A DNA stretch of 64,000 nt, taken from contig CAVSGI010000027.1 in the NCBI GenBank assembly GCA_963727445.1, positions 96,001 through 160,000 of the forward strand, read 5' to 3'. Made by a program: the position numbers and the translations under genes. Below the pieces are notes generated by a model, which was not told where the DNA came from, did not search any database, and saw only the letters and a list, made by a program, of their open reading frames with translations. This document shows, piece by piece, positions 1 through 64,000 of this stretch. The first letter of the stretch is position 1. Every line of letters begins with the position of its first letter. The DNA comes from an uncultured delta proteobacterium. GTDB lineage: Bacteria; Myxococcota_A; Polyangia; Polyangiales; B10-G4.

Positions 1-1336
1 GGATGCCGAGGGCCCACGCCGGGTTCGCCGTGAGCCAACGGAGCGCCTGGTCTTCGGTGATCGCGATCCCCACCCGTCTGCCGGCGGCCATCGCCTTGGC
101 GGCCTCCTGGTTGAGATGCTGGATGCCCTGCGCGGAGTCCGAGTGGACGATGCCGCGAACGCCCGCCTCGGTGAGGAGCGCGAGGTTTTCCGGGATCGCG
201 TCGTAGGCCTCGAGCTTGAAGCCCCACCAGTCCGCCCAGGTGCTGATCGCGACCTCTTCCTCCGCGAGGATGTCGCGGATCTTGTAGGCCTCCACCGCGT
301 GGTGGAAGGAGCGGATGTGGAAGCCGAACTCCTGACCGAGCTCGACCGCCCGCACCATCTCGTCCGCGCGGTAGCAGTGCATCTGCACCAGCACGCGCCC
401 CTCGATGACGCCGAGCAGAGCCTCGAGCGCGTGATCGCGCGCGGGCGGCGCCGGCTCGGGGCCGGGATCATCGGGAGAGTCCTCTTCCTCCTCGTCGCCG
501 TCCTCGTCCGACGGCGAGTCTTCATCCTCCTGCGCGTGCTCGAAGCGCCAGTGCTTCTGCTGCCAGATGCGATGGTTGTGCTGCCAGTCGCGGAAGCTCC
601 GCCCGTACTCCGCCGCGTCCTGGAAGGCCGCGCGATAGCCGGCGACGCTGCCCATGCGGGTCGAGGGCGCGGTGTTGCGGCCGCCGTAGACGCGCTTCGG
701 GTTTTCGCCGCACGCCATCTTCAAGGTCATGGGCGCTTCGTAGAGCAGCATCTCCGACGCCGAACGGCCGAGGTGCATCTTGAAGATCGCGCCGCGGCCA
801 CCGATCAGGTTCGCGCTGCCCGGGAGGACCTGAATGGTGGTGATGCCGCCGGCGATGGCCCGGGGCAGCGCCGGATCCTGCGGCCAGAAGGAGTCGGCGG
901 CCCAGACCTCGGCGGTCACCGGCGCGGTCGCTTCGTTGCCGTCCCGCGTCGCGTTCACGCCGGGCTGCGCGTAGACGCCCATGTGGGAGTGGGTGTCGAT
1001 GATGCCAGGGGTGACGTAACGACCCGAGACGTCGACGCGCATCGCTCCGTCGGGGATCGCGACCTCGTCCTCACTGCCCACGGCGACGAGCCGACCGTCT
1101 TGCATGATCACCACACCCGGCGACAGGACGTCGCCCGCCGCGGTCATCACCGTCCCGCCGACCAGCGCCACCAGCGGCGACTCGACCACGCGTTCGGGCC
1201 GGCGCGCGCTCTGCCAGGGCATCGGCGGCGAGCTGGGCTCGGGCGCCTCGTCATCGGCGCTTCGCGCGCCGGGAGTGCCGCCGCCGCATCCGAGCGACAG
1301 CGCAATCAGGACCGGGACCGAGAGGAGCTCACGCAT
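1..1336 (-). CDS. Amidohydrolase-family lipoprotein (3' end runs off the window)
   Basis: Manual minus-strand translation: MRELLSVPVLIALSLGC lipobox, VTPGIIDTHSHMG (HxH metal motif), LKMACGENPKRVYG, HCYRADE, HSDS...LTANPAWALG. Confidence 0.85.
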   Translation of the reverse strand, partial: MRELLSVPVLIALSLGCGGGTPGARSADDEAPEPSSPPMPWQSARRPERVVESPLVALVGGTVMTAAGDVLSPGVVIMQDGRLVAVGSEDEVAIPDGAMRVDVSGRYVTPGIIDTHSHMGVYAQPGVNATRDGNEATAPVTAEVWAADSFWPQDPALPRAIAGGITTIQVLPGSANLIGGRGAIFKMHLGRSASEMLLYEAPMTLKMACGENPKRVYGGRNTAPSTRMGSVAGYRAAFQDAAEYGRSFRDWQHNHRIWQQKHWRFEHAQEDEDSPSDEDGDEEEEDSPDDPGPEPAPPARDHALEALLGVIEGRVLVQMHCYRADEMVRAVELGQEFGFHIRSFHHAVEAYKIRDILAEEEVAISTWADWWGFKLEAYDAIPENLALLTEAGVRGIVHSDSAQGIQHLNQEAAKAMAAGRRVGIAITEDQALRWLTANPAWALGI

Positions 1337-1382
1337 CGGGCGCGGAGCATCGCACACGCGCGGGGGCAGCGGTATGCGGGCC

Positions 1383-2420
1383 TCAGCGGACGATCAGCTC
1401 TAGCTCGTAGTCGTGGTCGTAGGCGCGGACGAAGATCCGCCCTCCCCGCTCGATGATGTACATGGGGCCGGCGTCGAGGCGGTGACGGCTGAGGCGGCGC
1501 CCGGTGTGGCGGTCGAGCACGTAGAGGTCGTCCTTTTCGTTGGTGAAGCCGTAGCCGGTGACGACGACGTCCCCCACCACCGCGAAGGTGCGCGCGTTGG
1601 CCTCGAGAGGCGCGCTCCGCCACAGCAATGCCTGCTGGTTCATGTCGATGGCCGACAGATAGGCGTTGTGGCCGCCGGTGGCGGAGGCATAGGTGCGATG
1701 GGCGTTCGAGACGTAGAGGATGTCGCCGACCACCCAGGCGAAGGTGGTCTCCATCTCGGTCACGCCCGGACCGCCCGTGTATTGCGAAAGGTCGAAACAG
1801 GCGCGTATCTGAGCGTCGTCGGTCATCACCACCAGGAGCGACGCGACGGCCGCGGGACTTCGATTCGGGCGGTACAAGAGGATGGACAGGTCGGTCTGCG
1901 GCACGACCTCCGTGAGTCGATACCCGGACACGGTGGGATAGGCGCTCGGGTCGAGCGTGGCCGGGCGTCCCCAGCTCCTGAGCGCGGGATCGGTGAGATG
2001 ATTCGTCCGAAACCACGCCTCCTCGTCCGTGATGCGGTTTCGGCGGCTCGAGACGCGACGAAGGCGGGCCGTGTGCACCGGCGTGGGACGGCGCGCGAGG
2101 GTGCGGCGCATCGGCGGCGCAGGGAGCCTCACGGGCCTCGCCGCGTCGAGAGCGCGCTGTGCCGGGCTCGCCTCGGCGTCCGGCGCGACCGTGGGCGCTG
2201 GCCCTGCCTCAACGGGCGACGCGCCCGGCGCCACCGCGACGACCCCCGGTCCCGCATCGGGTGCGCGGTCGCTCTCCGCAGGCGCTTCCTCTGCGGGGTC
2301 ATCCCCCGCACGCGGCGCCTCGGCGCGCTGCGGCGGCATGCTTCGGCCGCGCTCGGGCGACTCCTGCCGTCCGCCGCCACACGCGGCGATCAGGACCATG
2401 ACTGCGCTCAGACGCACCAT
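1383..2420 (-). CDS. Lipoprotein with C-terminal PQQ-like beta-propeller segment
   Basis: MVRLSAVMVLIAAC lipobox; Pro/Ala linker; LSAIDMNQQALLWRS and LYVLDRHTGRRL propeller-type repeats. Confidence 0.65.
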   Translation of the reverse strand: MVRLSAVMVLIAACGGGRQESPERGRSMPPQRAEAPRAGDDPAEEAPAESDRAPDAGPGVVAVAPGASPVEAGPAPTVAPDAEASPAQRALDAARPVRLPAPPMRRTLARRPTPVHTARLRRVSSRRNRITDEEAWFRTNHLTDPALRSWGRPATLDPSAYPTVSGYRLTEVVPQTDLSILLYRPNRSPAAVASLLVVMTDDAQIRACFDLSQYTGGPGVTEMETTFAWVVGDILYVSNAHRTYASATGGHNAYLSAIDMNQQALLWRSAPLEANARTFAVVGDVVVTGYGFTNEKDDLYVLDRHTGRRLSRHRLDAGPMYIIERGGRIFVRAYDHDYELELIVR

Positions 2421-2468
2421 CGCCCCCAGAGAATAGCCGCGGCGGCCTTCCCCTGGTGTAATGAACGG

Positions 2469-3962
2469 ATGCAGCGAGTCGTCTTCTTCCTCTTCGCGTC
2501 GGTCGCCCTGCTTCAGGTCGCGGGCTGCGCTTCCGGTACCCGTCACACCGTCGGCGGTGACGGTGGTGACGCCGGGACCCCCGATGCGAGCCCCGACGCC
2601 ATCACGGTCGACAGCAACCTCGTCGACGGCTCGAGCTGTCCGGCAGGCGAGCTCCTCTGCGGCGACACCTGCGCCAACGTCGCCACCGATACGGCGAACT
2701 GTGGCTCTTGCGGTATGGCGTGCGCAGACGGCGACCTCTGCTCCTTCGGCACCTGTGTCCCGCCCTGCATGGCGCCCACGCCGACCTCCTGCGAGGGGAC
2801 CTGCGTCGATCTGATGACCGACGACGCGCACTGCGGCTCCTGCGACAACGCCTGCACGCCCACCGAAGCGTGCGACTCGGGCGCCTGCGTCTCGACCTGC
2901 GAGGCGGGCTTCGTCGGCTGCGGGTCCACCTGCGTCGATACCACCAGCGACCTGATGCATTGCGGCGGCTGCGACATGCCTTGCGCCACGGACGAGCGCT
3001 GCACCGCCGGCATGTGTCGCTCGAGCTGCTCGGACGGAACCGACGGCGCCTTCATGCCCACCGCGGACATGATGCTGACCTCCGGCACCTACCACTACAG
3101 CGAGGTGGTGATCCCGGCCGGGGTGACGATCACCGTCGCCGGGGACGTGCCGCTGATCATCACCGCCGACTCGGTGACCATCGGCGGCACACTCAATCTC
3201 TCCGGCGCCGACGGCCTCGACAGCGTGAGCGGCGGCGCCACCCTCCCCGACGGCGGCGACGCGGGCCCTGGCGGCGGTGGCGGCGGCGGCGGGGGAAGCT
3301 GCGGCAATGGCAGCGGCGCCGGCGGCAGCCCCAACGGCGGCGACCCCATCGTGTCCTCGGGCTCCAACACCCACGGCGGTCCTGGCGGCGCTGCTCAGGG
3401 GAGCGTCGCCGCGGTCTCCACCGGCGGTGGTTGGGGTCCGGGCGGCGGCGGCGGGGGCGGCGGCGCGAGCGCAGCGGGGACCGCGGGCGATCGCGTCGAC
3501 ACCACCTACGGCATCGGCGGCGCGCTCTTCAGCGACGCGATGATGACCCTCTTCACCGGCGGCGGGGGCGGCGCCGGGGGCGGCGCGAACGGCGGCGGTG
3601 GTGGCGGCGGCGGCGGCGCCACGCGGATCGACGCCGACACCATCACAGTCGAAGCGACCGGGGTCATCGACGTCAGCGGCGGGGGCGGCGGCGGCAAGAC
3701 CGGCGGCTCCTGCACCTCGGGCGGCGGCGGGGGCGGCGGCGGCGGCATAATCTGGCTCGAGGCCGCAGTCCTGACAATCGATGGCTCGCTCCTCGCCGCT
3801 GGCGGCGGCGTGAAGCCGCTGGACTCGGCCGCAGGCCTCAACGCGGCAGGCGGCGCGGGCGCCGACGGACGCATTCAGCTCTCGAGCCCGGACCTCACGA
3901 TGACCGGAACCGTCACGCCCGCCGCAGGATTGACGCGGATGGACCTGCCTGTCTGCGACTGA
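2469..3962 (+). CDS. Cys-rich (MXAN_6577/Stig1-like repeat) and Gly-rich lipoprotein
   Basis: MQRVVFFLFASVALLQVAGC lipobox; three C-x-[DN]-x2-[TS]D-x2-[HN]CG-x-C-x3-C repeats; long GGGGGG/GGAGG domain. Confidence 0.8.
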   Translation: MQRVVFFLFASVALLQVAGCASGTRHTVGGDGGDAGTPDASPDAITVDSNLVDGSSCPAGELLCGDTCANVATDTANCGSCGMACADGDLCSFGTCVPPCMAPTPTSCEGTCVDLMTDDAHCGSCDNACTPTEACDSGACVSTCEAGFVGCGSTCVDTTSDLMHCGGCDMPCATDERCTAGMCRSSCSDGTDGAFMPTADMMLTSGTYHYSEVVIPAGVTITVAGDVPLIITADSVTIGGTLNLSGADGLDSVSGGATLPDGGDAGPGGGGGGGGGSCGNGSGAGGSPNGGDPIVSSGSNTHGGPGGAAQGSVAAVSTGGGWGPGGGGGGGGASAAGTAGDRVDTTYGIGGALFSDAMMTLFTGGGGGAGGGANGGGGGGGGGATRIDADTITVEATGVIDVSGGGGGGKTGGSCTSGGGGGGGGGIIWLEAAVLTIDGSLLAAGGGVKPLDSAAGLNAAGGAGADGRIQLSSPDLTMTGTVTPAAGLTRMDLPVCD

Positions 3963-4018
3963 CCGGGGGCCTGGCGACGCACCGTCGGCTCCGTGACCCC
4001 TGCGCTGCGCGCGGTCTT

Positions 4019-4888
4019 CTACATGGGATCGGCACGCCAGATCACCGCGCCCATGTCCTCGCCCAGGCTCGGGATCGGCAAGACGCCGTAGGCGAACCAG
4101 CGACCGTTCACCAGCACCTCGCCGGTGTAGCCGCCGGGGCTCTTTTCGAGGCCCTGGGCGCGCGCGCTCGCGGTCCCCACGCCCTCGTTCATCTGCGCGT
4201 CGATCCCCTCGGGCGTGCCGAAGTGGAAGAGCTGATCGCCCTTGTAGAGATAGACCCAGAAGATGAGGTCGTTCACCTCACCAGCGTCGACCTGGAGCTG
4301 GCGCGTGAGCCGCTGCGCCTCGCGCCACAGCGGGATGCCCGCCACCGCCGCGCCCACCACCTCGCCATCGCGCTTCGAAGGCGCGACGAAGAGCATGGAG
4401 AAGCTCGACTCACCGCCCTCCTCGTTCGACTCGAACTCCACGAGCTCGTAGCCGGCTCGCCCCTCTTCGAGCGCGCGGCGCACCACGTCGAAGCGCTCCG
4501 CGAAGTTCTGTCCCTTCATGCGATCGTTTTCCGCGGTGCCGTCCCGCGCGATCACCACGCCGTCGCTTCCCACCGCTGCGAGGAAGCTCATCGGCGAGAC
4601 GATGAATTCCGGCACGCCCCGCGGCGGCTCCTGCACGTAGCGCAGCGCATAACGCATCTGCCGCTCCCGCTCCTCCGGCCCCTCGACCTCCGCCACGAAG
4701 CCGGGAGCCAGGCGCTCGGCCGCCTCCCGGATCCCGCTCCGGTGCTCCGTGCGGTCCTGGCGGATGAGCTGGGCGACGTAGCCCATGTGCTCGTCGTGCG
4801 ATCTCTTCTGCGCCTCGGTGGCGTTCCCGTCGCATCCGACGAGGAGCGCGCACGCGGCGGCGCAGACGATGGCGATCGGCCCTGTCAT
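4019..4888 (-). CDS. Lipoprotein, probable Cache-like periplasmic domain
   Basis: ALLVGC lipobox; FLAAVGSDGVVIAR and LFVAPSKRDGEVVGAAVAGIPL resemble Cache/PAS-like strands. Confidence 0.55.
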   Translation of the reverse strand: MTGPIAIVCAAACALLVGCDGNATEAQKRSHDEHMGYVAQLIRQDRTEHRSGIREAAERLAPGFVAEVEGPEERERQMRYALRYVQEPPRGVPEFIVSPMSFLAAVGSDGVVIARDGTAENDRMKGQNFAERFDVVRRALEEGRAGYELVEFESNEEGGESSFSMLFVAPSKRDGEVVGAAVAGIPLWREAQRLTRQLQVDAGEVNDLIFWVYLYKGDQLFHFGTPEGIDAQMNEGVGTASARAQGLEKSPGGYTGEVLVNGRWFAYGVLPIPSLGEDMGAVIWRADPM

Positions 4889-5103
4889 GGGCCGCGAGAC
4901 TATCCCCGGCATGGAAGTGCGGACAACGCCGCTCTCACGAGGTTCCGTAGCGTGAGGTTCGCTCGCCCAATTGCGTGAAAACTCACATCCTTTCGCTCCA
5001 GAGGACATATCCACTCCCCTCGGGTGGCGAGGCCCGGGGAGTGGGTGCTAAAGCGTCAGCGCCCGAGGGGGCCGAGCAGCCCTCAGGAACAGGGGAAACG
5101 TCG

Positions 5104-6177
5104 ATGATCAGGACCATCGAAATCACCGATCCGCGCCACGACCCGAAACACGAGGAAGGCCTCGTGGGCAAGCTCGCCCTGAAGCTGATCCGGGACAAGC
5201 GGGACATCCCGTTCATCGAGCTGATGCTCCAGCACACGCTGATCCAGATCCCCTTCGCGATCGCGCTCTTCGTGCCCGGCGTCTTCCGCTGGTGGCTGGC
5301 GGTCGGCTACGTGGCCCTGACCTTCGGGATGTTCTTCGACCGCTTCATCCTGATGCTCCACAACACGAGTCATCGGCCGCTCTTCAAGAGGGAATACGGG
5401 TTCCTCAACAACTACATCCCGTGGGTGATCGGCCCCTTCAACGGTCAGACGCCGGAGACCTACTACGCGCACCACATGGGCATGCACCACCCCGAGAACA
5501 ACCTCGAGGCGGACCTGTCGACGACCATGCCCTTCAAGCGCGACCGGCTCACCCACTGGCTGCGCTACTTCTTCCGCTTCTTCTTCCTCGCGATCATCGA
5601 GCTGCCCATCTACCACTACAAGCACAAGAACCGGAAAGCGATCCGGCGCCTGCTCACGGGCGAGGCGAGCTTCATCGCGATGTGCGTGCTCCTCGCCGTC
5701 TACGTCGATTGGCGCGCCACCCTGGCGGTCTTCGTGATCCCCTACATGCTCGCGCGCTTCCTGATGATGTGCGGCAACTGGGCACAGCACTCGTTCCTGG
5801 ACCCGCGGGATCCGAACAACCCGTACATCAACTCGATCACCTGCATCAACACACGCTACAACCGTCGCTGCTTCAACGACGGCTACCACATCGGCCATCA
5901 CGAGCGCGCCGCGCGTCACTGGACCGACATGCCGGCGGACTTCGAGAAGAAGCTCGACAAGTACCGCTCGGAAGGCGCCATCGTCTTCGACGGCATCGAC
6001 TACTTCCAGATCTGGTTCTTCCTGATGCTCAAGCGCTACGACATCCTCGCGAAGCACTTCGTCGACCTCGCCGAAGAGCCGCGCAGCCAGGAAGAGGTCG
6101 TCGCGCTCCTGAAGCAGCGTACCGACCCGATCCTCCGCACCGAGGACGAGATCGCCGCGGCGGCCGCCACCGCCTGA
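5104..6177 (+). CDS. Membrane fatty acid desaturase family protein
   Basis: His boxes HNTSH, HHMGMHH and HIGHH plus hydrophobic TM segments. Confidence 0.85.
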   Translation: MIRTIEITDPRHDPKHEEGLVGKLALKLIRDKRDIPFIELMLQHTLIQIPFAIALFVPGVFRWWLAVGYVALTFGMFFDRFILMLHNTSHRPLFKREYGFLNNYIPWVIGPFNGQTPETYYAHHMGMHHPENNLEADLSTTMPFKRDRLTHWLRYFFRFFFLAIIELPIYHYKHKNRKAIRRLLTGEASFIAMCVLLAVYVDWRATLAVFVIPYMLARFLMMCGNWAQHSFLDPRDPNNPYINSITCINTRYNRRCFNDGYHIGHHERAARHWTDMPADFEKKLDKYRSEGAIVFDGIDYFQIWFFLMLKRYDILAKHFVDLAEEPRSQEEVVALLKQRTDPILRTEDEIAAAAATA

Positions 6178-6312
6178 GAGCGCTCGACCCTCCGGATTGG
6201 TGAGACAGCCGACGGCTGAGCTCCCCGCCTTGGTGAGTCACGCTACCATTTCGTCGAAAAGACTGACGAAAGCGCGGTCCCGAGCGTCCGCTCCTGGTAG
6301 AACTTTCCAGCA

Positions 6313-7540
6313 GTGAACTGGGGGACGGCCTATACGAAGTGGCTTCGTCGTCGCGGCGTGGCCATCGCGGACATCGGCATTCACGTGCGAGTGGCCTCGC
6401 GCATCATGGCCGAGGTCGGCAACGACACGGTGGCGCCGAAGCACGTGGACGATGCCCGGGCGGAGGCGATCCGGCGCGGCTCGACCCCCGAGCAGCTCGA
6501 CTCCTTCGACGCGCTGGCCGGCGTGTTCATGGAGTTCAACGCCGATCCCCACGCGTACGAGGAGCCCGAGCCGGCGCCCGAAATCGACCTCGGCCCGATG
6601 GAGGAGGCCACGGATCAGATCGACCTCGGTCCGATGGAGTCGGGGTCGGCGGCCGCGACGGGAACCGAGACGCAGACAGAGACAGAGTCGGCTTCGGAAA
6701 CGGAGACGGACACGGAGTCGGAGACGGACGCGGCCCCGGAGACGGCTTCCGAGGCGGAGATGAACACGGCCGCGGAGACGGCTTCGGAGACGGAGACGGC
6801 CGCGGAGACGGCGGCGGCCGACGCGTCGCCCTCTCCCCACGCGGCGCGATCCTGTCGCTACTGCGGCGGCCCGGTCGCCATCGACTACAGCCAAGAGCGC
6901 CTCCTCATCGCGCTCGGCGTAGGGACGCTCCTCAGCGTGGCTCTCGGCTTCTTCCTCGGCACGCTCGGCACGGTCGCGCTGATCCTCCTCTGCGCCGCCG
7001 GCGCGGCCGGCGCGGGCGCGGCGCTGGTCGCCCATCGTTGCGAATCGTGCCGACGCGTGGTGGACACGAGGCGGCTCAAGACCGCGGAGGTCGCCCTGGT
7101 CGCGGCCACACGGAGGCGCTTCCGCGGTCTTGCGGCCGGCGCCGCGGTGGCGGGTGCGGCGATGGGCGTCGCGGGGGTGGTCGTCGCGGCGAACGCGGTG
7201 GACCCGCGGGACGCGCTCTTGTCGAACGCGGTCGAGACGGTCGCACACCGCATCGCATCGGATCAAACGCTTCGCGAGGAGAGCCTTCGCTACGACCCGG
7301 AGCTCGTGAACGAGTCCGTGATCATGACCTTCTTCAGCGACGATTACGCGGCGCACGCACCGCGCCCGCCCGACGGCATCGGGATTCTGCCGCTTCCCCC
7401 CCGAACGACCGTTCTGCGTCGTGGTGCGGGCGGGACAGGATGCCCACCGCATCCTTGTCGAAGGCTACGGCGCCAATCGCGAGACCATCGTCGCCCACCA
7501 GCAGCTGGAGGTCCTGCCCCCCGAGCGGCCAGCCGACTGA
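6313..7540 (+). CDS. Hypothetical membrane protein with acidic Glu/Thr linker and CxxC...HxCxxC zinc finger; +1 frameshift in C7 run at 7396-7402
   Basis: Removing one C gives ...LPPERPFCVVVRAGQDAHRILVEGYGANRETIVAHQQLEVLPPERPAD* ending at TGA 7538-7540. The 1177-aa ORF in the track is an artefactual fusion with the downstream peptidase. Confidence 0.6.
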
Positions 7541-7612
7541 GCGCACGAAACGCGTGCGTGTTCCGCACGAATCGCCTCGTGGCCGCCGCGCCTCGCGACC
7601 ATCGTGAGGGCC

Positions 7613-8122
7613 ATGACACGCATCACGGCCCTGGCAGCGCTTCCGCTGCTCCTCGCCTGCGCGGGCGACGCCGAAACGGCGCCGACCGAGCTCGTCTTCG
7701 AAGCCGCCGCCCCGTCCGGAGCAAGCGCCGTCTACCTCGACGGCACGCTCGACGAGGCGGGGCTGACCCTCCAGCTGTGGGTGCGGGACGCCGGCGACGT
7801 CTTCGGCGTCGCCGCCCACCTGATCCACGAGACCCCCGCCCGAGAGGTCGTCGCCGACCGGCCCCTCGGCTCCGACGACGAGGCCCTGCACCTGGTCGTC
7901 GACGCCCCGGGCGACCTCTCGGTTGGGGGCACTCGGCTCGCGCCCTCCCTCGGAGACGTGTCGATGGACGGCCCCACCCGGCTGGCCACGCTGACGCTCC
8001 CACCGCCGAGCGGCCCCACCACCTTCGCCGTGGAACGCATCACCATCCGGCGGAGCGACGGCACTTTCGTGCCGACTTCGGGCTACGGCGCCGCGGTGGT
8101 GGAGAGGGCGGTGTCCCGATGA
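7613..8122 (+). CDS. Cohesin-like domain lipoprotein
   Basis: LLLAC lipobox; LQLWVRDAGDVFGVAAHL...GDLSVGGTRL..G.VS.DGP..LATLTL...G.T..RSDG follows the cohesin beta-sandwich pattern. Confidence 0.65.
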   Translation: MTRITALAALPLLLACAGDAETAPTELVFEAAAPSGASAVYLDGTLDEAGLTLQLWVRDAGDVFGVAAHLIHETPAREVVADRPLGSDDEALHLVVDAPGDLSVGGTRLAPSLGDVSMDGPTRLATLTLPPPSGPTTFAVERITIRRSDGTFVPTSGYGAAVVERAVSR

Positions 8123-9846
8123 AGCGCGCCCTGCCCTTGGCCTTGCTCTCGATAGCGGCCGTCCCGGCCACGGCGTCGGCGCAGATGGACGTGGTCGAGC
8201 AGGCGGTGACCGTGGACGTGACCGGAGAGCTCGAGATCGTGATTGACGCGACGGTCGCGCTCACCGCAGCGACGAGCACCCTCTACCTCTCCGCGTTCCT
8301 CACGGACGCCCAACAGATCACGGTGGACGGCGAGCCCGCCACGCTCACGCCCTACCCCGACTTTCCGCAGTACGCCTCCGTCGTCACTCTTCCGGTGGCC
8401 CGGGACGCGGGCGAAACGCTCGCCTTTCACGTCGTCCTGCGCGGCGCTCCACACTGCAATGTAGGCGCGCCCCCCGGCGCCGCGTGGTGCTGGCATTCGG
8501 AGCGCGAGACGATCCTCCCAGGCGGCGGCGCCGGACACGCGTGGTATCTCGAGAATCTCATCGAGAGCGATCCCTTCACCGGCCACATCGAGGTGCTGGC
8601 CCCGACGGGCCACGAGGTCCGCGCCGCACAGAACGCGCCGACCGAAGTGAGCACCGAAGGCGCGGTCACGCGGACGCGCTTCGAGATCTCGCGCCCCACC
8701 ACGCTGGTGCCGCTCTATGCAGGGGACGCCTCCGTCGCGAGCGGCGAGGGCTTCGACTTCGACGTCCTCTACCATCCCGAGCGGGACGACGCGGCGAAGG
8801 TCGCGCGGATGGCGCAGCTCGGCGCCGAGGTCTACCCCCTCTACGGCGAGCTCTTCGGTGTGCTGCCCACCGACCGCGCGCAGGTGGTTCTGGTACCGCG
8901 GACCTTCGGTGCAGGGGGCATGGGGCTCATGGGCAATCCGTTCATCGCCGAGTACGTGGTCGGCGACTACGACTACCTCCTGGTCCAGGGCACGGCGCAC
9001 GAGCTCGCGCACTCGTGGTGGGCGGGGGTCGCGTCGGCACCCGACCCGGTGGAGGCGCCCTTCCTTCAGGAAGGGTTCGCCGAGTACTCCGCGTGGCTGG
9101 CGCTCGGCGACCTCTACGGCGCCCAGACCCGCCTCTCGGGCAACCGAATGAACGCCACCTTCTACATGTATCGCCGCCCCGACGGCGTCGATGTCGCCAT
9201 CCTCGATCCGAGCGGCGCCGATTCCCCGGCGTATCTCCACGCCATGTACCACAAGGGCTCCCAGGTGTTGCGCATGCTCGAGGCGCGCGTGGGGCGCGAC
9301 GCTTTTCTCGACGCCCTGGTCGGGCTCGTCGCGCGCGGACCGAACGAGCTGTCGGTGCGCGCGCTCCACGACGAGCTCTTGCGGGCGAGCGGTGAGGACC
9401 TCGCCCCGATCATGGATCAGTGGCTGCGCGGCACCGGCTATCCGGTCCTGACCGCGAGCGCCACCGACCTCGCGGTGGACGGGGACTGGCTGCTTCGCGT
9501 CACGGTGCGCGACACCTGGGGCGACGGTCGGGTCGTCGAGGAGAGCGTCGACCTCACCACCGGTACCGCCCCCCTCGACCCCCATCCCGAGGCCGTGCTG
9601 CGCGAGATCGATCCGGCGTGGACCTTCGCCCGCGAGGTGCGCCCCGCGACGCCTGGGGACGTGACCTTCGACGGGACGGTGGACGCCGCCGATCTGATCG
9701 CCGTCGCGCTGAGGAGCGGCACCGAGCTCCCCGTGGAGCGGCGGCGCGATGGGGGCTACGACCCGCTCTTCGATCTCGATGGCGACTTCCGCGTGGATCG
9801 GGCGGACGTGATGGCGGCGGCAGCGCGCGCGACCGCCGCACCTTAG
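8119..9846 (+). CDS. Secreted M1-family (gluzincin) metallopeptidase with C-terminal dockerin-like domain
   Basis: Signal peptide MKRALPLALLSIAAVPATASA; HELAH...EGFAEY; YHKG; C-terminal GDVTFDGTVDAADL...DLDGDFRVDRADV; ATGA overlap with upstream gene. Confidence 0.85.
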   Translation: MKRALPLALLSIAAVPATASAQMDVVEQAVTVDVTGELEIVIDATVALTAATSTLYLSAFLTDAQQITVDGEPATLTPYPDFPQYASVVTLPVARDAGETLAFHVVLRGAPHCNVGAPPGAAWCWHSERETILPGGGAGHAWYLENLIESDPFTGHIEVLAPTGHEVRAAQNAPTEVSTEGAVTRTRFEISRPTTLVPLYAGDASVASGEGFDFDVLYHPERDDAAKVARMAQLGAEVYPLYGELFGVLPTDRAQVVLVPRTFGAGGMGLMGNPFIAEYVVGDYDYLLVQGTAHELAHSWWAGVASAPDPVEAPFLQEGFAEYSAWLALGDLYGAQTRLSGNRMNATFYMYRRPDGVDVAILDPSGADSPAYLHAMYHKGSQVLRMLEARVGRDAFLDALVGLVARGPNELSVRALHDELLRASGEDLAPIMDQWLRGTGYPVLTASATDLAVDGDWLLRVTVRDTWGDGRVVEESVDLTTGTAPLDPHPEAVLREIDPAWTFAREVRPATPGDVTFDGTVDAADLIAVALRSGTELPVERRRDGGYDPLFDLDGDFRVDRADVMAAAARATAAP

Positions 9847-9857
9847 GCGGCCGTTAG

Positions 9858-9891
9858 CGGATGCACGCCTCGCCCGCCGGGCGTGCATCCG
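9858..9891. terminator. Perfect 12-bp stem hairpin after peptidase gene (possible terminator or mRNA stabiliser)
   Basis: CGGATGCACGCC / GGCGTGCATCCG inverted repeat; no U-tract. Confidence 0.4.
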
Positions 9892-9955
9892 GCGCCAACC
9901 GCGCCCGAAATGACTGCGGGTTCGCCTCGCACGTGGGTTGCACTCTCTTCGGCGC

Positions 9956-10780
9956 ATGAACGAGCTGGCGCTGTCCACGAGCCCCACGCCGACCCTGGCC
10001 CTCCGCCGCTGGTCCCGCCCCGACGGCCCAGCCCGCGCATACCCAGAGAACGCCCATCCCACCTGGGAGGTCGCTCGGGTGACCCGGGGCCTCGCCCGCT
10101 ACGACGCCGGCCGCGCACATTTCGATGTCGGGCCGGGCGCCACCATCCTGGTCCCCGCCGAGGTCGGCCACGTGACGACCTTCGAAGGCGCCGCCGTCGC
10201 CACCTCGCTTCAGATCTCAGCGGCACGCTTCGAGGGGATCGCCCGGGCCGCGCATCTCGACCCCTCCGGCGACCCGATGGTCTTCGCGCCGAGCGACGCG
10301 CGCGCCGAGCGGCTGGACCGCCTCTTTCAGCTCATCTCCGACGAGGTCGCGCGCGCAGACGCGGGCAGCGCGCTCGCGATCGACGCGCTCGGTGAAGCGT
10401 TGGTCGTCGAGGCCCTGCGGGGAAGCGAGCGCGCGACCGAACGCCTCGATCTCGACCCGCGGATCGCGCGGGCCATCGAGCTGGTGCAGTCGTGCTTCGC
10501 CGATCCGCTCTCCGTCGACGACCTCGCGCGCGCGGCCGCGATGAGCCGCTTCCACTTCAGCCGCTGCTTTCGCGCGCAGGTCGGCCTCAGCCCCTATCAG
10601 TACGTGCAGAAGATCCGTGTCGAGCGCGCGGCGCTCATGCTGAGCCGTGGCCGAACGGTCTCGCAAGCCGCGCTCGACGTCGGCTTCTCGGATCTCAGCC
10701 GCTTCGCGCGCGCCTTCCGGCGTCACCTCGGTTGCACGCCCAACGAATGGGCGAGTCGCGAAGACAGGCGATGCGCCTGA
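9956..10780 (+). CDS. AraC-family transcriptional regulator (cupin + HTH)
   Basis: ENAHPTWEV cupin; LSVDDLARAAAMSRFHFSRCFRAQVGLSPYQY...VGFSDLSRFARAFRRHLGCTP. Confidence 0.9.
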   Translation: MNELALSTSPTPTLALRRWSRPDGPARAYPENAHPTWEVARVTRGLARYDAGRAHFDVGPGATILVPAEVGHVTTFEGAAVATSLQISAARFEGIARAAHLDPSGDPMVFAPSDARAERLDRLFQLISDEVARADAGSALAIDALGEALVVEALRGSERATERLDLDPRIARAIELVQSCFADPLSVDDLARAAAMSRFHFSRCFRAQVGLSPYQYVQKIRVERAALMLSRGRTVSQAALDVGFSDLSRFARAFRRHLGCTPNEWASREDRRCA

Positions 10781-10793
10781 GGCCGGCGTGCTC

Positions 10794-11969
10794 TCAGGCC
10801 GCGCCCGGCGCCTGGCAGAAGCCTTCGTAGTCGATGTACTCGGTCACCGTCGGCGAATCGCCGCAGACCGGGCACTCGCTGTCGCGTCGCAACTTCAGCG
10901 TGCGGAAGTTCATCTTCAGGCTGTCGTAGGTGAGGAGCCGCCCCACGAGGGGGTCGCCCTGGTCCAGGAGGATCTTGATCGCCTCGGTGGCCTGGATGGT
11001 GCCGATCACGCCGGGCAGGATCCCCAGCACGCCGGCCTCGGCGCAGCTCGGCGCGAGATGCGGCGGCGGCGGCTCGGGATAGAGGCAGCGGTAGCACGGC
11101 CCCTTCTTCGGCCAGAACGTCGTGACCTGTCCGTCGAAGCGGAAGATCGATCCGTGCACCACCGGGATGTCCTTCCAGACGCTGGCGTCGTTGACCAGGT
11201 AGCGCGTGGGGAAGTTGTCGAGGCCGTCGACGATCACGTCCCAGCCGTGATCGAAGATGCGGTCGACGTTGGCGCTGGTCAGGCGCTCGTCGAAGGTCAC
11301 GATCTCGACGTCGGGGTTCAGGTTGGAGAGGGTCTTCCTCGCGCTCTCCACCTTGGACGTACCCACGCGGTCTTCGCCGTGCATGACCTGCCGCTGCAGG
11401 TTCGACACGTCGACGGCGTCGTTGTCGACGATGCCGAGCTTGCCCACGCCAGCCGCCGCGAGGTAGAGCGCCGCGGGAGAGCCCAGACCGCCCGCGCCCA
11501 GGAGCAGGACACGGCCCTCGAGAAGCTGCTTCTGTCCCTTCTCGCCGACCTCGGGCAAGAGGATGTGTCGCGAGTAGCGGTTCAGCTGGGTGTCGCTGAG
11601 CTGGACGGGAACCTCGACCGGGTAGCCCTTGTCCTTCCAGTTGCCGTAGCCGGGATTCGCTGACTCGACGTGGGTGTAGCCGAGCTGGGCGAGCGCCTGG
11701 GCGGCGAAGGCGCTGCGGATGCCTCCGGCGCAGTAGAGGACGATGGTGGCGTCCTTGTCCGGGAGCCGGCTCTCCGCCTGCATCTCCAGAAAGCCACGTG
11801 GCAGGTGCAGCGAGTCAGGGATGAACCCCTGGCGCCGCTCGTCCTTCTCGCGTACGTCCACTAGGGTGAGCTCTTCACCGGCGTCGATCCTGGCCTTGAG
11901 GTCCTCGAGCGACACCAACCGGACGCTGCCCTTCACCTCTTGCAAGAGGTCTGAGTACGTCTTCGACAT
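10794..11969 (-). CDS. moeB: MoeB/ThiF adenylyltransferase with N-terminal rhodanese domain
   Basis: DVRE..E and YCAGGIRS rhodanese; RYSRHILL, GAGGLGSP, SNLQRQ, CYRC, CPVC. Confidence 0.9.
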   Translation of the reverse strand: MSKTYSDLLQEVKGSVRLVSLEDLKARIDAGEELTLVDVREKDERRQGFIPDSLHLPRGFLEMQAESRLPDKDATIVLYCAGGIRSAFAAQALAQLGYTHVESANPGYGNWKDKGYPVEVPVQLSDTQLNRYSRHILLPEVGEKGQKQLLEGRVLLLGAGGLGSPAALYLAAAGVGKLGIVDNDAVDVSNLQRQVMHGEDRVGTSKVESARKTLSNLNPDVEIVTFDERLTSANVDRIFDHGWDVIVDGLDNFPTRYLVNDASVWKDIPVVHGSIFRFDGQVTTFWPKKGPCYRCLYPEPPPPHLAPSCAEAGVLGILPGVIGTIQATEAIKILLDQGDPLVGRLLTYDSLKMNFRTLKLRRDSECPVCGDSPTVTEYIDYEGFCQAPGAA

Positions 11970-11998
11970 GGCTTCTCCTACAAATCGGGTATGGAACT

Positions 11999-14152
11999 AT
12001 GGGAATTGAATTCCTGAGCGTCAAGCGTTCCCGGGCATTTACGAGCATTGCTCTAATTGCCGCATCGTTTTTGTCAGGAATTTCTCTTCTCAGCTGTGGG
12101 GAGGATGACGCCCCGCCCGCCGAGGCGCTCTTCGTCCTGCCCCGAGAAGGGGTCGAGCAGGGCTTCTTCGACCTCCCCTGGCCAACGGACATCCGGATGA
12201 CCGGAGACGGCTTCATCGATGTCCGAGACTTCCCCAACCCACGAGGGCCCTCCTCGACCCTGGGCATGTACCTCGAGGTCATCTCGACCCACCTCAGGGG
12301 CTACAGCAACAACGGCCACGCGTACCTGCGCTTCTCCGCCCCCGTCGACACAGACACCCTGCCCGCCGACGCCGCCGCCAGCCTCGAAGACTCCGCGGCG
12401 GTCTTCCTCCTCGACCTCGAGACGGGACAGCGCCACCCCGCCACCGTCGCCTATCAGGACGAGGCGACCATCTACTGGCCGGAGCACACCATCGCCATTC
12501 GGCCGGTCTGGGGACGACCCCTCGCGCCGAGCCGACGCTATGCAGCGGTGGTCACCACCGGCGTCGAGCCCGCGGGCGGCGGCGCGTTCCTGCGCTCCAC
12601 CGATCTCAGCGACCTCATCGACGGCGGGGGCGACGCGACCGTCGCAGCAGCCCGCGAAATCTACGGCGACGCCCTCGACGCGATCGAGGCGGCGGGCGTG
12701 ACGCGCGACGACATCCTCTCGCTCGCGGTCTTCACCACCCAGGACCCGGTGAGCGAGCTGGCGGCCATGCGCGACTGGATCGTCGACTCGTACACCGAGC
12801 CCGAAGCGATGGACATGGCGTGGCGTTGGATCCGAAACGAGCCGGATGAAGGCGACTACTACACGCGGATCGAGGGCGCTTACTACCCGGCCCCCAACTT
12901 CCAGACCGGCCCTGCGCCCTACGACGAGATGGGGAGCGGAGAGATCGTGGTGCAGGACGGCGCACCGGTGGTCGCCGAGGAGTTCGCGGCTCGCTTCATG
13001 CTCACCGTCCCGAACACGCCGATGCCGCCCGACGGATACCCCATCGTTCTCTATGCGCACGGCACCGGCGGCGACTACGAGTCCTTCGTCAGCAGCAAGG
13101 TGGGCATCCTCCTCGCGCAATCGGGCTACGCGGTCATGGGCATCGACCAGGTGCTCCACGGCGACCGCAACCCCACGACCACCGCACCGGACCTGCTCTT
13201 CTTCAACTTCCTCAACCCCATGGCGGCGCGCGACAACAACCGCCAGGCCGCGCTGGACGTGGTTCAGCAGTCGCGATTCGCCGCGACGGTGGAGGTCCCG
13301 GAACGGATCATCGGCACGGGGGGTGCGCCGCTGCGCCACTTCGATCCCGACCGGATCTACGTCTACGGTCACAGCCAGGGCGGGCTCAACATGCCGCTCT
13401 TTCTCGCCGTGGACGACAGCGCCAAGGGCGGCTACCTCAGCGGAGCCGGCGGCCTGCTCTCGATCTCCGTCATCGAGAAGACCGAGCCCCTCTCCATCGC
13501 CTCGGCGGTGCAGCTCTTCCTGGTGCTCCCGGGCTCGACGCCCGCCGCGGCCCTCGAGGCGGAGTCCTTCAACTATGCGCACCCCGTGCTCTCGCTCCTG
13601 CAGACCTGGATCGAAGTGAGCGACGGCGTGAACTACGGGCGCATGATCTTCGACGAGCCGCGTGAGGGCTTCGCGCCGAAGAGCGTCTTCATGACTGGCG
13701 GCCAGGACGACCCGTACACCAGCGCGCACGCCAACGCCGCCCTGGCGGCGGGCACCCGCGTGCCGCTGATCAACCCGGTGGTCAACACCATCGAAGCCAA
13801 CGACGTCAGCGGCATCACCCCGGTCACCGCGCCGGTGATGGGCAACGTCGCCGGCGGTCAGGCGACCGCGGGCCTACAGCAGTACCCCATGGAGGGGCAC
13901 TTCGTCGGCTTCACCAACGAGCCTTTGCGCCAGCGCATCCGGAGCTTCTTCGCCAGCTTCGAAGACGGCATACCCACCATCCCGGCGGTCGACATGGTCA
14001 TCCCGCCGCTCGACGCCGGGATGGAGATGATGGACGGCGGCGCCGACGCGTCGATGGACGCGGGCGCCGATGCCGCCATGGACGCGGGCGCCGGGGACGC
14101 GATGATGACCGACGCCATGATGATGGACGGCGGCATCCCCGACGGCGGCTGA
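11999..14152 (+). CDS. Lipoprotein alpha/beta hydrolase (lipase-like) with N-terminal Ig-like region and Met/Asp/Ala/Gly tail
   Basis: LLSC lipobox; YAHGTGG, GHSQG nucleophile elbow, GQDD and GH as candidate triad; start codon uncertain. Confidence 0.75.
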   Translation: MGIEFLSVKRSRAFTSIALIAASFLSGISLLSCGEDDAPPAEALFVLPREGVEQGFFDLPWPTDIRMTGDGFIDVRDFPNPRGPSSTLGMYLEVISTHLRGYSNNGHAYLRFSAPVDTDTLPADAAASLEDSAAVFLLDLETGQRHPATVAYQDEATIYWPEHTIAIRPVWGRPLAPSRRYAAVVTTGVEPAGGGAFLRSTDLSDLIDGGGDATVAAAREIYGDALDAIEAAGVTRDDILSLAVFTTQDPVSELAAMRDWIVDSYTEPEAMDMAWRWIRNEPDEGDYYTRIEGAYYPAPNFQTGPAPYDEMGSGEIVVQDGAPVVAEEFAARFMLTVPNTPMPPDGYPIVLYAHGTGGDYESFVSSKVGILLAQSGYAVMGIDQVLHGDRNPTTTAPDLLFFNFLNPMAARDNNRQAALDVVQQSRFAATVEVPERIIGTGGAPLRHFDPDRIYVYGHSQGGLNMPLFLAVDDSAKGGYLSGAGGLLSISVIEKTEPLSIASAVQLFLVLPGSTPAAALEAESFNYAHPVLSLLQTWIEVSDGVNYGRMIFDEPREGFAPKSVFMTGGQDDPYTSAHANAALAAGTRVPLINPVVNTIEANDVSGITPVTAPVMGNVAGGQATAGLQQYPMEGHFVGFTNEPLRQRIRSFFASFEDGIPTIPAVDMVIPPLDAGMEMMDGGADASMDAGADAAMDAGAGDAMMTDAMMMDGGIPDGG

Positions 14153-14633
14153 GGGGACCGAGGGGACGCTAGATTGACAATTGACTTACGCCCCCCAGAG
14201 CCTTTCCGACTCCTGCCGCCCGCCTCTGTGGCGTAAGTCAATTGTCACTCTAGCGTCCCCCGACCCGTCTGGCGTAAGTCAATTGTCAATCTAGCGTCCC
14301 CGACAGGAGGATCCGTCATCCCGCCGCTCGACGCCGGGATGGAGATGATGGACGGCGGCGCCGACGCGTCGATGGACGCGGGCGCCGATGCCGCCATGGA
14401 CGCGGGCGCCGGGGACGCGATGATGACCGACGCCATGATAGATGGACGGCGGCATCCCCGATGGCGGCTGAGGGGACCGAGGGGACGCTAGATTGACAAT
14501 TGACTTACGCCCCCCAGAGCCTTTCCGACTCCTGCCGCCCGCCTCTGTGGCGTAAGTCAATTGTCACTCTAGCGTCCCCCGACCCGTCTGGCGTAAGTCA
14601 ATTGTCAATCTAGCGTCCCCGACAGGAGGATCC
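13997..14633. repeat. Direct tandem duplication of a 318/319-bp unit (13997-14314; 14315-14633) spanning the 3' ends of two convergent genes
   Basis: Unit GTCATCCCGCCGCTCGACG...GACAGGAGGATCC repeated nearly identically (1-nt indel, about 1 substitution). Confidence 0.95.
14162..14620. repeat. Six copies of 31-bp REP-like element GGGGACGCTAGATTGACAATTGACTTACGCC (one forward and two reverse per duplicated unit)
   Basis: Forward 14162-14192; reverse 14230-14260 and 14271-14301; same trio about 319 bp downstream. Confidence 0.85.
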
Positions 14634-15588
14634 GGTGGCGTACGTGGTCGTCCACGTTGCGGCCGGTGAGGACCAGGACCACGGCGTCATCACCTTCGAG
14701 CGCGTCGAGATGCGTGCGTGCCCAGGCGATGACGGTGGCGGCGCTGCCTTCGACGGTGACGCCGAGGCTCTCCTCGGCGAAGCGCATCGCCTCGGCGATG
14801 GCCTCCTCCGAGACCGTGTCGATCCGCTCCACCGCGTCGCGCACCAGCGCGAAGCTCGCCTTCGACACGCCGCCTTCGAGGCCCTCGGCGAGGGTCTCGC
14901 CGTCGGCCTCCATCGCCTCGATCGCTTCGCCCTTCTCGATCGAGCGCTTCATCGCCGGACACGCCTCGCTCTGCACGCCGAAGAGCTTCACGGTGTCGCG
15001 CCCAGCGGCGGCCCGCGCCGCCGCGAGGCCCGCCATCAGTCCTCCGCCCCCCACGGGCGCGACGACGGCGTCCACCTTCGCGAGCTGAGCGAAGATCTCC
15101 GCGCCGAGGGTCCCACCGTTCCCGGCCGCGACCCACGGGTCGTCGAAGGGCGAAACGAAGACCGCGCCGAGCTCCTCCGCAGCCTTTCGCGCTTCGGCCT
15201 CCGCCTCGTCGTAGCCCGCGCCAGAGGACACGATCACGTGCGCGCCGCGCCCCGCGATCCCGTCGCGCTTCACGAGCGGGGCCGTCTTGGGCACGTACAC
15301 CCGCGCGCCAATCCCCAGCCGCGACGCCGCCTCGGCGACGCCGAGACCGTGGTTTCCCGCCGACGCCGCGACCACACCGAGGCGCCGCTCCGCCGGGGTG
15401 AGGCTCGCGAGCTTCGCGATGGCCCCGCGAAACTTGAAGGAGCCGGTGCGCTGGTCGGTCTCGAGCTTCAGCCAGGCGCGCGCGCCGAGCTTCGGGGCCG
15501 GGACCAGCGGCGTCACGAGGGCGTGCTTGCCGACGACGTGCGCGGCGCGCTCGAGGTGCTCCGCGTCGATGGTCCAGTTCGTTTCCAT
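14605..15588 (-). CDS. PLP-dependent threonine/serine dehydratase (catabolic type, no ACT domain)
   Basis: LKLE..QRTGSFKFRGA, ASAGNHG, VGGGGL, EGS, TGRN motifs. Confidence 0.9.
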   Translation of the reverse strand: METNWTIDAEHLERAAHVVGKHALVTPLVPAPKLGARAWLKLETDQRTGSFKFRGAIAKLASLTPAERRLGVVAASAGNHGLGVAEAASRLGIGARVYVPKTAPLVKRDGIAGRGAHVIVSSGAGYDEAEAEARKAAEELGAVFVSPFDDPWVAAGNGGTLGAEIFAQLAKVDAVVAPVGGGGLMAGLAAARAAAGRDTVKLFGVQSEACPAMKRSIEKGEAIEAMEADGETLAEGLEGGVSKASFALVRDAVERIDTVSEEAIAEAMRFAEESLGVTVEGSAATVIAWARTHLDALEGDDAVVLVLTGRNVDDHVRHRILLSGTLD

Positions 15589-15604
15589 GCTCCGAAAATG
15601 CCAC

Positions 15605-15629
15605 GGGCCGGCCCCGAAGGACCGGCCCG
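15605..15629 (-). terminator. GC hairpin downstream of lipoprotein gene
   Basis: CGGGCCGG..CCGAAGG..CCGGCCCG, followed on the minus strand by GGCATTTT. Confidence 0.4.
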
Positions 15630-15651
15630 CCGGCGTGTCGCCCGAGCGCGC

Positions 15652-16287
15652 CTAGAGCGCCAGGTTCGGGTGGCTGGGCGTGACGCTGTCGAGCTCGGAG
15701 ATGCCGAGCTTGTAGGAAGCGTTTTCGCCCTCGGTGTAGCTGCCGACGAAGATCTGGTACGTGCCCGCGGGCGCGCCCTGGATCACGACGACCGGATTGA
15801 GCCCGTCGCCATCGTCGTTGCAGGCGTAGCTGCCGTCGGGCTTATGCACCACGAGGGTGGTGTCCGACTGCGAGTTCGCCATGATGCGCAGATTGCTCAT
15901 CGCAGTCGTCGCCACGAGCAGGTGGTCCGGCGTGCTGTCGATCTGACCCCGGCAGTTGGCGTCGAGGGTCGAGGCATCACGACCCGTGGCGCCCGCACCG
16001 CTCGTCCCCTGCTCCACGTGTGGGTCGGGGGTGAAACCGGTCGCGAGGGTGATCGTCCCGAAGTTCGAGCCCCCAGCTGCCGGGTTGTTGTTTGCCTGAG
16101 CCGCAGCTGCCTGCTGCGCCTGCGCCTGAGCCGCAGCCGCCTGCTGCTGCGCCTGCTGAAGCGCCTGCTGGGCCTGCGCCTGTGCGGCAGCGGCTTGCGC
16201 TTGCGCGTTCGCTTCTTCGTCGTCGTTGCCGCAACCGATTCCCACTGCCATCAGCGCTGCGAGTCCGAGACCCATCAAACCCTTCAT
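15652..16287 (-). CDS. Lipoprotein with Gln/Ala coiled segment and PPC-like domain
   Basis: GIGC lipobox; GFTPDP, C.G.I..PDH, DTTLVV..PDG.Y.CNDD..GLNP, GTYQIFVGSY. Confidence 0.75.
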   Translation of the reverse strand: MKGLMGLGLAALMAVGIGCGNDDEEANAQAQAAAAQAQAQQALQQAQQQAAAAQAQAQQAAAAQANNNPAAGGSNFGTITLATGFTPDPHVEQGTSGAGATGRDASTLDANCRGQIDSTPDHLLVATTAMSNLRIMANSQSDTTLVVHKPDGSYACNDDGDGLNPVVVIQGAPAGTYQIFVGSYTEGENASYKLGISELDSVTPSHPNLAL

Positions 16288-16418
16288 CGTCTCCTCCTAG
16301 CCGTCCCCGGCTTTCCGGGGCCCGCGCATGGTACGAGATACGGGGCCCCGATGTCCCCCCTGTTCCGGCGCTATTGTGAGAAGGCTCGAAACCGCGGGAT
16401 GACGCAGGAAAACGTCGA

Positions 16419-17312
16419 TCAGATGAGCACGGGGACGACCGTGGTGACCCCAGCCCCCCAGAACTGATCCGTACCGGTGTCGGTGGTCACAAGCTCGCCG
16501 GCGCCCGTGTCGCGGTCGATCTCGATGAGCTCGCCTGCGTTCGAGAAACCGTAGAGGACGCGGCCCCAATAGCCGACGCCGAAGAGCTGCGTGAAGTCGC
16601 GCGTCGAGCTCTTGATCGGACCCTTGACCACCACCGTGCTCGAGCCATCGGCGGAGAAGAGGATCTGCACCAGCACGTCCGACGGGAAGTCGTCCCGCTT
16701 CACGGTCGCGAAGGTACCGAGCCCCTCGACCGAGACGATGTCGCCGCTCGAACGCCATCCGTCCGGATAGGAGCCGAGGAGTGTCGCAGCCGCGGTGTCG
16801 CAATCGATGCGGTAGTAGTCGCCCGAGTTGGCGGCGCCGATCAGCACCTCTTCGCTCCCCAGCTCACCCGGCGGGAGGAATGACAGGGCGAAGAGCTGAT
16901 CGCCGAGACCGAAAGAGCCGACCTGCGTGACCTCGGCGGTCCTCGGATCGACGATCCAGAGATCGTCGGCACTCGAGGTGAAGACGTTGCCGTCCGAGTC
17001 GACGGCGAGATCCAGCATGTTGGGAGGCTGCGGCCCTCCCCCCGCGACGTGGAACACGCCGACCGTCTCCACCGTCAGCGTCGCGGGCGAGAAGGTGAAG
17101 AGCGTGTCGCGCGAGTGCGCGTAGATCAGCACGTTCGACAGATCGGGACCGACGTCCCCGGTGTCGGGACGGGGACGGGTGTCGGCGACGACCGTATCGG
17201 GCGCCGCGTCCATCACCATCGCGTCGGGAAACCCGCCACCGTCGATGCGCGTCGAGCGCGTCGAGCACGCGGCGGCGAAGAGGCTGAGAGCCACGACCAG
17301 AGCCCAACGCAT
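16419..17312 (-). CDS. Myxobacterial beta-propeller lipoprotein
   Basis: FAAAC lipobox; IYAHSRDTLF, MLDLAVDSDG, SSGDIVSV, FWGAGVTT. Confidence 0.7.
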   Translation of the reverse strand: MRWALVVALSLFAAACSTRSTRIDGGGFPDAMVMDAAPDTVVADTRPRPDTGDVGPDLSNVLIYAHSRDTLFTFSPATLTVETVGVFHVAGGGPQPPNMLDLAVDSDGNVFTSSADDLWIVDPRTAEVTQVGSFGLGDQLFALSFLPPGELGSEEVLIGAANSGDYYRIDCDTAAATLLGSYPDGWRSSGDIVSVEGLGTFATVKRDDFPSDVLVQILFSADGSSTVVVKGPIKSSTRDFTQLFGVGYWGRVLYGFSNAGELIEIDRDTGAGELVTTDTGTDQFWGAGVTTVVPVLI

Positions 17313-17373
17313 GCGGCTATTTAGCCGACGGAGCGCCGGATCGCCAGCCGAAGATGGGGAGGGGGCCGGGGCT

Positions 17374-17913
17374 CTAGGCCGCCCGGACGTAGCCCTCGTC
17401 GAAGGCGTAGGCCTTCAAATCGTCCTGGAGCCGCTTACGGGCGCGATGCAGCCGGCTCATCACCGTGCCGATGGGGCAATCGAGGGCCTCGGCGGCCTCT
17501 TTGTAACTGAGCCCGCTGCCATCGACGAGGAGCACTACGCAGCGGAAATCCTCTGGAAGTCGGGCCAGCGCCGCCTCGACCTCGTCCGAGAGCCCATCGC
17601 GCGCCCGGCAATCGTCGTCGTGCACCCACTGGGGCTTCTTGACGACCTCGCTCCGCACCTGACCCAGCACCTCGCGCTCGCGCTTCTTGCGCCGATAGCC
17701 GTTGATGAAGGTGTTCATCAGGATGCGGTGGATCCACGCGCGTCCGTTGGTCCCGGCCTCGAAACGATCCCAGAACGCCCAGGCGCGCATGATCGCCTCC
17801 TGCACGAGGTCTTCGGCGTCGGTCTTGTCACGCGTCAGTCGGACCGCGGTCCCGTAGAGCTCGTCGAAGTGTTGGAGGATGGCGCGATCGAAGTCGTGGC
17901 GGATCTCTGTCAT
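17374..17913 (-). CDS. ECF sigma-70 factor (SigH/SigR-like)
   Basis: DAEDLVQEA, GTNGRAWIHRILMNTFIN, LSYKEAAEALDCPIGTVMSRLHRAR. Confidence 0.9.
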   Translation of the reverse strand: MTEIRHDFDRAILQHFDELYGTAVRLTRDKTDAEDLVQEAIMRAWAFWDRFEAGTNGRAWIHRILMNTFINGYRRKKREREVLGQVRSEVVKKPQWVHDDDCRARDGLSDEVEAALARLPEDFRCVVLLVDGSGLSYKEAAEALDCPIGTVMSRLHRARKRLQDDLKAYAFDEGYVRAA

Positions 17914-18052
17914 GGGCGGCTCTCCGGCCCGGAAGCTTTTGCAACCGCCGGACCACCCCGTTTCGACGCCCGAAGCCTGGTTGTTCTTGGGAAACGCAGG
18001 CACACAGCGTGGCGGCTTCGCCACGGTGTCCAATCTCAGCCACGCTGGCGTG

Positions 18053-19570
18053 TCAGTCTGTCAGCGTCTCCGCCAGGACGTGGGGGATGGCCCCCGCGAC
18101 CTCGGAAGCCAACAGGCCCCGATCGCTCGCGGCCGCCCATTGTCCAGCCAGGGCGTGGAGAAGCACCCCCGCCGAGGCCGCGTCGAAGGGCGACAAGCCC
18201 TGACTCAGGGACGCGGCGATGACGCCTGAGAGCACGTCCCCCGTCCCTCCGGTCGCGAGCGCGGGCGTGCCGAAGGGGCACACGCGCATGGCCCCGTCGG
18301 GCGACGCGATGACGGTCCCGGCGCCCTTGAGCACGACCACCGCTTGCGTGGCCTTCGCGAGATCGCGCGCCGTCGCATAACGATCGGCCTGCACCTCGCT
18401 GCTCGAAGCCCCGGTGAGGCGCGCCGCCTCTCCCGGGTGAGGCGTCAGCACGCGCGGCGCCGGCGCCCCCCCCAGGCTCTGATCGGCCTCCGAGGCGAGC
18501 GCGGTCAGCGCGTCCGCGTCCACGACCAGCGGCCGGGGGAGCGAACGGCAGAGCGACAGGGCGAAGCGGCGTCCATCGTCGTCGACGCCGAGACCCGGCC
18601 CCACCACCGCTGCATCGAAGGTGCGCGCCGCCGCGCGCGCTTCCTCGGCCGCGGCTTCCACGTCGCCCGGGAGCTCGGCGCTCATCAGCTCGAGCACCTT
18701 GCCCTGCACCGCTTCGAAAGCCGCCGCGCGCGGAGCGAGGGTGACGAGCCCCGCACCGGTGCGGAGCGCGCCGAGCCCGCTGAGCACCGCTGCGCCGCTC
18801 TTTCCCGGTGAGCCGGCGAAGATCCAGACCCGCCCTGCGCTCCCCTTGTGCGCGTCCACCGCGCGTCGCGCCACCAGCTCGGCGACGTCGCTCCGCTCGA
18901 GGAGCGACACGTCGCTCGCGCCCGGCGAAGGCGCCTCGACGCCAATCGACACCAGCGCGATCTCGCCCGCGTGTGCACGCCCGGGATGCTGGTGGAGACC
19001 GCGCTTGTGGGCGGCGAAGGTGGTCGTGAGCGCGGCGCGCACCGCGACCCCGAGGATGGCGCCGCTCGCGCCATGCACTCCGCTTGGGATGTCGAGGGCC
19101 ACCGCCGGCGCGCCCGAGCCGTTGATCGCCAGGGCCACCTCGGCGAAGCGACCCTCGAGCGGGCGATCGAGCCCGGTGCCGAAGAGCCCGTCGACGATCA
19201 GCGTGGCATCCGCGAGCAGGCGCGAGAGCTCGACGTCGTCCGCGGACTGGACCACCAGGCCCATCGCCTCGACCGCCGCGAGATTGGTCGCCGCGTCGCC
19301 GTGGACCTTGTCGCGCGGCCCCACCAGGACCGGGGTGACGAAGACGCCGCGAATGTGGAGGTGACGCGCCACCACCCAGGCGTCCCCCCCGTTCTGTCCC
19401 GGTCCGCCGAAGATCACGACGTGACCCAGGCGCTCGCCGAAACGCTCGAGCAGAGCGCGCGTCGCCCCACCTCCAGCGTTCTCCATGAGCGCCACGCTGG
19501 GCAGGCCGAGGACGTCGACGGCGCGCTGATCGATGGCGCGCACCTCATCGGGCGACAGCAGCGGGATCAC
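18053..19570 (-). CDS. nnr: Bifunctional NAD(P)H-hydrate epimerase/dehydratase
   Basis: [53 protein letters not shown]. Confidence 0.92.
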
Positions 19571-20322
19571 GCGTCGCCTCCTGTCCGCGCTTGCTCGCCC
19601 CGGCCAATCGCAGCGAGGAACGCGCGCACCGCGGCGTCGAGCCCCGAGAGCACCGCGTCCGAGACGAGCGCGTGGCCGATGTTGAGCTCCACCACCTGTT
19701 CGATGGCAGCCACCAGCGGCTCGGTGTTCGCGACCGTGAGCCCGTGTCCAGCGGCGACGGCCAGCTCCGAGGCTTCGGTCGCGGCGTAGCGCGCCGCTTC
19801 CACCAGGCGCGCGAGCTCGCGCGCCGCGGCCTCTCCCCCGGCGTTCGCGTAATCCCCGGTGTGAAGCTCGATGGCCTTCGCGCCGAGCTCGCGGGCGGCG
19901 GCGATCTGCGCCGGCTCGGGATCGATGAAGAGGCTCACCGGAATGCCGGCGTCGGACAGGCGCGCGATGGCGGCGCCCACGCCCTTGCGCTGGCCGACGA
20001 CGTCGAGGCCCCCCTCGGTCGTCTGCTCCTCGCGCTTTTCGGGCACCAGGGTGACGAGGTCCGGTGCGACACGGCTGGCGACGGCCACCATCTCGTCGGT
20101 CGCAGCCATCTCGAGGTTGAGCAGGGTGGTCACCGTCCCTCGAAGCGCCTCGACGTCGCGGTCCTGGATGTGCCGCCGGTCCTCGCGCAGGTGCACCGTG
20201 ATCCCGTGCGCGCCCGCCTTCTCGCAGAGCCGCGCAGCGTCCACCGGATCCGGATAGGGCGTGCCCCGCGCCTGCCGGAGGGTCGCCACGTGGTCGACGT
20301 TGACGTGCAGCCGAACCGTCAT
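19567..20322 (-). CDS. pdxJ: Pyridoxine 5'-phosphate synthase
   Basis: [47 protein letters not shown]. Confidence 0.96.
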
Positions 20323-20379
20323 GGCCCGGACGTTAACCCCAGCGCTCGCCGGAGTCGACCCGGGATCCGGGCCGCAACC

Positions 20380-21138
20380 TCAGACCTCGTAGGTCGCGCC
20401 GTCCACCGCCAAGGAGAGCTCCCCTTCGTAACCCGCGGCACGTACCTCGGCCTCGACATCGACCGCATCGCAGACGGGATAGAAGTGAGTGAGCACCAGA
20501 CGGGTGACGCCCGCTTCGGTCGCGAGGCGACCTGCGCTCGTGGTGTTGAGATGATGGTCCGACTCCCGCGACGCCGGATAACTGCATTCGGCGAGCACCA
20601 GATCGGCGCCCCGGAAGAGCGAGACGAGCGCGTCGCAGGGTCCGGAGTCTCCGCTGAACGCGAGCGTGCGGCCGCCGGAGGTGACGCGGACCCCGAGCGC
20701 TCCCTCGCTGTGCCGAACGTGGCGCGCCTCCACCTCGAAGGGGCCGAGGCTCCACGTACCGCCATCGCCCAGCTCGACCCGATCGTGCAATCCGGCGCGG
20801 TCGGCGACCATCGCGCCGTGCACGCCTTCGAGCCCATCGATCAGGGCGCGATGCCCGACGGGACCCGCGAGCGCGAGGCGCGTCTCGGGGGGCGGCTCGA
20901 TCACGTTGCGCAGGAAGAGCACGGCAGCCAGATCGCTGATGTGATCGAGATGATGATGGGTGCAGAGGATCCCGCGCACGTCACCGAGCGCGATCGCGTG
21001 GGCCGGCCAGCGCCGAGTCGATCCCGGCCCACACTCGAGGAGGAGCACGCTGCCGTCGTCGGCGATGCAGGCGTATCCGCTCGCCCCACGCTCCGGGTGG
21101 GGAATCGTAGTGCCGCTACCCAGGATGGCGAGCTTCAA
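20380..21138 (-). CDS. Ribonuclease Z-like MBL-fold metallohydrolase
   Basis: ILGSGT, THHHLDH, FSGDSG, HL...AG, LVLTHFYP; TTG start overlaps upstream stop. Confidence 0.8.
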   Translation of the reverse strand: MKLAILGSGTTIPHPERGASGYACIADDGSVLLLECGPGSTRRWPAHAIALGDVRGILCTHHHLDHISDLAAVLFLRNVIEPPPETRLALAGPVGHRALIDGLEGVHGAMVADRAGLHDRVELGDGGTWSLGPFEVEARHVRHSEGALGVRVTSGGRTLAFSGDSGPCDALVSLFRGADLVLAECSYPASRESDHHLNTTSAGRLATEAGVTRLVLTHFYPVCDAVDVEAEVRAAGYEGELSLAVDGATYEV

Positions 21139-21443
21139 ACGTACTCGCCCCCGACCTTCACCAGCGTGTGATGGTCGTGCGTGCGACCGAGGACGACGTC
21201 GACGGTGTCGGCGCTGCAGGCCAGCTCCCAGGTCAGCATCTTTCCGACGAGCTTCACCAGATCCGCGTCCGACACCAGAGGGATGCGGTCCTGAAGGCGC
21301 ACCCCCCACTGGCTCGGCGCTCGGAAGACCTCCGCCCAGGCGATCACCTCGCCCGACGCCGCCACCAGCTCCCACACCTCGGCCCCGGCTCGTTGAGTGG
21401 AAGCCGAGCGCCGAAAGGTGACCTGTTCCAGCTCCGGGCTCAC
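21135..21443 (-). CDS. Small hypothetical protein (about 102 aa)
   Basis: GTG start overlaps prkA TGA and its stop overlaps the next start; VSPELEQVTF...VKVGGEYV has natural composition. Confidence 0.6.
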   Translation of the reverse strand: MSPELEQVTFRRSASTQRAGAEVWELVAASGEVIAWAEVFRAPSQWGVRLQDRIPLVSDADLVKLVGKMLTWELACSADTVDVVLGRTHDHHTLVKVGGEYV

Positions 21444-23683
21444 TCCTCGTAGCGCTCCTGGAGCAGCTCGCCCAGAGCTTCTCGCGCGCTCTCTTCGTTG
21501 TAGCCGTAGCGAGCCACGAGGGCTGCGAGCGTGGCCTCGGCGGCTTTGCGCCGCTCGGGCTCGAGCCCGGCCTTCCGGTCGTCCTCTTCGTCGATGATCG
21601 CGAGGACGTCCTTGGCGATGGCGCCGACCTGCTTCTTTCGCTCGCCGTAGTACGCCTCGCGCAGCTTCTGGATGTAGGAGGGGAAGAGCCGCTGGTAGTC
21701 GACCTTGGCGCCCGGGTTGTCGATGGCGTGACCGGCGACCGCGCTGATCAGGTTCTTGCGGAAGCCCTCGTTGTCGGCGTCGACGCCGAGCTTGTCCTCG
21801 ATGGACTTCATCAGGTCCTCGTCGGGATCGACGTGCCTGCCGGTGTGGGTGTCGTAGACCTTCTCCTTCTTCACCCAATAGGAGACGTGGGTCACATAGC
21901 GGTTGAAGAGGTCCTGATACTGCGTCTCCTCGATCAGTCCGGTGCAGGAGCGCAGCTCGTCGTCGGCGCGATCGAGCCATCGGCCGTGCACCTGTTCCAC
22001 GAACTCCTTGTGGTCCATGTACCCCCGCTCGGGGCTCTGCTTCAGGAAGTCGTAATCGGTTCGCGCGCAGAACGCCTCGAGACGATCGATCACGCCGAGG
22101 GGTGAGAGGATCTTGCGGTCGGGATCGTCCGCCGCTTCGAGGAGGATGGTGCGGATCTCCCGCGGCGATGCGCCGGTGAGCCCTTCGTAGACCGACTCCG
22201 TGTCCCACTCGGAGACGATGCGGCGAACGCCGCTCCCGAGCTCGCGGGATTCCTCCGAGGAGAGCCGCCGCGGGATGGTCCCGTGCGCGTAGAGGTCCGC
22301 CTTCTCCAGCGGGGTCAGATCCGCCGCGATGCGCCCGAGGGTGGAGCTCTCGAAATGCTCGGGCTGTGAGCGCCTGAGCCGGGTGAGCACCGACCAGAGG
22401 GCGGCCACGTAGATCGCGTGGGGCGCGACGTGACGCCGCACCTGCGGCTTGATCTGGGCGTCGTAGATCTCCTGCTCGTCGACGTAGCTCAGGAGGTAGG
22501 GCACACGCACCGGCTGGAGCCGACCGCGGAAGGAGTTGTACTCGTGGTGCTCGCGGAAGGCGTGCAGGTGCACCTCGTTCGAGCTGGCGACGAGCACCGC
22601 GTTGAGCGGCAGGTTGCTCATCGGGAGCGCGACCTCGCCGTCCTCGATGGCGAGCAGGAGGTACCTCCAGGCGTCGAGTGGGCGCTTGAGCAGGTCGCAG
22701 TACTCGACGATGCCGCCGGAGGCGTCCACGAGCTCGCCGTACGGGCTCGAAGAGCGTGAGGGAGCTGAGGCTCGCGGGCAGCGCGTTCAGCGTACGGTCG
22801 GCCGTGATCTGACGCTCGTACGCGTCCACCGCCATCTCGCGGGCCGATGGTGACCGCGCCGACGCGGTAGCGCCGCGAGACGTAGTAGCGCTCCACCTGC
22901 ACGTGGGCGAGGACCTTGCCGAGGTCGCCGCGATAGGCGGTCAGGAGCGCCTCGAAGATCTGCTGGTTCTTGTGGCCGAGCTGGCCATTCCGAGATCCAG
23001 TCGGGCACACCCTCGTCGACGCCGCCCTTCTCGTATGCCTCGCGCACCATGAGGCGGCGCTCGTCACGGGGCAGGAGCAGGAGCGGATGCTCGCGCAGCT
23101 CGCTCGGGAGCTTCACGTCGATGTTGGCGTCCGGCAGGTGCGCGAAGGAGCGTCCGGGCACCGGCACCTCGTCGCTCGAGCCGAAGCCGATGGTCTTGCC
23201 GTCTCGGCCGCGGGGAAACACCCAGCTGAAGCGATAGAGCGCGCCCTCGTCGAGGGTCGAGTAGTGCTCGAGCGCCGCCATCAGGCTGTGGACGAAGGTG
23301 GTCTTCGCGCTGCCGTTAGGCCCGTGAAGGAGCACCAGCCTGTTGGCGCGCCCTTCGCGGACGAAGTTCGACAGCACCCGATAGAAGCTCTCCTGCAGCG
23401 CTTCCTGACCCACGAGGCGATCCGAGCGCTCGCGCTCGAAGGACTCGGCGAAGACCTGGTCGAAGAGGCGGTAGCGACGCACCGGCCCCCAGGGCCGCTG
23501 CACCGCGTAGTGGCCATAGTGATCGAACGCGCCTCGCAGGTAGCGCGCCGCGTCGCGGGTGTGGCGGCCGGGATGTTCGAGGACGAGGTCCAGATACTCC
23601 TCGAAGCCCAGGACGCGCTTCTGTGCCTCGAAGCGCCCTTGGACCGCATCGGCGATGCGGGTGAGGTCGTCGCGAACCGTCAC
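21440..23683 (-). CDS. prkA: PrkA/YeaG-family AAA+ serine protein kinase (split by about 3 indels)
   Basis: LHGPNGSAKT Walker A, LVGQE, EYCDLLKRP, NSFRGRL, GASPRE across fragments 22787-23785, 22618-23067 and 21440-22729. Confidence 0.85.
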
Positions 23684-23684
23684 C

Positions 23685-24221
23685 TCACTGCACCGGGAGG
23701 TTGACCGCCAGGGTTCGCTCTTCCGGAATGCAGTTCTCGTCGGTGCAGACCGCGAAGGACACGTCGCAGACCACCGTGTACTCACCGGCCGCCGACGCGG
23801 TGAAGGGGACGTCGAAGCGCGCGCTCTGTCGCTCCCACTCGGCGGCGTCGCCCTTCTCGAGCTCGCTCTTCGGGAACTCCACGTTCTCGACCTGTCGCAC
23901 CGTGACCATCGTCGGGTACTCGTCGTTCATGTGGAACTCGCCCTTGGGGCGGATCTGAATCGCGAACTGACCGAGCTCCCCGTTGGTGTAGCTCTCGGCC
24001 GCGGTCGCGCGGAGCTCGAAGTTCGCTTCGTCGACGAGGGGACCCGGCGCCTCTTCTTCGGCCTCGGGCGGCGCCTCCTGCTCGGTTTCGGCGACCTCGG
24101 GGGTCTGTGCGGGCTGCTCCGTCTCCGGCGCGGCGGTCGTCTCTCCCTCTCCGTCGTCGTCACAACCCCCGAGCAGACTGAGGGCGAAGAGCGCGGCCAT
24201 GAGCGTGCGGAACGATGTCAT
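23685..24221 (-). CDS. Lipoprotein with DsbD-N-like Ig domain
   Basis: LLGGC lipobox; I.PKGEFHMNDEYP and FAVCTDENCIP (CxxxxC) resemble the DsbD N-terminal domain. Confidence 0.65.
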   Translation of the reverse strand: MTSFRTLMAALFALSLLGGCDDDGEGETTAAPETEQPAQTPEVAETEQEAPPEAEEEAPGPLVDEANFELRATAAESYTNGELGQFAIQIRPKGEFHMNDEYPTMVTVRQVENVEFPKSELEKGDAAEWERQSARFDVPFTASAAGEYTVVCDVSFAVCTDENCIPEERTLAVNLPVQ

Positions 24222-24343
24222 CTGAGTCCTCCGGGCAGAACCATCGCAGGCGCCACGAGGATTCGAAACGACAAAACGCGACGCCTTTGGTGCAGGGCCC
24301 CTGGCCCCGCCGTCGTGTATGGTCCTCTCGATGTGGCGTTTCG

Positions 24344-24731
24344 GCAATTGAAGAGAAGCGGCGACGAAGCGGAGCGCCCCCGGCGCTCGGGCTCTGCCCG
24401 AGCAAAGGGCGCGCGCAGCGTAGGCGCCGCGGGAGTGCTCCGCAATTGAAGAGAAGCGGCGACGAAGCGGAGCGCCCCCGGCGCTCGGGCTCTGCCCGAG
24501 CAAAGGGCGCGCGCAGCGTAGGCGCCGCGGGAGTGCTCCGCAATTGAAGAGAAGCGGCGACGAAGCGGAGCGCCCCCGGCGCTCGGGCTCTGCCCGAGCA
24601 AAGGGCGCGCGCAGCGTAGGCGCCGCGGGAGTGCTCCGCAATTGAAGAGAAGCGGCGACGAAGCGGAGCGCCCCCGGCGCTCGGGCTCTGCCCGAGCAAA
24701 GGGCGCGCGCAGCGTAGGCGCCGCGGGAGTG
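24344..24731. repeat. Perfect tandem array, 98-bp unit x about 3.96
   Basis: CAATTG recurs at 24345, 24443, 24541 and 24639; units identical by eye. Confidence 0.97.
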
Positions 24732-25392
24732 ATTGCCCTGATAGCCGGGTTGCTCTGGCCCGCGGCGGGTTGCGGGGCCCCCCTGCCTTGCACGTCGAGC
24801 GCCCTGTGCTCCCGAGGGGAGGTCTGCAGCGCCGCCGGCGCCTGCGCGCCCCTCGACCCGAACGCCGGACGCTTCTCGCGCTCCATTTGGCTCTCGCCGA
24901 GCGACTGGGGCGGCACCGCGCGGCGGAGGGCGGGAGAGGCGGCGCGGACGCGGGACACGGATCTGCTCCTGCTCGGCGGCCCCCGAGATTCGGGAGTTCC
25001 ACCTGGCCTTCGGCCCACTCCCCGACGACGGCACCATCTCCAAGGCCGTTCTGGTGCTGGCGCCTCATCAGACCTGGACCCCGCCGGCGGAAGGCGCCGA
25101 CCTCTCGGTGTTCATGACGCGCCCCTTCCGCGGCGTCCGGCTCGATCGCCGCGACGCACCGCGTCGTGCACCCTTCCCCGACGCACGGGCGGCCCTCGCG
25201 CCAGGAGCCACCCACGTGCTTCGCGTGGATCTCACGGACGAGGTAGCCGCTCGACGTACACGTGGCGCCACGTGGGTCTTCGTGGCGATCGCCGGTGCCG
25301 GGCGCGGATCCGACGCTCCCGCCCTGCGTTTTGCGTCCCCACGGAGCCTCCGCGCCGAAGATCGGCCCCGGCTCGAGCTGAACGTGCGCTGA
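24642..25392 (+). CDS. Lipoprotein with short Cys-rich segment and DNRLRE-like domain (frameshift near 24980-24984)
   Basis: LLWPAAGC lipobox; removing one C from the C5 run gives EFHLAFGPLPDDGTISKAVLVL...FASPRS...RPRLELNVR*; start uncertain, lies in last repeat unit. Confidence 0.55.
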
Positions 25393-25456
25393 TCGCTCGA
25401 TCGACCGCCACTCCCCTTGCAAAAATAGGCGAATTTGCCGCACTCTAGGGTGCCCC

Positions 25457-26788
25457 ATGCGTCGGACGAAGCGGCTCGGGCGCTACCATCTCACGGAGCG
25501 CATCGCCTACGGCGGAATGGCCGAAATCTTCCGGGGTTTCACCTACGACGATGACGGCTTCCGCCGCGACGTCGCGATCAAGAAGCTGCTGCCTCACTAC
25601 GTCGAGGACAAGAGCTTCATCGACATGCTCACCGACGAGTTCAAGCTCGTCAGCCATCTCAAGCATCCCAACATCGCAGAGGTCTACGAGCTCACCGAGA
25701 TCGAGGACACCCTCCTCATCGCGATGGAGTACGTCGACGGCAAGGACCTTCGCTCCGCGGTGGAGAAGGCGCGCCAGCGCGGCGTGAGCCTGCAGTTCGA
25801 CGACATCGCCTACATCCTCGCGCGCGCCCTCGACGGAATGCACCACGCCCACGTCGCCCGGGACGAGCACAATCAACCGCTGCGCATCGTCCACCGCGAC
25901 TTCAGCCCTTCGAACATTCTCGTCGCCTACGACGGCACCGTGAAGATCTGTGACTTCGGCATCGCGAAGGCGACGCACAACCGCGTGCAGACGAAGACAG
26001 GCATCATCAAGGGCAAGGTCAAGTACATGTCGCCGGAGCAGGCCTTCGGCCGCAAGCTCGACTGGCGCAGCGACATCTTCAGCGCGGGCAGCGTGCTCTA
26101 CGAGCTCGCGACCGGCGCCGCGCCCTTCAGCGCCGCCAACGAGATCGACCTGATCTTCGCCGTGCGCGACGCGGAGCCCAAGCCGGCCGGGCACGTCAAT
26201 CGCCACATCCCTCCCGAGCTCCAGCAGATCATCGAGAAGTCGATGACCCGCTCGCGCTCCGGGCGCTATCAGACGTCGATGGAGTTCCGCGACGCCCTGC
26301 TCGGCTTCTTGCGTCGCTACAACCCCAAGTACCGCCGCACCAAGCTGGCGCGCTTCCTGAAGAAGCTCTGGGCCGAAGAGATCGAAAAGGAGCTCCGCGC
26401 GATGGAGGACTTCGTCCTCGACGCATCGCCGGCGCAGGACCTCGGCAAGAACCTCATCGCCGACGCACTCGGTCCGGACGCCACCTACTCGAAGTTCAGC
26501 CCGAATCCGACGAGCACCGTCGACCCCGACCGCGCCGTCTCCGGCATCAGCGGCATCGAGTCGGAACAGACCATCGACGACCCGGTGCACGCCGCCAAGA
26601 CCGAGATGATCGCCAGCCCTCAAGCCGACAAGCGTCGCGCGACCCAGCCGGTGCGCCAGGCGCGTGGCAAGCGCTCGGTCGACCCCATCCACAACGAGAA
26701 GACGGCGCTCACCGACACCAGCGAGGATCTCGCCGGCGAGAAGACCACCGTCGAGACACCGCCCAAGGGCCACTCCGTCAACGAGTGA
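25457..26788 (+). CDS. Cytoplasmic Hanks-type Ser/Thr protein kinase
   Basis: GGMAEIF, VAIKK, HRDFSPSN, DFGIAK, YMSPE; no TM segment. Confidence 0.93.
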   Translation: MRRTKRLGRYHLTERIAYGGMAEIFRGFTYDDDGFRRDVAIKKLLPHYVEDKSFIDMLTDEFKLVSHLKHPNIAEVYELTEIEDTLLIAMEYVDGKDLRSAVEKARQRGVSLQFDDIAYILARALDGMHHAHVARDEHNQPLRIVHRDFSPSNILVAYDGTVKICDFGIAKATHNRVQTKTGIIKGKVKYMSPEQAFGRKLDWRSDIFSAGSVLYELATGAAPFSAANEIDLIFAVRDAEPKPAGHVNRHIPPELQQIIEKSMTRSRSGRYQTSMEFRDALLGFLRRYNPKYRRTKLARFLKKLWAEEIEKELRAMEDFVLDASPAQDLGKNLIADALGPDATYSKFSPNPTSTVDPDRAVSGISGIESEQTIDDPVHAAKTEMIASPQADKRRATQPVRQARGKRSVDPIHNEKTALTDTSEDLAGEKTTVETPPKGHSVNE

Positions 26789-26821
26789 TCCAGAGCGCCG
26801 AAGCGCGCGCGGCTCTCGGCT

Positions 26822-27410
26822 CTACTCTTCGTCCGCTTCGTGAATGACCGTGGTCGTACGCTGGTTGCGCTGACGCGGGACCTCACGGCGCCGCTCGAGG
26901 AGATACTCGACCCGGCTGAGCACGGGCTGGGACGCGGGGGCGAGGTGCCAGTGCGGAAGGACGCTTCCGTCCTCGGCCTGGTACCACTTCAAGAAAGCGA
27001 TCAGCTCCGTGTCGAGGATCTGCCGGCTGTTGCCTTCGACGGTGCTGAAGCCCTCTTCGTTCTGGCTCACCTTGAGCTCGATCTCGTCGGGGACCTCGCC
27101 CAACAGGGTCCGGCTCGGCTCGGCGATGAGCCTCAGGGTGGTCTGGCGATTCGGATCGGTATCGGTGCGGACGGTCTGGATGGAGACCACCGCGATCACA
27201 TCGGACCAGCTCACCCGCTGGTCGAGCTCGCGGGACCAATCCTCACGCCAGCGCCCTTCGAGGCCTTCCGGATCGGCGACCAGAATCGATCCCGTCCTCG
27301 AACACCGCTGCATGTTCGGCGGTGAAGGGGGTGACCTGGACTTCCACTTCCTGGGCGCCGCCCCCGCAGGAGGCCATCACGACGAGCAGCGACGAAAACG
27401 AGAGGCGCAT
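26822..27410 (-). CDS. Hypothetical lipoprotein (frameshift near 27283)
   Basis: MRLSFSSLLVVMASC lipobox joins the ORF at 26822-27313 after a 1-nt correction (…FEDGIDLVADP…). Confidence 0.6.
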
Positions 27411-27479
27411 GGGACCGCGCACCTTAGCCTCCGGGGGAGGCCGTGTCGATCGCCTCCGAGAACGCTGGAGGGGACCCCA

Positions 27480-28451
27480 CTACGATCCCGCCGACAACGA
27501 CGCCCAGAGCTTCTCGAGATCGGAGGAAAGCGGCGCGCGCACCGTGAAAGGCTCGTCCTTCAGCGGATGGGTCAGCGTGACCTGGTGGGCGTGGAGGGCC
27601 TGCCGGTCGTGCCCAAGCCGCGAGAGGAGGGCCTCGGTCATCCCGGTGTCGATGAAGTCGAGGAAGGGCTGCTCGCGCTCCGGCCCGTAGAGCTTGTCAC
27701 CGACGATGGGGTGGCCGATCTCCGAAAGGTGAACCCGCAGCTGATGCTGGCGACCGGTCTCCGGATGTAGCGACAAGAGCGTGTGCTTCGCCGCCCGCTC
27801 GAGCACGGTCCAGGCGGTGCGCGCCGGCGGGCCGCCCGGACGCACCTCCATCATCACGTGAAGCCCCTCCTCTACCGGCGCGAGGGGCAGCTCGATCCGC
27901 CCCTCGTCCTCCGCCATCACCCCGCGCACGATCGCCAGATAGGTCTTGTCGACCGCGCGATCCTCGAAGGCCCGCTTGAGCCCCCGCTCCGCGTCCAGAT
28001 GCTTGCCGCAGATCACCACCCCGCTCGTCTCGCGATCGAGGCGATGCGCGATGTGCGGTGGGCTGTCGCCGTAGCGCTCCCTGAGCAGGTAGGTGAGCGT
28101 GTGCCGATGGTAAGTGGCCGTCGGGTGCATCGGCAGCCCCGCCGGCTTGTCGACCCCGAGGACGTCCTCGTCCTCGAAGACGACCCCGAAATAGAGCGGC
28201 GTCGGTGGCTCCTCGAACTTGGGGCGCACCAGGATCACCGTCTCGCCCGTACGGGTTCGCTCGCTCGGGCGGCGCTTCCGACCGTCCGGATGGAAGCAGC
28301 ACGAGCGCACGATCTCGTTCGCGCGGGTGCGGGAGAGCCGGGAGATGCGGTTCTGGATGAAGCGATCGAGGCGCAGCCCGACGAGCTCCCGCGGGACCGG
28401 GAAGGTCAGCACGATCCCGTCGGGATCAGAGCCCGGCGGACGCGCGACCAC
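27480..28451 (-). CDS. RluA/RluD-family pseudouridine synthase
   Basis: RLDRF S4-like region, DKPAGLPMHP, HRLDRETSG, TGRQHQLRVH, GDKLYG, ALHA. Confidence 0.93.
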   Translation of the reverse strand: MVARPPGSDPDGIVLTFPVPRELVGLRLDRFIQNRISRLSRTRANEIVRSCCFHPDGRKRRPSERTRTGETVILVRPKFEEPPTPLYFGVVFEDEDVLGVDKPAGLPMHPTATYHRHTLTYLLRERYGDSPPHIAHRLDRETSGVVICGKHLDAERGLKRAFEDRAVDKTYLAIVRGVMAEDEGRIELPLAPVEEGLHVMMEVRPGGPPARTAWTVLERAAKHTLLSLHPETGRQHQLRVHLSEIGHPIVGDKLYGPEREQPFLDFIDTGMTEALLSRLGHDRQALHAHQVTLTHPLKDEPFTVRAPLSSDLEKLWASLSAGS

Positions 28452-28513
28452 CGAATCTAGCGAAGCCGTTTGGATGCGTCAGCCGCCGAGCGGGCGTGAC
28501 CGAGCAGCATCGA

Positions 28514-28705
28514 TCAGGCGGCCTTTTCGACCTTGCCCGAGCGGATGCAGCGGGTGCAGGCCTTGATGCGCTTCACCTTGCCGTCGATTTTGGCGCGGAC
28601 GGACTGAAGGTTGGGCTCCTGCCACTTGCGCGTCTTGATGTTGGAGTGGCTGACCTTGTGAGCCTTCTGCCGGCTCTTGCCACACAGGTCGCAGCGATAT
28701 GCCAT
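28514..28705 (-). CDS. rpmB: 50S ribosomal protein L28 (Zn-binding Cys form)
   Basis: [10 protein letters not shown]...[17 protein letters not shown]...CTRCIRSG, 63 aa. Confidence 0.95.
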
Positions 28706-28767
28706 GATTTTCCTCGCCCCACGATGGGGGTCGTGCGTGTAGCACTGCCCGCCAGGGACCGCAAGAC

Positions 28768-31700
28768 GTGGCCGAAAACGAGGAAAATCCAGGAGGGGAT
28801 GCCCCCTCCCCCCAGCCCTCGCCCCCCTCCCGTCGGCCCCCCCCGATACTGGTGCTGGGCTGGCTGCTCGCCGGCATCGGGTTCCTGCTCCTCGCCTACG
28901 CCCTGAGAGGCGACGGGAGCCCGGGCGGTCCGGACGGCGGCGTTCAGCATCCGGACGCCGCGCGGGTCCCGACCGGCACCGCCCGCCTGGTGGTGACTGT
29001 GGAGGACGATTCGGGTGAGACCCTCGAAGGGGCGACGGTGACCCTCGAGATGCGCTTCGATGATGGGGCACCCCTCGTGCGGGAGGTTCGCACCGACGCC
29101 CACGGCCTCACCGAGCTCCGGGGCCTGCCAGAAGGAGACGCCGACGTCTTCGCGATCGCCCCCGGCCGGGCCCGCGGCCACATCCGCGTGAGGGTGCAGG
29201 GGCGCGAGGCGCGCGCCCAGCTCTCCCTGGTGGAAGGCCAGACCGTTCGCGGCGAGGTGGTGGACGAGGTCGGCGAGCCGGTGACTCAGGCGGCGATCGA
29301 GGCGACCTCGGTGGCCGACGAGACCGCGCCTCCCTGGAAAGCCCTGACCGACGACCAGGGTGTGTTCGTTCTCGACCATCTGCAGAAAGGGGCCCAGCGC
29401 ATCCTCGTCCGGGCCGAGGGGTACGACGAGATCGCCCGACGGGTCGCGCCCTTCGAGGTCGAGGCCCGGGACGGCGAAGAGCCGCCAACGCTGCGCATCG
29501 TCCTTCACCACACCGGCATGATCTCGGGTCACGTCACGGGCAGCGACGGCGGGCCCGGCGACCGCACGCGCATCGTGCTGGTGGGGAGCGGGGTCTGGCC
29601 CGCGCGCAGCGCCGAAGCCGACAGCGAGGGCCACTACCAGTTCGAAGGGGTGCCCGAAGGGATCTACGAGATCAGCGCGCGGCGGGACACCGAGGTCGCG
29701 GCGCCACGGGAGGGGTTGATCCTCGAGCCCGGCGAATCCCTCGAGGTGGATCTCGCGCTCGAGCCGGGCCTCGCGCTCAGCGGCGTCCTTCTCTCCGCCG
29801 AGGACGCGACGCCCATCGCTGGCGCCGATGTCGTCATCGGCGAGCAGACGCTCTCGTTCACGCCCCGCGCCACCACCACCGACGAGGAGGGGCGCTTCTC
29901 CTTCGAGGGCCTCCGGGCCATGACGCATCGCCTCGACATCCACGCCCCAGGCTGGGTCTCGATGGGCAACCACACGGCGGAGCCCGGCGGCGAGCCCCTG
30001 CGGATCCTCCTCGCCAAAGAAGCGATCGTGTCAGGTGTGGTCGTCGACGCCCTGGATCATCCGGTCGCCGGCGCCGAGATCGAGCTGGTCGGCACCGCCG
30101 ACGACGGAACGCCGGTGGCCCTGAGCGGCGCCGACGCGAGCTTCCAGGCGGCGCTGATCGCGGCCCAGGTGCGAGGACCCACGCCGGTGGACCCCGCCGG
30201 CGACCTCGGCGTGACCCTCGGCGCCGTGCCTCCGATCCCCATCGGCCCCGGTCTCGTCCCAGGAGGGCCGTCGCCGAGCGCCCTTTCCCCGGGCGAGACG
30301 ACGGAGGCTGGAGATACGGAGCCGGAGCCGCTCGCGGAAGATTCGGCCGCGCTCATGGGCTTCTCCACCGACGCCGAGGGGCGCTTCGAGATCCACGGCA
30401 TCCCCGCGGGTCGCTACCAGGTGGTGGGGCGCCACCCGGCCCACGCCCCGGGCATCGGCGAGCCTTTCGTGATCCACACGGGAGAGCATCGCGAGGACGA
30501 GCGCCTGGTCCTACCGGCCGGCGCGACCATCGACGGGCGTGTCGTGGACGGACGCGGCTTCCCCGTCGCCCAGGTGCGCGTGGAGATGCACTGCGAGCGC
30601 GAGCCCTTCCCGCGATGGGCGCTCTCGGCCGACGACGGCACCTTCGGCTTCGAGGGGGCCCTCGACACCTGCGTCTTCAGCGCCTATCCGGCGGCGCAGC
30701 CCGCGGCCCGCAAGACCCTCACCATCGAAGGCGGCGACGCGGTGCCCGTGGAGCTCGCGCTCAGCGACGAGGTCGACACCTTCCGAGGTCGCGTGATGGA
30801 CGAAGACGGCTTCCCCATCGCTGGCGCCCGGGTCAGCCTCCGCTCGCTGCGGCCCGACGCGCCCGCACGCCGCACCGCCTTCAGCAACGACGATGGCACC
30901 ATCGAGATCGGCGGCATGCCCGCGCCGCCCTGGCGCGCCGAGGTGGATCAGGAAGGCTACGCGCTCGAGGTCTTCCGGCGCATCGATGACGCCGAGGGCG
31001 AGCATCGGCTGACGCTTCATCCCGCCGCCACCGTCATCGGGCGCGTCGTCGACGGATGGGACGACACGCCGGTGATCGGTGCGAAGGTCTCGCTCCTTCG
31101 CGGCGGGACCACGGCCTTCGAAACCGTGAGCGACGATACGGGGACCTTCGAGATTCCCCGCGTAGCTGCCGGTGATTACACGGCTCTCGTCGAGGCCTCG
31201 GGGCTCTTGTCACATCGGGCGCCGGTCAGCCTTCGCGCGACGCGCCAGGGTCTCGAGGACCTCGACCTCGGCGACATCTCCCTCGAGGCCGGAGGCGGCA
31301 TCCAGGGGGTGGTGGTCGATGCGCTCTCGAGCCCCATCGGCGGCGCGCGGGTGGTGGCGGGGCCGGCGGGCGATCCCCTCGCCGAGGCGCGCAGTGACGA
31401 CGCTGGCGCCTTCGCCCTCGATGGCCTGCCCCCGGGCGACATTCCGGTCGTCGCCAGCCACCCCGGCGCCGGCACCTCGGAGCCGCTCACGGTGCGCGTG
31501 CGCGCTCGGGAGGTGATCCCTGGCGCGGTGCTCCGGCTCCCCGACCGCTTCGACGCCGAACGCGCCGAGAGCGCTGGGGGCGGACGCCGGACGGGGGTTC
31601 AGCTCGTCCTCGGACGCCGGGGGGGCTCCACGGTGATCCGTCGGGTGCCTGCGGATGGGGCGGCGGCGGCGGCGGGCCTCGCGCGCGGGGACGTGATCAC

Positions 31701-31845
31701 CAGCATCGACGACGAGGCCGTGACGTCGCCGTCGCAGGCAGATGTTCTGCTCCGAGGCCCTGCGGGGACCGAGGTCCTGGTGACCGTCGAGAGGCGCGGC
31801 CAGAGGTCGATCATCGCCGTCGAGCGCGAGAGCTACGAAGAGTGA
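28768..31845 (+). CDS. Membrane-anchored protein with multiple carboxypeptidase-regulatory-like repeats and C-terminal PDZ domain
   Basis: N-terminal TM; repeated G.VVD..G.PV.GA.V / TD..GRF...[20 protein letters not shown]...LRGPAGTEV. Confidence 0.85.
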
Positions 31846-31854
31846 ACGCCCGGC

Positions 31855-33471
31855 TCAGGTCTTCCAGCGACTGCCGAAGGCCTTGAGCAGCCCGACGATC
31901 GCTTTGAGCCGCGCGACCACGCTACCGCCGCCGCGGATCACCGCCATGTTGCGGCCGATGGCGGCGAGCCCGTCGGTGTACGGGTGCCACCACATCTCCT
32001 TCTTGGCGCGGCTCCGATCGATGAGGATGGCGCGGGGCCGGGTGAGCGCGTCGAGGGCGTAGGGCGAGTTCGTCACGCCGAAGCCGCTCTGCCCGACGCC
32101 GGACCAGGGAAGCGCCGGCACCGCACCGGTGAAGCCGTGGTTGTTGACCATCACCACGCCGGCCTTGAGCTTCTTCGCCACCTCTTCGCCTTTGCGGATG
32201 TTCTTGGTCCAGACCGACGCCGTCAGGCCGAAGGGGCTGTCGTTGGCCGCGGCGATCGCAGCCGCCTCGTCCGCGACCTCCTCCACCGGCACCATCGGGC
32301 CGAAGGTCTCCTCCTGGATCGCGGGCTCGCTGCTTGGAACGTTGCTGAGCACCGTGGGCGAAAACCACAGCCCCGGCTTGTCCAGGCGCTCGCCGCCCGA
32401 CAGGACCTCGGCGCCCGCCTCCCTGGCAGATGCCACCTGACGCTCCACGATCGCGAGCTGCGAAGGATTGCAGAGCGGACCCACGTCGCGGCCGGGCACC
32501 AGCTCGGCGGCCAGCTCCGCGAGGCGCTTCTTGAGCGGCCCGGCGATCTTCGGCGTCGCGTAGACGCGCTCGATCGAGGCGCAGTTCTGCCCGGCGTTCA
32601 TGAACGCACCCCAGAGGATGCCGTTCGCCGTCCGCTCGATGTCCGCGTCGTCGAGGACCACCGCGGGATCCTTGCCGCCGAGCTCGAGGGACACCGGCAC
32701 CAGCGCGTCCGCCGCGGCGTGTGCCACCTTCTTCCCGGTCGCGACGCTCCCGGTGAAGATCACCGAATCGACGCCGGCACGGATCAGCGCGTCGCCCACG
32801 GCGCCGCCCCCCTGGGCGATGATCACCAGGTCGGCGCCATACACCTCGTCGATCGCCTCGCCGAGGATCGCCGCGCAGCGCGGCGTGTATTCGGAGGGCT
32901 TGAGGATGACGGCGTTGCCGGCGAGGAGCGCCGGGAAGAGCGTGCGCAGCGGGAGCGCGAGCGGGAAGTTCCAGGGCGTGATCAGCGCCACCACGCCGCG
33001 CGGCAGTCGCTCCACGATGGCGTGCTTGCCGGGATAGTTGATGGCGTCGAGGGTGGGCTCGCTGGGCGTCAGGAGCAGCGGGCCTTCGACGGACCAGTAA
33101 GCCGCGAGGTCGGCGGTGGGGACGATGTCGTGCAGCCACGCCTCGGGCTCGGGCTTGCCCGTCTCCTGCATGATCGCTTTGGTGAGCGCTTCGCCGCGGG
33201 CGAGGATGGCGTCCTTGAGCTTGCGCAACATGGCCGCGCGCTCCTCGACCGAGCGTGCGGCGTGGACCACCTGGGCCTTGCGCGCGCGCGCCACCAGCTC
33301 CGGCACGTTCGCCGGCGGAGTGATCTCCACCTCGTCGAGGGGCTCTCCGTCGCGGGGGCGAATGCCGCGGATCATCCCGTCCTGAATCAGCGGCTTCAGC
33401 TCCGCCTCCGCGGGCGGGGGCGGCAGGGGTTCTTCGGCGGGGGCGGAGGTTTCCGTGCTGGCTTCGGTCAC
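31855..33471 (-). CDS. Aldehyde dehydrogenase family protein
   Basis: ITPWNFP, KPSE, FTGS, ELGGKDP, NAGQNC, EETFGP; start uncertain. Confidence 0.92.
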   Translation of the reverse strand: MTEASTETSAPAEEPLPPPPAEAELKPLIQDGMIRGIRPRDGEPLDEVEITPPANVPELVARARKAQVVHAARSVEERAAMLRKLKDAILARGEALTKAIMQETGKPEPEAWLHDIVPTADLAAYWSVEGPLLLTPSEPTLDAINYPGKHAIVERLPRGVVALITPWNFPLALPLRTLFPALLAGNAVILKPSEYTPRCAAILGEAIDEVYGADLVIIAQGGGAVGDALIRAGVDSVIFTGSVATGKKVAHAAADALVPVSLELGGKDPAVVLDDADIERTANGILWGAFMNAGQNCASIERVYATPKIAGPLKKRLAELAAELVPGRDVGPLCNPSQLAIVERQVASAREAGAEVLSGGERLDKPGLWFSPTVLSNVPSSEPAIQEETFGPMVPVEEVADEAAAIAAANDSPFGLTASVWTKNIRKGEEVAKKLKAGVVMVNNHGFTGAVPALPWSGVGQSGFGVTNSPYALDALTRPRAILIDRSRAKKEMWWHPYTDGLAAIGRNMAVIRGGGSVVARLKAIVGLLKAFGSRWKT

Positions 33472-33570
33472 GGCGAGACGCTGGCGGAGGGGGGGCGCGA
33501 CGTCAAGGACCCCCAATCGGGGCGATTGACGTTCGCAGCCCCGCGCCTAATTGCAGCTCGGAGGGTATAG

Positions 33571-34017
33571 ATGCACACACTCGTCGCAGTGACCCAGCGC
33601 GCAAAGGCCCGCTTCCTACTTCAGGAGGCCGCCAGCGAGCCCCTTGTGGAAATCGCCAGCTTCGAGCACCCGGAGAGCCGGCTGGCAGGTCGCGACCTCA
33701 CCTCGGACCGACCAGGCCGCACCCACGACAGCGGCGGCGAGGGCCGACACGCCCTGGCGGTCGAGGAGACCCATAAGGAACGTGAAGCAGCCAACTTCGC
33801 CCGCACTCTCGCCGACGAGCTCAAGAGCCGCCGCAACGACGGCATCTTCAACCAGCTCGTGCTCGTGGCCGAGCCGGGCTTCTTGGGCCTGTTGCGCGAC
33901 GCGCTCGACAACCCGACGAAGAAGCTGGTGATCGGTGAGGTGAAGAAGAACCTCGCCGACCGGCGCCCCGAGGATCTGCTGCCGCACCTGGGTGAGCTGT
34001 TGATCCTGCCGAGCTGA
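33571..34017 (+). CDS. Host attachment protein family (baeRF12-like)
   Basis: VA...ARF, SDRPGR, FA..LA..L, LVLVAEPGFLGLLR..L, EVKKNL. Confidence 0.85.
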   Translation: MHTLVAVTQRAKARFLLQEAASEPLVEIASFEHPESRLAGRDLTSDRPGRTHDSGGEGRHALAVEETHKEREAANFARTLADELKSRRNDGIFNQLVLVAEPGFLGLLRDALDNPTKKLVIGEVKKNLADRRPEDLLPHLGELLILPS

Positions 34018-34030
34018 GCGGCACGCCCAC

Positions 34031-35500
34031 TCACCGCGCGACGAAGGTCTTGCCGCGCTTCACCACGCGACCGTCGGCCACCAGCTTGAGCAGGTGCGCT
34101 TCGGTAGCCATCGCGGCGATGGGATAGACCGCCGGCGGCGCGTCGTCGTAAGCGACGGGGACGATGTCGGCCGGCGCGGCGGGGCCGCCGTGGGCGGCGA
34201 GCGCGGCCATCACCTTGTCCTCCCGCATCAGGCGGTGGGCGATGTACTCCTCCGCCTTCGCCGCGCTGTCGCGGATCGGACCGCCGTGCGCCGGCAATAG
34301 GACGGTCGGCTCGCGGCGCGCGATGTCGCGAAGGGACGCGAGGTAGAGCGCCATGTCCCCGTCGTGCGGCTCGACCAGGATGGTGCCGATGCCCGCCACC
34401 ATGTCCCCGGCGATCATCGCGCCGCTCGGACGATGCACGAAGCAGAGATGACCCGGGGCGTGTCCCGGCGTGTGCACCGCCTCGATCACCAGGTCTTCGC
34501 CGAAGCAGAGCTCCTCTCCATCTGCGATCTCTCGCGCGAAGCCCACCTGCCCTTCGAGACGTCGGGCGGTGGCCTCGTGGGCCCAGAGCGGCAGACCCAG
34601 GCGCTCCTCCAGAGCGACGGCGCCGCCCACGTGATCGGGGTGGTGGTGGGTGGCGAGGATCGCGTGAAAGCGCACGCCCTGGGCGCGGCGGGCCTCGACG
34701 AAGCGGACGGCGCGGTCGATTTCTTCGGGGTATGGCGAGGCCGGCTCCACCAGGACCGCATCACGACCGCCGAGGACGTACGCGTTCGTATGCGTGGCCG
34801 GCGGAAGCGTCGGTGTGCGGAGGGCGAACATGGTCACGCCCGGCACCACCTCGTAGCTCTCGGTGAGCGTTCCATCCGCGCCGACGACGGCGCGCATCGC
34901 CGCCACGTCGAAGCCTCGTCGCGCATGATGGAGGACGGCCGCCATGGACGGCGGGACCAACACCTCGCCGCGCCCCCAGCGCGCGAGGGCCTCGGCCGCG
35001 GTCACCCACTCCGCGCGGGCCACCTCGGCGGGGTCGGGCCGAAGCGGCAGCGGCGCTCGCACCTCGAAGCCGAAGAAGGACGCGTCGAAGCGCTTCACTC
35101 GCACCCCTGCGTCCTCGTCGGGCGTCACCCACCGACCCACGTCGATGGCCGCGCTCGTCCGAAACGAGAGCCCCGCATCGCGAAAGCGCGCAGCGCCCTC
35201 TTCCGGATCCCGCCGGAACGCCTCGCGCAGCGCCTCGGCTTCGCCCTCCCCCAGCGTCTCGGCGCCGGTGGCGAGGAGCACGCCGACCTCCTCGAAGAGC
35301 TCGCGAAGCGCTGCGACCACCGCCGGCTCGCTCGGGGCGTCGCGCGGCAGCGTGTCGTCCACCGCCTCGACCACACCGCCGGGGAAGGCCTGGTAGCCGC
35401 CGAGGGTCACGCCTCGCGCCCGCGTCGTCCACAGAAGCTTCGGTGATTCGTCGCGGGTGAAGAGGATCGCCGAGCCCGCTCGCTTCGGCGCCGCCATCAA
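34031..35500 (-). CDS. NUDIX + LACTB2-like MBL-fold fusion protein
   Basis: FPGG...AALRELFEEVG Nudix box; TPTLPPATHTN, THHHPDH, HTPGH, GD, PAHG. Confidence 0.85.
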   Translation of the reverse strand: MMAAPKRAGSAILFTRDESPKLLWTTRARGVTLGGYQAFPGGVVEAVDDTLPRDAPSEPAVVAALRELFEEVGVLLATGAETLGEGEAEALREAFRRDPEEGAARFRDAGLSFRTSAAIDVGRWVTPDEDAGVRVKRFDASFFGFEVRAPLPLRPDPAEVARAEWVTAAEALARWGRGEVLVPPSMAAVLHHARRGFDVAAMRAVVGADGTLTESYEVVPGVTMFALRTPTLPPATHTNAYVLGGRDAVLVEPASPYPEEIDRAVRFVEARRAQGVRFHAILATHHHPDHVGGAVALEERLGLPLWAHEATARRLEGQVGFAREIADGEELCFGEDLVIEAVHTPGHAPGHLCFVHRPSGAMIAGDMVAGIGTILVEPHDGDMALYLASLRDIARREPTVLLPAHGGPIRDSAAKAEEYIAHRLMREDKVMAALAAHGGPAAPADIVPVAYDDAPPAVYPIAAMATEAHLLKLVADGRVVKRGKTFVAR

Positions 35501-36225
35501 TCCTCGCCGTCGAAGCGGGGCACGCGCGGAGCTTTGGGGATGTCGTGCTTCTCGATGGCGGCCGGCGGGATCGCGCCCGGGATCATGGAGGCGCGCCGGC
35601 CCGGGAGGATCGACGGTGAGCGCCCCTCCTGGGCCTTGCGGGGGTCGCCGACGAGCGCGAGGCAGCGCTTGATGATCAGCTTGAGCGTCTCGAAGACCCC
35701 GCCGCCGTGGAGCGCCGACGCTTCGATGTGGGGCACCTCCTCGGGCACGTGGAGCTGCTCGAGGAGATCCTTCACGGGAAGCGCATTGTCGAGGTCGCGC
35801 TTGTTGAACTGCACCACCAGCGGAATGCGGTCTGGGTCGTCTCCCTGCAGGCGCAGGTTGGCGTCGAGGTTCTTGATGCTCTCGAAGTTCTCGGATTGGC
35901 GGCCGTCCTGGGAGTCGACGACGAAGACCACGCCGTCGACGTGGCGCAACACGAGCTGCCGCGTCTCATCGTGCGCGATCTGGCCGGGGACGGTGCAGAG
36001 GTGGACCCGCACGCGATACCCCTTGAAGGCGCCGAGGTCGACCGGGAGCAGATCGAAGAAGAGCGTCCGCTCGGTCTCGGTCATCAGCGAGATGAGCTTG
36101 CCCCGATTCGAGGGCCGGGTGTGGCCGTGGATGTACTCCAGGTTGGTGGTCTTTCCCCCCAGACCCGCCCCGTAGTAGACGATCTTCAGGTGCACCTCGT
36201 GGCGCGCGTGATTGACCAAGGGCAT
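35497..36225 (-). CDS. MglA-like small Ras-family GTPase (paralog with C-terminal extension)
   Basis: KIVYYGAGLGGKTTNL, TETERTLFFD, TVPGQ, VFVVDS, NKRDL, EASA. Confidence 0.88.
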   Translation of the reverse strand: MPLVNHARHEVHLKIVYYGAGLGGKTTNLEYIHGHTRPSNRGKLISLMTETERTLFFDLLPVDLGAFKGYRVRVHLCTVPGQIAHDETRQLVLRHVDGVVFVVDSQDGRQSENFESIKNLDANLRLQGDDPDRIPLVVQFNKRDLDNALPVKDLLEQLHVPEEVPHIEASALHGGGVFETLKLIIKRCLALVGDPRKAQEGRSPSILPGRRASMIPGAIPPAAIEKHDIPKAPRVPRFDGED

Positions 36226-36359
36226 CCGTTCACGGTCCTACGCGGAGATGGCGCCCTGGTCAAAGCTCCTCTCCGAGGGGTGGCGAGCCAATCGCCGAGG
36301 GGGCGACCCGAGGCCCCCACAATTGCCTCCGCCGCTCGGGCGGCCCACAATCGGCCGCC

Positions 36360-36698
36360 GTGGGCGCCCTGGCCATCCTTCTGCTGACCCTGCTCTTTTC
36401 CTGCGGAGCGCCTGAAACCGACACCCGTCCCCCCACCCGTGCGGATTTCCGAGCGGTGCAGCTGGCCGAAGCACGGATCGTGGATGGGCTCGGCGCGTCT
36501 CGGAGCGAGGAGGTGCCGTGTCCGCGCCGCTGCGCGGGCGCCCAGGATGCATGCGAGGCAGAACGCACGATTTGCGGTCTCGCGCGTGAAACCGAAGACC
36601 TCGATCTGCGCGCCCGCTGCCGCACGGCGACCGACGAGTGCACAGAGGCGCGAGGCGTGAGCAGCCGGAGCTGCAGCTGCGAGGCCGCGTCGCCTTGA
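36360..36698 (+). CDS. Small Cys-rich lipoprotein
   Basis: LLFSC lipobox; 8 further Cys (C..RC...AC....IC...RC....EC...CSC). Confidence 0.65.
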   Translation: MGALAILLLTLLFSCGAPETDTRPPTRADFRAVQLAEARIVDGLGASRSEEVPCPRRCAGAQDACEAERTICGLARETEDLDLRARCRTATDECTEARGVSSRSCSCEAASP

Positions 36699-37801
36699 CC
36701 GACGAACAGGTCTTCGAAGGACACGCGCCCTCGATGTTGGACCGGCGCTTCGTGGCCGACCTCCTCCTGCCCTTCCTCGTGGCCGGCCTCACCTGGGCGG
36801 TGGTCGCACGCGACGCGGGACACGAAGCAATCGACCCCGCCGCCCTGATCCTCACGGTGCTCGCGCTCCTCGCCGCGACCCAGGCCCTCTTCGGCGTCCC
36901 CCGGATCGCACACAGGCTCGCGCTCTCGCTACGCGCCAGACGCTGCCGGCTCACGCTGGGACCGGAGGTGCTGCGACTCGCGCTCGCGGGCGAGGTGATC
37001 GAAGTGCCTCGCGACGCCATCTGGGGCGTCGCCGAGCGCGGCCATTGGGGCACGCGCGCCGGGGGCCGGCGCTTCTCGCCCGTCTACGTCGTCACCGACC
37101 CCGCCGCGGCCGGCCGAACCCATCTCACGCTGCCGCCGGTCTTCGGCGAATCCCCCGGCCAGATCGCAGAGACGCTGATGCGCTGGCGAGGCCCGTTGGC
37201 TGCGGGACCCGCCGAGGCGGCGCCCCCCGCCGCGCTGAAGAGCCGCATCTACGATGACGCCGCGAGCGGCGCCCAAGAGCCAGGCACCATCGCCGTCCGC
37301 CATGGACGCGGTTGGCTCGCGCGCGGCCCCTACATGACGGCGCTGCTCGGCTTGGCCCTGGTGTTCCGGTGGATCCACTTCGACGAGATGACGGCGTGGC
37401 TCATCGGGCCCGAGATGGTCTACATCCTGCTATTCGCCACGCTGATGGTGCCCGTGGTGTGGATCGTCCTGACGCTTCGGGAGCTCCGGCCGCGAAAAGG
37501 GCTCGCCTTCGTCCTCACGCCCACCGCGCTCTTGATCCGCACCCGCCGCGGTGTGCTCGAGACGCCGCTTCGCGCGCTGGGCGCGCCGACCATCGACGTG
37601 CGCCGGGCCTGGTCGGTGACCGATGGCCTCCACGCCGAGCGGACCCTGATCCTGCCCCGCAAGGACGAGCCTCCGATCCGCTACGAGGAGGCCTTCCTCG
37701 GCGTGCCCGCCGAGGTGGCCCTCACCCTCTTCACGACGAAGAAGCGCTTCGCGCCGAACGCGACGCCAGCACCCGAGGCAGCTTCCGAAGACCGCGATTG
37801 A
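36695..37801 (+). CDS. Hypothetical membrane protein (two TM-hairpin + PH-like modules)
   Basis: Two hydrophobic pairs each followed by beta-rich segments; TTG start overlaps upstream TGA. Confidence 0.55.
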   Translation: MTDEQVFEGHAPSMLDRRFVADLLLPFLVAGLTWAVVARDAGHEAIDPAALILTVLALLAATQALFGVPRIAHRLALSLRARRCRLTLGPEVLRLALAGEVIEVPRDAIWGVAERGHWGTRAGGRRFSPVYVVTDPAAAGRTHLTLPPVFGESPGQIAETLMRWRGPLAAGPAEAAPPAALKSRIYDDAASGAQEPGTIAVRHGRGWLARGPYMTALLGLALVFRWIHFDEMTAWLIGPEMVYILLFATLMVPVVWIVLTLRELRPRKGLAFVLTPTALLIRTRRGVLETPLRALGAPTIDVRRAWSVTDGLHAERTLILPRKDEPPIRYEEAFLGVPAEVALTLFTTKKRFAPNATPAPEAASEDRD

Positions 37802-38183
37802 TGCTGGGGCGCAGCAACGCGGCGATGGTCTGGGCGTAGCCGGGCACGCCGCTGCCGATGCTGATGGTCCAGTGCAGCTCGCTCTGTCCTTCACCCAGCG
37901 CCACGATCCGAACTTCGGCCTGGTGATGACGAATGGGCAGACCACCGACGATCCGGTAGACGTAGCGGTGGGGCGGATCACAGGCGATGATCTCCTCGTC
38001 GATGCTGATCGGGCCGATGTGGATGCGGCGGACGGTGCCGAGCCCTCCGTCGCCCTTTCCAGCGATGACGCTGACCCTGGTGTCGAGCCAATCGCCCATC
38101 GATTCGTGGTCGATCAGCGCCGACCACAGCTGCTCGGCGGACACGTCGTACTTGGCGAGGAAGCTCAGCGTTCTTAGTGACAT
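37731..38183 (-). CDS. SRPBCC (polyketide cyclase/START-like) family protein
   Basis: SAEQLWSALID, GTVRRI, IDEEIIACDPPHRYVYRI. Confidence 0.8.
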   Translation of the reverse strand: MSLRTLSFLAKYDVSAEQLWSALIDHESMGDWLDTRVSVIAGKGDGGLGTVRRIHIGPISIDEEIIACDPPHRYVYRIVGGLPIRHHQAEVRIVALGEGQSELHWTISIGSGVPGYAQTIAALLRPSINRGLRKLPRVLASRSARSASSS

Positions 38184-38231
38184 GGGATCCGATGTTCGCG
38201 AGTGCCCGAGGTGCGAGCGCCAGGTGCGGCA

Positions 38232-40715
38232 CTAGCCCGCCTCCTCCCGTACCACCTCTTCCGCCACGCGCGAAAGGGCCCGGCGCGCTTCGGCGTGAGC
38301 GTCCGCTTCGAGCATGGGATCCGCCTCGAGGATCTCCCGAGCGGCGTCGCGCGCCCTCCCGAGGAGCGCCAGATCGCGGCGCAGGTCGCCGAAGCGGAAG
38401 CCGGGCAGGCCGGACTGCTTGCGGCCGAAGAGCTCACCCGGACCGCGGATGGCGAGGTCCTCCTCGGCGATTTGAAACCCGTCCGAGGTCTCACACATGA
38501 CGCGCACGCGCGCCTTGGCTTCGTCGGTGGAGGCGTCGTGGACCAGCAGGCAGGCGCTCTTCTGGCCCCGCCGCCCCACCCGGCCTCGGAGCTGATGGAG
38601 CTGCGCGAGGCCGAAGCGCTCCGCGTGCTCGATCAGGATCGCGTTCGCTTCGGGGACGTCGACCCCCACCTCGACTACCGTGGTCGACACCAGGACTTGG
38701 GCCTCGCCCTTGGCGAAGCTCTCCATCGCCTCGCGCCGCTCCTCGCTGCCCATCCGCCCGTGCACCAGCGCCACCCGGGCTGCACCGAAGCGCTTCTTCA
38801 TCTCCTCGAAGGTGCTCTGGGCGTCCCGCAAATCCATCTCCTCCGACTCCTCGACCAGCGGGCAGATCACGTATGCCTTGCCACCCTTGTCGAGGGCGCG
38901 GGCGATCTGCCTCAGGGCCTGCTCGCGCTTCGGCAGGGGATAGGCGCGGGTCAGGGGCGGGACCCGGCCCGGGGGCAGCTCGTCGAGCACCGAGGCGTCG
39001 AGGTCGCCATAGAGCGCCAGGGCGAGGCTTCGCGGAATGGGCGTCGCCGTCATGACCAACAGATGCGGGCTGATCTCCGCGCCGTCGCTCTTCTGCACCA
39101 GGCGAAGGCGCTGGCCGACCCCGAATCGGTGCTGCTCGTCGACGATCACCAGGCGGAGGCGATGAAAGGCGACGCCTTCGGTGAGCAGCGCGTGGGTCCC
39201 GACCGCGACATCGATGGTCCCGGCCGCGAGCCCGGCGAGCACCTTGCGCTTGTGGGAGGCCCGCGCCCCGCCGACCACCAGCGCCATGCGGAGCCCGAGC
39301 GCACGGGCGACATCCGAGAAGCTCTCGAGGTGCTGCTCGGCGAGGATCTCGGTGGGCGCCATGAAGGCGACCTGTGCACCTGCCGCGACCGTGTGTGCCG
39401 CGGCCAGCATCGCCACCGCCGTCTTGCCCGCGCCCACGTCCCCCTGCAGCAGACGGCGCATGGGCTGGTCCGTGCCGAGGTCCTTTCGGATCTCGCCCAC
39501 GACCCGCTCCTGCGCGTTGGTGAGCGCGAAGGGCAGCGCCTTCTGAGCGCGGGCCATGGGCGCCTGGGGCGGGCTCAGGGCCTCGGCGTGTACGCGCTGC
39601 TCCTCGGCGCGCCGGCGATGAAGGGCGAGCTCGAGCAGGAAGAACTCCTCGAAGGCGAGGCGCGCGTGGGCGGCGGTCGTCCCGCGATCGAGGGCGGCGA
39701 GCTCCTCGTCGCTGAGGTCCGCAGCCGGGCGATGCAGCGCCAGGAGCGCTTCGCGCATGGTCATCAGCCCCTCGCGGGCGCGCACCGCTTCGGGGACGGC
39801 GTCCACCACCGAGGCGAGGCTGCGATCGATCGCAGCGTTCACCGCGCGCCGGAGCGCGACCGGGGGCACACCGCCGACCTCCGGATAGCGCGGCACCACA
39901 CCCCCGCCGCTCCCCTCGTCCCCGGCGTCGAGGCGGGCGAAGTCGGGGTGGGCCATCTGCAACTGCCCGCGGTATTCGTCGACGCGTCCAGCGACGCGAA
40001 AGCGCGCGCCTCGCGCGAAGCGCTTTTCGAGGTCGTAAGCCCGAAACCAGACGAGCCGCAAGAGGGCGTTGCGCCCCGCGGGGTGCTCCGGCAGCGGCTC
40101 GAGGGCCACCTCGAGGCGGCGCCTCTGGCGATAGCCGGTGCTCCGAACGCTCGCCACCACGCCCGCCGTGACCTGACGCTCGCCCACCTCGAGCGCACCG
40201 ATGGGGACGAGCGCGCGCTCGTCGTCGTAGCGCCGCGGCAGGGTGAAGAGGAGGTCGCCGACCGTGTAGACGCCGCGATCACGAAGCCGCTGCCCGGTGC
40301 TCTTACCGATACCGGGCAGGGTCTCGACCGGCGCCTCCGTCCCCTTCACCTCGCCGCGCTCGGCGCGCTCGATGTCCTCGTTCTGCCGGTGCGCCGCGCG
40401 GGCAGCGCGGCGCTCGCGCATCCGCTCCTTGCGCCGGTCCTCGCGCGACTTCGAAGTCTCGGGCGCGCCTTCGGCCGCGGCCTCCGCGTCGGTCAGGGCC
40501 AACAGATGCCGCTGGGCCTTCGCGAGGGCGACCGAGAGCGCGAGCTCCCCCTCGGCCCGCTCGAGCTCGTCAGCGACCGCCGCCAGGGCCTCGCCCCGCT
40601 CGGTGCTGCCGAGAGCGCGGAGCGCCGCGACCGCCTGCGCGCGCGCGGCGCCGTCGTCCTCGGCCGTGACGGCGGATAGAAGCGCCCGCGCGCCCTGCGC
40701 GCCCGGCGCGCTCAC
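38232..40715 (-). CDS. recG: ATP-dependent DNA helicase RecG
   Basis: RLAFEE, QGDVGAGKT, APTEILAEQH, DEQHRFG, MTATPIPR, LHQLRGRVGRG, DLAIRGPGE. Confidence 0.96.
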   Translation of the reverse strand: MSAPGAQGARALLSAVTAEDDGAARAQAVAALRALGSTERGEALAAVADELERAEGELALSVALAKAQRHLLALTDAEAAAEGAPETSKSREDRRKERMRERRAARAAHRQNEDIERAERGEVKGTEAPVETLPGIGKSTGQRLRDRGVYTVGDLLFTLPRRYDDERALVPIGALEVGERQVTAGVVASVRSTGYRQRRRLEVALEPLPEHPAGRNALLRLVWFRAYDLEKRFARGARFRVAGRVDEYRGQLQMAHPDFARLDAGDEGSGGGVVPRYPEVGGVPPVALRRAVNAAIDRSLASVVDAVPEAVRAREGLMTMREALLALHRPAADLSDEELAALDRGTTAAHARLAFEEFFLLELALHRRRAEEQRVHAEALSPPQAPMARAQKALPFALTNAQERVVGEIRKDLGTDQPMRRLLQGDVGAGKTAVAMLAAAHTVAAGAQVAFMAPTEILAEQHLESFSDVARALGLRMALVVGGARASHKRKVLAGLAAGTIDVAVGTHALLTEGVAFHRLRLVIVDEQHRFGVGQRLRLVQKSDGAEISPHLLVMTATPIPRSLALALYGDLDASVLDELPPGRVPPLTRAYPLPKREQALRQIARALDKGGKAYVICPLVEESEEMDLRDAQSTFEEMKKRFGAARVALVHGRMGSEERREAMESFAKGEAQVLVSTTVVEVGVDVPEANAILIEHAERFGLAQLHQLRGRVGRRGQKSACLLVHDASTDEAKARVRVMCETSDGFQIAEEDLAIRGPGELFGRKQSGLPGFRFGDLRRDLALLGRARDAAREILEADPMLEADAHAEARRALSRVAEEVVREEAG

Positions 40716-41183
40716 TTCCAGTCGATGGCCTGGATCTCGTAGGTGCGGACGCCGCCCGGCACCTTGACCCGCACTTCGTCACCGACCTCGCGGTTGATGA
40801 GCGCGCGCGCGACCGGCGAAGTCACGGAGATGGTGCCCTTGTCGATGTCCGCCTCTTCCGAGCCGACGATGCGGTACACCACCGCTGCGCCATCGTCGAT
40901 GTTCTCGAGGGTGACCCGCGCACCGAACTTCACGCGGTCGCCACCCAGCTGCGCCGGGTCGATGACCTCCGCGCGCGCGAGGGAGTCCTCGACCACGTCG
41001 ATGCGCGCCTGCACCATGCCCTGCTTTTCCTTCTGGGCGTGATACTCGGCGTTCTCTTTGGAGATCGCCCTCCTCCATGGCCTCACCGATGGCCTTGGAG
41101 ATCCCGGGCATCTGCGCCTTGAGCTCTGCCAGCTCCTTCTTGAGGGCTGCGTGGCCCTCTGGTGTCATCGGCACGCGTTCCAT
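40712..41183 (-). CDS. greA: Transcription elongation factor GreA (1-nt frameshift near 41060)
   Basis: PMTPEG..LKKEL, GDL|KENAEYHA, VKFGARV, ISVTSPVARAL. Confidence 0.9.
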
Positions 41184-41237
41184 GGGGTTTGCCTACCGCG
41201 CAGGCCCGCCAGGTTCAACCCCCGCCACCGTCTTCGC

Positions 41238-42169
41238 TCATCGAAGGGGCTCGTGGACCAATACTTCGTCGAAGTAGCGCAACAGCTCGATCGCCCCCGG
41301 ACCCTGGTTGAAGACGTAGCCGTGGGGGCCGGGGAAGAGTTCGAGGCGATGGCTGATCTGGGCGCCGCGGAAGCGGCGAGACAGCTCTTCGGTGGGCGCG
41401 CGGAAAGGGTCCTCATCGCTGGTGAGCAGCCGGATCGCTTGGGTGTCGCCCCCGTCGCGCGCGTGAGACGCAGCGCTCGAGAGCGGCCCCACGCGTCCCC
41501 GAATGGCGGGCTGGATGCCCCCCACCGCGGCGAAGGTCTCGGGATGCGCGAAACCCGTCTCGAGGGCCAGGAGCCCGCCGAGGGAGACGCCGTCGATCCC
41601 CGTCGAGTCGCGCCCGCGCGCCGCGAAAGGCATCTGCTGTCGAAGCGCGTTCAACAGTGGCCCCGCGAGCCAGTCACCGAAGGCCGTCACCCGCTCGCCG
41701 TTCGCTGGGTCCTCCATGAGGTCCGGGGTGTAGGGGGAGACCACCATCACGCCGCGGAAGGGACGCGCAGCCAGAGATGCGTTGACCATCTCGAGCTCGG
41801 GCTGGCGCACCATCAGCTTGTAGTCCGAAGGCGTGAGACGCCCGCGCGCCAGGGCACCGAAGGCCTCGGGCAGGTTGTACTGGAGGTACCAGGCGAGCGC
41901 GCCGCGGTTGGGCGGAAGCTGCGACTCACCACGACCGGCGAGCGCGATCACCACCGGGTAGCGCTCGTCGGGCGGGTGGCTCCGGCCATCGTCGCGGCGG
42001 GGATAGGTGATGACGACGCGCTGGCGCGTTCCGTCGTAGCCGTCGATCTCGAGAAAGCGCTGGTGCACCCACTGGGCGCGATCCTGAGCACCCGCCGGTG
42101 GTGGTGGCGAAAGGAGCGCGGCGCTGATGGCCACCAGCGCAGCCGCGCACGTCCCCCCGAGGGCCCACC

Positions 42170-42173
<4 letters not shown>
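41238..42173 (-). CDS. Secreted alpha/beta-fold esterase
   Basis: Signal peptide; [32 protein letters not shown] overlaps carB stop. Confidence 0.75.
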
Positions 42174-45511
<3,338 letters not shown>

Positions 45512-45573
45512 CGTGGAACCCGGCTGGCGGGATATCAGCGACGCCCCCCCCTCGCAACCTGCCAGGGACGGTA

Positions 45574-46026
45574 TTAGAGGCCGGAAAGGCGGGGGTCATC
45601 GGATTCGATACGGACCTCGCGCGCCGTCTCCCCGACGATCTTCATGCGGAGAAGGACCGTGGGCTGACCCAGCTCCGTGAGGAAGCGCTCGCCCCACTCC
45701 ACCAGGGCCAGCGATCCCCCCTCGATCAGCTCCGCGAGACCGATCTCGACGAGCTCCTCGGGGTCCGAGAGCCGGTACAGATCGGCGTGCACGATGGGCA
45801 GCCGCCCCTCGTATTCGTGGACAAGTCCGAAGGTGGGGCTGGTGATCGCCACCTCCGCGGCGACGCCGAGCGCGCGACAGAGCGCGCGCGCCAAGAATGT
45901 CTTGCCCGCGCCCAGCTCGCCCTCGAGGAGCACCAGATCGCCGCCGGCGAGATGCGCCGAGAGCCGCGCCGCGAAGGCCTTCGTGGCCTCCTCGTCGGGC
46001 AGCGTGAGCGTCCGTACCCCGTCCAC
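45574..46026 (-). CDS. tsaE: tRNA t6A biosynthesis ATPase TsaE
   Basis: [23 protein letters not shown]. Confidence 0.93.
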
Positions 46027-46051
46027 GGCGAGAAGCTATCATTCGGCGCCC

Positions 46052-47884
46052 ATGCGCGCCCTCGTTCCCAGCTTGCTCGTCGCCGTCCTCGCCATCGCCA
46101 GCGCGGCGCACGCCCAGGAGGCGCCCGACGCCGGACAGCGCTACGTCCTCGAAGGGCGCCTCGATCCGGAGGCGCACACGGTGGACGGCGTCGCCCACAT
46201 CCACTGGCGAAACGACAGCGAGGTGCCGGCCGAGGAAATCTACCTCCACCTCTACCTCAACGCTTTCGAATCCGAGGACACGGTCTTCATGCGGGGCTCG
46301 GGCGGGGAGAGCCGCGGCAACGAGTCCTCGGGCGAAGGAAGCATCGTGATCCGCTCCCTCCGCGACGGAGAGGGACACGACCTGTTGGCGGGCGCCGACG
46401 ACGCGCTCATCCCCGACGACCACACCCAGATGCGTGTGCCGCTCTCCGCGCCCGTTCCCCCCGGCGGCACCCTCGACCTCGAGGCGCACTTCCTCTCCAC
46501 CCTGCCCCCGGTCTTCGCGCGCGCCGGCTACCACGGCTCCTTTCACACGGTGGCGCAGTGGTTTCCGAAGATCGCGCGCCGCGAGGCGGACGGCACCTGG
46601 CGCTCCTTCCCCTACTACGCGCACAGCGAGTTCTACGCGGACTTCGCGCACTACGAGCTCGAGGTCGACGTGCCCGAGGACTTCGTGGTCGGCGCCACGG
46701 GCGAGCTCGTCGAAGAGCGCGTGGAGGATGGCCGCCGCATCCAGCGCTACGAGGCCTATCCCGTCCACGACGCCGCCTTCGTGGCGTGGGATCATTTCCA
46801 ACAGGAGAGCTTCGAGGCCTCGGGCGTGCGCGTGCGCATGCTCTATCCGCCGGGCTACGACTGGACCGTGCCGCTGCACATCCGGACGACGCGCGCCGGG
46901 CTCGCGCACTACGGCCGGCTCGTCGGCGAATACCCCTACGGGTACCTCACGGTGGTGGTGCCTCCGCGCGGCGCCGACGGCGCAGCGGGGATGGAGTACC
47001 CGACGCTCTTTCTGACGGCAGGAGGGCCCTACCCGCTCTCGGCCCTGCCGGTCACCGCGCAACAGGCCACCACGGCGCACGAGCTGGGGCATCAGTGGTT
47101 TCAGGGCATGGTCGCCTCCGACGAGGCGCGCTTTCCCTTCCTCGACGAAGGGCTGACCCAGTGGCTCACGGGCGAGCTCCTCCGGAAGATGGACGGACAG
47201 CGTCACTCCGGCGTCGCCTGGCCAGTCCCCATCGACTTCTTTCAGATCATGCGCGTGGCGAGCTACGCACGCGCCGAGGAGGACCGCCCGCCGGCGTCCC
47301 CCGCCTCGGCGTTTCACGGCGCGGAGTACGGCCGCAGCGTCTACGCCCGCACCAGCACCATCCTCGAGACCGTGCGGCGCACCTGGGGCCGCCGTCGCTT
47401 CGCCCGCGCCCTCGGCGACTACGCGCGCACGAACCGCTTCCGCCACCCGACACCCGAGGCGCTCTACGAGACCTTCGACAGTCACTACTTTCGCGGGTTT
47501 TCGGACCAGGTGCTCAGGCCCGCGCTCGAAGAGGGGCAGAGCGCCGCGCTCACGCTGAAGAGCTTCGAGTCGCGCGAGCGCGAGGGGCGCTATCGCACCG
47601 ACCTCCTCGTCCTGCGCCGGGGCGCGGTGCGCGTCCCGAGCTGGGTGGAGCTCCGCTACACCGGCGGTGAGCGCGAGCGGCTGCCGCTGCGCGCGAACGA
47701 GGACACCTTCCTGCTCCGCCACGAGAGCGACGAGGAGGTGATCGCCGCCGAGGTCAATCCCGACGGCCACGACCTCCTCGACCCCACCTTCGCCGACCGC
47801 TTCCGCGGCGAGGGCCGAGAGCGCTCCGTCTTCGCCTTCGTCTTTCACCTCGCGGAGCTCTTCGCCTCCTGGGTGACGCCATGA
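46052..47884 (+). CDS. Secreted M1-family metallopeptidase
   Basis: Signal peptide; YLHLYLNAF, QWFPK, GMEYP, HELGH-x18-E (DEGL). Confidence 0.9.
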   Translation: MRALVPSLLVAVLAIASAAHAQEAPDAGQRYVLEGRLDPEAHTVDGVAHIHWRNDSEVPAEEIYLHLYLNAFESEDTVFMRGSGGESRGNESSGEGSIVIRSLRDGEGHDLLAGADDALIPDDHTQMRVPLSAPVPPGGTLDLEAHFLSTLPPVFARAGYHGSFHTVAQWFPKIARREADGTWRSFPYYAHSEFYADFAHYELEVDVPEDFVVGATGELVEERVEDGRRIQRYEAYPVHDAAFVAWDHFQQESFEASGVRVRMLYPPGYDWTVPLHIRTTRAGLAHYGRLVGEYPYGYLTVVVPPRGADGAAGMEYPTLFLTAGGPYPLSALPVTAQQATTAHELGHQWFQGMVASDEARFPFLDEGLTQWLTGELLRKMDGQRHSGVAWPVPIDFFQIMRVASYARAEEDRPPASPASAFHGAEYGRSVYARTSTILETVRRTWGRRRFARALGDYARTNRFRHPTPEALYETFDSHYFRGFSDQVLRPALEEGQSAALTLKSFESREREGRYRTDLLVLRRGAVRVPSWVELRYTGGERERLPLRANEDTFLLRHESDEEVIAAEVNPDGHDLLDPTFADRFRGEGRERSVFAFVFHLAELFASWVTP

Positions 47885-48639
47885 AGCGCGACGACTTCGC
47901 GCGCCTGTCGTCGACCTACGCGATGATCCTCCTCGCGTGGATCGTGCTCGCCGCCGCCGCGACCGGCCCCGCCCTCATCGCGGCCTCGGCGCTCGGGGGC
48001 CGCGGCCCCAATCCGATGGGCGCCCTCGCCTTCGAGTCGCTCCTCGAGGGGCGCCGTGTGATCGGCGCGTCGTGGATTGCCTTCGCCTCGCCTCTGCTCC
48101 TGCTCCTCCTCGCCTCACCCTGGCTCTCCGTCTCCTGGCTGAGCGCCCTCGGCCGCCGCGAGCCCCTCCGCGAGTCTCTTTCTCTCGGCGCCCGGCGCTA
48201 CGGGTCCGCCGTGGTCTCGAGCCTCTTGCTCGTGCCGCTGCTCCTCGTCTCACTCGGCCTGCTCGCGGCGGGGCCCCTGTTGGCCAGCGCCGTCGTCGGT
48301 GACGTCGATGCCCGCGCCTCGGACCTGTGGTCGCTCGTCGCGTGCCTGCCCGGCCTGATGGCCCTCGCGGCCTGGGCGGCGTGCCACGACCTCGCCCGCG
48401 CGCGCCTCGCCATCACCCGCGAAAGCGCTGCTCTGGCCGTCCTCGGGGCCATCCGGCAGCTGCGTCCACGCGCGGTCCTCCGCTACGCGCTCTTCTTCAC
48501 GCTCGCCCTGACCCTGGCCGGTCTCGGGGTGATGGCCACCGGCGCGCTGTCGAGCGCCCTCGCCCTCGTGACGGGGCAGCTCTTCGTCCTGGCCCGCCTC
48601 GGTGTGCGGGGGCTCTACCTCGCGGGTCTGGTGCGCTAG
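47881..48639 (+). CDS. Multi-pass membrane protein coupled to M1 peptidase
   Basis: About 6 hydrophobic segments; ATGA overlap. Confidence 0.65.
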   Translation: MKRDDFARLSSTYAMILLAWIVLAAAATGPALIAASALGGRGPNPMGALAFESLLEGRRVIGASWIAFASPLLLLLLASPWLSVSWLSALGRREPLRESLSLGARRYGSAVVSSLLLVPLLLVSLGLLAAGPLLASAVVGDVDARASDLWSLVACLPGLMALAAWAACHDLARARLAITRESAALAVLGAIRQLRPRAVLRYALFFTLALTLAGLGVMATGALSSALALVTGQLFVLARLGVRGLYLAGLVR

Positions 48640-48646
48640 TGCCTGG

Positions 48647-50413
48647 CTAGCGCATCAAGCCCTGGTCGAAGGCGTCGAGGCCGACCAACCCGTTGCTCAT
48701 TCGGGGCGACGCGCTCATGTGCGGCGTCGGGTCGGGATTCGACGGAGGCGCGTGCATCTCGGAAGCCGTGGTCGTCGTGGTCGCCGCTGCCGTGGTCATG
48801 GCTGCGGAGCCTCGCCGCCGGCCACGGACGCGCCGCCGGCGCGCGTCGGCCGCTGCGCGCGCTTCTTCTTCCTGCGCACGCGCAGCTTCGGCGGCGGCCG
48901 CCGCCTCCGCCCCTTCCGCCTCCGCGTTGTCCTCGGGCCCGGCCGCCGCTTCGTCCTCGCCGTCACTCGGGCCGACCTCGGTCGTCCCGACCGGTTCGGC
49001 CTCGGTGGTCTCAGGCGGCGTCGTGATCTCCAGAGCGGGCGCAGTCGCTGCAGTCGTCTCGGTGTCCGCGTCGTCATCGGAGCTGCCCACCGCGAAGACG
49101 CCGACGCCCAAGCCGACGAGCACGATCACCGCGGCGACCGCGAGCTTGGGCCCGTTGCCTGACTTCTGCGTCGTCAGGGGAACCGGGACGGCGAAAGGAT
49201 TGTCCGCCTCGTCGAGGCGCACCTGTGTGATGACCTCGCCGGGGGCGGCCGCGGCCGACGGCGCCGAAGCGTCCATGTCGATGCGGGGATCGGCGCCCGC
49301 GTTCGACTCGGGCTCGGTGTCGTGGCTGTCGCTGCCGACGGTCTGCACCGCGCTCTGCACGCCGCTCGGCGTGAGACCGAGCTCCACGTGCTGCTCGAGC
49401 TGCCCCTCGACGCCGCCCGCGGGTCGCGAGGTGAGCGCGAGCTTGATGTTCTCGCGGATCTTGCCCAGGGCATCGCCACCGGACCTGCGCACGAAGTCGG
49501 TGACCTCGTCCTTGTCGTTGTGGATCCCAGCGGCCATCGCCGCGCGCCTCAGACGCTGCTCGAACTCGCGAGCGGTCGGGCAGCGCAAGTCGCGATTGCG
49601 CTCGAGGGCGGAGGCCACCACATCGGCCACCTCCTGGGGCACGTCCGGACGCACCTCGGTGACGCTCAGGATCGGCATGTTCCGCACCCGGTCCATGGTC
49701 TCGGCGGGATGCTCGCCCACGAAGAGCCGCTGACCGGTGAAGAACTCCCAGGCGACCACGCCGAGGCTGAAGAGGTCGGCCCGGCGGTCGATCTCCTGCG
49801 CCGTGAGCTGCTCCGGCGCCATGTAGGCGAACTTGCCCTTGACCCGACCGGCCACCGTCTCGGTCATGCGTTGGACAGCGCGCGCCACGCCGAAGTCGGT
49901 GAGGCGGACCCGGCCGTCGACGCCCACCAGGACGTTCTGGGGGGAGACGTCGCGGTGGACGATGTGCAGGGGCTCGCCCAGGGGTGTCGCCGCCTCGTGG
50001 GCGTCGTGCAAACCGTGGGCGGCCTGGCAGAGCAGGTCGATGGCCACGTGCACCGGGATGGGGCGCCGGTTCTTCACGCTCCACTTCAGCAGGCGCGCGA
50101 GGGTCACGCCCACCACCAGCTCCATCACGATGTAGAGCGAGCCATCGTCGGCGCGACCGAGATCGATGGTGGACACGCAGTTCGGGCTCGAGATGTTCGC
50201 GGCGACCCGAGCCTCATCCAAGAACATGTTGGTGAACTCGTCGTCGTCGGCGAGCTGCGGAAGCATGCGCTTGACGGCGACGAGCTTCTGGAAGCCGGCC
50301 TCGCCACGTACGCGCGCGGCGTAAACTTCCGCCATCCCCCCAGACGCGATGCGAAATAGAAGCTCGTAACGGCCCACCGAACGTGGCTGGGAGTCCCTCT
50401 TTGCAGGGTCCAC
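48647..50413 (-). CDS. Membrane Ser/Thr protein kinase
   Basis: GGMAEVY, VAVKR, HRDVSPQN, DFGVAR, YMAPE; TM VAAVIVLVGLGVGVFAV. Confidence 0.93.
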   Translation of the reverse strand: MDPAKRDSQPRSVGRYELLFRIASGGMAEVYAARVRGEAGFQKLVAVKRMLPQLADDDEFTNMFLDEARVAANISSPNCVSTIDLGRADDGSLYIVMELVVGVTLARLLKWSVKNRRPIPVHVAIDLLCQAAHGLHDAHEAATPLGEPLHIVHRDVSPQNVLVGVDGRVRLTDFGVARAVQRMTETVAGRVKGKFAYMAPEQLTAQEIDRRADLFSLGVVAWEFFTGQRLFVGEHPAETMDRVRNMPILSVTEVRPDVPQEVADVVASALERNRDLRCPTAREFEQRLRRAAMAAGIHNDKDEVTDFVRRSGGDALGKIRENIKLALTSRPAGGVEGQLEQHVELGLTPSGVQSAVQTVGSDSHDTEPESNAGADPRIDMDASAPSAAAAPGEVITQVRLDEADNPFAVPVPLTTQKSGNGPKLAVAAVIVLVGLGVGVFAVGSSDDDADTETTAATAPALEITTPPETTEAEPVGTTEVGPSDGEDEAAAGPEDNAEAEGAEAAAAAEAARAQEEEARAAADARRRRVRGRRRGSAAMTTAAATTTTTASEMHAPPSNPDPTPHMSASPRMSNGLVGLDAFDQGLMR

Positions 50414-50496
50414 GAGCGTTAGACTAACAGGTCGGCCCGTCCTTGGTCAGGTATGGCGACCAGGGTGTCGCACCCCGGCGCACATGTAAGGGACCG

Positions 50497-51021
50497 TCAC
50501 TCGCAAAGGTGACGGCCGTCGGTACGGCAGTAGGAGCTCGAATCCCCATCGACGCAGCCCCGAATGGCGCACATCCCCACTATCGTGGGCGAGGAGTCTC
50601 GCATCGTGGGGATCTCCGTGATGTCGGCCGTCCAGAAGGTGCGGGCGCCGATGTAGAAGGGATGCTCGAGCTGGAACCATCGCTCCGGAGCCATGTCGTC
50701 GGCGATGTCGGTGCAGTTCGGGTTGGCGCAGAAGCGGACCTTGATGTTCAGGTCGGTGGTGTCGTCGGTGGAAAGGACGCTGATGTGGTCCTGGATGTCC
50801 GTCATCGGGTCGAGCTCGACCGCGGGCAGGTCGTCCCCGCGCCACTCGTCGGCGAAGGGATTCTCGGCGGCAGCCCGGGGCTGCGTCAGGACGTAGACGG
50901 TGCTGCCATCGGAGGGCCCCTGCGGGAGGTTCAGGGTGATCTCGAGGGATGCGTTCTGCGCGCAGCCGGCGCCCCCGAGGACGAGGAGCAGGAGCGAGAG
51001 GTGGAGTGGATACCTCCTCAT
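50497..51021 (-). CDS. Hypothetical lipoprotein
   Basis: MRRYPLHLSLLLLVLGGAGC lipobox; Cys-containing C-terminus; start overlaps upstream stop. Confidence 0.7.
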   Translation of the reverse strand: MRRYPLHLSLLLLVLGGAGCAQNASLEITLNLPQGPSDGSTVYVLTQPRAAAENPFADEWRGDDLPAVELDPMTDIQDHISVLSTDDTTDLNIKVRFCANPNCTDIADDMAPERWFQLEHPFYIGARTFWTADITEIPTMRDSSPTIVGMCAIRGCVDGDSSSYCRTDGRHLCE

Positions 51022-51815
51022 AGCGAGTACGCCCGGTCGGGATAGTCCGGTTGGAGCTGCGCGCCCTCGTAGATGAGATAGGCCGCGACACCGCCACCGA
51101 TCAGCAGGGCGGCGCTGATGAGGACCCAGCCCCACCAGGGAAAGCCTCCCCCCTCGTCCACCGTGCCCGTACCCGTGCCCGTGCCCGTGCCCGCGCCCGT
51201 GCCCGACCCACTTCCCGACCCGGCACCCGTTCCGCCACCGACCGACACGGGCTGCATGTCCACGTCGACGTCGCGCTGATCGCCGTCTTCGAGCTCGCCA
51301 TCCCAGACGAAGGGCGAAAAGCCGGGGGCGCGCACGGTCAGGGTGTGCGCGCCAGGGTCTCCTTCGATGAGCAGGGGTCGCTCGCCGTCGTCGGCCACCG
51401 GTTGACCGTCGAAGCGGATCACGTAGCGACTCCCCGGCTCGAGGCCCTCGAGGGTGAGGCGTACCACTCTGCCCGCGGACTCGTTTCGGTAGCGTCTCGC
51501 CTCCTGGCGCTTTTCCCGATCGAAGCGGGGATGATCTTCGAGGAGGCGGTTGAAGGCGTCGCGCGCCTCGCGGTGTCGGCCGAGGGCCCGGAGAGCGAAG
51601 CCCAGGTTGTAGAGCGCCGCGGCCACCCCCGAGAGCTCATACGCTCTCGAGAAGCTGTCGACCGCGTCCGACCAGCGACCCGACTCGACCGCAGCTTGCC
51701 CCGCCATGAAGAGGGCGCGCGCCTCGGCGATCTCGGCGTCGGTGGCCTCCTGAGCCGACGCCAGGCTCGGGAGAAGCAAGAGGCAGAAAGCTACGGCGAA
51801 GGCTCGCCAGAACAT
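51018..51815 (-). CDS. Secreted TPR + PEGA-like protein with C-terminal TM
   Basis: Signal peptide; ARALFMAGQAA...ALYNLG...EARDAF TPR; DG..V...PGAHTLTVRAPG PEGA; GT repeats; TM. Confidence 0.8.
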   Translation of the reverse strand: MFWRAFAVAFCLLLLPSLASAQEATDAEIAEARALFMAGQAAVESGRWSDAVDSFSRAYELSGVAAALYNLGFALRALGRHREARDAFNRLLEDHPRFDREKRQEARRYRNESAGRVVRLTLEGLEPGSRYVIRFDGQPVADDGERPLLIEGDPGAHTLTVRAPGFSPFVWDGELEDGDQRDVDVDMQPVSVGGGTGAGSGSGSGTGAGTGTGTGTGTVDEGGGFPWWGWVLISAALLIGGGVAAYLIYEGAQLQPDYPDRAYSL

Positions 51816-51906
51816 ACGCACGGGCCGAAGTCTACCAGCCCCGACCGGGCCAGAGGTAGCCCGAAGGGCGCAGCCCTTGACGGGGCCCGCGGCCGTGCAC
51901 ATCCAT

Positions 51907-52046
51907 GGGCCCGCGTCGGCATCCATGAAGCAGTAGCGGACCGGGCACGTGAGTCTCTTCCAAAGAGATCAGGACTGCGAATCCCCCTCCCTCCGTACTG
52001 CGCGTCGCTTCATACGTAGACGCTCGACGCACCCTTTTCCGGGCCC
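51907..52046 (+). ncRNA. Putative tRNA-like structured RNA in leader of SPFH gene
   Basis: Nested stems (GCGTCG/CGACGC, ATGAAGC/GCTTCAT, GCAGTA/TACTGC, CGGA/TCCG) enclosing GTCTC-TTCCAAA-GAGAT and a TGCGAATCCC T-loop-like motif. Confidence 0.5.
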
Positions 52047-52095
52047 GACGGACGGGCCCCTCTTCACTCCCTCGAAACGAGGAGGGAGGTGCATC

Positions 52096-52938
52096 GTGAA
52101 AGATCCCATCGTCATTCCCCAATCGCACATCGGCCTGCTCTACGAGGACGGCGTGTTCACCAAGACCCTCGACCCCGGCAAGCATGCGCTCGCGCGGGGC
52201 TTCTTCGACAAGATCGAGCGCGAGGTCACGATCGTCGATCTGCGCGAGCGTTCGATCGTCATCAAGGGCCAGGAGATCCTGACGCGCGACAAGGTCGCGA
52301 TCCGCGTCTCGCTCCTCGTGTATTTCCGCGTGGTCGATCCCGTGGCTGCGATCCACGAGGTCGAGGCGTATGAGGCGCGCATCTACGAGGACGTCCAGCT
52401 CGCGGCCCGCCGCTTCCTCGCGTCGAGGAACCTCGACGCCATCCTGAGCGACCGCAACGAGATCTCGGACGCCGTCCGCGAGTCGGTGGGCGCACAAGCG
52501 CGCGCCTACGGCGTCGAGATCAAGCGCGCCGACGTCAAGGACCTGGTCTTCCCCGGCAACCTCCGCGCGATCATGAATCAGGTCCTGGAGACCGAGCGTA
52601 AGAACGAGGCGCGCCTGATCCAAGCGAAGAAGGACATCGAGGCGCAGTCGCTCAAGGCCCAGGCCGAGATCGAGACCGCGCGCCTGCAGCTGGAGGCGCA
52701 GAAAGAGCGCCAGTCGCTTCAGCTCGACAACGACCGCCGCGCCGCCGAGGCCGAGCTCGAGCGTCGTCGCGCTGCGCTCGCGGCAGACGTCGAGGAGGCC
52801 AAGGCCCTGGCCGAGCACCCTGCCCTCTTGCGCCTGCGCGAGCTGCGCGCGCTGGTCGACATGTCGCACGACGGCGCGAAGCTCTTCGTGGGCTTGAAGC
52901 CGAAAGGTTTTGGCGAGCTCCTCGAAAAGAGCGAGTAA
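52096..52938 (+). CDS. SPFH/Band-7 (slipin family) protein
   Basis: GLLYEDG, VDLRE, GQEILTRDKVAIRV, VKDLVFPG, LLRLREL; GGAGG SD before GTG. Confidence 0.9.
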   Translation: MKDPIVIPQSHIGLLYEDGVFTKTLDPGKHALARGFFDKIEREVTIVDLRERSIVIKGQEILTRDKVAIRVSLLVYFRVVDPVAAIHEVEAYEARIYEDVQLAARRFLASRNLDAILSDRNEISDAVRESVGAQARAYGVEIKRADVKDLVFPGNLRAIMNQVLETERKNEARLIQAKKDIEAQSLKAQAEIETARLQLEAQKERQSLQLDNDRRAAEAELERRRAALAADVEEAKALAEHPALLRLRELRALVDMSHDGAKLFVGLKPKGFGELLEKSE

Positions 52939-53039
52939 CGCAGCCCCGAGAGCCGTCGCGGACGCCAGGTGGGCGCGTCAGGAGACGCGAAGTCAGCGAT
53001 GCACGGGCTCTACTTTCCCCGGGGAAAGTGCTCGGGTTC

Positions 53040-53245
53040 GAATCACTCCCCGCGCGGGGACCTCGGACGAACCGATCTCGCCAGCATCGCCCGATGACCC
53101 CGAGAGTGGATCGCTCTGGCGCACCGATCTCCCACCCAACGCGCGATGACCCCGAGAGCGGCCCGCCCTGGCGCACCGATTCTCGCAGGCATCGCGCGAT
53201 GGCCCCGAGAGCGGCCCGCACCGACACGCCGATCCTCCCACCAGA
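53040..53245. repeat. Degenerate 52-53-bp tandem repeat (3-4 units)
   Basis: GATGACCCCGAGAG...GGCGCACCGAT(C/T)CTC at 53093, 53145 and 53198 (third degenerate); weaker unit at about 53040. Confidence 0.6.
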
Positions 53246-53704
53246 AAACGCTTGTCCGGCCGACGAAAACAGCGACATCGAGTCACAGGCCATGTGAGCC
53301 AGGTGGCCTGTAAGAACCCCCTAGTCAGAGCGAGCTCACCGAGCTTCGTCGCGTCGCTCCTTCCCCACCTCACCCATCTCGCGGCTCACCCAGCGCGCGC
53401 GTGGGCGCATGCCCACAGAGGCGCCGCAGGCGCCGCGGCCCGAGACGTCCTCCCTCGCCGAGCCGCTCCGGGCGGCACGATCCGCCACCGCACCTCAACC
53501 ACGCCCTCCGTCCCACGCCTCCATCCACCGATGCGCGCCCCCGTCATCCTCCGCCGCCGCATCGGCATCCGCGCCCCCTCATCAGCCAAAGCCAGTCAGC
53601 GCCCGCGCCCGACCTCCCCGCGTCTCCGACCACCTCCAGGCGCAACCCGGCCCTCGCGCGAGCGCGTTCTGCTCCTGTACCCGCGCATCCCCCACGCACG
53701 TCCG

Positions 53705-54175
53705 TCACTGACTCGCGCACAGCCGCGCGAAGAGATGAGCGAGACGCTCCCGCTCTGGCGTCGCGCTTCGTGGCGAGCCCAGCACCCACGCCGCGTCCTC
53801 GCAGCGGCGCACGCAGTCCACGCGCTCGCGCACACGGCGGACGATGCACGCGTCGTAGTTCGCCTCCCCCGCGCACGACATGAGTGGATTGCCCATTTCC
53901 TCTTCCGCCAGCGAACCGCCGGCGTCCGCGTCGACGAGGTGCGTGAAGTACCCGAGCTCTTCGCAGTCGTAGTCCCGCCACGAATCGCCCACCCAGCGCC
54001 CGCGCTCGTCCGGCACCGGCTCCCGCGCGCGGCGCGCTCGGCGCCAAGGCACCCGCACCTCCGCCGACTCGAACACCCGCGCCCGCTCGCTCACCTTCGG
54101 CTGAGCAGACTCCACCGCCCCGCCGCCACACCCGACGCACCACAACACGAGCCCCACGACGACCCGACCACGCAC
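53705..54175 (-). CDS. Possible small Cys-containing lipoprotein
   Basis: VVVGLVLWCVGC lipobox-like; C...C...C..RC spacing. Confidence 0.4.
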   Translation of the reverse strand: MRGRVVVGLVLWCVGCGGGAVESAQPKVSERARVFESAEVRVPWRRARRAREPVPDERGRWVGDSWRDYDCEELGYFTHLVDADAGGSLAEEEMGNPLMSCAGEANYDACIVRRVRERVDCVRRCEDAAWVLGSPRSATPERERLAHLFARLCASQ

Positions 54176-54262
54176 CCATCGAGTATGACGTGGCGCCACG
54201 CGAAGTCACACGCGGCGAGCGCCCCCGCAGGGCCCGACTGGCGCGTTACGTTTCCAGCTCAG

Positions 54263-54387
54263 TAGGAGGCGTGCAGGTGCGTCGATCGCCGAGCGCCCCC
54301 GCAGGCCCCGACCGAGGCGCACTTCCGTGCGCCGCAGGGAGGGCCCGAGGAGGAAAGCCGGCGAGCGGCGTGCCTGCGCGCCTCCTA
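54263..54387. mobile_element. 125-bp MITE/ERIC-like palindromic element with 29-bp imperfect terminal inverted repeats
   Basis: TAGGAGGCGTGCAGGTGCGTCGATCGCCG ... CGGCGAGCGGCGTGCCTGCGCGCCTCCTA; TA at both ends; internal hairpin GGCGCAC/GTGCGCC. Confidence 0.55.
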
Positions 54388-57300
54388 GACCTTGATCTGG
54401 ATGCCGAGGGCCTCTCGCAACCTGAAATACTCCTCCGAGACGCTGAACAGGACGATCTCCTTGATCTTCTCCTTCGGCGGCAGGTCGGTGGGGCCTTCGG
54501 GCGGCAGGGACTGGATCATCCGGGCCGAGGTCTCGAGGTCGTTGCAGAGGAGGAAGCCGGCGCGACAGCCGGTGAGCTCGACGGTCTGCATCCAGCGCTT
54601 GATGTCGGTGCTGCCGCCGGCCTCGACGAAACGCTTGCCGATGCTGCGGAGCGCTTCCGTCTGCGCGGGCTGGAGCTTCGCCGTGAGCTGCTGCGCCATC
54701 TGATCGATCTGCGCATCGCCCGGCGCCACACCCGCGATGCGCAGGCCCGCGAGGAGCACCAGGCGGAGCTCCGAGTGGGTGCTCATCAGCGTGCGGATGA
54801 AGTGCTGCGTCCGGTAGTACGCGAGGTGACGCGCGATGACGAAGGTGAGGTCTTGCGGGGTGAAGCCCGACAGGAGCGACGCACCGCACACCGACGCCGG
54901 CGGGTTCGAACCCGGCACGTGCATGAGCCCGCCCTGGGCGTCGGGGCGCAGGAACAGGCGCGGCACGATGCGCAGGTTCATCACCTGCGACACGAAGCCG
55001 AAGGCGCGCGCGAAGGACACGGTCGACGTGGCCGGATCCACTTCGTGCTTCTTCGCGAGGTGCAGCGGCCTTGTCGCTCGACGCCTTGGCTCCGTGAACG
55101 GCCGGCGCCAGCGCCTCCATCATCTTCGAGACGTAGAGGTCCTCGTCGGGGTGGAAGAGATCCTTGAGCCAGCGCTCCTCGTCGAGGCGCGTCTGCGGCC
55201 GGATCATCCCGCCCTGCTTGTACTGCTCGAAGAACTGCTGCTGCTCCTGCGTCCGCCTTCTTGAGGAAGGAGAGCGTCGCCGCCAGGCACCACGCCTTGT
55301 CGTAAGCGCGCGCGTCGAAGTACAGCTTGTAGAGCGCGCGGTACGAATCGACCTTGTACGGGTCCTGCCTGAGCAGCCACTGGTGCTCGCCGATCGCGTC
55401 GTCGAGACGGTTCGGGATCGATCGAGAAGAGCTCCGCGAGGATCTGGTGCTCCATCTGGTTGTCCGGCTGGAGATTGCTCGCCATCCGGAACGCCTCGGC
55501 CGCCGACTCGAACTGCTTCATGCGGTCGCGATAGATGATGCCCAGGGTGTGCCAGAGGCTGAACTCGAGCTCGGTGTTCCCCTTGCCGACGATGCGGTGA
55601 AGCATCTTGCGGTAGGCGCGCTCGAGGTTCTTCCAGTCCTTCTTCTGGGTGAGGATCTTGTTGATCGCCTCGAAGGCCTTCAGCTGCGTGTGGTCGAGAT
55701 CGAGCGCCTCGTTGAACTTGTCGATGGCGCCTTCCGGATCCTTCAGCTCGTCACGAATGATGACGGCGATGGTGTAGGCGTACTTCGACTTGGCCGAGTC
55801 GCGGCTCGTCCAGGTCGCTGATGCGCTGGATGATGCTCGATCGCGTTCTCCCACTGCTTCGTCTCCTGGTAGGCGATGAGCAGCTTGTGGAGGATCTTGT
55901 GGTCATCGGGCTTGATGTCCGAGGCGTCGGAGTAGGCCTGAATCGCCTTCTGCTGGTTGCTTGACCTTCTCCTTCCAGAGGTCACCGATCTCGTCGAGCA
56001 ACTTGAAGCGCTCCTCGTCGTCGACCGCGATCTCGAGAATCAGCTTCTTGAAGTGGATGACCTGCTCCCACTCGTTCTGATTCTCGTAGAGCCCGACCAC
56101 CGCCTCGAGGGTCGGCCGGTGGTACTGGTCCTCCTCGAGCGCCTTGTCGAACATGTTGAGCGCCTTGCGCCGCTCACCCTGCTCGCGCTTGATGACGCCG
56201 AGTCGATAGAAGATGTCGGTGATCTCGTCGCGAGCCGAGCGAGTCCCGGTGGTGGACGAGGAGCATCTGGTAGAACTTGAACGCCTTCTCCCAGTTCGCC
56301 GCGCGGTAGTACGACGCCGCCAGCCCCAACAGTGATGGGCAGGTGCTGCTGTCGAGCTGATAGGCCTTGTTGAAGGCGGCCGATCGCGTCATCGGTCTTG
56401 CTCGAGCTTGGTCGCGACCTCACCGAACATGAACGCCAGGCGGTGCTGCTCGTCCGGCTCGCGCTTGCCGCTGCGCTTCACGAGCATCGTCGAGGAGCGG
56501 GAACGCGTCCTCCCAGCGCTCGTTGCGGTGGTACTCGTCGGCCAGCGGAAGCGCCGCGTCCTCGTTGTCCGCGTCCTGCTGCAGGGCGGCTTCGAAGACC
56601 TCGATGGCGCGCCCGTGCTCGTCGAGACGCTCGTCGTAGATGCGCCCGAGCTCGACCAGGAGTTGGGCCACGATCCGCGGGTTCTGCTGGTACTGCGACT
56701 CCTGCTCCAGGGTCTTCGACGCCGCGAGCCAGTCGCCGGAGTCGATGTGGATCTTCCGAATCGCTTCGAGAGACGGCAGGTGGCCGGGCTCGATGTCGAT
56801 GGCGGACTGATAGTTCTCGATGGCGCCAGCGCGGTCGCCGAGCTCCTCGTCGAGGATCCGGCCCATGCGGAAGCGGAGATCGACGATCTGCGCCGGGTCC
56901 TGCGAGATGGCAGCCGTCTTCTCCATCATCTCGAGAGCCGCGGAGTGATCGCCGCGCTTGTCGTAGAGCCGCGTGAGCGCGTCGAGCGCGTGCACGTCGT
57001 TCTCGTTGAGGTCGATGACGCTCAGGTAGCTGTCGATCGCGCGATCCGGATCGTCCAAGCTCGTGGGCGTAGACCTCACCCATCGCCGCATAGATGCGCG
57101 CCTTCTCGCCGCGGTCCGGCGTGGCCGACACGTGACGCTCGTAGGTCTGGATGAGGTCGTCCCAGCGCTGCAGGCCGCGATAGAGGCGCGCGAGACCGGT
57201 GAGCGCGCCGGTGTGCACCGGATCGATGTCGAGCACCTGCTCGAGTCGCTCGGCCGCCTTGTCGGCCTTGATGAACTCCTCCTCCCAGCATCCCAGCGAG

Positions 57301-60300
57301 GCGAGTGAGGATGTTGATGCGCTCCTTCTCGGTGGTGACGATGTCGAGCTCGCGCTCGAGGACCGCGAGCAGGTCGTGCCACATCTCCTTGCTGCGCGTA
57401 GAGCCGCTCGAGGCCCTTGAGGCCCTCGATGTTCATCTCGTCGGCCGCGAGCACCTCGCGATAGGCCTCGATGGCGCGGTCGGCGTCCTGCAGGCGCACC
57501 TCGTAGCACTCGGCGACCTGGAGCTTGGCCCGCTGTACCTTGTTCGGGTCCTCGAGGCGCCGCGGCCTTGCGCTTGAGGATCTCCAGCATGTTCTGCCAG
57601 CGACCTTCGTTCTTGTAGATGCGCTCGAGGGCTTCGAGCGCCGGCACGTGCTGGTCGTATTCGTCGAGCGCCTTCTGATAGTAGCTCGGCGCCTGATCGG
57701 GCACCCCGAGCTGCTCGTCGCAGAGGTCGCCCATCTGGACGTAGGTGTCGGCCTTGACCTTGCCGTCGTTGGTCATGTTGACCAACTGGCCCGAGGGTCT
57801 GCGCGAGCAGCTGCCACTGCTGGGTCGTGCCGGTACAGGTCGGAGAGCTGCTGCATCGACTGCGACGTTGGCCGGGTCGAGCTGCAGGATCTGCTGGTAG
57901 TACGGGATCGCGTACTCGGGGTGACCGAGCTCCTGGCCGTACCACTTCGCGCAGTGCAGGCAGATGGCGATCTTGTCGTCTCCGCGCGTCCTCGACCTCC
58001 TGCAGCGACTCGTTCGCGAAGGTCAGAGGTCGTTCCACATCGTTGGTCGCGCCGTGACGCGCTCGAGCTCGCCGCTGGTCTCGCGGTTGGCGAAGTCCTC
58101 GGACCACGCCAGCTTGAGGGCCTCGTACGCCTGCTCGTGATCCTCGAGCTGCTTCTCGTAGACGTTCGCGATCTTGCGGAGCAGCTCGACGCGCAGCTCC
58201 GTCGTCCTCGCTGACCTCGACGCGGCCGAGGTACATCTCGATGAGGTCCTCCCAGCGCATCGCCTCGCGATGCAGCTCCTCGAGCTTCGAAAATGCGTAG
58301 CTCGTGGGTCGGCTCGATCTCGAGGATGCGCTGGTAGGCGCTGGTGCCGCGAGTCGGGGTCGCCGACCTCCTCCGCCCACATCCGGGCGACGCTGAGGAG
58401 CTGTGCGATCTGCTGCTCCGGGTCCTGCAGCACCTGAACACGGCGCTCCATGACGTTGATGCAGTCCTCCCACATCGCCTCGGTGCGGTGGATGTGCTCG
58501 AGAGCATCCAGCGCGTCGAAGTTCGCGCGGGTTGACGTCGAGGGCGCGGTTGTAGCTGTCCACCGCGTCCATCGGCTGCTGCAGCTCGGTCGAGTACAGG
58601 AAGCCGAGCTGCATGTAGACGTTCTCGATGGTCGCGTCGTCCAGCGTCGCCGCGCCGACCTCGATCACCCGGTTGAGCGTGTCGACCAGCTCGTGCGGCT
58701 GGTTGGCCGCGCGATGGATCTCCGCGATGGAGAAGAGCGCCGTCGTGTTGGTGGGATCGATGTCGAGGACTCGCTCCCAGCTGTCGAGGGCGTTGCGGTC
58801 CCGCTCGAGCTTGTCGTACCAGATGCGGCCGAGGTCGGCGTACACCTGGACACGGAAGTAGTCGTCGTCCGCGATCGACACCTCGCGCTCGAGGATGTCC
58901 ACCAGGTCGCGCCAGTTCTCCTGTGAGGCGTAGATGTCACCGAGGGCGTTGAGCGCCTCCGGGTCCTCGCCGCGCAGGTCGAGCACACGCCGCCACAGAT
59001 CGATCGCCCGCTCGTCGTCGCCGAGCTTTTCGTGAGCGATCATCGCCATTTGCGCGAGGATGTCGGACTGCGCGGAGTCGCCCAGGACGACGTCGAGCTC
59101 CTTCTCGAAGGTGGAGAAGAGGTTCGGCCAGTCCTCGCGATGGGTGTAGATGCGCTGCAGCGCCTGGATCGACTCGTGATGCTCCTTCTCGAGGTCGTTC
59201 AGGATGTGGTCGTAGACCTGAATCGCTTCCTCGGTGCGCCCGAGGTCGATCTCGAGGAGCTGACCCAGCCGATAGTTGAACTGGATCTCGTCGTCCGGAA
59301 CTTCGGCGGCGGCGATACGCTTCTTCAGCGTGTGCGCCAGCGCTTCGTGCGCGTCGTTGGTGTTGTAGATGTCGTCGAGCTGGGAGAGCGTGTCCTCGTC
59401 CCGGTCGTTGATCCCGAGGATGAAGCGATATGTCTCCTCGGCGCGGGTCACGTCGCCGAGCTCCTCCATGAAGACGCGGGCCAGACGCTTGCCGATGTAG
59501 ACCCGGGTCTCGCTCTCCGCCCCGTTTTCGAGGACGTCGGCGTAGGTGTTGGCGAGCTGCGACCAGCCGTCGAGGATGGAAGCCAGGCGCTCGACCTCGA
59601 CCTGGGTGTGGTCGTTGGCCGGCTCCTCGAGGAGCGCGCGCTGCATCCAGCCGAAGGCACGGACGTGATCGTTCGCGCGCTCCTCGGCGATCTCGCTGAT
59701 CCGCTGCATCATCGAGACACGCTCGATCGGATCGGGCTGATAGTTGAGCTGCAGCTCGTGGACGTTGAGGAGCTTGCCCCAGTCCTCACCCATCCGATAA
59801 AGCGGCTCGAGGATCTCCCCGATCACCAGCGGCCGAACGCCGTCAGCGAAGAGGAGCTCGAGGCTCGACAGCGCGGGACCGTGCTCCGGCGCAGCCGCCA
59901 GGATCTCCCGGTACTGCTCGATGGCGTGGTCCACGTCGCCGAGCTGAGTCTGATAGATCTGACCCAGGCGGAACTGGAAGTTGAGGATGTCGTCGGGGCT
60001 CGCGGCGATCGCGATCTCCTTCGACAGGATGTCGGCGAGCTCCGACCAGCGATCGGTCGCCTCGTAGAGCGGTCGAGAGCCTCGATGGCCTGGATGTGGG
60101 TGTCGTCGGCCTCGACCACGATCCTGTAGCGGCCGATGGCGTTGTCGACGTCGCCGACCTGGACCTCGTAGATCATGCGCGGTGCGGAGCGCCATGTCGA
60201 CCAGGCGGTCCGGGTACGCCTCGCGGAGCTTCTCGATCTCCGGTCGTAGAGCGCGGTGACCGCGGGCCACTGGCCGAGGTTTTCGGCGAGTCGCTCGAGG

Positions 60301-63300
60301 CTGGTCAGCGTCTCCTCGTTCTCGTTGTCGAGGGGCAGCGCCCGGGCGTACGCGTCGAACGCCTCGGTCCCCTGCTCGAGCTGGAACTCGTAGAGCTGCG
60401 CCACCTGATGGAGGAGCTCGACCTGACGGATCGGATCCTCGTCGTGCTGCGATCTGCACCTCGTGGACCGCGATCAGCTTGGCCCACTCGCCGCAGCTGG
60501 CGATACACGGGCTCGAGGACCCCGGCCGCGGCCGATGGGCTCGAGACCCGCCGAGACCATCGACTCGAGCGCTTGAAGCGTCGGCTCGTGCTCCGGGACG
60601 ACCTCGAGGATGTCGCGATAGATGTCCACGGCGCGCACCGCGTCGTCGAGACGGTGGTGCCACAGATCGGCGATGCGGTAGCGGTAGCTGATGACCTCGT
60701 TCGGATCGTGCGCGAGATCCGCCTCGCGCTCGAGGACGCTGAGCAGCTCCTGCCAGTTCTCGGACGCCTGGTAGAGGGCGTCGAGGCGACCGAGCGCCGT
60801 CATGTCGTCCGGGTCGATCTCGAGGATGCGCTGGTAGGTGTCGATCGCCTTTTCGACGTCCTCTACCTCGCGCTCGTAGACCGCACCCATCTCGACGTAG
60901 ATGCGCTTCTTCTCGTCGGGATCGATGACGATGTCGGCCTTGCGCGCGTAGACGCCGAGCAGCTCCTCCCACTTCTCCAGACGGAGGTAGAGCTCGACGA
61001 GCTTGGCCAGGGCCCGCATGTCCTCGGGGTCGACCTCGAGGATCTGGTCGTAGACCTGCGATCGCGTCGGTCGGGCGCTCGAGGAGATCCTCGTAGATGC
61101 TGGCGGCGCGGAAGAGATACTCCTTCTGCTCCTCTGGCGAGGTCGAGCATCTGCGCCTTGCGGATGCAGATCTGCGCGAGATCCTCGTAACGCTCGGAGA
61201 GCTGATAGAGGCGCTCGAGGGCGGAGGCCGCGTCGATGTGGAGCTCGTCGAGCTCGAGGACGCGCTGGTAATGACCGATCGCGCCTTCGTGATCGCCGAG
61301 CTGCTCCTCGCGGACCATGGCGGCCTTCACGTGGAGCTGAGCCGCGAGGATCGGATCCTCGACGCTGCCGACCTGCTGCTCGTAGACCTGCGCCAGCGGC
61401 TCGTAGGTCGCGCCCACCGAAGCGATGCGCGCGAGGTTGTCCTGCGTCGACTCGTTCGCCGGATCCTCGGCGAGGGCGCGCGCGTAGGTGTTGAAGGCGC
61501 TGCTCGAGATCATCGAGCGCGAGCTCGTAGAGCTCGGCGATGCGGTGCAGCAGCTCGACCCGGCGATCCGGCGAGCTCGCGTGGTGCGCCTGGATCTCGT
61601 GAACCGAGATGAGCTTCTGGTACTGGCTCGAATCGCGATAGATCGGCTCGAGGATCTCCGCGATGAGCTGCTGATGCGCTTCGGCCTGGATCAGGCGCTC
61701 GAGCGCACCGATGGCCTGCTCGTTCTGCGGGTCGCGGTCGAGGACCTCGCGGTATCCCTCGATGGCCGATTCGACGGCGTCCATCCGCGTCTCGCGGAGC
61801 TCGGCCAGACGGAGCATCAGGGTGATCTGCTGCTCCGGATCGTCGGTGAGCGTGAGCTGCCGGTCGACGTTGTCCGCGAGGTCGGTCCACATCTCCTGCC
61901 GCGCGAAGAGGCTGTCGAGCGCGGAGAGCGCACGCTGGCTCGCCGGATCGATCTCGAGGATCTCCTTGTTGATGGAGATCGCCGACTCGGGCTCGTCGAG
62001 CATCTCGTCGTAGATGAAAGCGATCTGCGCGAAGAGCAGCTCCTGCTCCTCCGGCGTCTCGGCGAGCTCGCCGCGCCGGCGCAGCACCTCGAGGAGGTCA
62101 CGCCAGCGCTCGGTGCGCCGATAGAGCTCCTCGAGTGACTCGAGGACCTGCGAGGTCGCGCGTTGATCCTTCTCGAGGATCTTGCGTGTACGCGCCGACG
62201 GCGCCGTCCACGTTCTCGAGCTGGGTGTCGTAGATCTGCGCCGCCTTCAGCCAGAGGCTTCGGGCGAGGATCGGGTCGTGCCTGCTCGGCGGCGAGGTCG
62301 TCGAGGAGCTGAACCAGATCGCGGGAACTTCTCCTGCTCGACGGCGAGCACCTCGAGGCGCGCCAGCGTGTCCTCGCTGTCGGGCGAGTCGCGGAAGGAG
62401 CTTGCAGAAGGCGTCGAAGCGCCGCCTCGGCGTCGCCCACGCGCTCGCTGTAGACCGCGCCGACCTTGTTCGAGAGCTCGAGCTTGCGCTCGGGATCGTC
62501 GGTGCGATCGTGAAGGACCGTCGAGGGCGCGGATGAGGGCCGTCCAGTCCCTGGCGATCCTCGTAGATCGGCTCGAGGATCGTCGGCCGCCGAGCGCGCC
62601 GACGTCCTCGTCCTGCATCAGGCGTCTCGAGGGCGCGCGGGCGCCGTCGTGCTCCGGGAAGAGATGAGGACCTCGCGGTAGAGGTCGACCGCCTGCGATC
62701 TTGTCCTCGAGGTGCTGCTCGAGCGCGCGCGCCAAGCGGAACTTGAGCGCGGCGAGCTCCTCGTGTGCCTCGGGGCCGAGGTCGATGCGACGCTCGAAGG
62801 GTCTCGGCGAAGTCCTGCCAGCGGCCCTGCTGCTCGTAGAGGCGGTCGAGGGCGGCGTAGGCGTCCGCCTCGTCGTCGCCCCACTCCGCGAGGATCGCGC
62901 TGGTAGGCGTCGATGGCGCTCGGTCGGGATCGCGCGAGCTCGTTCTCCCAGAGCGACGCCCGGCCGTAGGCGAGCTGGCGGCGCGTCTCGGGGTCGGTCC
63001 TCGAGCTCCATGCGGCGCTCGTAGATCTCGAGCAGCTCGCGGTACTTCTCGGTCTCGACGGTAGAGCTCGCCGAGCGCCGCGATCGCCCCATGGTGATCG
63101 CGGCTGCGCTTCGTAGACGGCGCGGATACTGCTCGATCGCGTCTTCGATCTGCTCGACTGCGGTCAGCGGCGGCCCGAGGCTCATGCCGGAGCTCGATCT
63201 GCACGTCCTCGTCGGTCGCCGCCTCGATCGCCTCGCGGTACGCCTGGATCACGCGGTCCCAGCCGCTCGTCGACGCTCGGCGCGAGACGCTCGACGTCCT

Positions 63301-64000
63301 CGCGCACGATCTCCTGCGTCGGGTCCACCTCGAACGCCGCGAGGAAGCGCTCGAAGGCGGTCGTCGGGCTTGCGAAGCTTCTCTTCGTAGAGGAGGCCGG
63401 TCTCGCGGAGGAGCTGGATCTCGCTCGCGCGGATCCTGCGTGTGCTCGAGCCGAACCTCGTAGACCGCGACCAGCTTCTTGGCGTCGTCGGCCTCCTCGT
63501 AGATCGGCGAGAGCGCTTCGGCGGCCTCAGGTTCGTGCGGGTCGGTGTCGAGGATCTTCTCGTAGGCGCGCGCGGCGCGCTCCGGCCGGTCCTTCTTGTC
63601 TCCCACGAGACGCGCGGCACGGAAGAGCAGCGCGATCTGCTCCTCGGTCTCGGTCGGTCCTTGCCCTCGGCCTCGCGCTCGAGGGTGCGGATCAGCTCGT
63701 CCCACTTCTCGGTGGCCGCGTAGAAATCCTCGAGCTCGTCCCAGGCCTTGAGGGAGACGTAGCGGCGCTTGAGCTGCTCCTGAGCGCGCCGGTCGTTGGG
63801 GTCGATGGTCGAGCAGGCGCTGGAAGGCGCGCACCGCGCCGGCGTCGTCGCCGACCTTGTCGGCGTAGATCATCCCGAGCTTCTGGAGCGGCTTGCTTGA
63901 GCTCCTTTTCGTCGTCATCTGGTCGACGTGCTTCTCGAGCACCTTCGCCAGCGGCTCCCAGTCGCGCGCGCGCTCGTAGAGCTGCGCGAGCGACTCGATG
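54385..64000 (-). CDS. agmK: Giant TPR-repeat protein, AgmK-like (adventurous gliding motility), over 3200 aa, 5' end outside window, many indels
   Basis: Continuous TPR-like repeats (AIE.Y..IL..DP....AL.AL..LY....W..L) in successive frames; C-terminus ELTGCRAGFLLCNDL...FSVSEEYFRLREALG recalled as AgmK-type. Confidence 0.75.

Follow-up and report, generated by a model that had tools for sequence, protein, structure and literature searches.

Several described systems hold a dockerin-bearing enzyme on the cell envelope by means of a single cohesin. In C. thermocellum, SdbA, OlpA and OlpC (PDB 2bm3, 3ul4, 4dh2) each present one envelope-fixed cohesin that catches a dockerin-tailed enzyme, and R. 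flavefaciens ScaE captures a dockerin-bearing cysteine peptidase in the same one-cohesin manner; peptidases on cohesins are known in both Ruminococcus and Clostridium (PMC12484212). These proteins are Gram-positive wall anchors, attached through SLH modules or sortase and belonging to large cellulosome systems. ClcC-ClcD of Cellulosilyticum lentocellum (Bacillota) is a two-gene operon that encodes the genome's single cohesin and single dockerin and whose products form a heterodimer; the enzyme docked there is a cellulase, and its cohesin partner has a cellulose-binding module in place of a lipid anchor (PMC13487519). In the diderm freshwater Planctomycetes, non-cellulosomal cohesins and dockerins are proposed to display zinc peptidases on the envelope; this ‘Planctosome’ is modelled as a multi-protein assembly comprising an anchor of 2,210 aa, an adaptor protein and M12B/M14 peptidases (PMC6461901). 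The role of non-cellulosomal cohesin-dockerin modules has nevertheless long been unsettled, chiefly for want of clear cognate pairs and cargo. Peer et al. (2009) is reportedly the main survey of such modules, and the survey or its supplements may list myxobacterial ones. Our search of titles and the beginnings of abstracts, confined to literature outside subscription, returned no account of a myxobacterial cohesin-M1 peptidase pair, and two papers mention cohesin or dockerin modules in other taxa (bioRxiv 2023.11.21.568195; PMC10553843).

The locus described here lies in a window of 64,000 nucleotides (the whole stretch of DNA that was analysed) from an uncultured delta proteobacterium (Table 1). 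Like the Gram-positive anchors, it appears to use one envelope-fixed cohesin to catch one enzyme; in contrast to them, it has a lipid anchor, belongs to a diderm host, lacks a scaffoldin and comes with its own co-encoded cargo and a linked regulator, and its cohesin shares only 7-16% sequence identity with the single-cohesin anchors. Whereas the ‘Planctosome’ model has many parts, this pair consists of a 169-aa lipoprotein and one M1-fold enzyme. We consider it probable that the lipid-anchored cohesin captures the peptidase through a dockerin-like tail and holds it on the envelope one-to-one, with both genes switched on by the AraC regulator through an upstream repeat. The cohesin fold, the dockerin-like tail and the conserved pairing of the two genes together make a cohesin-dockerin tether likely. 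The results thus support part of the original prediction, whereas outer-membrane vesicles, an outward-facing location and a predatory role would be speculative. The original prediction had called the pair ‘cellulosome-style’, which overstates the case: a cellulosome has a multi-cohesin scaffoldin and several dockerin-bearing carbohydrate enzymes, and here the genome holds one such cohesin, one clear dockerin and a peptidase as cargo. Judged from sequence and predicted structure, the pair is likely a one-socket, one-enzyme tether and not a cellulosome-like assembly.

Table 1. Positions of the features of the locus in the window.
Feature	Position	Strand	Description
Tandem 11-bp direct repeat	7543..7575	+	22-bp period; 37 bp upstream of cohesin start
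Cohesin lipoprotein gene	7613..8122	+	169 aa
Signal peptide II	7613-7657	+	Part of lipoprotein
Lipobox Cys	7658-7660	+	Part of lipoprotein
Cohesin-fold domain	about 7685-8110	+	Part of lipoprotein
M1-fold peptidase gene	8119..9846	+	575 aa; predicted secreted gluzincin
GGMGL motif	8914..8928	+	Aligned to GAMEN of M1 aminopeptidases; Gly replaces the amine-binding Glu
Zinc site	8998..9072	+	HELAH (residues 294-298) and third ligand E318
Tyr377	9247-9249	+	At the usual catalytic position
Dockerin-like module	9655..9843	+	Two Asp-rich loop-helix repeats; conserved 27-residue spacer
AraC-family regulator gene	9956..10780	+	Cupin ligand-binding domain; conserved neighbour of the window's pair subtype

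Genes of the pair and the peptidase active site

Both open reading frames lie where they had been predicted, and they overlap by an ATGA at 8119-8122; the same four-base overlap is seen again at most orthologous loci, and each gene has a high GC3 in its own frame. The host genome (9.47 Mb, 86% complete) has 43 MYXO-CTERM matches versus none in 14 control genomes, and the orthologues of the peptidase come from organisms labelled Myxococcota, Polyangiaceae, Myxococcaceae, Archangiaceae or Deltaproteobacteria, all of which fits a member of Myxococcota. A 1177-aa reading frame (6313-9846) that would fuse the upstream gene to the peptidase was rejected on a GC3 frame switch and probably arose artificially, from a frameshift at about 7390-7440 in the upstream gene. 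That upstream gene (window 6313-7540) encodes a membrane protein that has a CxxC...CxxC pair and an acidic linker rich in Thr, Glu and Ala, and the apparent frameshift in the gene is likely an assembly indel. Elsewhere in the window (42170-45511), carB, for the large subunit of carbamoyl-phosphate synthase, is broken into at least three reading frames, which suggests indel errors in the assembly.

The second gene of the pair had been read as a secreted gluzincin, and this description holds: the protein has a signal-peptide-like N-terminus, matches Pfam Peptidase_M1 (E 1.4e-11) and contains the HELAH/E318 zinc site. With PepN, tricorn F3, ERAP, EryP and the two-domain M1dr, it shares the fold of M1 domains I-III, HExxH with its downstream Glu, and the catalytic Tyr. 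Its model (mean pLDDT 94.6) comprises domains I-III and matches ERAP, IRAP and EryP over these domains with a TM of about 0.72 in Foldseek; that search, made with the whole peptidase model, returned M1 enzymes only. HExxH is present in 33/33 peptidases of the family, the spaced Glu in 30/33 by pattern and YxKG in 29/33.

Despite these similarities, the family differs from the M1 aminopeptidases in its signal peptide and in two parts of the catalytic apparatus. First, the position of the GAMEN Glu is occupied by Gly in 29 of the 33 peptidases and by Ser in the other 4, and never by Glu, so that the GXMEN exopeptidase motif with its amine-binding residue is missing and the protein is classed as an M1-fold gluzincin rather than an aminopeptidase. 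Second, the C-terminal helical domain IV, which is usual but not universal in M1 enzymes, is missing; the model ends in a beta-sandwich and the dockerin-like module, which follows domain III directly, at the place of domain IV. In other M1 enzymes the GAMEN Glu anchors the amino terminus of the substrate and domain IV closes the active site (bioRxiv 2023.05.30.542994); the loss of both means that this peptidase is probably not an ordinary aminopeptidase. On sequence and model, its active-site cleft is likely open and acts on larger or N-blocked peptides instead of trimming free N-termini. A literature search listed no paper on M1 enzymes without GAMEN, and the proteins would define an M1-fold subfamily lacking the aminopeptidase motif.

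The position of the dockerin-like module directly after domain III also raises the idea that the cohesin binds it chiefly as a regulatory or activating subunit in the place of domain IV, gating the active site or presenting substrate, with anchoring a secondary matter. It would fit this idea that other M1 enzymes use domain IV as a gate to the active site, and that the cohesin is nearly always paired with one enzyme family and not with varied cargo. We consider it unlikely, however, as M1dr works with two domains, so a lid is not required (bioRxiv 2023.05.30.542994), and a lipobox, for which a purely regulatory subunit would have no need, is kept in 80 of 92 homologues (by a loose pattern). 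A combined scheme, in which Myxococcota have turned an M1 peptidase into a different enzyme, also strikes us as improbable: with the amine-binding motif lost and the gating domain IV swapped for a dockerin, the cohesin would be both surface tether and detachable lid, and the enzyme would be induced through AraC on demand and active only when docked.

The cohesin-like and dockerin-like modules

The first gene had been described as a lipoprotein that is essentially one cohesin-like sandwich, and the structural evidence bears this out. The protein has the lipobox LLAC with its Cys at 7658, and its AlphaFold model, built with 24 homologues, is all beta with a mean pLDDT of 95.7 and has the elongated nine-stranded sandwich of cohesin topology. 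All 39 matches listed by Foldseek are cohesins or cohesin-containing complexes (best E 1.6e-6), and in VIA-align, against 48,161 chains, ranks 1-18 are cohesins, the best being 6kgc_A (Z 13.3, rmsd 3.2 Å, 129 residues aligned); the best non-cohesin reaches Z 9.5, and adhesin sandwiches match at Z about 8-9.5. Single-cohesin anchors of cellulosome producers are among the structures matched. Type I, type II and non-cellulosomal Archaeoglobus cohesins tie in the structure search, which therefore does not assign the lipoprotein to a cohesin type. On the predicted model, the window lipoprotein is a single cohesin-fold domain, and the fold check that the original prediction had named was passed in AlphaFold, Foldseek and VIA-align alike.

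The Pfam profiles, which had been named as a further check, gave a divided answer: the window's own proteins fall short, with no Cohesin match and a Dockerin_1 match below the cut-off, whereas the lipoprotein family profile and more distant homologues reach Cohesin, and other peptidases of the family match Dockerin_1. In a Pfam scan at E≤1 the window lipoprotein had no Cohesin (PF00963) match, and Pfam and NCBIfam scans of it gave nothing useful; together with 23 close homologues it stays below the Cohesin cut-off (best E 0.024), and a search of PDB sequences with the lipoprotein profile gave only E 0.97 and 1.7. The profile of the lipoprotein family, on the other hand, collects 772 representatives at E≤0.001 and reaches Pfam-cohesin proteins, to E 7e-33. 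When 40 proteins picked from the longer and weaker matches among 150 listed (of the 772) were scanned, 31 fitted Pfam Cohesin at E≤0.01. A distant single-domain homologue (P0168) passes Pfam Cohesin with 39.4 bits against a cut-off of 24.1, and a single-domain, Pfam-passing cohesin aligns with the family profile over its full length (142 columns, HH probability 98.8). Among the next relatives of the family are multi-cohesin proteins of 3-5 modules with type IX secretion tails (P0064, P0098, P0117, P0119, P0120, P0129, P0130, P0136).

The duplicated loop pair of the peptidase begins at 9655, as had been claimed, and the tail consists of two tandem repeats, each an Asp-rich calcium loop followed in the peptidase model by a helix. 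The window tail scores 12.4 bits (E 0.19) against Pfam Dockerin_1 (PF00404; cut-off 22.9). Dockerin_1 is matched at E≤1 by 30/33 peptidases (best 1.3e-6), and a precomputed PF00404 label is attached to two family members. When 36 tails were combined in a profile, its top PDB matches were three type II dockerins, 2y3n_B (E 7.5e-7), 2b59_B and 4wi0_B, and calmodulin EF-hands come soon afterwards (E 4e-4). The window modules score below the Pfam cut-offs, and the cohesin and dockerin assignments rest on profiles and predicted fold. Four Asp residues of the loops are invariant across all 36 tails, at positions 9 and 12 in repeat 1 and at positions 1 and 12 in repeat 2. Dockerins usually carry Asp or Asn at loop position 3; in 20/20 members of the window's subtype, position 3 of loop 1 is Thr or Ser.

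The pattern of conservation also bears on how the modules might meet. Helix 1 of the tail is conserved, with Ala at position 17 in 34/36 and Gly at position 10 in 27/36, whereas helix 3 is variable, its top residue reaching 8-13 of 36 at most equivalent positions; this difference suggests one binding mode. In the cohesin, strands 3, 6 and 8 bear conserved small and basic residues, on the side to which dockerins bind in known cohesins (the side being deduced from alternation). The peptidase would dock on the cohesin through its calcium-folded dockerin, mainly by the conserved first helix.

It could be argued that the two proteins share a pathway without binding through these modules, the tail being a calcium-binding, stabilising appendage and the lipoprotein a receptor for substrate or another partner. 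The weak Pfam scores, the degenerate first loop, the EF-hand-like matches, the occurrence of cohesin-like sandwiches in adhesins and the existence of some M1-dockerins without an adjacent cohesin are all compatible with this explanation. We nonetheless rate it as quite unlikely, given that two rare and complementary modules stay adjacent despite a change in gene order and that conservation falls on both the cohesin strands and the first dockerin helix. We therefore retain capture of the tail by the cohesin as the preferred reading.

Conservation of the pair across the phylum

That the pair should recur in relatives was a further expectation of the original prediction, and searches started from either gene agree with it. 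Using peptidase motifs only, we found 26 orthologous peptidase loci, 13 in genomes and 13 on metagenome contigs (two of the contigs duplicate other rows and two are nearly identical). A cohesin lies directly upstream at 26/26 and a dockerin is visible at 23/26, the other 3 being cut by contig ends; the profiles behind these counts include most of the same loci, and single-sequence tblastn alone found 23/26. In the same two scans, none of 73 other M1 loci carries a cohesin or dockerin module. Conversely, the cohesin profile alone was positive in 50 of 401 genomes of the phylum, and an M1 peptidase adjoins the cohesin at 30/30 loci returned by this cohesin-only search; 18 of these were extended, and the tail was recognised at the end of every one, by profile in 16 cases and by eye in 2.

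With profiles of wider reach, for which some of the training came from the genomes counted, the cohesin was found in 67, the dockerin in 82 and both in 66 of the 401 genomes. A same-strand dockerin lies within 3.5 kb of 64/73 cohesin matches, and these 64 close pairs include 48 with the cohesin first and 16 with the peptidase first. That the pairing survives this change of gene order argues for function, although kin loci are not independent. The cohesin was not found in 334 of the 401 sampled genomes, several well-sampled families among them. Distances between cohesins correlate with those between dockerins (rho 0.59), as do loop lengths (rho 0.72), but shared descent explains such a correlation and we do not count it as evidence. 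In one subtype (L160-L167, L174, L175), the loop after cohesin strand 6 has 21-25 residues versus 13-16 and the dockerin spacer 29-34 residues versus 27; the longer loop and spacer may mark subtype-specific interfaces, with shared descent as an alternative. At L021:4400-4640 (G023:C15), the 5′ end of the cohesin is lost where the sequence changes abruptly to sugar-pathway DNA of lower GC, and there is a frameshift in the peptidase; this contig is probably chimeric.

Most positive genomes (61/67) have a single cohesin, and in the host genome, at its 86% completeness, the pair's type is represented by one cohesin and one clear dockerin. Inspection of 21 further loci revealed at least three genomes (G154, G409, G424) that hold, besides a full pair elsewhere, a second M1-dockerin for which no adjacent cohesin was detected (L214, L215, L216); from sequence, these are candidate clients in trans. 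One more M1-dockerin, in G288, sits at a contig end, and in G310 and G383 an M1-dockerin is present with no cohesin detected in the genome. Eight weak dockerin matches among the same 21 loci sit in unrelated proteins. Weaker dockerin-like repeats also occur in other secreted proteins (L220-L222, L228-L230), three of which combine an N-terminal repeat with an HExxH metalloprotease motif. In the host genome, a lipoprotein (G000:C9:236987-237871, +) combines a linker rich in Ala and Asp and a globular domain with a compact C-terminal, dockerin-like duplicated loop, and its sequence makes it a possible second dockerin protein.

The pair might also be seen as a weapon, used in predation or delivered by vesicles, and as the smallest unit of a larger protease array of the cellulosome kind. 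The myxobacterial host, the few genomes in which additional M1-dockerin paralogues might use the same socket and the second lipoprotein of the host genome would fit this notion, but we regard it as very improbable, since single cohesins are the rule, no multi-cohesin scaffold was found in the host genome, the pair was not found in most of the sampled genomes (334/401) and the locus has no more than three conserved genes.

The pair lends itself to direct tests of binding, localisation and the effect on enzyme activity: it is small and unambiguous, its two members are encoded together in single copy, and the pairing is kept across the phylum sample through a change in gene order. If the proposal is right, lipoprotein-cohesin tethering would be an envelope display route in diderms alongside MYXO-CTERM sorting, and the two modules would be a new orthogonal cohesin-dockerin pair.

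Predicted envelope sorting and the linked regulator

In the proposed mechanism, the cohesin protein would be exported and lipidated, and the peptidase, also predicted to be exported, would join it. Lys is found at +2 in none of the 80 homologues with a lipobox, and by the +2 Lys sorting rule (PMC3222651) the lipoprotein probably reaches the outer membrane. Ala at +7 is reported as an extracellular-matrix signal in M. xanthus (PMC3222651); the window lipoprotein has Thr there. The ATGA overlap, with its translational coupling, suits a one-to-one complex, and a two-gene cohesin-dockerin operon is known to yield a real heterodimer (PMC13487519).

Neither the linked AraC gene nor the upstream repeat nor the altered active-site motif was part of the original prediction. 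The AraC protein has a helix-turn-helix (HTH_18, E 2e-26) and a ligand-binding domain (AraC_binding, E 6e-10), and its gene stands beside the pair in 13/13 genome loci and 8/13 metagenome loci, 3 of the 5 remaining loci being contigs under 2.4 kb. The gene may be upstream or downstream of the pair and on either strand; no other neighbour is common to the loci beyond close kin, so that the conserved part of the locus is limited to three genes.

The DNA that precedes the cohesin contains an 11-bp sequence repeated at a 21-22-bp period. A repeat pair with ≤4 mismatches lies upstream of 12/23 loci and a half-site with ≤1 mismatch at 16/23, versus 0/115 coding control windows; the consensus was derived from the same 23 regions, with duplicates and loci without upstream DNA excluded. 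The repeat at 7543-7575 is unique in the window and was not seen in 100 shuffles. AraC proteins bind tandem repeats of this kind, and we consider the repeat, on its sequence, a likely operator of the linked regulator. In a scan of the 9.47-Mb genome for a wider regulon, no second site with ≤3 mismatches was found, and there are 11 further four-mismatch matches, one of which overlaps the true site. The AraC gene and the repeat are both missing at 17/17 loci of other subtypes, and both are missing again at one locus of the window's subtype (L046). The regulator would induce the cohesin and peptidase genes together through the repeat on sensing a small ligand, for which substrates or products of peptide breakdown are the most plausible candidates. 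The stretch that separates the peptidase stop from the AraC gene holds an 11-bp inverted repeat without mismatches and with a loop of 10 nt (window 9859-9890), a possible terminator or mRNA-stabilising hairpin.
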